NCBI GenBank assembly: GCA_021613535.1
Contig: CP075493.1
Location: forward strand, 7,378,001-7,442,000
Reading direction: 5' to 3'
DNA: 64,000 nucleotides
Origin: Adineta vaga
Taxonomy: Eukaryota > Animalia > Rotifera
A program made the translations under genes and the position numbers. This document shows, one piece after another, positions 1 to 64,000 of this stretch (its first letter is position 1; each line of letters starts with the position of its first letter). Below the pieces are notes generated by a model that did not search any database, was not told where the DNA came from, and worked only from the letters and a program-made list of their open reading frames with translations.

Positions 1-334
1 ATTCGAAAGTTTCATCATGAAAAACTAGAAATATAGAGCTAATAATTAGGATGAACTTTCTTTTATAACAAATAAGCAAACATTTTGATTAGTTCGAAAG
101 TAAACTATTTTCTAAATGGTAAATATACGTCTTATAGCTAAAGAAGGTAGAAAAGACCCTTTATTAAATATGTTCTCGATACTATTTTTCTGTTAAAATT
201 GACATATTTATTTACAGAAAGAGAAATGATCTTTACTCAATTTTATATTTTTATAAATTTATCAATGTAAAAATAAGATAAAATAAATGTGTTGTTTTTC
301 AAAACATTGAATCAATTGTTTTCCAGTTCATCTA

Positions 335-1138
335 TCAGGAAATATTTTCAGCGACAGTCGAACATTTTCTATTTGTTTCCGGTACTTTTTCTACGGTAAA
401 TCTAATTGAATGATTATTTGATCGTTTCTGTGATTCATTTGTAGTGAGTAATGTAGATTGTTTTTCAGTCATAGGCAGTTCTTCTTGTGTCGGTGGTACG
501 GGTGTTTGTGGTTGAGAATTAACTCGAAAGATGGGTCGTCGATTATGTAAAGAACCTCCACTTGATCGACGTGAAATAAATCTTTTAGAGAAAAATTTTG
601 ATGTATCAAATCGATTATCATGTGATGTATGAAGTTGTGTTATTGGAAGGGTATCACTATCATGATCCTCTGCGTTTCGTGCATTCATACGATGTATATC
701 TGCTAATTTTCTATTGATATGTCCAATTGTGACACTATCTGCTGTTATCGTTTGATAATATTGTGCATGTGGTTCATTCTGTTTTTCTGCTGTAGAATAA
801 TAGATTTTCCAAAGACGTTGTCGATTTTCTGGATCTCTTAATTCGTAAAGAATTTGTTTTTTCGTATTATCAGCTTGAATATCATGATATCGAGCAAATG
901 GATTTGCATTCGATGATGCCGATTTACCAGATGTTTCATAATCAAATAAAAATCGACTTTCAAACGTTCGTGGACGTACACGAAAGAAAAGCATTAGAAC
1001 TAAACCAGCTGAATACCATATTAAAATAACAGCAATATATATAGCTGCACCTTCATAATCATAATCATTTGCTGAATCGTTCGTTGCTGTCGTACTGCCA
1101 ACTATCGATGAGTTTGGTGGTGTCACCAACGATACCAT
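335..1138 (-). CDS. Single-pass membrane protein with KCNE/SMIM34-like TM motif, intronless (alternative start at 1201)
   Basis: 288-aa ORF. Short S/T-rich N-terminus with NxS sequons (NSS, NDS), one hydrophobic helix GAAIYIAVILIWYSAGLVLMLFF followed by basic RVRPR, then a long polar cytoplasmic tail. Confidence 0.7.
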   Translation of the reverse strand: MVSLVTPPNSSIVGSTTATNDSANDYDYEGAAIYIAVILIWYSAGLVLMLFFRVRPRTFESRFLFDYETSGKSASSNANPFARYHDIQADNTKKQILYELRDPENRQRLWKIYYSTAEKQNEPHAQYYQTITADSVTIGHINRKLADIHRMNARNAEDHDSDTLPITQLHTSHDNRFDTSKFFSKRFISRRSSGGSLHNRRPIFRVNSQPQTPVPPTQEELPMTEKQSTLLTTNESQKRSNNHSIRFTVEKVPETNRKCSTVAENIS

Positions 1139-1857
1139 TGGATTATCTAAAAGAAAATGTCCTGATCGTTTTCTTTTCTCTCGATTTGAATAAACGAGCA
1201 TATCAATATGTCATTCGTTATATAAAAGAAAGATTATGTAAAAGGTGGTAATGTGGTTGAATAAAATATACGAAGATTAATCTCGTCAAACAAGTTGACA
1301 TATGAGATGTAACATGATGAAAATCAAATCTTTAAAGAACAAAGAATCATTCTTTTTACAAACTAAATGAATGCAGTCAACTATAGTTAAAAATTTAGGA
1401 AACAAAACAAGGCATCGCCTTCATTTACTTACTTTTCTTTCGTACAAAAAACATGTTTTCATAACGTATTCTTTTGTACACATATCTATATTCTTTGTTA
1501 TCATTATGCACTTACCTGTCGAAATAAAAACAAAAAATGAATCGTGTTGTTTTCGTTTTCTTTTCTTCTTACTTGAGATAATATCAACTGTGATTATCAT
1601 CATTATTTTTAATAACATTCAAAACGACTTGTATTAACACATGACTGCATCGAATATAGTTATTCATGATGTTTCACCTTCGATTATCAAACCTTCAATA
1701 TTATATTAGAAGTAAAACGATGTGTAATAAATATTAATCGTTTCTTTTTTCATAGAGACTCATTGAAGATTAAACAGTGATTTTTTTATTATTCTTCTAG
1801 TTTTTTTACAAGTGGTTATACAGGTAGTTATTAAAAAAGAATCAACACATCAAAAGA

Positions 1858-2325
1858 TTATAACTGAGATTGACGAAGAACATCGACAATATCTTGATTA
1901 ACTGCCGTCGCTTTGTCTATCGGTGTTTGTCCGTCAATGTCTTTTAAAGTTAGATCAGATTGAAAATGAAGTAGATGACGAACTGCATCGATATTATTAA
2001 ATGTAATAGCACGATGAAGTGGAGTGGATTGTGATGCTCGAGTCTGACAATTCGGATTCGCTCCATGTTCAAGTAATAGACGGCAAGCAAGTGCGGGTTG
2101 AAAACGAACGCTATAATGAAGTGGAGTATAACCACTAGAATCACATCGATTGATTGTTTTACAATCGGATGATTTTAATCGTTCACGAAGTTCATCAAGA
2201 TCATTTTGTTGTGCAGCTGACCAAAGTCCACGTCGAAATTCCAATTCATCAAGTGTTTCATAAACACTTGCATTTATATTTGATGATAAATGGCACTGAC
2301 AATCATGTGAAGTATGTTCACTCAT
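1858..2325 (-). CDS. ANKRD39: Ankyrin repeat domain-containing protein 39
   Basis: VYETLDELEFRRGLWSAAQQNDL matches the ANKRD39 N-terminal signature (QTLEEMDFERGIWSAA). Ankyrin motifs GYTPLHY, STPLHRA, GQTPID follow. ATG at 2325. Confidence 0.88.
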   Translation of the reverse strand: MSEHTSHDCQCHLSSNINASVYETLDELEFRRGLWSAAQQNDLDELRERLKSSDCKTINRCDSSGYTPLHYSVRFQPALACRLLLEHGANPNCQTRASQSTPLHRAITFNNIDAVRHLLHFQSDLTLKDIDGQTPIDKATAVNQDIVDVLRQSQL

Positions 2326-2618
2326 TTTCGTTTTCTTAAAAACAAACGAAATCAATTTTCTATCTGACAAGAATTATCAGTTCATTTTTTTTTCATTTTC
2401 AAAAATCAACTATACAAAAAAAAACATGAATTATCTAACAAAAGTCGGAAAACAAAACAAAAAACCAATTGCAATAATTATTAACACTAAAGAAAACAAA
2501 AACAATATCTGACAATATGGCTTATTAACAAAAACAAAAAAGAAGAAAAACAAAACAAAATGCGTAGAACAAATAAATTAAGAGAAATGATAAATTAAGA
2601 CTACTAACAAAAACAAAC

Positions 2619-4330
2619 TTAACGCATTCGATTTAATCCATTTAATTTTGAATCAGGATTACGAACACATTTAGCTTTAGCAAAGACATTCCAAAATCGA
2701 AGAGTTTCATCACCAGCACCTGTTACAATTGATTCACCATCTGGACTCATTGCTAAATAGAGCACACGTTGTTGATGACCTAATAGTTTCGCTAATGGTT
2801 GCATGGTAGGATATTTCCAAACGACAATTTGATTTTGTGAATAACCATGAGTTGAAGCAAGTTCATTCGGAGAATTTTTTGACCAAACTAATTGACATAC
2901 TTGAGAACCTGTATCACATACACTTAATGTTTGACATGTTAATGATGAACGAAAACGAATATGTCGATCAGCTGTACCACCACCTGATGCCATTAAACCA
3001 TGTTGATGTGGTGACCATGCAATAGCTTTAACGGCAGCTAAATGATCATCAAATGAATGTAAAGGTTGAGCAGGTTGACTTTTTGACCAAAGAAAAAGAC
3101 GATTATCATTTCCACCACTTGCTAATATCGATTTATCTGGTGACCATTTTAAACCACAAACTTCTTGTGTATGACCATGAAATATATGTGTAGTTGATTG
3201 TTGACGAATTTCATGTTCCATTATTGAACGATCACGAGAACCAGAACATAATGTCCAATCATTCCAAGCTAACGTACCAACACGACTGGTATGTTTGCAT
3301 ATGGATTGTAAACGTTTTTGAGTTGTAACATCGTATATATGAACATGACCGCGATTTGTACCTAGAAATTGAAGATAATATTTTGATTTCGATTGCTAGT
3401 TTTTGTGTCGTTAAAAGATCTATTCTAGGACAAGTGATTCTTACCGACAGCTAATATATTTGACCAATCCGCCCATGCAACCGATGTAACTGTATCTGAA
3501 CTAACAATACTCGATTGATTGTTACTTCCTGTTGGTACTTGTGTGTGTGTGAGATCACATAATAATTGCACATTATTTGTTTGAGCATTACATAAATAAA
3601 CACAAGCACCAAGACCAACACTGAGTACATTCGATGATGACCAATCAATTAAATTTAAATAAAAATCATCATGTAAATCTGGAGCATCCAAGACTTTATA
3701 TGGAACTTTTGGAATACGTCGAATGGATTTCTTTGGTGAATAAAGTAAATGTACAGATGCATTCGACAGAGGCGAATGAGTAAAATGATGTTTATTAATC
3801 AATGTTGATGTTGGAACACAATTTTCTGCACGTTCTGAATAACGAAAGATTGGTGTTGATGATGATGATGATAAAACAGATGAATTCTCTTTATTGATTA
3901 AACATTTTTTTGGTGTTACTATTTTATAATTTTCTTGATTTGTATTTTGTACATCGGATATTTTTAAAATTGAATCAACATTGGTGTTTAATAATGTATT
4001 TTGTAATAATTGTCGATAGATAGCTAAATCAGGTTCATTTGCAGTAATACCCGATCCAAGACCAATTTGATTTTGTTCATATTTTCGTTTTTTATTTGGT
4101 GATGTTGTTATAGATGCTGATGATGATGGAGATGGACATTGTTGATTAGGTGATGATGATGTCGTGATTTGATAGTGTAAATCTGAAGTTGCTATCGAAG
4201 ATCGAAATGGAATGAATCGATCACTTGTTTTAACAGGTGATTGAAATGGACTTTTGAATGGTGATAAAGATTGTAAAGAACTTTGACCATTCATGGAAAA
4301 ACGAAGACGACGCTCGAAATGAGCATCCAT
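2619..4330 (-). CDS. FZR1: Fizzy-related / Cdh1 APC/C activator; 2 exons (4330-3445, 3361-2619)
   Basis: C-box SDRFIP, KVLDAPDLHDDFYLNLIDWSS, WD40 repeats with ASGGGTADR, STHGYSQNQI and GAGDETLRFWNVF. GT-AG intron 3362-3444 joins the two ORFs in frame. Confidence 0.95.
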
Positions 4331-4962
4331 GATTTAATTTAATTTAATTTAATTTAAGTAAAAAAGAGAGGAAAAAAAGTGTAATAAATAGAAAAGAAAA
4401 AAAACTGACTAGACTACAGATCTAAAAGTATGAAAAAAGTGCCGTTGTTGCTCGATGTTCAACAACGAATACCGTATTGAACGGTGATCTATGAGATGGG
4501 AGTGTTTAGCCGTTAGTCCGTCTTTGTTTCATGCAACAAAGAACAACGATGAAGAAAGGACTAAAAATTAACCAATACTAAATAGTAATGTTCACCTTCA
4601 CTAAATGTTCAATGAATTTTTATTCTATTAATAAAAAAAAATTAATATTTAAAAATAAAGATGCGAATATAAACTATTTTCCAAACAGAAGTATAGATGG
4701 CGCTGTAAGAAGAGAAGATGGGTTTCTTTTTTTTTCGCAGACTGATGAACATCACATCACCTATTTTTGAATCTAATGAGTGAAATAAAAGTTGAAAGGA
4801 AAAGAAGAAATTTAATTACTGATGTTGTCAGTCTGCTGGGTTTTTTCCCAGAAAAAAAGAGTCTCATATAGTTGTATTCTCTTATCTTGAAATAAATATT
4901 AAACAAGACAGTTATTACTTTCAAATCAAACTTCAATTCTTTTCGTATTGAGTATCAACGCA
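4331..4962. promoter_or_regulatory. Probable bidirectional promoter (FZR1 / LIM-PARP) containing CTCF-like AGATGGCGCTG at 4695-4705
   Basis: Divergent ATGs about 630 bp apart, with a GC-rich motif in an AT-rich background. Confidence 0.5.
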
Positions 4963-7772
4963 ATGTCTTGCAACAATTGTAATGTGAATTTAGCTGGTGT
5001 AGAATATGTTGAAAAAGATGATAAAGATCTATGCATCAGTTGTTTTAATCTATTATTTGGAAAAACATGTACAAAATGTCAAATGTTAATACCTGCTGGC
5101 ACTAAAGTATAACAGTTTTCGATGGTAAATATATAGATATGAATATTTAAGTGTTTAGTTTGCAACAAATGGAGGAAAGTTTTGGCATAAAGATTGTTTT
5201 CAATGTTTTTCATGTAAAAAGAAATTAACAAAATTTGATATCGGTGATGATGAACAATTTTATTGTCATGCGTGTCATAAGGAAAAGTATGGTCCAAAAT
5301 GTATTGTTTGTCATAATGGTATCGTTAAAAGTTAGTACGAATGAATGAAAAAATTCAGTAATTGTATTTGTTAAACTTGATTTTTAGGTTTACGTTATGT
5401 CGAAAATGAAGGCCATTTGTTTCATGAAGATTGTTTTCGATGTAGTTCGAAAACATGTGGGAAAAAGTTAGATGATGGTTTTATTCCTAAAGATAATCAA
5501 TTCTTTTGTCAAGAATGTTACCGTGAAATAGAGTCAAAGGTATATATTTTATGACTATATTAAATAGGTTTTTTCCAATCAATATGTTCGTTCTGTTTTC
5601 AGCATACTTTCAAAGAAACATTCACTTTTGCTAGTCTCATTTTTACGTAAGAAAATGTATTCAAAATTAAACCTTTTGAAAGTTTATGTATATCTTATAT
5701 ATATATATAGCGAGTTAGTACCTGAAGAAGACAAGATTTTAAAATCAATGGCACAATCATTCAAAACTGAATTGACATCAAAAATTCAACCAATCATTAA
5801 AACTCTAAACATTCCGAGAGTGTCCAAGGAAAATTTATTTTTTATTACGACTGATCAAACTCAAACAATTTCATATCTATTTCCAAATATTATCATGAAT
5901 ACAACAGTCTCGAATGGATCTATTCAATTACGAAGTGGTGACTTAGCTAAACAAAAAGTGAGTTATATTACGGAGAACATATTGCATGAACATCTTCTTT
6001 TGTTTGATTTTTTAGGTTGATGTCATTGTTGTCTGTTCAACATCAGAGATACTTCTTAAAAATATCCTACAACAAGCAGGTGTAACTGTTGCAAACGAGT
6101 ATCATCGATTATCAACATCAGTCAATCCACAAGACTCTATTATAGAAACAGGACCAGGAAATTTAAGTTGTCAAGCAATTCTATTTTATCGTTGGACTCC
6201 ACCAACAGATCGCAATAAAACAAAACTATTGACTTCAATATCTGAATATGTATCGAAATTATTAGGTCATATACTTAATCACAAGAAAGTCTATCGAACA
6301 GCAGCATTTCCACCTGTTGAATATGGTTTATCACAATGTCCATTGGATACTATCGCAGAAGCAATGATTAATACAGCTGTAACAAAACTTGCTGAAACAT
6401 TACTTTATTTTACTATTTCATTTATCATTTTACCGAATGAATTTAATGTTCATCAAAAATTTGCAGAGAAATTAGCATCGATACAAAAACAATTAGAACC
6501 ATTTGGTCATGTAGAGTATTCATTGTCACGTGAGTAAAAAATATACATTCGGAAATATAGGAAGTAGAATAATAATTGCTCTCGTAGAAATAAATTTAAC
6601 ATTAACTGCTAAACAAGAAACGAATTTGAAACAATGTGGATCGGCTATTCGAACTTATATGAATACATGTACACAAATCAAATCACACGAAAATGACGAT
6701 TTAAATGTTTGGACACAACAATTAGTTATGAATTTTTATCAACATTGTCTGAATCGTCATATTTGGCCAATGATTAATTTGGAACAAAAAAAATTGACTT
6801 TAACTGGAAAAAAAGAATCGATTGATGCAGCGGATCGACATTTTCTTGAATTAACAAATCAAGCTTTAAAACAATTGCATTTGAAAAATATTTCACGTAA
6901 TGTTGTTTGGGAATATCAAATTGATGCAACGACATGGCAAAGTTATTCATATAATTGTATTGGTGAAATTGAATATGCTCGTACTATTAAAAATTTACCA
7001 ACAGTTTGTATACAATCAATAGGAAACGATCTTCAATTGTTTCATTTATCTTTTAGATTGAGATTACTAATGAACAAGATGAGTTATGTCAAATTAACTT
7101 TGCAAATAGTACAGAAACATTTAATGATCGTATTCGTGCTATTCGACAGCGACATTTAATTAGTGTCAGGTTACCTAATCATTGGCAATGTCAATCAGGT
7201 AATTTCTGTCGTTTTTTACTCAATGAAGATACAGATGAATACAAAAATGTCAAACAATTATTTGATCAAACGATGGCAAATTTATATGTATCTATCAAAT
7301 CTATTGAACGTATTCAAAATCAACGATGGTATAAACAATATACTGCACATCATGAAGCCATGAGTGAACGATTGAAAGAAAATATCGAAAAACGATTATT
7401 TCATGGTTGTACTGAAACAGCAGCTAATAGTATTGTTGAAGAATGTTTTAATCGTTCTTTTGCAGGAATTAATGGTAAATTTATTTATTCAATATCTTCG
7501 TCACAATAAGCAATTTTCTTTTAGGTACGGTCTATGGTCGTGGTGCTTATTTTGCTGCCAATGCTAATTATAGTCATCAATATGCACTACCCAATGCAAA
7601 TGGTGACCGTTATATGTTTGTTGTTTCAGTTCTTGTTGGAAAATCTACTCTTGGTAATACATCAATGAAAGTACCACCATCAGGTTATGATTCAACAACA
7701 GATAATAGACAAATTTTTGTTGTTTATCATGACGCACAAGCTTATGCTGATTATTTAATTACATATCAATAA
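4963..7772 (+). CDS. FHL-type LIM (half + 2) - Macro - WWE - PARP catalytic fusion (PARP14/15-like mono-ART), about 784 aa, 9 exons
   Basis: Exons 4963-5106, 5159-5330, 5388-5539, 5603-5646, 5711-5957, 6016-6529, 6588-7003, 7057-7474, 7525-7772 total 2355 nt in one frame with GT-AG introns. Motifs: CNNC..CISC, CTKC..HKDCFQCFSC..CHAC, CIVC..HEDCFRC..CQEC; GDLAKQKVDVIVV; VVWEY..WQSY; LFHG, YGRGAYFA, YSHQY, IFVVYHDAQAYADYLITY. Confidence 0.88.
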
Positions 7773-7871
7773 TTATTTTTCGTTTTAATGAACAGTTATT
7801 TTTTCTGGTTGAATATATAACTACTATAGTGTGTTTGACATACTCTTCAATATTATACATATTACTGTCAT

Positions 7872-8002
7872 TCAGATAGATCTTCATCGTATTATTCTTT
7901 AAGGACATGACTGACAAACATTATCTGTCTATGACTGTAACCAGTCTCATGTCTGCATACATTAACAATCAGCTGTCTGTCTTTTCTCGACAAGGTCATC
8001 AT
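7872..8002 (-). ncRNA. Candidate orphan box C/D sno/scaRNA with internal branched hairpin
   Basis: On the minus strand: box C ATGATGA (7996-8002), CTGA D' (7969-7972), CTGA D (7872-7875), and an internal GACATGA...TCATGTC stem enclosing two small hairpins. Lies about 120 nt downstream of the last snoRNA of the array. Confidence 0.4.
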
Positions 8003-8120
8003 ATTTTGATATGCACTAGTAATAAAAGAATCATTTATAACTAGTCAAAGTATATATGATAAAAAAGTCTGGAAGAACTTGATCTAAGATACTATTAATG
8101 AGTTGTACGTAATTTCTGTT

Positions 8121-8197
8121 GCCTCAGTTTCAATACCTTCTCAACATGATTTATTCATGACTGTTGAGCTTGAACGGTAGTTTGAATCATCATCGGT
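8121..8197 (-). ncRNA. Box C/D snoRNA copy 1, LSU rRNA 2'-O-methylation guide
   Basis: ATGATGA (C) - TCAAGCTCAACAG guide - ATGA (D') - ATGTTGA (C') - CTGA (D). The guide is complementary to the conserved LSU rRNA segment CUGUUGAGCUUGA. This copy has ACC/GGC termini. Confidence 0.78.
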
Positions 8198-8307
8198 TAA
8201 TATCATGGATAGTATCTGAATAGGTTTGCTTTTTGTATTTAATTTTAGAAAAAGTCTGGAAGGACTTGATCTAAGATACTATTAATGAGTTGTACGTAAT
8301 TTCTGTT

Positions 8308-8384
8308 GCCTCAGTTTCAATACCTTCTCAACATGATTTATTCATGACTGTTGAGCTTGAACGGTAGTTTGAATCATCATCGGC
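8308..8384 (-). ncRNA. Box C/D snoRNA copy 2
   Basis: Same boxes and guide, with a GCC/GGC terminal stem. Confidence 0.8.
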
Positions 8385-8494
8385 TAATATCATGGATAGT
8401 ATCTGAATAGGTTTGCTTTTTGTATTTAATTTTAGAAAAAGTCTGGAAGGACTTGATCTAAGATATTATTAATGAGTTGTACATTATTTCTGTT

Positions 8495-8571
8495 GCCTCA
8501 GTTTCAATACCTTCTCAACATGATTTATTCATGACTGTTGAGCTTGAACGGTAGTTTGAATCATCATCGGC
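8495..8571 (-). ncRNA. Box C/D snoRNA copy 3
   Basis: Same boxes and guide, with a GCC/GGC terminal stem. Confidence 0.8.
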
Positions 8572-8681
8572 TAATATCATGGATAGTATCTGAATAGGTT
8601 TGCTTTTTGTATTTAATTTTAGAAAAAGTCTGGAAGGACTTGATCTAAGATATTATTAATGAGTTGTACATTATTTCTGTT

Positions 8682-8758
8682 GCCTCAGTTTCAATACCTT
8701 CTCAACATGATTTATTCATGACTGTTGAGCTTGAACGGTAGTTTGAATCATCATCGGC
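8682..8758 (-). ncRNA. Box C/D snoRNA copy 4
   Basis: Same boxes and guide, with a GCC/GGC terminal stem. Confidence 0.8.
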
Positions 8759-9519
8759 TAATATCATGGATAGTATCTGATTAGGTTTGCTTTTTGTATT
8801 TAATTTTAGAAAAAAGAAAAGAAAAGAAAAGAATGAACAGCAGCAGCAGCAGCAAACACACATACGCACGCATGCGCATTGCGCATCGGCGATAGTTTCA
8901 GAAGAGAAAAGAAGAAAAAAGATGATATGCATACACACTCACAACTACAAAGTTTTCCGGTGTGCATGAGGTAATGTTCTAAAGTTAGTGGCGTGTGAAT
9001 GACAAGAAAAACCGTATCAAAAAGAAAGAAAGAAAGAAACTTTGCTACGGTAATAACGAAAGTCCATATGTTTTGGTCGTAACAATAAAAGAGAAAGAAA
9101 AACAGAGAGGTAACAACAACAACAGCAACAACAAAAAAGATATCTCAATTGTTGAAGTGCAATACACCATCCACAACAACAATAACAACAACAGCAAAGA
9201 AGAGGAAAAAAATACCTACGAAATCGGGCGAATATCTTAACAAAAGTTTTGCTTTTTAATCGAATCCATTCACTAGGTTTTGACGTTGATAAGTATAACA
9301 AAGAAGAGAAAAGTGAAAGAAGAAAAAAACCAGAAATAACAATGATCAGGCAGAAGAGAGAAGAAAAAATGAAGAAGAAACTGTTCTACAAAATGTGTGT
9401 TATAACGCTTGCTGATTTCAGACTAAAAGAAGAAAATGTTGGGAATAGCTTAGAATGAAGAAATACGCAAGAACAGAGTTCAGTTTTCTTTGTTTTTGTT
9501 TTATGTCAATTTAACCATC

Positions 9520-11589
9520 TTACTGTTTTGAAAGATTAGGAAATTCATCTGGATTATCAAGTGATGGTGCATTTGGATCGGCATTGTTACGTCCTTGACG
9601 ATAGCCACGAGTTGGACGACGATAATCACCACGATCACCACGGCCACCACGTTGACCGCCTCGATACGAATCATCATATTGTTGAGATGATGGTTGTTGG
9701 CCTTGACTTGGTGACGTAGCTAAATGAAGAAGAAAACGAAATTTGTTTCAAGAAAATGATAAATATCTATCTGTTTACATCTTTGTTGTTCATCACGATT
9801 GGGGCGGAAACGGCCTCCTCCGCGGCGTTGTCCACCTGAACCACGTGGAATTTCAATTGGTTTGAAACGAAGTGGAATAGCAATAAGTTTTTTCTTTCCA
9901 CTCGTATGTTCTTCTTCATCACCACTTTCATTTTCTAAATTAATTCAAAGATATACAATGATTTGAATTACTATCCATAGATATGAACAAACCTTCAACT
10001 TCGCTGCCTTCTTCTTCTTCTTCATCTTCGTCATCATCGTTTTTCTTACGATATTCATGACCCAATTTTAGTAATGATTTTGGATCTTCACCTTCACCAG
10101 CAACACGTGTTTTGAATTGCGGTAATTTTTCTTGATGAGCTCGTTTTTTTGCTTCCAATTGTTTTTTATATTCATCCAATGTCATTTGTTTTTCGGCTTC
10201 TTCGACTTGTTGTGCCCAATCTTTTGATACTGGCGCGGATTGTGCTGTTGTTTCATTTATTTCACTAAAATTGATTTTAAATCAATAAAAAAAAACATCT
10301 TTTTATAGAAATAATCAAATTATCTTACTCAGAAACTGGATGTTCTTCAGGATTTTCAGTTGGATTACCCCAGTTGTGAGCACCTTCACCATCTTTTTTC
10401 TCGATTGGTTTCACACCACTTGAAATAGAGTAATAAGGATTGAAATTTATCATCTACTAGAATCATCATTATTCTACTTACGAAACAAATGAACGTGGTT
10501 GACGATCGTTTTGGCGACGATTGGCTCGATAATCTTCTTGACCAACTTCACCACTTTCACGATCACCATAATTACGAAATCCTCGACCACGATAGTTACC
10601 TCGATAATTACGTCGAGTATTATCTGCTTCAAATGATCGATCTGTTGCTAATGCATCTTGGTCATACTCACGATTTGATTGTGAACGACCGCCTTCAAAA
10701 TTTGATCTAGATACGAAAAGTATACTTTGAGTTTTATATAATCTTTTCTAAACAGATCAGTGATTTACTCCAACTGATTTCTTTTTTTAAGGATAGAAAT
10801 AAAATATCTCAAAACGATCGCTCGAAAAGCTTGATTTAATGCATTTGTGTGTAAGAATAAAATCATCAATTCAAACTATACGTACTCGGAACTTTGTTGC
10901 CATCCGGTGCCTTCTTGTTGTGGGCCTTCTTCTTGGCTTCGATTATTGAAATTTCCACGTCCACCACGACCACGACCACGGCCACCAGTACCACGGCCTC
11001 CTTCGAAATTGCCACGTCTTGGTCCACCACGTCCACGGCCACCACGTGCTCCTCCTTCATTACTCCAAGCATCACCACCTTGATCAAATGAACCTGATTC
11101 ATTCGCTGACGATGAACCTTGTCCGTCGAATTTGTTGAAACGTTGCGAACGGCCACGACCAGCACCTTCAAAAGGTGGCCCGCCTCTTCTTGAACCACCA
11201 CGAGAGCCTGGAAATAAAACAAGTCTTTTGTATTTAAAAAGAAAAGAAAACGACTTATGAAACACACCTCGTGCACTATCACCACGTGGTTGATTATTAT
11301 TATCACCGAATACAGTTGCTGAAGTCGCTGATTGTTGTCTTCGTGAATCAACATTTGTTGATTTTGTTGTTAAATTTTCTTTATTAGTTTTCGTCGTCGT
11401 TGTTGTTGATGTTGTTGTTTTACTGGTCACTTTCTTGCCTATTGGTTTGGAATCTTTTGTTGAAGACTTTCTTTGTTTTTCTTCTTCTTGTGTTTGGGCA
11501 GCAATAAATGCTTCTGGTTCTTCATCGTGATCAACAAATTGAAGAAAACGATTTCCTGTATTAATACCGTATTCAAAATCAAGCACCAT
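9520..11589 (-). CDS. SERBP1: SERBP1/HABP4 (PAI-RBP1) family RGG RNA/ribosome-binding protein, multi-exon
   Basis: N-terminal YGINTGNRF, RGG boxes, GVKPIEKKDGEGAHNWGNP, QMTLDEYK and C-terminal APSLDNPDEFPNL are all family signatures. Confidence 0.9.
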
Positions 11590-12285
11590 TTTGTATTGTT
11601 TCTTTTATTGTCACAAATTCAAAAATTGCATCTAAAAAGAAGCAAAAGAAGTATACAATACATTGTTGTTTTTTCTTGGATGACTAAGTTTGTTGATTTT
11701 TCGTTCGAACGGACGCATTCGAAAAAAAAGTCGATAAGTGTGTTTCGGTAAATTATCGATGACCGATAAAAGAAGAGGATGAGGAGGAGGAGGAGACGTA
11801 TCGAAAGAAAGAGAAGATATCGGAAAGAATTTCGGTGCTAAGCAAAACCGAAAGAACATCATTAGAGAGGTTATTGAGTATTGAAATATTTCGAAAATCT
11901 GAAAATTATTTGAAAAAAAATTTTTTTCATAAAATTTTTATAAAAGGCTAAGTAAGAATAAGTAAGAAGAGAATTTTTTCCTTTTTTTTTCTTAATGCAT
12001 TTTTTTAAGTTTTCAATGCACTGTAATGAAGAGATGACATGAGATCATTATGGTAGAACGAATATCCATAATTTACCGTAATATCCAGAGAAAATTATCA
12101 TCTTGTTTTAATGATTAGCGAAATATGTTTGAGTAGTTCATTGTGAATAAAAATCATGTTTAGTAGCTGATAGATAGTTTATTAGTTTTACTTTTATTTT
12201 CCTTCAAATAACATGTAAGTTGTCACTTTTGTTTACTCATGAACGATCGATTGAGAGAAATTTTTGACTTTATTTTCTTTCAGTC
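11590..12285. promoter_or_regulatory. Probable bidirectional promoter/5' UTR region (SERBP1 / BRSK)
   Basis: Divergent start codons about 700 bp apart. Confidence 0.5.
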
Positions 12286-15200
12286 ATGTCGTTCAATGTT
12301 AAAACATCGAGTACGGCAGCACCAGCACGTACATCTCAAAATGTTGGACCATATCTTTTACAGAAAACCCTAGGCAAAGGCCAGACAGGTACGGAAAAAT
12401 TTCTTCGACGTCATTGTCCATCTCAAATTTCTCTTGTCTTATTCTAGGACTTGTCAAATTAGGCGTGCATTATTTAACTGGAGAGAAAGTAGCTATTAAA
12501 ATAGTCAATCGCGAAGCTTTATCTGAATCAGTATTGATGAAAGTAATACATAAAATTTTTGTATATATTTGATACATATATATATATAATTTTTTCTCTA
12601 GGTTGAACGAGAAATAGCGATTATGAAGTTAATTGAACATCCACATGTTTTACGTTTATACGATGTATATGAAAGTCGAAAATATTTGTATCTGATTCTT
12701 GAACATGTAGCAGGTGGTGAATTATTTGATTATCTTGTGAAGAAAGGTCGTTTAACACCAAAAGAAGCACGAAAATTTTTTCGACAAATCATTTCTGCAC
12801 TTGATTTTTGTCATAGTCATATGATTTGGTATGTTAGATATCGAATTGGCTAATTTATTTCATACATTCTTTGTTTGTTTATTTTTTAGTCATCGTGATT
12901 TGAAGTAAGAAGATAAGTAATGTATAAGAAGATAATTATTTCCTTTCTATAGACCGGAAAATTTATTATTGGATGATAAAATGAACATTCGTGTTGCTGA
13001 TTTTGGAATGGCATCCTTACAAGTCGAAGGATCATTTCTGGAAACAAGTTGTGGTTCACCACATTATGGTAAGATACATCAATGGATTGAAATGAACTAA
13101 TGAGTTCTTTTTTCTTTTGCTTATTTAGCATGTCCAGAAGTAATTAAGGTAAATATTCGATAGATTTATTGAGTTTCTTCTTCAAGTTTCTTCTTAAAAA
13201 TCAATTAGGGTGAAAAATACGATGGAAGAAAAGCTGATGTATGGTCATGTGGTGTCATTCTTTATGCTCTACTAGTGGTATATAGAGAAATTGAATTCAA
13301 TAATGATCTTCATTTCAATTATCTTCTAGGGTGCATTACCATTTGATGATGATAATCTTCGTCAATTACTCGAAAAAGTAAAGAAAGGTGTTTTTCATAT
13401 TCCACATTTTGTTCCAGCTGATTGTCAACAATTATTACGTGGAATGATTGAAATTGATCCAAATAAACGCCTAACGGTAATTAGCGAAACATTTTCTTTT
13501 CTTTTCTTACTTATTTTTCCGAGCAAAAACATAATCAAAACCAAAATTTTTCTTGCGCTCATGCTCGCTTGCTTATTTATTTTTTTTCTTCTTTATTAAT
13601 TTATTACTCATTCCAGTTGGAAGATGTCAGTCGACATTCGTGGGTTACACAGTACGTAAATAATGAACATACACCTATTAATCGTCGTACTCGTCTTCCG
13701 CTTTCGTCTAATCGTTCTACACCATCAACAACAGTGAAAAGAAAAAATCTTCATCCACCTTCATCGATGTTCGTGATGTGTTTTTATTATCATCATTGCT
13801 TGCTCATTTGTTATTGTTATTGTTGTTGTTCTTGTTGTTATATATATATATATGTTTGAAGCATGATTTCTGGTGTCCTTTGTCCCTAGTTATGATAACA
13901 ATGGTGCCGAAAAAAAACCAACTGTTTGCTTGCCTGCTTGCTTGCTTGCATGAATATTTTATTATGATAGAAAAAGAAAAAAAGTTCAAATCTAAATTTT
14001 ATTATTTGATTTCTTCAGGGGAACTAAGGCAGAATTGGAATTGGAATTGCCAATGGTACAAGTTGTTCAAGTATGTTAAATGAATAGAAAATTTGTGAGA
14101 GAAAATCTGTTTTTTTTTCAATTAATAATAGACAACAATTATTCCAAATGAAGAAGATATTGATGCTGATGTATTTGCTGCAATGACATCATTAGGTTGT
14201 TTTAAAGATCGACAACGATTAATTGAAGCTTTATTAAATTCAAAGTAGAAGAAGAAGGAGAAAAAGAGATTTCATTTTTAATTGCGTTTGTTTTTTGCCG
14301 TTCATATAGACATAACACAGAAAAAGTCATTTACTTTCTTTTACTTGATCGTAAAATGCGTCAACCAAGTTATGAAGATATGGAAGATGCTAAACAACGA
14401 AGTCGTTCTGGTTCACGTAAAACATTATATTATATTTCTTTTTGTAATGATGTGTTGTTTTTCTTTTTTTCAGCGGATGTACCACAGAAACGTGTGGATC
14501 GCCATCGTTCAAATGGAATCGGACAGAGTCCAAACCCGAATGCCTATCGACCGGGTCTCGTTGGTCAACTAGCAGAAGGATCACCATTAGTACCACGACG
14601 ACAACTCTATTCTAATATTAGGTAAAAATCTTACTGAGATCTACTTAAGATAAAGTTACAGACGTAGTATTAAATAAGAAGAATCATTTTCGTCGTCTAT
14701 CATTACAAAGCCTGCAGGCATTCTTAACGACGGAAAAGAAGAATCGTTTTTATTTCAAACTAACTAATCACAAATGAATTGAATTTTTTAGTAATAAAAC
14801 AATCTCAGCTAACAATACTCCATCTGTGAGTCCGTGTGCATCACCAACTGTTATCAAAAAAGATGTTTTCAATAAAATCACAGCGTTTACGGCGGGTAAA
14901 ACATCGATAGAAACTCCATCATCTCATTCCTCATCAACTCAAGGATCTCATATACATCGTCATCATCGTAATACATCAACTGTATCACAGAATGAAAATG
15001 TTCTTACAACTCCGCCATCAACACAATCCATTACTCTAGCAAGTGATCAATCATATTCATCAGTTAATACCGAAAGTACAACGAATAATGGTAAATCCAC
15101 ATATCATCCATCACGGCGACATGCACCGCTACCACCAGCACCGCAGCCAGTACCATTGGCATCTCAAATATCCGAACCAACAAATATGGAATCATCACCA

Positions 15201-16720
15201 TCAGTTATTTCGAATAATAATAATAATAATAATAATAATTCACTTATCTATACGCCACCAAATCAAATTAATATGCCACAAACACCAAATAATAATCAAT
15301 GGAGACATAAATTAAATAATTTAAAACAAAGTTTTCAAAGTGTGGGAACACCACGATTTCATCGACGACCGAAAGTTCTATGTAAGTATAGAAAAACAAG
15401 TTTCATTTCAAATCTTTTTCAAACTTTGTTCTCTTTTCATTGAATATTTCAGTAACCGAAAGTGATAGTACAAATACATCGAATTCACCGCCACAATATG
15501 GTACGACACCTGAAGCAACTAAAAAATCTTTATTTCATCATATTATTGACGCCATGCAAGAAGATCATCATATGATTGTTGTTAAAGATCGACCATTAGC
15601 AGCGATTAAAACTGATCTTATTCATGCTTTCTTATCGGTAATTGATATTGAATCATCTATTTCGCATTTGAATTCTAAATTTTTCTTTAGACTCCTGATC
15701 TTGTCCATAACGTTTTATCTGGTACACAATATCGTTGTGAATATCGTCGACCAGATCGTTCATCAATGTTTCAACGTAATATACGTTTTCATGTAGAAAT
15801 TTGTACAGTTAAATCAGTTGATGCATCATCATCTGATTCTTATTATGTTACATTTACACTTATTACAGGTAAGAAAATTATTCAATGGAAAACATTAACT
15901 CATTGACTATATCATATGAAATATTGTTTCAGGACAAGCAAGACGTTTTAAGAAATTATGTGAAGAAATTCAAACTTTATTTCTAACAAGTAAAGAACGT
16001 TTAGCAAAACAACGACGTCCGCTACCACCACCACAGCAGCAGCAACAACAACATCAACAACAACCAACAAATGATAATCGATCAATAACCGGTGGTGGAA
16101 ATGGTCATTCAGTAAATTCATCTACAGTTAATTCTCTTCCATCGAATCCAAATACACCCATGACACCTCGATCAAATGCTTCATTTATTTCATCATTATT
16201 TGGTAACACAAATTCTTCATGTAAATATCACTAATTCCTTTTTCTTCTGACATTTCCCTCGATGATCTGGTTTATTTGTTATCGCAGATTTTTCGTATCG
16301 GATCCCTTGAGAACAAGACTATATTAATTTCTAGATATGGGAAGATGTTTAACAAAGACAAATAAGCTATTTGTATTTTTTAAGGTTTCATATTGCATTT
16401 CGATCTAAACATCAGATATTATTTCATTCAACTAAATATTCTCTCTGATCAGATGTTTTTTTCCATAAATTTATTCAATTATTTCATTTAGATATAAAAT
16501 CGAATGTCACATCAACTCAACACAACAACAACAACAACAGCCACCACAATCATCTTCATCATCTATTTCCTCACTTTCATCCACATCCAATGTATCTTTA
16601 ACTAATCCTCCTTCGGCAGCCAATTCCGTTGGCTCACCTTATTCAGTAACATCGTCAATCAATGACGATTCAACAGTCGAATCTACTCGTCTGAAACTTG
16701 CTCATCGTCTTGCTATCTAG
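12286..16720 (+). CDS. BRSK2: BRSK/SAD (AMPK-related) Ser/Thr kinase, many exons; exact C-terminus uncertain
   Basis: [84 protein letters not shown] region [23 protein letters not shown] and a KA1-like [10 protein letters not shown] segment. Confidence 0.93.
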
Positions 16721-19503
16721 TCATTTCTTTTCTTCTTTCTTCTCATGCTTGTTGTTGTTGTTGTTGTAAGTATGCGTGTGTATCTCATCAATATGTATAT
16801 GTATCGTTTTTCTTTCTTTCGTGCAATCTGTCCTCTCTCATTCCATCGACATCTATGACCCTCGAAAACAAAATCAATTTTTTTTGTCTCCTTGCGAAAA
16901 ATTAATCTCTAGTCAAAACATAAACCTTCTCACATTTGTTTTTCTCTTTGAGCGATGATACACACCGCTTGTCTTCCGTCTTGTCGTCGAAATCTACCCT
17001 CTTCGTTCATTCGTAATTCATTTCTATGTTGAAAAAAAAAATAAACAAACGTCTCCTTCAGAAACGTCCAATTATTTCATTTATTGTTCGTGCATTTGTC
17101 ATTCTTCTATTCATTATATATTTGTGTGTGTGTGAGTGTGTGCATGAACTGTAATTTTATGAGCGCACCTTTCTTCATTTTTCTTCTCTTTTTCTTCTTT
17201 TTTTCTTCTTCTACTTTCACTTGTGTCTTATCAACAAAGGAAAAAATTAGAACGTGACGAAAAACGACTATCAGAAAAGAAAACGAACAAATAAAGTATT
17301 CTGACATGTATACTAATTGTCATATGTGAAGATTTAATATATATTTATCTAAAAAGTCCAATGACAACATCCGGTAGAAACTGATTATAAGAACACGATA
17401 AAGGAAGAGAACAATTTTAAAGAAAGAAAATCGTTGAAAAACTCACGATTACTATGTGATGAAAAATTCTAATTAGAAATATATATGTATGTGGGTTAAA
17501 GAACTGACAATTAGAATGTTGTTGCTCAATTAGTTGCCTGTAAACGAATAGGAAATGAGATGTAAGATGAAAAGTTTCGTCTTTCAAAATAAGGAAATCA
17601 TTGAAATAGTACTCGAATGTCGATCGAAGGAAATTGTTCAATGTCGATGCTATTTTTCTAATGATGCCTGTCGCATACATCAGAGAAAGAGAGAATAACA
17701 ATAAACTTTGCTACTTGAATTGAATGAACCTTTTTTTTTTCGTATCTGAAACTAACTTGAAATAAGTTAGAATAACAATGAATCAGACTTAGTTTCTTTT
17801 CTCTAATTACGATTGTAACATGAATACTGATGCTATCATTAGAATAAAGTATGCACTGACGGCTTTCAAGCAGAAGAATCATGAGAAGAGGATTCTCTCC
17901 TCTTAGATTGAACGTAGTGTGCTATTCTGTTGATTGAAGAAGCTAGGCAATGTTTAATTAATTTCTCATTTAACAAATGAATGGAATAGTGATAATCTAA
18001 ATGAAATTATTCCCAAATTTTCATACAGTTGAAGAAAGTAAACTAACGCCATATTATGAAGTTTCTGATACAATGTTACAGATGGTGCTAGTTGCTCAAC
18101 ATGAAATTTCCTTTTTAAAATAGCACATATTAAATTTCACTTGTTTATTTTATAATTTTTCATTACATCCACATGAACAAAAAAGAAGAGAGAATGTAAG
18201 AAAGAAACAATCATCATTTTCAATACATAATTTTTGTTTTCCGATGGATTTTTTTCAAACATACATAAAAGAACAAAAAACGACGAATTATCTCGCCTGC
18301 GAAAAGAGAAAAAAGACTGGAATAGCACCAGTTACATAAGACATGACAGACGAGATCTTCTGTAATGCACCCGTTTTGTCTTCATTTCAAATAAAAGATT
18401 AGAAAAACAACAAACAACAATAAAACAACAGCAAAATTCGAGACACTGTTCGCATTTTTATATTTATCTAAGAGTAGTAAAAAAACAGCTTTTTTCTAGA
18501 TCTTCTTTACTTTGTTTATGTAAAAAGGTATCATCACTATTGCACCATATTGTGTTCAAGAAACAAACTCGGTCTTTACTCAATCAAAATGAACTACAGG
18601 CTACTTTTCTTCTGTCTAAAAAAGTAAACGGAATGTGTAGCTGAGAAAGACGAGTGACTAGGACTAACTTCATAGAGAATAGAACTATTCTCTTTGTTTT
18701 ACATAAAAATATTTCAAACGATGTTCTGAAACATATGCATACTCTGGTTATTTTACTTTACTCTCTTCTGCGAAATACAAATGAATGAAATTAAGTCTTA
18801 AAGAAAAACAAACGAAATCTTATTCTTGTTTTTATCAAGAAGTTATTTAAAGAAAAAGAAATAATGATAAATAATCAAAGTAGAAAAAAACAATCAAAAA
18901 GACAAGAAAAAAATGAAACGCATTAACTGCTGATTAGATATCATTTGTTTTTTCTCTCTTCATACACATATATGAATGTGTATGTACTGTAAAATTTTCT
19001 CATCACAAACTGGAAACAACAACAACAAAGAAGAAGAAGAAGAAAAATATATATTGAAAAAAAATCAAAGAAAGAGAACGATACACAATAAAGAAGAAAG
19101 ACAAATGTGTTCATGTATATATGTGTAAAGAAAATGAAAACAAAACAGAGACATCCGTACTTGTATTTTGTTAGAAATTAGAAAGAAAGAAAGAAAAGAT
19201 AAAGACAAGATAGTAGAATCAATGGTGCTTGTAAGAGAGTCAGGAGAATTTTTCAATGCCAAGTTTTTCTTGTAGAAAGAAGTGATTGAAGTTCATCAAT
19301 GCAAATATGATAAATTCACATTTGGTTTAGTTTTTTCGTAGAATACTTTGCCAAATAGAGTTTCTTTACAGAAAGATACATAAACATTCTTTATTTCTAC
19401 AAAATTCCAAATAAGAATATTTTCATTCGTACAAAACAACAGCAAACTTCTACCTTCTAATCAATATACATATTTGCATTGGAAACTTGAATAATACTTT
19501 GAT

Positions 19504-22500
19504 TTAAAGTCTCGGCAAATGGGAAGTGTATCCAGCAACTAAAACAGACAAATCAGTTAACCTTTTATCTCTAATATTAAACGAAAGAAATTCGAAACAT
19601 TTTATGTGTGAGCATCATGCGACATGCATCAGATAAACACACATAAATTCATGCATGAGAAAAAAGAAAGAAAATATATTTAGTACGTAGTCGAAATAGT
19701 GAATATAACTATGGATGAACTATTTCCTAAGGGTTAATACGTACTTTTGATTTGATTTTGAGCTGAATAAAGAGTAAAAATGAATCGCATGATCAAAAGA
19801 TTCAAAACTGATTTTTCGGTTTTTAGGATATAGATTAAGCTTACAGAGATAAGAAGGGAATTGAAGCGTTCGAATAATTCACTCATGCTCAATAAGATAG
19901 ATACAAGATATGTTTGTGATATTACACTTACATGCCATGGGAACAGCGGTTAGATATGGCTGCTGAAATTGTATTGGTAATGGTGTGGGTGATGGATAAG
20001 AAAATGCTGTCATTGGATAAGCTGCCATTGGTATACCAGTTTTAGGATCAGCTACTGCTGGTCGTTTTTGATGTTGTGCAGATAGATTTGTTTGTTGTTG
20101 TTGTTGTTGTTGTTGTTGAAGATACTGTGATGCAGTAATAAACTGTGTTCCTGGAGGCTAGAAAACAAAAGTAAAAATAGTGTTTAATTTTAGAAGATAT
20201 TTGAAAATCTAAACAAAATAGGAAAGGTTTATTTATTAATTTATTTCTTTGCTTTGTTTCTCTTCTCTTTTTTTTCATAAAGCATGTCAAACTGATCGAA
20301 CCATTCGAAGCATATAAAGCTAGCAAGATTATCTAGAAAAGCATATTGAAGTTCGATCAGTTTTTGATTTATACATACAAAGCACAATAAATAAATGAAT
20401 AAATAAATAGCTAAAATTAAAGAATAAACAAAAAGCATATGTGCAATACCAGCTTCAGGTAGGCACCGGTAGTAGCAGTATCGTCTTCAAGCGGTCGTTT
20501 TTTCGGCTGCTGTGTAATAATGCTGCTGCTGCTGACAGGATCGATCACTGCCTATATTAGTAGAAAAGAGAGGAATAGAGAAAAGATCGTGTATGCAACA
20601 AGCAAATACAAACAAAAAGTATATAAACAACAACAACAATATACAAACAAAAAGCCTTAGAAATTTTTAGTTTTTCTTAAGAAAATGATTTGTCAATATA
20701 GTCGAAATCGTACTAAATTTATCTTTGATCCGTGCATTGATTGTTTTTCAATAGAACATAAATTTGTTTTAACAAGCTTTTAAGCACGCATGATCTTATC
20801 TCTAAATATAATAGATCTCTTCGTGCGATTGTCTAAAACAAATCGTTTGTTGTTTAATAAAGCATCATATGTATATGCATATGATAAATTTCATCACGTT
20901 TACAAAAGGCAACGGCAGAAAAGAAACAAAGGCTATATTTGCTTGCTACATTTGTTGATATATTTTGAAATATCTGTCAAATAAACTCAATTATTTGCTA
21001 CGTACCGTATTATCAGTTGATGCTGTTGTTGATGACGATGATCCATCACTGTTCGGTATATTTGTTGATGTAATTATTGATGACTAGAATGAGAAAAGAA
21101 GAGAAAGGATTAGTTAACATAAATATCTATTATTGAACTTACATCTTTTACTTCAACAGATGGTGGTTGAGTATAGATAGTTTGAATTTGTCCTGAATAT
21201 GGTTGATACGATTGAACATAATTGTTATTATATGTACCATCCTCTTCTGGATGATTTTGATGTTGCTAGAAGAGAAATAAGTAGATTATAGAAAATAGTT
21301 AATTATACTCTTATTTCGAATTAGTTTTAAAATTAAAAATAAATTCAAGCAACTATGTAAGCATATGCAAAAATACAAAAGCATACCAATGGCGAAGAAG
21401 AGGAAGAAGCAGGTGTAATAGATGTTTGTTGAGGATAGATATACGTAGTCGGTGGTGCACTCAAAACTGATTGACTACTATTCAATGTCAATGGTTGAAG
21501 CAATTGAATAGTAGATGGTGAATATTGAAATGCTGCTGCAGCGGCTGCTGAATAGACTTGTGCAACAGCTGCAGCTGATTGTGCTTTGACTGCTTTTAAT
21601 TGTGCAACAAGATGAGCGGGTGGATGAAAATATTTGCATGTTTCACGAGCACATCTTCCTTTAACATAATCAACACAAACAGTAACAAGACCGTCTGCAT
21701 CAAGTGGACAATGTGCTTGTGGATGTGCATAGGAACATGCCTCTGCTGTATATAAACATTGTCCATGCTGAAAATCAGTGCATACCTATAAATAAAATCA
21801 AGAGAAGCGAAGTAGACCAACAAGCATACACATGCAATAAGATATTTGACAAGAAAACAATACCTAGAGAAGCAAGCAACAAGCAAGAAGATACAGAAAC
21901 TAGTTGTGTAAGTCATAAATACTAAGCACAAATAATAGTATATAAGTGTACAAACATAGATATATATGTATATGCACACACACAGACACACAAACAAAGA
22001 AATAAATGTTAATAGAAATATGTGCAAGAAGATGACCATGACTACTATTGGAAGGAACAACAAGCTGACCTCGATTTGCTTTAAAATAAAACTGAAATGA
22101 TCTTATCACTTACATAGAGCGTATCAAGTTCAAGGTAAGACTAAATGGGATACACATCAATTTAGTAGGAGAAAGGTGAAAGTTAAAAAAAACGGAGAGA
22201 AAAAAAATAGTGAGGTATTATATTCAGTCCACAGACAAGCATAGAAATGTGTCAAAATACTGATTTTCTTCACGTTGAAAATGATATGAACAAACCTTTA
22301 TCATTTCATGATTGGAATTATGAGTTGAGTAAACCTAGAGAATGGAAAGTTTTGTTTGATTTTTTTGAGGTTTTCCAGCACCATAACCGAGTTTGATATA
22401 GAAATCGAGCAACAGAATAAACAAGAACAAAGCTGCACGAAAAGACGCGCAACGTGAAGATGAATAGTCGTGTGTATAGAAATGTATATATGTATATGAG

Positions 22501-24562
22501 CGAGATGCATGCTCCCATTATGTAGTTGGTTTTTTTTATATGATAATACAAGAGCAGCAACAATGGCGGCACGAAAATGGCTCAGAGCAGATTAGTGAAT
22601 AAAGTAGAGCTCAAAATTCCAAAGAAGAACATGGCAGGAAAAGATTGCTAATTGGCTGGCTTAATTGCTTTTCGAAACGAAACTCGTTGTTTCTTTTTCT
22701 TTATTAGCTGCTTCAGCGTGCAGATGCAGCGATTATATATAGAGAGAGAAAGATTGGCGCGCGTCTGCCTGATAGAAATAGACATATCTCACTTACCACT
22801 ATTTTTAATAAAAGGATTAAAAGAAAGAGTGGGAATAATGAGAAAAGAACCAAGAATTCATTTTTAATGAGAGAATACATACTTCTAAACGATCAGTACG
22901 AGTCATTTTTGGCCCAGTTGGTTGAGCACTTATCTGTGTTACCGGTTGATAATATTGCGCACCATCTGGACTATACATAGCTGTAGCGGTTGTAGCTTGG
23001 GAAAGTTGTTGTAAATGAGCTGCATGTAAAGGAATGCTAAAAGCTTGGCCTGCTGAATTGAATACTAGAGTCGATTGACCTGGGCCAGCTGGACTTAGAT
23101 GAGGATAAGATGCCTAAGAAAACTACGATAGTTGATATTATTTAATAATCATCGTTACTTACCATGGACGTAGGTTGTGGCAAAGGACTTTGAAGAATAG
23201 CACCGTTAGGATACGACATATGAGTTGGTGTTTGTGGATAAATAGCTTGATTAGCAGCGATATTCATAGCTGGAAAAAAAACATCATTTTTAAACGCTTT
23301 AATTTGTTATTAAAGCAAAGAATTATTTTGATTTACCGATACTACGAAGAATTAGATTATTGCGTCCGTTTTGTAATAGAATGTCACGTAAATGTTGCGG
23401 TGGATGAAGATATTTACACGGTGGATTGGTGCGATTGCATTTTCCCTAATCATAGAAAAAAGAAATTCAATTTCATCAAAAACTGGTACGGATGAAATTT
23501 AGATAGAACAAAAGCATACAGGAGATTTTGTTGTCAGTGGATGATTGCTGCTCATAGTAAGAATAATTGAAAAATGAAGAGAAAAAAAAGAAGTAAATCG
23601 AAGAACTCTGTTTACTTAAGATAAATGAAAAAAAAACGAAAGATTTTTTTTCATTTACTAACTTACTTGCTCAAGACTCATCTCGTGTCTCCTTCTTCTT
23701 CTTTTTTTTCACTTAGGTTTGAATCATCAAGATAACAATCTTGCAAGGTGTATATTTCTCCCTCACCCCTACTTCTCTTTGTATAACTGATATCAAACCT
23801 TTACTTTGTCACTCATCTACCCTTTCGCTCATATATGTAATACAAAAATGAATAAACGTTGATTTTTAAATCATCTTTCATTTCGTTCTTTTTTTGCACG
23901 TATATATATATATATACATCATATCTATCTCATATTAAAGGTCGTTATAGTGAACGATGTTCAGCTTTTCATGAATGAATAAGAGAAAGAGATAAACAAA
24001 ATAAACAATTAAACAGTCTATCTTCGTTTTTCTTTTCGCTCTTTACTTTAATCTTTAACTTGACAACGAGATAGATGTCCTCAAATGTAAAATTTATTTC
24101 ATTTGTGCCCTTCTTATGTTGTTTAACTATAATCATATATATATATCCGATGGGCACATTCAATTCGCTGTTAATCATGGAGAGTAAAGATAAGGATAAT
24201 AAGAAACGATAACTAACCTTCAGTGAATCAAAGCAAGCAATCACTTTACCACTATTAACTTCAACATGTGTAGGTGGATGGGCAAATTTACATTCTTGTT
24301 CTGACCGGGTACATTTTCCACGTTGATATTCACGGCAAACTTCGAGTGTTAACCACCGTGAATCTTTAACATTGGCAATCGATGTTAATAACGGCATATT
24401 TGAATTTGCTTGAACTTGTACAGCAGTCGTTGGTGATCCACCAGTTGAAGATGATGAAGAACCAGTTAATGGTGACATATATTGTTGATGATGCATATTG
24501 TTTGATGATGAATAATGAGTACCGTTTGAATCAATAGCCGTTGTGGCAAAACTGAAAGACAT
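19504..24562 (-). CDS. MBNL: Muscleblind-like CCCH zinc-finger splicing regulator (4 ZnF), multi-exon, alternative exons likely
   Basis: [31 protein letters not shown]; IACFDSLK|[16 protein letters not shown]; RTDRLE|[40 protein letters not shown]. The last exon ends [11 protein letters not shown]. Confidence 0.93.
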
Positions 24563-27500
24563 GTACTAGACTCACTGTTTGTCGAATAGATAGACGTATA
24601 TAAGGTTAGTTAGAAATTATCGTTGAGATGTCATTGCATATAAATAGCAATAATAGATATTTTATGAAAATAATTTGATCGTATGTCGTAGAACATCTAA
24701 AAATATATATATATATGGATGTACATGGACGTTTGCTGTCAAAAAATAAATGAAAAAAAAGGAATGGCAAACAAGGACAAACCAAACGATGCTACCTTGG
24801 TGTAGTCTATTAATGATCTGCCATTATATATACAAGCATATATATGTATGTATGTATGTATGGAGACATATGTATGAATGTAGTGGAAAGACAAAGCAAA
24901 GATGGATGTCGAAAGTAATTGACATTTTATAGTCAATTAAGTATTAGACGAACAAAAACATAGACAAACAAGTAGAAAAGAGTAGTAGGCAAGTAGAGTT
25001 CGAGAGTAATAGTGTAATTTGATCGATATCGATATTTGTCGCCAATGCGAAAAAGATGACAACAATCGAAGAAAATTTGGAAAAGACTCGTGCATGATTT
25101 TATTAATTTCTATTGCTGAAAAACTAGAATATTTCAATTAAATATCGACGTTATATTTACTTTTCTCGCGTTTTTCCATCTTTTTATTATAATACGGTTC
25201 TGATTTGTTCTTTTCTTTTTAAATTTCTCTTACCTACCAACCATTTCATTCACACATTGTGCATCATCAGTCATGCGTGTAGAGTATGCTGTTGAACGCA
25301 CCCATACATCTCACTTTTCTTTCTCATATTTTTCTTCCATCTAGACTATTATACAAACGACTAATAACTATCTGATATCAACATGAAGAACTTGTCTTTT
25401 TTTATACATATCAAAAAGAACAAGTGCTATATCGAATACAAGGTCGATATCTATCTCTATTGTTTAAGTTTTCCATCAGTATACATGGATGCCTACATAT
25501 GCTGGAGGCGGGCGATGAGATGTACAGATATAGATATTACTGAAGGTTTTTCTTTCTTATATTGAGAATACAAAAAAAACATAGAAAGATTTGTACTGAA
25601 AAGCACGAATGACGATAGAAATCAGATATGAGTTTTACTTGTCGTTATCAAATCGAAAAAAGCCAAACAGCAGGAGTAATCTAAGCATATCGATTGACAT
25701 AGTAACGGTGTCAGAATTTTGATATAATCAAATGTGAAAAGTGTTTAGTGTCGATTAACGCTTCTTCGCACGCCAACTTCTCAACTTCTAAGAGAACTTA
25801 TTTACGTCTTCTCTTCGTTTCTCTTTGTTCCATCAATACGAGATGGTGAGAATGAGAGAAGAGCATAACTACTCACATCCATGTGTAAAATACACCGCTA
25901 CCTAAATAACAGAAAGAAGAGAGAGATGAGAAAAGAGCAACATCGTCGACGATTCAAGTTCCTTGCTATAGACGTAACATCACTATATTGTATGTGCATA
26001 TATGTAAGAGAACTGCCATAATTTTTTTTGCAGCTTGGCAATTGATATTTACGCGTGTACTTTACTTTTTCTCTCGTTTTCTTTTCTTTTTTTTTATCGG
26101 TAGACTAATGTCAAAATGTTAGAATTACTCCATATTCAATCATCACAAACATTTACATATATATATATATCAAAGAGTAGATAGACAAATAAAAGATAAA
26201 AAAAACCTGGAAAAGAACAGACAAAAGTAACGTGCCATTTCTACGAACAATTTTTATCGCATGCTGAACAAACCTGATAGATTGATCCATTGAATAGAAT
26301 TTTATGTTTTTTTTTCTTAGACTCTTGATCTTTTATCCTTATGAAATGTTGTTTATAGGATTGTCATAGTGAATTGATTGATTGAGTGAAATGTAATTGA
26401 CAGATGACTAATGAACAAAAAATACGTAGGAAACTATGCGATGACAACGATATATATACATATATACAAGGTTAGACGACTAACAAATATCTAATAATAA
26501 AAATAGACAGTTGCTTTGTTAACTCTCTCAATTACTCGAACATTCGTTGTCTATATGTAAAATGTAATGTCGAAATTTCTATTCAATTAAAGAGTAAACT
26601 ATTATAAATGAAATGAACTCACCTTTAGAACAAAAATCTCTCGAGTTGAAGCAACTGTTAGTAATCGTTATTTTACATATGTGAATGTGTTTTTTTCTCG
26701 TATGCTCACTACTGAGTCGAACAACAAATGCGTATAATGTTTTTTCCTCTTCTTCCTTTTTCCTTCTTTATTGACTAAAAAAAGATGCGTTTGTACAAAT
26801 ACATATACATACATATTCTGCCTCACAATTTTTCATCATTATTAATACATATATGCGATGAAATAGAAAAAAAGGAATACTTGTAAAGGTAATATGTATA
26901 CATATATACATGTATATGTAGAAATAATAACATCCGAAGGTTCTTTTTTTTCTCACCTGTCTATATCTGTCTATGGCCTTCTCTCAGAAGACATTAATAG
27001 ACAAATTTCTTTTTCTTATTTCTATGGCATGATTCGGTTTTGCTGATTTGTACAAATCTTAGACCTATGAATCATATGATGGCGGTAGTAGTTCGATGCC
27101 ATTTTGATGAAATAACTTATTTCTTCTTCTCCCTCGCCCTTGCTTCTTTTACTGTCTTCTCTAGTCGCTGTTGCTGTTGTTCCTACTACGACTGACAACA
27201 ACACATACACACACGTATAAGCGACAACAAGCGCATTAAAAAAAATTAGATTCTCGTTTTTCTTTTACTCTATTCTATTACTCTATGTATAGCGTTATGT
27301 CTGCCGCCGATACAAGTCGCCGGTGTAGCTGATTTTTCAGAGAATGACACGACGAACAGCAAGAGAGAAAAGGGAAGAGAAGTATGTTGGTTTCGGTTCT
27401 TGCGCCATAGCAAACAACAATCTATAGATTTGCTATTTATTATCGACTATTACTCTGTCTATCTTATTTTTTCTCTTTTTGTCAACAGCGTTTATATGCA

Positions 27501-29258
27501 CGCACGGACTTATTCGCATATATTTGTCATTGCTCTATACTCAAATGAATGCATATATAGATGTACAAATGAAGCGCGAATGATGGCAGTGAATCTATTA
27601 TAACAAAGAGAAATACTCGGTTTCAATAGCATATATGTATAGAAAACTAGAGATTGTACATATACTTGTCGTTTCGAAGTATTGGATATTGATCCATGAT
27701 GATAATTTGATTATACTATAGCAACAGATGTAGAACATGAAGGTGAAGGTCATCAAACTGATCGATTATATGAAGAGAAAGGAAAAGGTAGATGATGATG
27801 AGGATGATGATGATGATGACATGATAGAAAAGAAAAACTAATCTCTTTACAAATATCAACAATGATAAGTAAGAGAAGAAAGCCAGAAAACTGACTAGAT
27901 AGTTGAAACCTTATGTTGAAAAAAAATGAAGGGAAAGAAGAAGAGAAAAAAGAAAAAGAAGTGATTCATTCAACGAACAAAATCCACTTGAAGAAATAAT
28001 CCATATATATATATATGTATGTTTGTTATTGACTCAATAATGTTGAAGGTTTATTTTGTAAAGATCCGATTTCTTTGTATACTAGCGCATATACATATGT
28101 ATACTGAGTCTTTGTAATCATTTGGTTACTACTGTTGTATATATAACTTATGTAAGACGAAAGATAACGACTTACCTTACAGTATTCACCTCTCGTTGTT
28201 GATTTTGTTCAAGTTTATTGAAAAAATTGAAAGATCGATAGTTCTTACTTGTGTGACTGTTGATGATTGTATGTGCACAAGTGTATGGCGGATTCTATTT
28301 GTTCTCGTAATGAATTCTGTTTTTTATCAGAATAATATCTCTCTTTCTTCTTTTCCTTCTATTTCCCCTTGACTGCTACTCTCTTCACTGGCAACACAAC
28401 TATTGCTAACTACCGTGAGTGAGTATGATTAAAGTGATACTGCTTCCTTCTCTCTCTCTCATTCTCTTTGGTGCTAGAAACATATTTGCATAAGATAGAA
28501 AAAACAATGGCACAAAAAAATTCTTCATGTCGACTTGAGAGAATGCATCAATATCGTAGAAAGAGATAGAAATGAAGAAAAAAAAATAAAATACTACGAC
28601 CAGCATTGTCGGCCTTTTTGTTTTTAATCTCTCTCGGGATATACTACAATCAAACGTTACCATATATACATATCTTTCGTTTTTATAGAAAGTCAAGACA
28701 AACAAATACTTTATTGTAGAAAGATATACTGTATTTATGTTCTTTATGCGACTAAGTTAATACCCTCGATTGTTAAGCTAGTTATAATCCCGCATAAAAA
28801 TTCATTCCGTCATAATTTCGAAGATTGATCGATGATTCTTATGAATATAATAAAGTTTTCCTTTCTGCTTTTCTAGTTTGCCAACGATGATTTTATTAGA
28901 AGAGAAGAAAAGACAGATAAGAAAAAAAAGAGAGAACATTTTTTTTTGTTCATTTTCTTTCTTTTTCACACTTTCACGAGTTGTAGATCTACGTGAGCAA
29001 CCTTCATCATGAGATAGGAAATAAAACAGACAACCTTTTCAAAAAACACGTTCAATCTTCTTTTGCACGCATGCACACATCTCCCGGATGTATGCCACAA
29101 CACCTTGATATAATACTTTTATGAACACTTTTATTTTGAAATATTTTATGACATACGCTACTAAAGAAAAATAAATATCAAAAAGCACGATACCATAAAA
29201 ACAAATAGGAGCTTGTTTAAAAACGACAAATCACATCGATGGGAAAAAAAAGGAATTT

Positions 29259-31846
29259 CTAATGATTTTTTTTCTTGTCTTTTTCTTGTGTTGGTTCTTG
29301 AGCTTTTCTTGATTTCGAACTTGCACCATTTAATGTCAGTGCCAAAATAATTGAAAGTAATGGTACGATAAAATACCATGTTTTATAAAAGTACCAAACT
29401 TTTCGAATTTCCATGAGTACAAATGGAACAACAGAAAAATTTAAAGTCATTTGCGTACCAAACCATGTAAGACAACCATAGATAGCTTTTGTTACTTGAT
29501 TCTTTTGAAAATAAGGTCGAATTTGTCTCCGAATACCACGACCTGCATAGGTTTGAAATGCTGCTAAGATGAAACAAATATAATAACCTGGATAAAAACC
29601 ATGCTGAAATAAAATGAAGAAAGAACCGAATAATTAATCGTTTAATGTGATTATATAATTTCTTTTCATATAAAAACAAAATGAACCTCGTCGTTTTATT
29701 ATATTCTTTTTTTTAATCTAATACGATAGCTTTTCTTCTTTCTATCCCTTGAGAACATTGCAATAGTTATAGTGAGAAAAAATTAAAAAGTTATCTAAGA
29801 TCGTTGTACATGATTAATCAAGAGAAAAAAAATGTTATTAATTATAATGATTAGTAGTTTAGTGTATAAACAAACATGCAGCATTATCTAAAGTTTTACC
29901 TTGGAAATCAAGCATTTATTGGCATCTATATGAAAGTATAGAAATCTCTTCATGAATAAGAAACTTGCCTGTCATGCAGAAGCAAGCAATGTTTTAAGGA
30001 TTAGTACAATAAGAAAAATATTGCGATATAGTATGGAACTGGAATAAAAATGCTGAATGATAGTGAGTAGCTGAGAAAGTTTTCATAATTCTCATGGCGA
30101 GGTGTATTGATATCGTACACTTATAAGTGTAAATGTTTTTCAAGAACATGTCATCATCATTCTCATAAAATATTGTCAAATGATTATTTTGTCATGTCTG
30201 TAAACTTCGAGGCTTTGATTAGGAAATGAAAGGACTCTCATTTTATAATAAGTATTGTTGTTCTGATCAAAAGAATCCAAAAATAAACTTCTTGCACAAT
30301 GAAGTTTCCATATGATATCCTATGAAAAAATCCAAAGATATCTTTTGTTTATCTTACCCAAAGTGCTGAAAGAACAAAAACACCTAAAGTTCGACCTTTT
30401 TGTAATCGATCATAACAAACACGACGAAGCCATAAAGCCGTTTCTATATACATAGATAAACAATCCATTGAATAAAATATTTCGAGCATATTTCGAAATC
30501 CTTACGCATATTCCATAGATCGATCACAACTTTCAAACTTGTTGCCGTTTCTAATTGAAATGGTTTAACGTTAGTTAAAAGATTCCATTTTGGTATGCCC
30601 TCTTTATCATAACCATTGAAACCAAGACCAGCTGCATTATTCACTGCTTCTGAGAGAATAAAGGCAAAATAATATCTGAAAAGAATCACAACGATGTTAT
30701 TTATTAATATTTAAGTGTCTTTATTGACTTACTTCACTCGTGAACAAAATGTTGTAAATAAAAGAAAAACGATTCGTTTATAGAGTGGTGAATTAATCAT
30801 ATCTTGACTTAAGTTATGTTCAACTGGATAATATGGAGTATAGACAATCAAAACATAACCCCAAATAGCACATTGTGCCAGTTTAGTTAGTACAGGCCAA
30901 AATATTGATGGTTGTTGGATTTCTGATAAACGTTCCTCACTGGATGCCTTGCTGGTGGTTGAACTACTAGTCGGTATGACAAGTAAATTTTGTCCTTCAA
31001 TAAAATCACGATAATCTTTGTAGAAACATAATGGACCAACGCAGATGCCATGAAAATAGAATATATAACTAAGATATTCAATTGGACTTGGTATCTCAGT
31101 AATCTTTTGTTTTTCTTGATCTTCACTTAATGCTGGATTTTCATCATCTTCATCTGGTCGTCGCCGTTTGGCTCGTTGATTCGAACGATAACCATCGAAG
31201 AATGCGAATGCAAATGCTGTTAATTTTTGAGTATTTATCATCAATGGGCCACTAATATCAAGCGTATAATTACCATAATCATAGATAACTCGATGTATAT
31301 GAACTAGAAAATTACAATTTTGTTCATAGTCTTTCAGTTTAATGAATAAATAACTACTTACTGACACTCATATAAATCATACAGAAAACAAATATTACCA
31401 GATAGGAATGTCTTGGTGGAACGATATAAAGCATAAGATAAGCAATTGATGATTGGGCAATGATATGCCAGATTTGTGGACCAAAACAAAAGTAACCAAG
31501 AGCAATACCAAGAAAACTAGCTAAAATAAATGATTTGAACATAAAACTTGTTTACAACTCTTAACGATGCAATGAAATTCACGCATTCATTCATATTTCT
31601 GTAATCACTACTTTTATTGCAAAATCTATGATGTATTAACATACCAACGACATGTCTTGGAATTGTATTACTAGGTTTCGGTGGTAGAATGCTACGAAAA
31701 CATATAGCAAGAATCAATGCTAAAAATTCCGAAAACAGAAAATTGAATTGATCAATGGGTAGACCAGCCATATTCGCCACTGGGCTAAGAATATGAGAAC
31801 CTTTGTAAGTTGAACCATTTAAGACGCTGCTGGAAGGTTGATCCAT
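29259..31846 (-). CDS. MBOAT2: MBOAT1/2-type lysophospholipid acyltransferase, about 6 exons
   Basis: YKGSHILSPVA, LPIDQFNF, YTLDISGPLMINTQKLT, GPLCFYKDY, YYFAFILSEAVNNAAGLGFNG, WLRRVCYDR. Active-site SALW|HGFYPGYY is split by intron 29604-30357. Confidence 0.9.
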
Positions 31847-32637
31847 AATTAGAAGATATTTTAATTATCTATATGTATATATTAGGCTTCTTTTAGACGA
31901 AACAAATGAAATAAATTTTTCTAAAATAGAATTATTCAATAATAAATAATGATCAGATATTCACAACAATTATATTATAGAAATTTCAATTTTTTTCAAT
32001 AAATATCAATGATGTGTTTATTGTGGACCGATCGAAAGTAAAACACATGATGTTTTTCTTTTTCATACAGTCACGTATATCGTAGTCTTATCGAAAAAAA
32101 ATGTATCTGATAAAATAGTTTATCCTTACTGTAGAAAAACGTTTATTGACTGTTCTAAAAAAATAGACAACAAAATTTCTATTAAATAAAAACTAGTAAC
32201 CTATCCGTACAAATCTGTTGGTATCTAAACTGATAATGAAAATGGGTAGAATATTCTTATCAACTCCTCATAGAAATGAAAATAACTGGTCTTTTTTGAA
32301 AACCGTAATTCAATATATTCATTCTCCAATAACAAGAAAAAAATGCCGACTTTCCGGAACATGTACCTCTATTCCATGAGAGTTCCTCACGCGGCACCAG
32401 TTGATTATTTCTTTTTCTTCATAAATTTTGATCTATTTCAACTAATTCAAAGTAGAATAGAGAGAAGAAAAAAAAACACACAAGAAACAACATCAATGAT
32501 AACAACAGAAGCATGTTTATTTTCTTTGCTTAAATGCAAAAAAACGAAGGAGAAACATCGAAATATGACTACATAAACACATACAGACACATGAAATAAA
32601 CATTGTTGTATAACATACACAAATCACCTGACATATT

Positions 32638-32925
32638 TTATATTCCTGTTGTTTGTATCTGTTGAATTAAACTAATATTGTCACCTTTAAGTAAAATACG
32701 TCCAATTTTTTTTCGTTGATTCTTTTTCAATAGAACTTCTTCAGCATCATCCAAAACAAGATTCATATATTCATCAAATCCAATAATATAACCTTCGATT
32801 CGTGTTGTTGCTTGTTCATAGAGCCAAACTTGTATACGTGATCGATTTTGTAAATATCGAAAGATCAGATTAATCGGTTGAACCATAACTTTCTGTACTT
32901 TCGTTTGTGGGCCACGTCCTGACAT
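32638..32925 (-). CDS. SNRPE: Small nuclear ribonucleoprotein E (SmE), intronless CDS
   Basis: [30 protein letters not shown]...[15 protein letters not shown]...[15 protein letters not shown] at 32925. Confidence 0.97.
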
Positions 32926-33376
32926 GATTATTTCTGTTTTATCTAAAGAAAAAGAAAATAACAATTGATATCTACTTAGTTTGCTTGTATAAAATTCTTT
33001 CCGACACAAAAAAAAGAACAAACGAGAGAGCATGTCAAATGAAATGCCTGGCTGAGTTATATACACACACACGTACACACATGTAAAATATATATACACA
33101 CATAATCTATATACATTGAAAGTTTTTCTTTTGAATTTCCTGACAGGCCAAAAAGGAATATTTAAGAAAAACAAAACATTGCACAATGAATAATCGCAGG
33201 ATTGACATTTTCATGAAAGGAAAAAAGAAAAGTATGAAACGATTTTGCTGGATTGAATAGAGAAAACAAACACGCGAGATCACCTGAAACGACTGAAGAA
33301 CATACGTTTTCTTTTAAAAAATACATGTAATTCACTGTTTAAGAAAATAGTTTGCAGAAGAAAAAATAGATTTCTA

Positions 33377-36300
33377 TTAGCTAGCTACTGCAGAAGACTT
33401 TTCACAATATTTCGAATCAAATTGTTTAAAAAGGTGAAGAATTGATTGAAGTACTTCAAGAATAAACATATCTGGATAACCAATGGATAATTGATCATCG
33501 TAAAATGTTTGAATGATTTCATAGATTTTTTCATCATGAATTATTTGAACATATCGATTACCTGAAAAGAAGTGAATGTTTTTTTTTGTATACAAAATGA
33601 GTTTTGCTCATAGACTTACGATCAGTACTACAAACATGATGAATAGCCCATATCGCCCATAATTGTACAACAGGTATTCGAGTACAATAGAGTAATGGTA
33701 GAAATGGTTTGAATGATCTAAATATAACAAATTATGATAATTAGATTTCTTTTTTTTCTTCAAATCAACAGATAAATGTTATTAGGCTACTACCAATTAT
33801 TTAGAAATAAGATTGGTTTTTACCTGTATGTCACCATATTTGTATGTGGACTTTGCCATGATTTAATAGCATCCATCATTTGTTCACACAAATCAAAATC
33901 AATATCATCATTCTTCTGATCATAAAGTAAATGTGCAAGAATTCCTGTCGCTGAAAAAGCAACATCAACTACAGCTTCATTGATATATCTTTTCATTAAT
34001 GGAATAATTCCAATGGAATAAAGATACGATTTTAGATGTTGTACTTCAGCTATATTACTTAATAAACCAACAATTTTTGTTAATACAATTGTATCTGATG
34101 CAAACAAATCCAGAAGACGCTGAAATAATTCTAAACCCATTGATTGTATAAAATTTCTACAAACAGTTGCATTTTCATCCGTTAAATTCCATAATAAACT
34201 CAGACAAAAACGTAATGTATCATCACTTGTTAATTGTTGAGGATTATTCAATAGAATATCAATCTCATTTACTGATTGATCATTATGTGCATTATTCATC
34301 TGTTGATTTTGAGTGATTTGCATTGTTTGTAAACGATCAATTTGTTGTTCGATTAATTGAAGTAAACGCTTGAGATTTTTTATCGTACCTAATTGTGTAC
34401 ATTCATCAATTGTTAACTAAAATCAAAATTCTGAAATCAAAATATCTTGTCTTTTTGGAAATACTTACTCTTGTTGTTAGTAATGATAGAATTGCCATTC
34501 CAGGTTGTATAATACCTAAATCTGTATAATTCTGTAGATTTTGCATGACTAACTTTGCTAGCAAACAAAATTTGAAACATGGTTCATGTAAAATTCGATC
34601 ACTACACAATGTTAAAAGACAATTTTTCTGTAACTAGAACACAAAATTCATCAATTGAAATAGAAAAACAAAAAAAAATCATTAATTGTATTTACTTGTT
34701 GATAATTAGGAAATGTTTCCATAACATTCATGATAGTTTCAATAATTCCTGTTAGATATTTGACATGAAGTTGTTCGGGTACTGGTGTGCGTGTTAGATT
34801 ATAAATACATGCTGTTGATGCCATTTGTATTGATTGAATATTTGCATGATTAGACATTATATGAAGGATAAGTTCAATAAGAAGATGTTGTTGTTTTGAG
34901 TGAAATGATCGTGTTAATAAAAAGACTGAAGAAAGAATTTTCTGTATGAAACCAATACGATCATGATAACGTTTTAATGCTTCAATAAGATAAGGTTCAT
35001 AAAGTAATAGATCATTTTCTGTTAGAGTAAGTGTTGCTATATGTTCAATATCATATGTATAATGTCGATATTTTGAATAACATAAATCATTCGAATCAAA
35101 TAAATATTGAGAAGATTTTTCATTCGTTAAAAATAAGCCCAAAAATTGCAAATTCGAATGATTTATTAAGAATTTAGATAGTGATATTGATGATATTGTT
35201 TTCAATCCACTAATATCGAAATGTTTCAAACATGGAAGACAATTGACATCACTTAGAAATCGATTTATATCACTTTCAGGATCGATTAGTGGATGTTGAT
35301 GATTATCATTGATTGTATTTTCATTACTTAAATCTAAATATTCCAAAGATTTCAATTCATATAAGATATGATAGATCGTAGGATTTTGTTGCATATGAAG
35401 AGAACAATTGAAAAGATTGAGCCATTTTAATTTTGATGATAATTTTAATAGTGAATGAAAGGATTTTATGTTACGACATGAAGATAAATCAAGTGTATGT
35501 AATTTGTCTAAAGAACTAATAATAATGTCAAAACATGGATTTTTTAAATCGGTTGAACTGATATTTAATGATGTTAAATTGACACATTTTAAAACAAGAT
35601 AAAGATTAGTTGGAATTACATTGACTGGAGTTGTTATTGTAGGTGAAGAAGTCATTGAACTAGAAAGAAATTAGATAGTGAAGTCTTACATATTTCTTAT
35701 AGAAAAAAAAAACCGTAATGAGAAACTCCTACCGTTTTGCTAATGGTGACATATCTACAAGTGAATATGTACGTGCTGAAGTTGTATTTGAAGTTTGAAA
35801 GAATTTATAATACGAAAGACTTAATCTTTTCAAAGATTCAATTGTTTTTGGATGTAAATTACTTAGAATTCCATATAAAACTTTATCATGTGAAAATTCG
35901 TCTGACGAATTACGTAAATGTTGTGTGGAAGAAGGACTTGATGCAGATGTTCGTCTTGAATTATTTTGTATACGTGAATATTTATGATGAAAAATTAATG
36001 GACTGTATACAGTATAAATTTCATCTGCGGTCGAATCAATCGATGGACATATATGTTGATAGAAGAATTGACTAGTTTTCGAATTGTTTCGATTGGAATT
36101 GCAATCTTTAAATATAATATTTAACTCAATTAGATTTGGATGTTGATTGAAAATATGACATTGTAATCGTGTGATATATTTTACATTAAGAATAAGTCGT
36201 TTTAAACAAGTAACATTGGATGAAAAAAGTGAAAGAGTATAATCATTTAAGTGATCATTTGTAACTAAATATTGAACTAATTGTTCAGATAAGAATGAAT

Positions 36301-36502
36301 TTAATGGGCAATATCCATGACGAAAATAGTCAAGAAAGAAGTTTTGATGATAATCTTTCCGTTTTAATGGATTGTTTTCTTCGACAATGATGTTTTCAAT
36401 ATTTTCTTCGATATTTTGCTTCCAAATGTATTGATCAGTGTTTAATAGAGATGCAAATTTACGTAAACAGATCACATTTAATTTATCGGGATTATCTACC
36501 AT
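33377..36502 (-). CDS. ZYG11: ZYG11/ZER1 family CRL2 substrate receptor (BC-box, LRR, ARM), multi-exon
   Basis: N-terminal PDKLNVIC BC-box-like motif, LRRs, QMASTACIYNLTR, TLRFCLSLLWNLTDE and YRSFKPFLPLL..VQLWAIWAIHHVC (closer to ZYG11B than to ZER1). Confidence 0.87.
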
Positions 36503-36790
36503 TGAAATAGCTTGTATAGTTTTGTTTAATTGGGATATACATCAAAGGAAAGTATGCCAACGGGCAAAAAGGAAAGAATATTTTCTCAACAAATGAATCA
36601 CTTCATTTAGGTTTAATATCTAAAACAAAAAAAAAGTATTTATGTATGTAAGTACGTCGAATAACAAAATGTAATATGGATAAGAGAAAAACGAATATTT
36701 TTTGACTTTTAAAGACGTCACTTCAAACTAGTGAGTAGAATAGAAGAAAACAAAATTAGAACCCGTATAAAATAAATAACAAGAATTTAA

Positions 36791-38413
36791 CTAATGACTA
36801 TGACCATGACCATGACCAGTACCATCACATTCGTGTGAATGACCATGATTAGCATTTGTATATTGTGGAATAGGAAAAGTATTCATTGCAGAAGGATTGA
36901 ATTGAAATGGTGGTTGAGTAGGAGTATATGTTGTAGGAGGTATTGGTTGAAAATATTGTTGTTGAGGAATAGATGCGTTGAAATTATATGATGGAAAAGT
37001 TGATGTTGTTGGTGGTTGTTGAAAAGGTGCGAGTGGAACAAATGACGGTTGAATATTGTTGAAATTCGGTAATAATGGTGAAGAATTCAAAGGTACGGTG
37101 GGTGGTATGATATTCGTTTTTGAATTGACCGTCATATCAGTAAAAGTTCTTCAATAGAAAACAAAAAAAGAATAGATGAAGTAATAGAAGTATCGAAATG
37201 TTTCGACTAAATTAGAATCTTTGGTATTAAACTTCAGAATGGTATTTTCTTTAGTCGTGTCAATCATCCTTAAAGTAAAGTTCATCAGATTGATAATGTT
37301 TCTTTTTAAGCATGCAAGGATTGTCTCTTTAAATGGTTAAGAAAGAAAGAAAGAAAAGAGTGTTGCTTCAGGCAATTAACAGATTACTAACTACTATTTC
37401 ATCGGCCTACATTATTTTAAAGAGTAGAACTTTTCTTTAAAACTAGATCCATACTTTGATAATTGATTAGGATCATTTGATACAACAGGTTGTGTTGCAA
37501 CATTAGTCGTTGTTGTTATTGTTTCATTAGTTGCTGTTGCTGTTGCTGTTGTTATATTAGGATTGACTTGTGATGGTACAAGTATACTTGGCATCGTAAC
37601 CGTTATTGGTGGCATATTAACCGGTTGAAGTGTAAAACTCATATTAGTTGTTTCGTTCATATTTGGTGGTGGAATTGCTGAAAGTAATGGTGTTTTATCA
37701 TTATTTGTTATTAAAGGATTTGATTTTGTTATTGGTGCTGAATTCATTGTTTGAATTGGTATTCGATGTAAATAACCATAACCAATACCACAACCTAAAC
37801 TACCTTCACCACCCCAACCAATATTTGGTGTTAAATTAATTTCACGTGTTGAATCATTTTCACTATTATAAACATAAAGTTTAAGTGATTTACCTTGATT
37901 TGATTCAATTAATGCATAGAAATCTTCGGAATCGTTTAATAATGTATCCGCTCCAATAATATAATCTGTATTGGAACGTAAACCAGCTAGAGCAGCTGGT
38001 GAATGAGGTTGAACATCGAGTACATGCCAAACATTTTCATTAGCTTTTTCAAACGAAGAAAAACGGATACTTAAACCAAGTAAACCCTAAAGAAAAAACA
38101 TAGACGAATACATATAAACTTCATCCTTTACTTGTCCACCCCAATTTTCATGAGGAGTTAATGGTAGTTGTCGAACTGTTTGCGTCTTGCTATTATAAAC
38201 AAGTAATTCAACTGGTTTATTAATATTTTGTTTTAATGTTTCTTTTAATTTATCATTATCCGTATTCAATCGAATATCATTAATGCTAACTATAAAATCA
38301 AAATAAGGCTCCAATCCAGCTTTATGTCCTGGTGAACCATCTTGAACACGTAGAACATGAAAACCTTCTGAACCACCACCAGGAATACTCAAACTACTAC
38401 CACCAAGACCCAT
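36791..38413 (-). CDS. GORASP2: Golgi reassembly-stacking protein GRASP55/65, 3 exons
   Basis: MG myristoylation start, [24 protein letters not shown]|[36 protein letters not shown], and a P/S/T-rich tail. Confidence 0.93.
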
Positions 38414-38939
38414 TCACAAATTAGAAAATGTCAAATGAAAATTTTCTTTTGAATAAAAGAAAGAAAAATCTAAGTTCTTAATATGATATAAATAAAATAA
38501 TAATACAATACTTACTTTACTTGGCAAGAATGACACACTTTCAAGTCTAACCAATGAAATTTCATATAGAGAATCTTTGTTTTAATTTCATACAATTTCG
38601 AAAAATATTTTCATTTAAATAAGTAAATAATAAAGAATTCTCTCGATTTTTTTGTCGATTATTTATCAAATTATTTTTATTGATTTCGATATTGAGCGAC
38701 ATCTACTGAAAAGGAAATTGTGTAACTTATTCACATAGATCAATCAATTGCATACCGATATCGATGAACATCAAATACATTTATTAATTTCTCTATTGAA
38801 AAAAGATTACTGAATAATTTTTTTCACATGCACACACATACTAGAGACAACAGCAAATATAAACTTTTGACTAGTACATATATTGTACATGGTCACTGTC
38901 GAAACGTGGATTATCATGTCTTTTTTTTTTCTTTCTCAA

Positions 38940-40107
38940 TCATACACAACCAAACAATAATAAGTTTCGTGCTTTTCGAAAATATTCATTCATAGTTGAA
39001 ATTGATTGATTTTGTTCCTGTCCAAGTTTAACTACGGCAAAATGACTTTGTTGCATTGAATCATTTGTATCACCAAGTTCAAGATCTCCGGAAAGTATAT
39101 AACCATCGGATACATCATCAGCAGTTATTTGCGATGAAAGAACAAGACGAAAAAAAGCATCTGTATGCCGTTGGAATTGACCAGTTATTTCTAAACGCCC
39201 ATTACCCAAACATTTCATATGACCTCTAGAAAAATAAACATATTCATCTGGAATAGAACATTCTTTTATCTATTGAAACTGAATAAATTAATGTTGAATA
39301 ACTATTAACAGCAAGAAGTATTCTTCTGTACATAACTTGTCTGTTATAATCATCGCCCTCCGACAATCTATATTTTGATCTGATCCGTCTCGACTTTTTT
39401 TCTTCTTTGTCTTACGCTGGAGTATCAGACTCATTAAAGTACCCGATCACAGCATGTTAATGTCCCTTCCTTTATTTGTCCGTCTATTACATCTTCATTA
39501 ACGATTCTATAGAAAGATAAAAAGTTGACCATCAATTTTGCTTCCTCTTCCATTCAGAAGAATTTACATTTCCGAGACGAATTAAATTAGCTATCATCCA
39601 GAAAATACTCCTTCTGTTCATATCTAATTCGATTAGTCAATGACTAGACAAAGAAGAAAAAAAAATTTCACTTATTATTATATCTATTTGATAAATAGAG
39701 GTAAAAAATCGTTTCATTTCATCTCTTTTGAATAATATTGCGAATTGTATTAGTCTATTTACATTCTGCATAGCTACTATTGACATTTTTTCTTCTACAA
39801 ATATGATTCTTTTCATCTATTAAGTCTACCAAATGTCAAACAAAAAGTGTGGAAAAAGAAAAAGACCATAGTGAATATACTTAGTAAGACTGGTACGATG
39901 GCCTTGTTGTTCAATAATTAAACATTTTGTTTTTGACCACCAGACTGTTTTGATTGTCCAATATGAGCTTAATGCTGGTTTCGGCCAACTTTCATATGCA
40001 TAAAGATGAATCTTTGTCCGACCATGTTCACCAATTTCTCGTAGAAGTTTACGACCACATAAGCCGCGTGTTTCCTGATAATAAAAGGATTCCGTTAGTT
40101 TCATCAT
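38940..40107 (-). CDS. Uncharacterised 170-aa protein, 2 exons (40107-39881, 39225-38940)
   Basis: Two ORFs join in frame across a GTATAT...TTTTCTAG intron (LTK|GHMK), 513 nt total. Globular, protein-like composition; family not recognised. Confidence 0.65.
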
Positions 40108-42660
40108 TAGAAATTTGAACAAATCGATAATAGTGTATCACTTGCGTCGTTGGTATGATCAATGAATAAGAAGAAAAGGAAATACTTGTTTTTTCTTTCT
40201 TTTCTCTCTCTCTCTCTCCCCTCTCTCTCTTCGTTCTCGCTAGTTAATGAATGAGAGAAAGACGATCCATGAAAGTATTTCTCTCTTTCTTGTCTTGAGA
40301 GAAAGAAAATGAACAATATATCCTTAAGCAAGAGGAGAAGAAGAAATGAAGTTCTGTTTCTTATTCATTTCTATTGAATTGCTCGGCATTTTCTCTTTTA
40401 TTTTTTATTTGAAGAATGTCATTGCTTTTTTTCTTCTTCTTCTTTCGATGACGCTTAAAGCGAGAAAGAGAATCAATTTCCTTCTGAACTTCAAATCGAC
40501 AGACAGACAACAAGTCAAGCCGCTAGTGTATTCAGCACTTATTGTTGATTAGCAATCAATACAATGACATACATAAAAATCCATTCAATTTCATTATGCA
40601 AACGAATACCGGATGCTACTGGTCGTCACCATGTGTGTGCATTAACATTGACCGACGTACAATCGCTCATTGTACAGTCGACACAATCAGCATGCTATTC
40701 ACAACATTTATAGTGTTCGTCCATTGAGTATTGATAGATACAACACGCATCGATGACGTAATAATATACCAAGATATTCTCAGGTGTTTAATTATAAGAT
40801 TCATGAATGATGAGAGAACGATGTCATTGTTTATCATAGTTCGAGAAGCAGAGTATTGAATTTTCAAAATGGATCATATTGTGTAATACAAACAAAAGCA
40901 TGTTTGATAGAATGATGAATTAAATATAAGCAAATGTGTCTCTAGAGTAATCATTAAACCACAATGAATTGAAGTACATTAAATAAGCGATTAACATCAA
41001 GAAGAAATGATCAATGTTATGCATCAATTGTTCTTTTTATGTTCATCAAAGATCTGTTCTGGTGTTTTTTCTTATTCTGCTTTCTCAGCTTACTAGACAT
41101 TAGGATAAAAATATAATTAAAAATCATATTCTTTATATTTCTTAACAATAAGATTGTAAATATGGAAAATATAATCATATATATTTTCAATTGTGTTATT
41201 CTTAATTGAAATTATTCTATTTTTGTAGTTCATTATAATGCTTTTTCAAGTGCATATTCATGAGTTTTCCTCTTCAAACAACCTTTGAATATGATAAAGT
41301 CAAGATTGCAATTCTTACGCTACAATGATTGTGTCTATCTTACTTCAATCTTTAGCAACACAGTAGTGAACTACTTTGAATGCGATTTGTCGAAAAGAAA
41401 AGGATGAATTACAATGTTTCTTTATCATTACAAATAAAACGATATGATATAGACTATAGCATTAGATATCAACGTTCAAGGATAGTACATTATCGGAACA
41501 AAAGAAAAGATGAAGATAAAAAATGGAGAGGTTATTGTGGCTGTGACGAGATGTACTTTCTTTGACGACAGATCAAAAGCAAGGTTATATCCTTGTAACG
41601 AGAGAAAATGTTCCGATTTATATCTTTCTGTGAAAATAACTCTTCATGGTAGTTTAGATGTCTTATATTGTATTTCATTCGAAACAAATAGATAGAAAGT
41701 GATCGTTTTTTGAGTGAGTGAAAAAAATCACATACATCTCTATGTAAAACTCGATAATATTCAAAAACATATGTGAGTATTGTGTAGTAACAGTTTAGCA
41801 TGATTATCAATGTCCAGGTGTCTCTTTTGTTCAAAGTAAAATCGAGATTTTCATATAGCAGACCAGTACAATTCGTTTTACATATTCAAAACTGATCAAC
41901 TCAAATTTAGATGAAAAATAGTTTGATTCAAACAATGTTTTCACTATTACACAATTGAACTGCCCAATTTCTTGTTTGTCCAGTTCTTCACGAACCAAAA
42001 TAGAATGAATTTTTAGCCACAGATACATGTAACACAATGTTGTAAAGCGTCTACTCTGATATTTAGTCCAATGCGCAAATTATCCAATTTTGTCATTCGT
42101 AACCAATGAGCCATGAAATGCAATAAATTTTGACCATATATGTCTCATGTCACATTAATATTCAATTGCGAAAGGCAGAAATGCTATTCTAATTAAAAAC
42201 CACGCATTATGTTTCAGCTTGTGTTCTTTTTTTTGTGTAAATCAGTTTTTCACTAACCGCACGAAAAGTACGTAACAAAAGTAAAGGCAAAAGAAAGAAA
42301 GAAGAATAATAACAACAAGTAAAGGAGAAGAAAATCTTCATAACAAACAGATCATATATAATATAAGATTGGCAAGCTTTGTTTTTTGTCTTAATATGCA
42401 TGTACAAATGTAGAGAAAGAATATCGATCAAGAACAAAATTAAGAACCACGCCTCCGTAATAGTCTGTTTAAGAAAGAAGAAAACTTCGATATTATGAAA
42501 TGTACAACAAAGAAAAAAAATGCTAAGAGTACCTTGACTTATTTCACATAAATGTTTTAGATATCTACTCCGCAGACACTGACTATCCACAAAGAGAAAA
42601 AAGAAAACAAGTCAAGACGAAGAAAACGAAAATGAAAAACAACAAAGGAAAACAAAAACA

Positions 42661-45600
42661 TTAATCTCTTTCGGTTATCAAATTTGCATCACATTGATTC
42701 AATAGTATACAACAATCTTCAATATCGAACTTTTTAGTCCATTTAGCTTTTGATTCTCTATTGATTCGATTTGATGGTAAAGGACGTTTTCTCATCAGTT
42801 TTGCTGATGTCAATTTGATCGTTCGTTTTTTCGTAGTTTTGTCTGTTGAGTTATCATCACTTTTAGTTTTGCCATTTGTTAATGAACTTATTGAATTATT
42901 CAAACTATCAGCTAATGTTTTATTATTTTCTTTTTCAGCAAATCGTACACGTTTATTGATTCGCTCCAAAACAGGCATATCTTCTTCATCCAATGGTTCC
43001 TCCAATGGGCGTTTTTCACCTTTATTTGTTTCCAAAGTCGGTTCGGTTGATGATTGCTCCTCATTTTCTACTCTCTCCACTACAGTACTTGCCTCCGTAT
43101 TATCATTGGACACTGTTGAAAGACTTGGCCGATTATTTGCTTCTTGATTATCTATAACAGGATAGGTTTTTGGAAGAAATTCATCTTGGAATATTAATTT
43201 ACCATTAAATAATGCATGCATCTCTTGTTCGAGAAAATTCCAATGTTTTTCTGCATCTTTAATATCAATTAAACGTGTAAAACCCAGAGATTGTTGATTT
43301 TGTGGCCGAAAACGATTGATATTTTTTAATCGTAATAAACGAAGCATTTTCATTTCAAGTTTATCCAATGAAGGAGAATCAGGAAAGAGAATATTGCAAA
43401 GTGATCGTATAGAAACACATTCACGTTGAGTGTTCGATCCAAGACCAGAACAAACATACGCTGTCATTGTATGACCATGAAATTGAATGGTTTTATAAAA
43501 ACGATTTGGCGATGATGTTAATGGTAATTGTGATGTATTATTGGATGGTGGTTGATTGGTTGGAGATGATGGTGGTGATGGAGGCGGTGTTGATTCAGCG
43601 ATCTATGAATAAAGAAAACTTGCTCGAACATGTGAAGAAGTAAAAGTTCTCAAAGTGTCATGTATTCAATATTTAATTTTCCTCAAATTCATGATGAACT
43701 GTTTGCATGAATACGTTTAGTCGTTCTCTGTTATTGAAATTACGATATCATAAGGATAATTTACCGTATTCGTTGGTGGTGCTGGATTTGTTGGAATAAT
43801 TCCTCCTTGTGATGGATTCAATCGATTACCTAAATAGCAAAAGAATATTCAGAAAATTTGTCTCGTATGCAAAATAATTATCTTACTTTGTTGATAATTC
43901 AAGACATTTAAAGGAAATTTATCATTGAATAAAAGTATCAGATCCACATTATATTCTTTTTTTACTGATTCAATATCAATCAATTGTGCATTACGTAAAT
44001 TAATACATATATTACTGAAGAAGAGTATCAATTGAAGAAATTCTAATTCCGAAGATGTTGGTTTCGTTAATGATGCCGCTGATAAACAATGTGTTGATAA
44101 GACAAAACTTTTTACAAGACTATTGCCAATAAAAGGCACAGTTTGTTCATGTAAAGTAGTTATATTGCGTAGACGACAAATTCCTCCATTCATTTGTACA
44201 ATTGATGTCCATTCTTTACATATAGATGATTTAGGTTCTTCATTTGGTAATTCTTTAACAAAAACCATAGTAGCTGTAGTATATTGATAAAACGTTGATA
44301 ATTGTATAAGTCTTGTCTCTGGACCAAAAGGTTTTATATGTTGTTTAACACAAAGTTCATTTATTAATTCAAGTTCTTGAGTAGATGCAGGTATTTGTTC
44401 ACATGGCAATAATGTTTCAGTTTTAATATCATTTGCTTCCATTGATGGAAGTTTCAGAAGATCATAAAATGTTAATAAACTTACAGGAAGTTTGAATAGA
44501 TGATGATTTGTTGTACTTGTTGATATGTATGGTGTATAAAGTTTGTTGACTTGTAGCCAACCACAATGTAGACGAGTAGGTTTTGATGATGAAGTTGTTG
44601 CTGGTGTTGTTACTGTTATTGTTGATGATGGTGTCGACGATGGCAGTAGTACTGGTGACACTGTCGATGATGTTGTAGATGGTTTTTGACTAACTATGCC
44701 ATTTACTGTTGGTGTAGTTGACGGTAAAATAGGTGAAGACGAAGAGGAAGGAGAATAATGAATTGATGATGGTATAACTGGAGGAGATGATGACGAAGTA
44801 GTAGACGATGACGAAGAAATACTTGTTGTTGGTAGAACGGATGCTGAAGTTGTACTCGGAATAGGCGCAACATTGATTGTAGGTACTAAAAGATCACATG
44901 AGAAATGTACAAGATGCAACAAATTAGTGAGTTACTTTTCTCGATTTAGTGGAATGAGATGTATTCTCGATACCGTACCGTGCTTATCGATAAAATATCT
45001 AGCTGAATTTCAAAGTGTACTCACTAATTCTTATTTTGAGATATTCACTATTTGAAAGCATCAAAAGTCGATTTATTTCATAGAGGAAGTATTCAGATGA
45101 TCTATAAGTTATTTTTACCTGAATTGGAGAAATTTATTGCATTAATCGAAAATGATGATGATGTTGGTGTTGCTTGTTGTATCTGTGTGGGTACTGGTGT
45201 TACTACCTGTGGCAATCGTGTGGGTAAAACGACAGCATACGGATTTCCGATAGATTTTGGCTGTCGTCCGTTAGTTGCAGATGATGTCGGTCGTGAATTT
45301 GTTGAAGTAGTTTCACGAGAAAAATTTGTCGATGGTGGTGGATATTGTTGTATTTGAATAGGTGATGCTTGTGGTATAGTCGTCTGTCTTTGTATAATCG
45401 AGGGCCTATTTATCATAGGATTAGATGCTCGTTGTACATTTTGTTGTGGTGTAGGTTGTGGTAATAGCTGACGTAATGTATGTATGGTTGCATTCGATAT
45501 AACAGGTGGTGATTTTAAACTACGAAGATGTTCATAATATGGATAGAAATCCGATACTCGGACTATTTCATCAAGTGCAGTGAATGGGTGCCGAGAAAAT

Positions 45601-46233
45601 GCCCAACGTGAATGATGACTATTGATTCTATTTAATAGACCGACTTCACATGCTGTCACAGAATATAAATCGATAGTTTTTCTATATTGATATTGGTACG
45701 AACGACGTATTATATCTTCAGGATAATCAGGAAGAATTTTCCGAAGCATTCGAACGCAAAAATATTTTGTATCACCACTAAAAGAAATGGAAATTCAAAC
45801 TTTTAGAAGAGTTTAATCCTTCCTTCTTTAAGTCGATAAGTTTCTATTCGAGAGTATTTCACGAATAGTACATAGTCAATTAGTAAATTTTTGCAGACAA
45901 AAAAAAGTACTTTTTCGCAATGAGTCATATGTACGGAGAATAAAATGTCCTCGCTAAGTGCTTGCGTAGGTGTAAACGAAGATGAAAACTGATACTTTCT
46001 GATTGTGTTCGATTGGTATTGCATATTTCGTTGCATTCAGAGAAGAAGAATATAATAAGGATTTTTTCAATTATATTTTCATTTTATACGTACCGAAAAA
46101 TTACAGGCATATATGTATCACATTGTGGTATCTTTTCCCAAGCAAATTGCCCTTTTAGTGATGTAATATCAATTGCATTAGGATCAATATATCGATTAGA
46201 CAATAATCCCGTCGATGCTGTTGTTGTAAACAT
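42661..46233 (-). CDS. Uncharacterised large, probably nuclear protein with repeated globular modules separated by S/T/P-rich linkers, about 5 exons
   Basis: Long ORFs 45102-45749, 43849-44922 and 42661-43467 are linked by GT-AG introns. First exon MFTTT..GQFAWEKIP..MPVIFR (46233-46094) joins GDTKYFCVRM. Basic NLS-like clusters lie in the C-terminus. Confidence 0.72.
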
Positions 46234-47154
46234 TGTAATATTAATAAATAAAATAGATATGTTTGTTTATCGTTCTAGTCGATTGGTTAATATTTTTCGA
46301 CTGTTCGTTTTTTTACTATCAGGCGCTGAGCTAGTTAGACATGATATATTTTCGATTAACGTTGTTTTTACTTAAGGACAGATACCGTTTTATCGAAGAT
46401 GTTCCATATCAAAACGATGTAATCAATAATTCTGTTAGAGCATGGAAGAAACAAACATCTAGAAATAAAAATTAATCGTGATATCATGCTCTACAAGCTA
46501 TAGTAAACCAACCGTTAATGTAAACTGTATATATCCGTAAATAATGAGAGGAAGACAAAAAAAAGAAAAAGAATTCACTATGTTTTAGAAATGTATGCAA
46601 TAGCAATAAACGTTGTTGAGTTTAGTGTTGTGCGAAAATAAAAGCAACACAACAAAACAAATATAAAGCATAAGATCTTGAGAGAGAGAGAGAAAAAAAT
46701 GTAAAATGAATAACATTAATGCTTGATATATCTATCATATGTAACGTTTTGATCTCGTAAATAGAAATAGTATCGAACGAAGAACGAACAAATAATAAAG
46801 ATAAAGAAACCGTCATATAAGGGGACAAAAGGCAATGTAGTGCAAAAAAACATAGACTGTTTTGGTATTTGTGCTTAAAGCAGATAGAAAAAGAATCGAA
46901 TAAATACACCATAACATTTAAAGATTGTTTGTGTCAAACCGAATGCACTTTTGCTTTTCTTACTGTACACATTACATGAATGGTCAACATGAACAAAGAA
47001 CAACAAAGTCGGCCTATATTTAAACGAACGATTGTGCTGTACAAACAACTAAAGCGACCTTATTTGCAAAAAACTTCTATGTGTGTAAATTATTAATATT
47101 ATTTAAATTTTCTATATTATTAAAAGATCGGGAAAAAAGTGTTGGATCGCGCTT

Positions 47155-47170
47155 TCGCCAGAGGGCGCTA
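47155..47170 (+). promoter_or_regulatory. CTCF-consensus-like site TCGCCAGAGGGCGCTA
   Basis: Close match to the CTCF core CCACCAGGGGGCGCTA, upstream of the 46233 gene. Confidence 0.45.
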
Positions 47171-50100
47171 ACAGTAAAATAAAGCATTATATTGCATTTA
47201 TAGCCTTCTCATAGCGACACCATCATCGAGCTTGAATGGCCAGGTAGGAGATGGACCCTATTCTTTATGCTAATATGCCTGGTAATGGTCAGAAAAACTT
47301 GTAAATGAGCTTTACAAATACTGATAATATTGTGCTACGAACTGGCACTTTATATCAGATAGAGATTGGACGCATGTACTTCTAAGTACTTCATTCTAGG
47401 AGATCTAGTATCTGCATATGACACTATAAATATATAACTAATAGGCGTATTGGATTCGTTACGAAAAGAATCACAAAACAGTACTACAAACATTTTGATT
47501 CTTTCTTTCTATCGTGACAAAATACGAAGTATTTAAAGACTGTGTGCCACCTTTTAGAAATCTCCTCAAAATATTCAAGTACTTCGTATTTTGTCATAAT
47601 AGTAAGAATAAGAATCGAAATTTTTGTAGTACCATTTTCTAGTCCTTTCCAGAATGCATTCAACAAGTCCATTGGTTGCATAACTGTATTATTATACGTA
47701 GGTACTAGACCTTCTGGAAAGAAATACCTGCGTCTCATCTTTGGACGTAAGATATATGTGCGATCTCGTTTCTTTCTATTGTATTTTGTGAATTACAAGC
47801 GAAAAATGTGCGAACTTGTTATTAGACTATACTAACGCTGCTTTTTTATGTTGCAGTAGTGCTTCTGCCATTCCGGTTAGAGCTATTGATGGTGGTTAGA
47901 CTCATTTTAGAAAATGAACCTTTCAATATAGACGAGAAATACTATTCTCACAGTATTATATACCTCCTCTTTGAAGTTAGAATCAAGCATTGCGCATAAA
48001 TTTATAATCAGACTACTCTTTTCGTTGGAGGTTGGCAAAACTAGGATAGCTTAGAAAAAAAAGGAATTAGCACTATAATCATGTCACGCGAAATACAGAG
48101 ATTAGTCGATACTGTTTCTCGCTGCGAAGGAATAGATCTCATTGATACTAATTTCATGAAGAGCGACTGTCACATATATCTTATTTAACGGTAACATGAA
48201 ATTATTCAATATCTCAAAAAGTCTGAAGTACAGCAATATAACAGCTCATTACCAACTATGCAAGAACGACAAATTAGTAGAATCAACACCATAAAATGCA
48301 TCACTCTCCAAGACAGATGTTCTTATATTTACCATTAAAATTAAATTATGTCGAAATAAAAGACATATTTGCCAAGGATTTACGTCAACGGAAATTTAGT
48401 AAATACGATAAATATATACAGCGGCAAGTATGTAACTCACGATAAAGCTTTTAAAAATAATTATAGTTGATGCCGTATGTGCTATAAATTTATTTTCTTT
48501 CGTTCTATCTTGCTTTTCCTGTCTGCAATTGTATGCCTTTTATGCTAAGTAAATTTTTCATGCTCACCGAAGCTGCTAGTGAATACTAAGCAAATATTTA
48601 CAGAAAGCTGACACCTGATTTCATCATAACAACTATATAATAATCATGCGAGTTTTCTATTTGTAAGCAGAAAAGAAAGAATTAGTAAAATAGTAAATAA
48701 AGGGGCTGATGGGTTAATCATTCTGCCCAAAGAGCTACAAATTACCATACATAAATGCGCAAGCAGACTCTGTGCATGACTTGTGATACAGCTGGCCATT
48801 ATAAGTATTTAATGCACAAACTGAAGTTGACAAAGGAATAAAACTTAAATGAATGGGTGATCACTGAATATTGTGATACGACTTGAGAGCAAAAAACTGC
48901 AATAGTTATAAGAGATAAGAAATATGAGCATGATAAAAGAATATAAAAAAAGAAAGAAAAAAAACGTATCCTATTTTTAGTTAAAAGTGTGGACTATCGA
49001 ACTTTTAATGACCTCTGATGGGTGAACATATGGTGATAGTGAATAGAAAGACATAAGAGGATGGATGAATAGATGTGAAATTATAACAAATGTGAGAGCG
49101 AACACCATATGTGATGTGATGCGTTCTCTCCTTTTCTTTCTTACTTGCAATCCCTTCTCTTATTCTTTTGTGCGCCTACAATCTTGTGTTCTCTCAATAT
49201 ATGTAAAATTGGGCATAGCGGGCGTTCGTCATGCTTTTATTTCTTCTACCATTTTCTTTTCTTCGTGAGACTTCGAACACCAAGCAAATACACATTATAC
49301 AATTAGTCAGAAAACGTTCTTTCTCTTTTCTTGTTAGAATATATGTATGTAGCAGTAACTCAATGATGATTCAGTTTTAAAGCACTTTTCATTAAGAGAA
49401 AAAATGATTAACTTCTTCAAAGAGAACTAACGATGAATGTAGAATAGAATCGGTAAGATTGTCTTTTCTCATTACATGTTACGCAATCCATTTGAGTGCA
49501 TTCACAAGGACAACACATCTAAAAGACTAACTCTATTTGCTTTCTTCTCAATAGGTAAGTGTACTCTGCAATTTTCTTATTCTTCTTACTGCTTAAGTAA
49601 ACTTTGATTCGTCTATTTACATACTTTTAGTAGAGATTGTGTTCTTTTGTTGCGCCTCGAAAAGCTCAATATTTACTAACGAAATAATGTGCAAATATTG
49701 AAATGAAATCAATCTGAACACTTGTGTATGCTTCATTTGTAGGGAATATATTCTTATATATTTTAATGCTAATTTCAAGGTTGTCTTCTTATTCACACGC
49801 TTTTGTAGATACATAAATGAGGGACTTCGAAAAAAGTACATATTTTCCTGCAGGCGTATATAATGAGAGTCCTTGTTACATTCAAGCAGTTTTTAACAGC
49901 GCGTATAATCAAAAGAAAAAGTAGTCGAAATATTTACTATTAGCTGCGATTTTTACTGTACTTTCCTTTCAAGATGACTTTAACTACTAGGCAACTATGT
50001 TTTTAATGCAAACGAAAGAAATGATAATATTTGTTGTTCTCTTTCTTCATGTTCCTGGTGCGCAATCTGCATGGTATGTATAGTTTACAGGCAATGCAAA

Positions 50101-51104
50101 CAAAAAGAAAAAAAATCGCCACAGTTAACCGTAGTAACTCATTGTTTTTACGAGTGAAACAAACGCAATGAGAATATACTCAATACATCAGATATACTTG
50201 CCTACAATCTAATTGTGCCTGCATACTGTTCTTTGTCGTTAGTAAACCATTGCATCAATGTTCATAGCCTTGTATTTAAGATACGATGAGATAAAGGACG
50301 CACTTGTAACGATCGTATGTACACTTGCCTTCGCATACGGGTGGGTTTATTTTATTTTTTTGAATGTCATGTTCTTTATTCAATTGCATGAAATTGCGCT
50401 CTGTGTGCATCACCGATGTAATCGAAGCGATGTATAGATTTTAGGCAAAGATTGTTTAGTTATATGAATAGCAATCGCGCATGGTTGGTTTGTGCGCCGA
50501 GAATTGAAATAAAATGAAGATGAGTATCCTAACACGCCAATCGTTTTTAGTATTATACAAAAAGTAATATAATATTGCTATGCAATGGTCTTATCGTATG
50601 GATAGTGTTGAACTCTCCATGTTTAATTACAAGATGTAGCAAATATACGATATATTTAGAAATGCACTCTAAAATGTTCCCAATATGACAATCTATGAGT
50701 ACTTTACAGGTCATAGATGGAACTACATGCATGCTGCTGTATGCTGTTTATCATGGCTCATAGAGGGCGTACAGATCGAATCTATAATTTGCATTATGTT
50801 ATTCTTTTTTTTTGCCAAAGCAAAGTTTGCTCTTATTTTACAAATGAATAATTAATATTTCTCTATTGGCTAGCTGATAATCATACGAAGGTAAAGTACT
50901 TGTTCAAGCAAGCGCTGCTAGTAAGCACAATTAAGCAATGTTCTAACGACTCAAAGCTTTGCAGTTAAAAAGCTTAATAGATATATAGACGACCATATAG
51001 TTTATAGTGTCTCTAGAGATATAATCAAAAGCTAGACATCAGATAACTAGTATTAGTATGACTGTGAAACAGGCAAGTCACATCATGTACCAGTATCCTC
51101 CCAT

Positions 51105-51685
51105 ATCTGATTGGTCAGATTTTATATCCGAGCAAGCATGACTATTGGTCGATACAATTTGAAGGAAGCGTTTCAAGCGTTCAGTCTCATTGGTTAAAGG
51201 GAAGAGGACATAGTAATTACTAAGCTTTTAAGCGATTCTGATCCAATGAAAAAGTCAAAGTGAAAAATCGGGCGACATAGTATATTCTCTGTTATTTTGA
51301 CCTATAGAACAGAACAGTGAATAGGCGATGAAAACGTTTTGTCATATAGTTATAATATTAAATCCATTAAAAGGATGAATATAACGTGTTAACACGGTGA
51401 ACAAAAAGTTTCTACTGTAGATAGGCGGTTGGCAGCTGCGGTTCTGACTGCGAACTATACCTTGTGAAAAATGAACCTATAAAAACTGTAATTAGATTCA
51501 GCTGTTTCTTTCGTTCAGAAAATATCCGATTTTTATGACAAATGTTTTTACAAGCTTTTGTTGTAAATATCATTCGGAAAAATATAACAAATTTCATATA
51601 CTTTAACAAAGTGTTTGCTTAATTTATGGATGACGTCAATGGTAAAGTTCTGAAATATTTGACAATTACACAATGACGTCACGAA
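51105..51685. promoter_or_regulatory. Cluster of 4 CCAAT boxes and 2 perfect CRE (TGACGTCA) sites in a gene-free region
   Basis: ATTGG at about 51110, 51144 and 51189, CCAAT at about 51243, and TGACGTCA at 51631 and 51674. Confidence 0.45.
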
Positions 51686-54538
51686 AAAGTGACACAATAA
51701 TGCATTCACACAAAATAAATGCTAACGCGCGCATCCATATACAATATTAAATTTTATTTTCTGACAAGCAAGTGACTGATTATAATGGAAATGTTTTTTC
51801 TTCCTGACACTTTTTATTCTCCATTAGGTTGCCGTCAAAAATCTAATTCAAAAACCTCTCATAATGCTAAATATTTATGTGGATCTACTCACTAAGCAAA
51901 AGTTGTATGATTAATTTCATTTTTATCATAAACATGACTTGGCCACAGACCAACCAGCATTCACGATGAAGTTTTTGTTATGAATTGTGACAATATCTTT
52001 AAAAAAAACTATTCACTATACTTTGCAATTGACGCAGTACGTTTTGTTAAACAGCGTAACCACCAAGAATGATATTATACGGTCTACAGAAAACTTACGT
52101 ATATGTGGGAGGCATATTCATGATTTTGAATTTCATTATTCACTGAACAGTAGGCTATGCCAGTTACGCCTCCTCTCAAGTTGACTTACAACAAAAAGTG
52201 AAGTTACATGTTTCAATATTAGTTCGCGGAAATGGGTTCGAAGAAATACGGCACAGTCTGTTTATTTCATTTGATGACAAAATCAATTTGGGCCGATCTA
52301 AATTCCATTTCTATGACACTTTATATGTACTAACGAATCAAATCGCATCTGATCCACTGTATAAATATGAAGCGATTCGCAGCCTATTGTACCTAGTCTA
52401 GGATTATGAAAATAGATTTTTCTCAGCTACCAAAGTGCATTATCGACATGATATAGCATGTGAAACAATGATTTCAAACTTAATCGGATTCTATTTCCTT
52501 TTGACTAAAAACAATCATTTTAATTAGACCTATGGTCACATTCCGAATTAGCTGCAAGTTATCAGAACTATCTCACTTTACAATTGAAAAAGAAATATGA
52601 AGACTTACTATAGATATTTTTGGTACAATTTCTTCGATATGTATAATGTGAAACACAAGTAGAAATTTTTCGTGCGTGTATCGAAGCAATTGCGCAGACT
52701 GTTCTCATACAATGTATTTAAAGTTTAAAACATTTATTCATATTAAAACGAAAGAAATACTTTTTGAAAGCATGCATTTGATTCTATCACCGTGCGTACA
52801 TATATTTCTATGCACACAAATGACGTCGCACACGAATACACTTTTTCTAACTCGTAACAATGTCAAGCATGAAAGAAAAAAATGTATAGAATAAAAAAAG
52901 AAGCGTGAAACTATGTCTACTATTTCTATATTTATTTGATGATATAGACAACATAGGTACTTATGGAGTCATGTGGCTCACACATGCAACGAATAACTGT
53001 GAGAATTTAAATAGCCTTATCTTTTCCATTATTAACATATCAAATAAACAAAAAGAACAACAGTTTTTCTACTGATATTTCAAAAGAATATTATTCTAAA
53101 TAAATATTTGTTGATAACGATAATTTTAAAAACTACGATAACACTTTTGAATCTAATTGAAAAGATAGGCATGCGAATTAATTTGAAATAACATAAATAA
53201 ACGATGAAATCAAAGTGCGTTTCTTACTCGTATGTACTTCTTATCAGTTATAACACTTTTCGTGCGAAAGATGCCACTGCGTACAAACGGTTATATGCGT
53301 AGAAACTAACAATTGTCTTTTTTCACCTTGATGTACAAAGGTAATCAAAGAGAAAAAGTAAAAAGTAAACAGAAGTAACTTATAACTGTGTCTCGATGTG
53401 TATAAGTGATCAAGAGAAGAAAAATAAGTTCTTCAAGTTTTAAAATATTCTTTCTGGCCGGTACAAAGAAAGCTTTTATATTTATGATAGAGAAAAGCAA
53501 TACATTTTTGAATAAATCAACATATACATTAGTACATTGTTGAAAAGAATACAAAGTATATATTGGCAATACGTACTGCAATATTTCTTGCTGACACGTT
53601 GATTTCAGGGACTGTCTATCTATCATACAATATCCTTCATTTGTCAGCACATTTGATTCTACCTGTCTTTTACGAACGTGTGTATTTAGTTATCATTGAT
53701 GGGTTGTCATGAATGTCTACTTGTGTCATTTTCAGATTATCTCTATAATGAGCTAGTTTCTCTTTTGCTTCCTTCTAGATCTAGAGGTAGAAAAAAATGT
53801 ATTTATGAGATAAATATCACTGAATACATCACCCGAATTTTGAATTGGTCAATGCATTGATGACATATGATTTGATAGACTCCATTGCTTCTCTTATCGT
53901 TGGTGACATTTAAAACTTTAGCTTACTGTCATTTATTATGCAAATGGTTGGTATGGCTAGATGAAAAGTACAAAAGCAACTCGTCGGTAATCTTAGCATG
54001 CAATCAAATGTCTAAAGAATCGGTATTGATGAAAATCGCTGTAAGAGAAGAAATAGCTCTGTCTTGAAGGTCATACAGCACGTATCAAGATATTATGTGT
54101 CGTATATATGATAAAGTAATTAAATAATCTCGTATGAGGTATAGAATATATGGATATCATATTTTATAGTAAGGTAAACAATCTTTGACAAATGCGAATC
54201 TCTACAAACTAAAACAAATACATACTGTGATAATTCCTTTTATAAAAATAACAATGTAGACGTAGGAAGACAGAAATGTTATTTTTTCACATACTGTGTG
54301 TCGTTTTAAACAAATAGTTCTTGTTGCTTCTATGTAAAGCAAAAAAAGTGACAAAGTTATTACTAAAATGACTTTACTTTTCTAACATGTCGTATTTTGC
54401 ATATGAGTGAAAGTCGCTGCGAAGCGCTTTTCGCAATGAGATTTCTGCGAAAAAAAGTCGAGAGAAATGATTTTACGCTGAATATGAGCATTGCATTTCG
54501 AGAAATACTACTGTTTGAAGACGAGAGAAGATACAGTT

Positions 54539-56112
54539 TTAAACATAATCTCTATTTCTAGACAATGAATGATAGGTGTGCGTCGTATTTATGGGTGAAT
54601 CGATAAGAATTGATTGATTGACTAAATATCGATAAATAAAATAAGCGAACATAGTAAAGAGAAGACAAAATGATAAACAAATAGCTAATAAAGATATATA
54701 GTAAACAGCAATGCCAAATTTTCGCGATAGATGTCGATCTTGTTGACCACATGCCGACCAAATACTTAGAATCATGGCAAATATGCCTGAAATAAACATA
54801 TAAAAATCAAAGATAAACAAATATTAATCGACTATAATTATATAGCATTCATATTCGTACAAATTATAAGATGTTGTGCGTGTTGTTATTGAATTCATCT
54901 GGAATTGGAGGGAACAAAAATTTCAAGGATCTAAACTTACTTACCAATGGGTGGAAATATCAGCAGTGCAAATAGTGCAAGACCAATATGTGAATCAATG
55001 GGACGTTCTTGTTCAACATAACGTTGTTCTTCTGCTAAAGTTGCTCGATTATTATTTCTATTAGTCATTAGTGTTTGACCGGATTCAAGTACTACAAGAA
55101 ACATATTGTGAAAATCTATTTCTAATCAATAAATATTACGAAAAACTCTCGAATCAGTGTGTTGTAACTTTTGTTGCCAAATGCAATTTATAATCGATGG
55201 TAATTTACTCATTGTCTTTTGCCAAATATCAAATAAACTCCATCGATGGTGAAGCATTCTCCTTCTAAGATTCGTTCCATGTGAGAGCAGATGATAATTG
55301 TCGTTCTTTTCATCAGAACTAATACTTTCTGTCGATGAATCATTTTCCATTTCGCTAACACATGAATACAAAGATTGAACACTGCATTTTGCATATTGAT
55401 ATTGATCGAAAATATGTGCACTTTCAATAGGATTATTATTTAGAGAGAGATCTTGTATTTTGATTGGTAATGGAGATGAATATGATTTCGATATAGGTTT
55501 GGTATAATTCATTGATAATGATTGATGATACTTGACTTCAATAATTGCTGCGTCATGTTGTTGATTGTGTTGAAATAGTGATTGTAAAGATATTTTGTCG
55601 TGATAGGATGATGATGGATGATGAATAGGTGAATTTTCTTTCATTGAACAACACTTTGATTTTGTCGTATGATTAATGACTTTCGACGGTGTACTCATTG
55701 ATGAATGAATAGTTTGACTGACTCGAGCACTTGGAGCTAATATATCTGAATGATTAACCCGTTTAGTTTTCAACAATAATTGATCGCCATATGATTTTAT
55801 TGACATAGACGATATATCATCTGCTGATCGTGTCATTAATAAGCGTTTATTAGCACGAAATAATGCTTGATATTGATCACTATATAAATTAAATAAAGTT
55901 ATCTCTGATTTGTTATACGTCGTTTTTAATGTATCGATAAATTCTATTGGATGATCTTCAGTATACGATGATGACAGCGGAGATAATTTCATAGTTGATT
56001 GCTTTTTCTTCCTAAACCATGTAAGTTTAGTTAAGAAAGGTAAACGAAAACGTCTCCTAGAGTTATTCATACTATTTGCAAAGTTACGGTTTGATTTTCG
56101 ATTAAATTTCAT
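54539..56112 (-). CDS. CD225/dispanin (IFITM/PRRT-like) domain protein with long disordered N-terminus; 5' structure uncertain
   Basis: Exon 55101-54945 plus exon 54787-54539 encode PIDSHIGLALFALLIFPPIG|IFAMILS..SRKFGIAVYYISLLAICLSF, the dispanin two-hydrophobic-segment pattern. It can join the 328-aa ORF through a phase-1 donor at 55208 or 55139. Confidence 0.65.
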
Positions 56113-58623
56113 TGTTTGATTTTTTGTAGTAAGTAATAAAAAGCGCGACTCTATCTCATATGAGTATTCATTCCATACTAATCTATACTTATAAATGTGA
56201 CAACATTCGATTGTATTAATAACATGTTGTCACTCGGAATTTTGTTTTTGAGTGTCAGTGTATGTCATTATTATTGAGGTTAATGAAAAGATATTAGATG
56301 ACTGTAACACATAAGAATATTTTTCCAGCCTGTCTGTCAGTAATAGTAAGTGAAATCAAATTGCACTTTATTTCATTTTTTGTGTCACTATTTATTTAAA
56401 ATATTACTCATCGGAAAACTTGTTTTTACACTACTTATTATTGCATGTCATAAAAAAAATGTTTTTATAGGTGGCTACTGCAAGATCTCGAATATGACAC
56501 ATCGATGTTTAGTATTACTTTTATACTATGCAAAATGAAATATTATGTTAATGAAGATTTTACCTAACTTGATAGAAAGTATTTGTTTTGGATAACCATC
56601 GAATTATTGATTGTGACGATTTCTGACTCCAGAGATGAGAACTAGTATGTGTATACTTTTATTTCATCCAAAGCAATTTCTTATATAGTTCTCGGAAGAT
56701 ACAGTGTCACGCTACAGAAAAATATCAAACTCTATAGATAATATCTAAAATCAAAATCTATGTCAAGGACGAGGGTGGAACTATCATATGAATATCACAC
56801 TATATGAAATATACGAGAAGAGAGAAAAGATAAGCGTATCAATATCCCTATAGGGTATATAAAATAAGAGACTTATATCTAACTGTAAACAGAGAGGAGA
56901 AAAGCAGAAGATAGTTGATTAGTTTGTCAACGTAAGAGGAAAAGTGAAGAAAAAAAGTGAAGTGTACAATCATTCAGATTGTCACATTAATATCTGCATT
57001 TTTAAAGTAGTTTTATTCTATACATGTATTGTAACTATCTCTCTATAACCGACTCGTAGTGAATCTGTTCAGTTTTTGACAAGGTGATCTGTTTGCTGTA
57101 TATTGGATTATACGTTCCGCTTCTCGAAACAATTCAATTGAGGTTATTTATCTAATTATAGAACTATGTATAGCAAAGAAGAAAGAAGTAAAAACTGGAT
57201 TTTGCTTCGATGTATACGTCAATTACTAAGCCGTGTAATCACTCGTTTCCTCAACGTAGTAGTGTTGTAAGCATTGCACGATTACATCTATGTTCGAGTT
57301 ATTTGGTGAGAGTATAAAATAATCTTATACTGACACGAACACAGACATTTGAACCCTTGATCATGTAAGAAAACTTTTATTCAACATATGAAATGAGAAA
57401 TTTTTGTATTAAACAATATTTCCTGAGGAACAATACTCCAACGATAATTCATTGATGATCAAGTCCATAGAAATTGTTATTGACAATATGACGAATGCAT
57501 TGAAGTACCATATTACGTTCACGACGAATATCCGATGCTAAAAGCTATCAAAAAAATAACCTTTCAGTAGATAACTTATCTCAAACATTATTTACACGTT
57601 CTAGTAATGTTGCATTCGTGTTATTAGTTAAAGTTGTTGTAATCACCGATGTTGATGTTGTACCAGTCTATATAAATACAAAATAATTCTTAATCTTATT
57701 ATATCGACAAATAAATTATCAAAGCATACATCGATATTTCGATTCGGTATAGTTTTTCGTTCTTTCATTCGTCTAGTTAAATAAAATATAACATTTAATA
57801 ACCAAAGTTTCGAATGTGTTGTCTTTACATACCCAAATTGACGTGTTTCTAATATATCACCACGTTCTTGCCGTTCTTCTTCGGATTTCATTTTCTTATT
57901 GATATTATCTGCTGTTGGATAGTTTCTACAAACTTGAACATGTTTTCACAAAACTTCGATAGTAAAATTTCGTTATACTTTCTACGTTCAGCAATATATC
58001 GAGCTGTTTCATCTGCTGAAACACTTTCACTTGTTTGATTCGATACATTGATTTTATGTGTCTAAATATTTCGTATTTAGTAATAAACTATCATAAAGAT
58101 AACATACTGGCATGTGACTACGTAGATGTTCATGATAAGCTTTTTGATTCGAAAAACTCAAGCTACATCTCGTACACGGAATAACATGACGATTTAGGCT
58201 CTGCTGTTGTTGATTCTATAGAAAGATCAACTGAAAATAGTTTTTCTTTTATTCGTTGAATGATCTTGTGTTACTTTTGAAGTAGACATAATAAACTGAT
58301 TTTGAAATTCACACTCAACGAACAAATACAAAAGTATATCAATCTGTCTGACTCATCTATTAATCATTTATTCGTTCGTAAACGAACGATGATTCAATAT
58401 CTTCTTACTTAATTTCGTGATTCTTTTGCTTTTTTTTCTCACATATTGATTGGATTTCTGATAAACTTTATTATTTGTCGCTAGTATCGTTCAAGATACC
58501 TTTCATTGGATGATGAGAAATTACACCTTCAATGTTCTTTCTTTCGTTTTTCTGCATTCTTTTTTTTTCCTAATAATTTCAAAACAACTGTATCCTTCGA
58601 TATTGTTTGTAGATCGACACAAG

Positions 58624-61600
58624 ATGGAATGGTTACCATATCTACTTGTGTTTGTACTAATTCATTTCAGTTCAGCAGCAATTCGTATGAGTCAACCGAA
58701 GATATTATTACCATTTCATCCACGTATTGAAACAAATTTCACATTAGAAGCGACTGATGGTTGTTTTCTTTGGTCATCATCACGTCCTGATCTTGTTCGA
58801 ATTGAACCGGTGGAACCTTTTTCAATAAAAAATGGTGAAAAATGCTCATTACATGCCAATGTTATTGCACATACAAAACAATATCTACGTGCAAGTGCGA
58901 CAGTCTATGCGCGAGATATTCTCACTGGACAATCAGTTCGATGTGATGTTATCATTGATAAAATTCAAACCATTGAAATTGTTTATACAACAACACGATT
59001 ATATTTAGAAGATGCACCAGAATTATTCAAATTACGTGCACATGATCAACATGGTTCAACATTTTCATCAATTGAACATTTTCCATATGAATGGCGTCTT
59101 TTAAATGCTGCTGTTGTCGATGATCAAAGTATATATATAGATATATGACACGCATTTTCTTATTATTTTTTTTAAAATATTTTTCTAGGTTTAAAAAAGA
59201 CTACTAGTGGAACACTCGATGCAACAAAAGTCATTCGTATTCTTCGTTTAACTGATTCATCGTATGAAATGAGTGAAACAGTTCGAAATCTTGAATCTCA
59301 TGGTTCATTATCTTATGAAATTCTTCTCGAAGGTCTTCGTACAGGCTCAGCATTTGTTCAAGCTGAAATTATCGATAGTGATCTCTATCATGGTATTCGT
59401 ACGAAACCTGTTCGATTATCTGTGTCAGCCAATGTTCAATTTCATCCGTCAACTGATGTTTATTTACTTCCTTATTCACGTTTACCATTTCGACTCTATC
59501 AAATAAAACGACAAGAATCAACTGATATTACTGATTTACCATCGACACGAATTCTCTATGAAGTTAAATTACTCAATAATGATGCTGGTACATTAGATGA
59601 TCAAACATTGATATTTACAGCAACAGATCATGCTGATGAACAATCACGTTTAGAATTAATTGATCGAAATATGAAAGCAATTGATAATGATACATATGAA
59701 CCTACATCATTAATGATACGTATTGTTAATATTGGTTATCTATCAGCAATAACTAATTCGACACGACCATGGATATTTCAAGTTGGTTCAAATTATTTGA
59801 TTACAGTCGAAATGTTTGATGTGAACGGAAGAAAAATTTATCCAACAGATAATTTAGATTTATCAGCATCAATTCCCAATGAATTACATAAAACTTGTTT
59901 ACAATTAAAACCTTTGTATCAAAATGGTACACAATATATTCTTCAACCTAATTGTCAAGGAAGATTTGAATTAGAATTTCATCTAAATGGAATGAAATAT
60001 AAAGATGTAATTGAAATGCCAATTACTGCTTCAACAAAACAATGGTTTGAAGTTTATTTACCATTGAGTGCACAACCAAAACGAGTACTTCTACCTGAAA
60101 AAACGACGACTAGAGAACATAAAACACCCTACTGTCCAATCAAAGTTCTCGGTGGAAGTGGAGATTATACATTCACATCGAGAGATACAAGTGTTGGTAA
60201 GTTTCTGAAGATATTCAATTGTCTTTTGTTTCATTAAATTTTGTGTTTTCTAGTGACTGTTTCTTCAACCGGTGATTTAATGGAACAAGCTTCCTTGAAT
60301 ACGACAACAATCGATATTTTTGATAAGAAATCTCCTGAATTAAATGCAACAGTTTCTGTTCAAGTTGTTCAACCTGATGAATTTCATTTATTTCCATGTC
60401 CAGTTGAAACAGAATTAAATTCTTTACTTTATCTTCCAATACAATTATTCTACAAAAAACAATCGTTAACCTGTTGTTCACATCTTGATTTCGATGTTTT
60501 TATTGATAATAATATATTTCAATATCAAGGTATTATTCCATCCGATGAACATACAAATCGATCATGTGCATTACTTGTATTTAAACCATTAAAAACTGGC
60601 TTAACAAATATTCGAGTTCATCTCAAGAAATTCAATCTTCAACAATCGATTCTTTTAACTGCTTATGAACATTTACATATAAATCGTCATCGGTTACTTT
60701 TAACAACAAAATCTCAATATACGATTCAATTATCTCAAGGTCCAATTCATTTTCATGATCAAGAATCAATTAAATATGAAATCACACCATCCGATAATCA
60801 TATAGAATTCAGCCAAGATTCATTGAATCCGAATCTTCTACATATTAAATGTCTTCATTCTATTCAACATGGACAATTTGAAATTTCGAAACAAAATTCA
60901 GTAACTAAACAAAATCTTTGTCCAATTAAATCAACCGTTTCCATTGATATAACATGTCAATCAACTATTCATTCACTTGCACTTGAACCTATTCTTGATT
61001 CTCAATGCCCATTAACAACACGTGATTATGTTTTAACTTATTTCGATGAAATTTTACCGGTTAAAATTCTTGCTTATAATGAAAATCAAGTTCTATTTGA
61101 TAATTTTACATCATTGAAACTTGATTGTTCAATAAAATCTTCGGATGATCTTGCTGATCTTCGTCTCAATAATCCATTAGAAATCATTCCAAAACAGAAA
61201 CCAGGCAAAATTTTACTGAAATGTTCGGTTGATAAAATTGAACAACAACTTGAAATTGAATTTATTTCAAATATTCAATTAGTAAATGCCATTAAATTAA
61301 TCTATATCAATGAATCTCTATCACCATTAGAGATTCTCGGTGGATCAGGATATTTTAAATTTCAAACGAATGAATTATCAACAAATCCTATTCTACATCT
61401 CCTTATGTCCGAAGATAATTCACGATTAGTATATCTTAAACCATTAAATTATGGACGAACAACATTAATGATTATTGATCAATGTTTACCATCATCACGA
61501 AAACAACTTGATGTAATCGTAGCGGAACTTGATCATTTGAAAATATCCGGTCGAAGTCGATTAGAAATCAATACAACATCATTAATTTATATTCAAGCAA

Positions 61601-64000
61601 TGGATATGGATGGAAATTTGTTTAATCTAACAAATATTTATCATTTGATTAACGTACAAATTGAACAAAGTCAAAAACCAGAAATTTTATTCATCGAATA
61701 TGAACCAAAATCAAATCCGAATCATCATACTCTAGCCTATCGACTTCATACATTAGATATTGGACGAACTAATCTAAAATTCTCTGCTCTTCATATTAAA
61801 AGTATTTCTATTGAATTTGAAGTTTATCGAAAACTTCGTATTGAACCAAGAGAATTGAATATTTTACCATTATCGACTATTCAATTACGAATTATTGGTG
61901 GTTCACAATTGCCAGGCACAACAGTTGAATGGTCAACGAATGATACCAATATTGTTGATTTAGAAACAAATAATATTTTTAAAACTAAACAAATTGGTCA
62001 AGCTATTGTTCAAGCAAAATCCATTGGCATTGATCCACTTCTCGGACAAGTAAAAGAATTGTAAACTTGAATTATTTTTATTTTTATTTTCATTTTTTTT
62101 AGTCTGTTATTTATGGTGAAGATTCATGTTCAATTAACGTTGTCCAAATTCATTCAATTCGTCTTCATACACCAACAACTGAACTTCTTCCCAATAAATT
62201 TGTTCCATTAACTGTTCTTTCTTATGATCATCGAAAAAGACCAATTGTCGTTACCGATGTTTTTCTTCATTCATTGATATTTACATGGTCTTTATCAAAT
62301 ACTTATCTTGCACAATTTCGTCCAATTATTGGTAATTTATCTTCCTATACGCGAACATTTGTTACCAATATTGAAACATTACGAACTGGTCATGTGAATG
62401 TTGATGTTCGTTTAACAACGAATTCAAAAACATTAAATAAATTATTCTTTAAAAGTTCACATGAATTAACAAACTCAATCGAATTAAATATTCTTGAACC
62501 ATTCTATCTAAATCATTTCGATGAAACACGAACCGTTTTATTAGGACCAAATTCTCGTTTGAATTTATATCATATACCAAATGATATCTCATTAGAATTA
62601 TCATCAACATCGAAAAATATTCAATACGATTCAGATACGAAAACATTATTAACAGATCAACATTCCTATGGTGAAGCAATTTTATATATGAAATATCGTG
62701 GAATAAAACAAGATAAGAAGAGTATTAGTTCATCAATTGTTGGCGCTTATTTAGTACAAGTTAAACCAATACATTATATACTTTTACAAAGTTATTTACC
62801 ACATGAAACTTCGGCATTATTTTCTTCAATACCGGTAGATTATAAACTTCCATTAACTATTTCGTATCATGATGAATTAGGAAGAAGGTAAGATTTATTT
62901 TCTTAAAAAAATATACGAATGTTTTGTTTTTCTCGTTGATTTTAGATTTGATGCAACATCGATTCTTCTTCAAACATTTTCTTATCGCAATGATATGATT
63001 TCATCGAATTTAAATAATACTCAACTCTATGAAATAGTTTCATTAAAGAATGGTTCAAATATACTGGTTTTTGATGGAGGTTTCGAACATTTACGTGCTT
63101 ATTTACCGATACAATCGAATAGTGGTTTTCTTTTACCAAAAACATCGATATCTCCATTGAAACAAACATATTTTATAAATGATATTGTTTGTTTTGAATC
63201 AAATTTAAATAATGATGAAACAAATCGTGATCGATGGACTGGTGATGATGGTATGTATGTCGATTCGAAATATGGTATTGGACAAATGATTATGGATGGT
63301 GAACGTCATTTACATTTGAAAATTGATGGACAAACAATAACAAGTGAACGATTTCATGTTCAAATACCTAATGAAATTAAATTATACAAAGGAACAAATG
63401 ATTTCCTATATGATGGAGAAGAAGGTATGTAATGAAAGAGAAGTTTTATTCAAACAATTTTCTCGTATATTCTTTAGGTAAAGTATATTCCTATCCGGTC
63501 ATTTTTGGTGCTAGTTCGACAACGAATCTACACGGTTCTTGTCATCGTGAAGGACTTGAACATGCACAATCAATTCGTACACTTCGACCAACATATGAAT
63601 GTCATCTTGATTTTATTAACAACACTTCGAAACATCCGAAAGCTTCAGGATTATTCAAAACTCAAGCTATATTCGATCTTGATCTAATGAGTTGGGCATG
63701 TCAAATTATTAGTAAATCTTCTCATGATTCAAGTATTTATGATGATTCATTACGATTAATTGTTCAAACACCATATCAAATAACATCCAATGAATTAATT
63801 ATACCTTATCAACCAAGATTTAAATTATCTTCAACATCATCCATCTATCTTTCAGAAGAACATCCATTTAATTCTATACATATATCAACATTACCAAACA
63901 ATGAAAAATATCTCAAATTAGAATCATCGGATCCGTCAATAGTTCGTGTTAAAAGAATACGACTGATCCATTTTTATACGATATTGAATTACGTCATGGT
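58624..64000 (+). CDS. NUP210: Nuclear pore membrane glycoprotein gp210, truncated by window end
   Basis: Signal peptide, then PKILLPF..NFTLEATDGCFLWSSSRP, RCDVIIDKI, TTRLYLEDAPE, GGSGDY and GGSGYF Ig-like repeat motifs. Confidence 0.92.

Follow-up and report, generated by a model that had tools for sequence, protein, structure and literature searches.

In human cells, box C/D snoRNAs that lie downstream of a poly(A) site give rise to the SPA lncRNAs, whose 5′ ends are formed by Xrn2 trimming (PMC12084880, PMC11028025). In SPA1 and SPA2, the snoRNAs are SNORD107 and SNORD109A, which sit behind the weak SNURF-SNRPN poly(A) signal (PMC12084880, PMC11028025). The reviews consulted describe this post-cleavage read-through route only for the long SPA RNAs of human and mouse. 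A second precedent concerns an rRNA modification. Arabidopsis 25S Gm2410 was mapped by RiboMethSeq; neither human nor yeast has a listed equivalent, and no guide for it was found (PMC8583080). It lies 12 nt before Um2422, the counterpart of yeast Um2421, and is adjacent to Um2411, which has been assigned together with Gm2392 to AtsnoR29 (PMC8583080). Dictyostelium has no Gm2410-equivalent site (PMC8817022). Our literature searches on rotifer snoRNAs, on Z107/R87 and on a trypanosome equivalent returned nothing usable.

The bdelloid rotifer Adineta vaga has six chromosomes that form the homoeologous pairs 1/4, 2/5 and 3/6 (PMC8494291). Here, we describe a repeat in a 64-kb window of chromosome C1, where the window means the whole stretch of DNA that was analysed. 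Judged by its sequence, this apparent 187-base satellite is confirmed as four recent copies of an unannotated small-RNA gene. Each unit is very probably a single-guide box C/D snoRNA gene with a predicted guide for 28S G2773, which is the best explanation overall. The gene is real and ancient, unannotated until now and recently quadruplicated, and an unusual biogenesis is plausible for it.

A fourfold array of small-RNA genes

TRF reports the minus-strand array with a period of 187, 4.0 copies and 98% matches (Table 1). Each unit runs from a T-tract through a poly(A)-signal-like hexamer and the 77-nt snoRNA to a 3′ spacer of ∼54 nt. The initial annotation had read this tandem repeat as four box C/D snoRNA genes, each packing boxes C, D′, C′ and D, a guide and a terminal stem into 77 nt, with an interior common to all copies and changes limited to the spacers and one stem base. 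The array and the unit sequences agree with that reading: the anatomy holds on the minus strand, and the six variable positions among the units comprise five in the spacer and one at the outer terminal-stem base of copy 4. Zero changes in the 70-nt core across units has P = 0.057 for six sites, so the avoidance of the core is weak by itself and the evidence of constraint is conservation across loci.

Table 1. Coordinates of the array, its elements and the neighbouring gene in the window
Feature	Position	Strand	Basis or remark
Tandem array, 4.0 × 187 bp	8062..8814	-	TRF and sequence
snoRNA copy 1, 77 nt, 3-bp terminal stem	8682..8758	-	Sequence, fold, window scan
snoRNA copy 2, same sequence as copy 1	8495..8571	-	Unit comparison
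snoRNA copy 3, same sequence as copy 1	8308..8384	-	Unit comparison
snoRNA copy 4, G>A at its first base, with loss of the outer terminal-stem pair	8121..8197	-	Unit comparison
Box C (AUGAUGA), copy 1	8748..8754	-	Last five bases invariant in seven aligned sequences
13-nt D′ guide, copy 1	8722..8734	-	Complementary to 28S 2771-2783; D′+5 base 8724 pairs with G2773
Box D′ (AUGA), copy 1	8716..8719	-	Invariant in seven sequences; CUGA in the same register in ∼20 non-rotifer homologues
Box C′ (AUGUUGA), copy 1	8702..8708	-	Invariant in seven aligned sequences
3′ arm of 9-bp internal stem	8690..8698	-	Pairs with 8747-8743 and 8740-8737; in place of a D guide
Box D (CUGA), copy 1	8685..8688	-	Invariant in seven aligned sequences
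Predicted poly(A) signal of SERBP1 (ATTAAA), 50 nt before box C	8799..8804	-	Function inferred
ATTAAA repeats in the other units	8612-8617, 8425-8430, 8238-8243	-	Sequence
SERBP1 3′ UTR region, conserved blocks, no conserved splice donor	8805..9519	-	Cross-locus alignment
SERBP1/HABP4-family gene, intron-containing, probable transcriptional host	9520..11589	-	Pfam PF16174 and PF04774; synteny

All the features of a box C/D methylation guide that sequence can test are present in the predicted RNA. Box C (RUGAUGA) lies close to the 5′ end and box D (CUGA) close to the 3′ end, a pair able to form a kink-turn; box C reads AGGAUGA in the chromosome-4 copy, and the D′ box AUGA is non-canonical. The 3-bp terminal stem is paired in six of the seven sequences, with 2 bp left in copy 4. 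The D side of the predicted RNA is targetless, and a putative 9-bp internal stem, formed by the segment before box D and the segment after box C, stands in for a second guide. All cells of this stem (100%) are paired across the seven sequences; one column varies as A-U/G-C/G-U and another as C-G/U-G, and the former holds the D-5 base, on which the choice of a target would depend. This covariation lends support but is not decisive, because it involves one column only and the shuffle control was not beaten (55/500, not significant). From established box C/D biology, the rotifer snoRNA would assemble with Snu13, Nop56, Nop58 and fibrillarin.

Three other candidates were rejected. A second guide before box D would form a duplex of 7–8 bp at best with rRNA or with U1, U2, U4, U5 or U6, and its D-5 base covaries with the 5′ arm. 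For a pre-miRNA hairpin, which long self-pairing had suggested, the fold z-score is weak (−1.3 to −2.0), and the conserved segments are precisely C/D boxes and guide. Finally, a second snoRNA at about 8003-7969 (−), with a box C and a CUGA, is probably chance, its box C not being conserved in three orthologues.

The genome searched (100.8 Mb, six contigs) contains one other copy, a single one in the same gene context on the C4 homoeologue, where the match in a DNA search covers the snoRNA part only (87 nt, 90% identity). A pattern scan of metagenomes returned 58 contigs, some of them plainly chance matches in bacterial genes. Seven represent four further bdelloid-type loci, each single-copy and with guide, D′, C′ and D intact. 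Since the homoeologue and these four loci are all single-copy, the snoRNA gene is old and the array recent. The four signal-plus-snoRNA cassettes on chromosome 1 would stem from tandem duplication that was local and recent, with T-rich microhomology at either end. On its other side, the array is adjoined by the 3′ region of a convergent PARP-domain gene (window 6530-7730, +), which is also present in the orthologous contig L066.

Guide, target and relatives in other eukaryotes

The genome's own 28S rRNA (four assembled copies) carries an exact complement of the 13-nt guide at LSU 2771-2783. The duplex consists of 13 Watson-Crick pairs, inside the 10-21 nt required of such a complement, and ends 2 nt before D′. 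The predicted D′+5 target, 28S G2773, equals yeast G2409 and Arabidopsis Gm2410: the Rfam snR78 consensus anchors the numbering at yeast U2421, which is 12 nt 3′ of the target G. The initial annotation, which had the guide exactly complementing LSU rRNA and had counted the predicted Gm to about yeast 25S G2409, was thus right on anatomy, guide, target and yeast number; what it missed was the ancient single-copy origin, the D-side internal stem and the conserved position behind SERBP1. The target site belongs to helix 74 and corresponds to E. coli G2067, within a few bases of the peptidyl-transferase loop. By the established function of box C/D RNAs, the snoRNA would direct 2′-O-methylation of G2773.

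Such a complement seldom arises by chance. When the 77-mer was dinucleotide-shuffled 20,000 times, 141 of the shuffles (0.7%) contained some 13-nt match complementary to mature rRNA, and 19 (0.1%) contained one followed by a D-like box. Scanning both strands of the window for a C box and a D box with an 11-nt complement recovered these four copies only. The 5′ segment could also pair over 9 nt with 28S at position 281; the chromosome-4 copy lacks this match, which was therefore discarded as chance.

Beyond rotifers, ∼20 distinct eukaryote sequences have a box C, the same guide, the 2-nt spacing and a canonical CUGA, and many of them carry a second guide before box D. Because the metagenome pattern fixed the D′ register, these matches indicate that such RNAs are widespread, without making that register the only one. 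Two of the matches, scoring 51.8 and 56.7 bits, pass the 50-bit gathering threshold of RF00360 (snoZ107_R87), a plant family. The rotifer RNA resembles this family in that its guide equals the 13-nt family consensus, follows box C and is directed at helix 74. However, it is 77 nt long against 117 model positions, scores below listing, and lacks the family's second D guide (yeast G2391 region), having the internal stem there. Rfam scans of the rotifer unit found no family at threshold, with RF00360 unlisted even at E up to 10, and an RF00360 search of the genome found chance-level matches only, none of them a second-guide snoRNA. Because the score and second-guide tests both failed, the rotifer RNA is not filed in RF00360; its predicted action is that of the 5′ half of snoZ107_R87, to which it is probably related.

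The non-rotifer sequences also bear on the Arabidopsis site. The snoZ107_R87 consensus aligns with algal-type homologues, whose canonical CUGA register predicts exactly the orphan Gm2410, and the second guide of the consensus fits Gm2392, the other site assigned to AtsnoR29. A snoR29/Z107-type RNA may guide Gm2410 in Arabidopsis. In two related contigs (L018:3117-3196 and L065:2746-2813), the guide occurs with a canonical CUGA D′ in an intron of RPL12, and the host protein is closest to animal RPL12. These intronic copies in an animal-like host hint that other invertebrates keep the guide and perhaps the methylation site. Second guides among the non-rotifer matches (L015-L069) are of the yeast G2391 type (by inspection) or the G2395 type (L052, L060). 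Contigs L043, L051 and L052 each hold two paralogous copies 460-770 nt apart, and further snoRNAs lie near the homologous guide RNA in ordinary snoRNA clusters: L043:889-985 (Rfam snoR8a) and L055:1237-1312 (snR61/Z1/Z11).

The 3′ end of SERBP1 and the proposed making of the snoRNA

The unusual aspect of this gene is its conserved position directly behind the probable poly(A) site of SERBP1. The SERBP1 stop (9520) is upstream of the array on the same strand, and the snoRNA stands behind SERBP1 on C4 and on the bdelloid contigs too, at all loci with enough flank. Across six loci, 695-827 nt with conserved blocks separate the stop from box C, and this UTR has no AATAAA in any of them. Its sole conserved poly(A)-signal hexamer, in 6/6 loci, is one ATTAAA or AGTAAA that follows a U-rich tract and lies 47-63 nt before box C. 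Because the repeat unit starts at the T-tract, each copy of the array has its own hexamer. Most of twelve ribosomal-protein genes of the genome have a comparable switch from U/GU-rich to A-rich sequence after the stop (by inspection), usually with AATAAA. We infer that the SERBP1 mRNA ends just before the snoRNA. Several 9-14-nt blocks of the SERBP1 3′ UTR (8805-9519) are invariant in both homoeologue types and five other loci, and are probable regulatory sites.

Given a functional gene, the likeliest route to the snoRNA, with a probability slightly above one half, is release from read-through RNA after mRNA cleavage. RNA polymerase II would transcribe SERBP1 and continue into the array, and the transcript would be cut just after the variant poly(A) signal. 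Xrn2 would then trim the uncapped downstream RNA as far as the snoRNP, which stops it, and the snoRNA 3′ end would be trimmed by the exosome. Under the same condition, a promoter of its own is a minority option of some weight, and a hidden intron and any other route are each improbable. A fuller proposal is more tentative and falls somewhat short of an even chance: bdelloids would make an rRNA-guide snoRNA from post-cleavage RNA that is normally destroyed, as an ancient SERBP1-snoRNA tandem unit. Each 187-bp unit would be a self-contained cassette of poly(A) signal and snoRNA, and the array a four-snoRNA polycistron cut by the cleavage machinery without splicing or RNase III, serving a plant/protist-type site that human and yeast lack.

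The main rival is a set of independent genes, because T-rich and TATA-like sequence also stands upstream of rotifer snRNA genes. The T-tract and TAAATA of each unit would then form a TATA-like promoter, the closeness of SERBP1 would be incidental synteny, and the snoRNA and its target would be the same. The U1, U4, U5 and U6 genes have such sequence 25-60 nt upstream, a similar AT motif precedes the fzr start codon, and the T-tract/TATA-like element is included in the repeat unit. However, the upstream element of the snRNA genes is absent, the spacing from the conserved upstream block to the hexamer varies from ∼9 to 36 nt among loci, and SERBP1 would be left with no conserved poly(A) hexamer in its entire 3′ region. 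We consider independent promoters unlikely, though less so than any other alternative. In the 75 nt upstream of the snRNA genes (L075-L084), one element is common to U4 and U6 and another to U1 and U5, each with a TATA-like box after it, ∼30 nt ahead of the start; neither element is clear at the two U2 genes. No tRNA-like A/B-box leader was seen upstream of the snoRNA by inspection. In one bdelloid lineage, the fzr/Cdh1 start codon lies 126 nt after the snoRNA on the same strand (L012:6811-6938, snoRNA-sense strand; also L058), giving the operon-like order SERBP1, snoRNA, fzr; in the window, the convergent PARP gene intervenes.

Of nearly the same low probability is a real snoRNA with a single expressed copy, probably copy 1, or with a fourfold array that is an assembly expansion. 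All other loci are single-copy and the terminal stem of copy 4 is damaged; the metagenome contigs come from short reads, in which arrays may be collapsed, so that single copies there count for little. The array itself argues the other way. From each unit to the next there are 1, 3 and 2 changes, and from the first to the last 6, an ordering along the array that is the pattern expected of real stepwise duplication, and the likely source assembly was built from ONT and PacBio reads (PMC8494291).

Splicing could instead release the snoRNA from a so far overlooked intron, either in the SERBP1 3′ UTR or in a non-coding host. This would be the usual animal snoRNA arrangement, and in the window, L033 and L040 the snoRNA has a pyrimidine-rich YAG after it. 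Such release is nonetheless quite improbable. Neither a conserved donor GT across the six UTRs nor a conserved acceptor after the snoRNA was found; the downstream YAG is missing in L066 and stands at unrelated distances elsewhere. Moreover, the putative intron would span ∼700 nt full of conserved UTR-like blocks. Slightly less credible is a different role for the RNA, which might use another D′ register to methylate the adjacent U (yeast U2410), or act only as an rRNA folding chaperone like snR190. The degenerate D′, the internal stem and the assignment of Arabidopsis snoR29 to Um2411, next to Gm2410, would suit such a role, but the sole GA-containing D′ candidate is the 2-nt register, which is a canonical CUGA in the homologues. 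A non-functional minisatellite with chance box-like words, to which the lack of an Rfam match and a fold z-score of only −1.3 might point, is contradicted by the conservation pattern and very improbable, the 77 nt being selectively kept across homoeologues and species and the guide shared by distant eukaryotes.

Comparison with known systems

As a box C/D snoRNA, the rotifer RNA is of an ordinary guide-RNA type that was previously unannotated, and a recent four-copy array of such genes is unsurprising. Like the mammalian SNORD115/116 arrays and those of plants, trypanosomes and Dictyostelium, it consists of head-to-tail local duplicates (PMC11028025, PMC8817022). It differs from them in having only four copies, in being very recent and apparently non-intronic, and in carrying a hexamer per copy. 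Copy-specific spacer alleles make the tracing of precursors straightforward.

From the guide, an animal rRNA would be expected to carry a methylation beside the peptidyl-transferase loop, at a site known from Arabidopsis and missing from the human, yeast and Dictyostelium maps consulted. The predicted rotifer target is the same rRNA position as Gm2410, which is experimentally methylated in Arabidopsis (PMC8583080).

For the proposed release from read-through RNA, the closest counterparts are the SPA lncRNAs. The sequence layout at six rotifer loci would fit such an arrangement, with the snoRNA on the same strand behind the predicted poly(A) hexamer of a protein-coding gene and outside any intron. 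The SPAs, however, are polyadenylated RNAs of 16-34 kb, whereas the rotifer case, known from sequence, is a predicted small rRNA guide ∼50 nt after the signal of a housekeeping gene. If true, the SERBP1-snoRNA layout would offer a compact and testable example of how a snoRNA can be made from the read-through RNA that follows mRNA cleavage.
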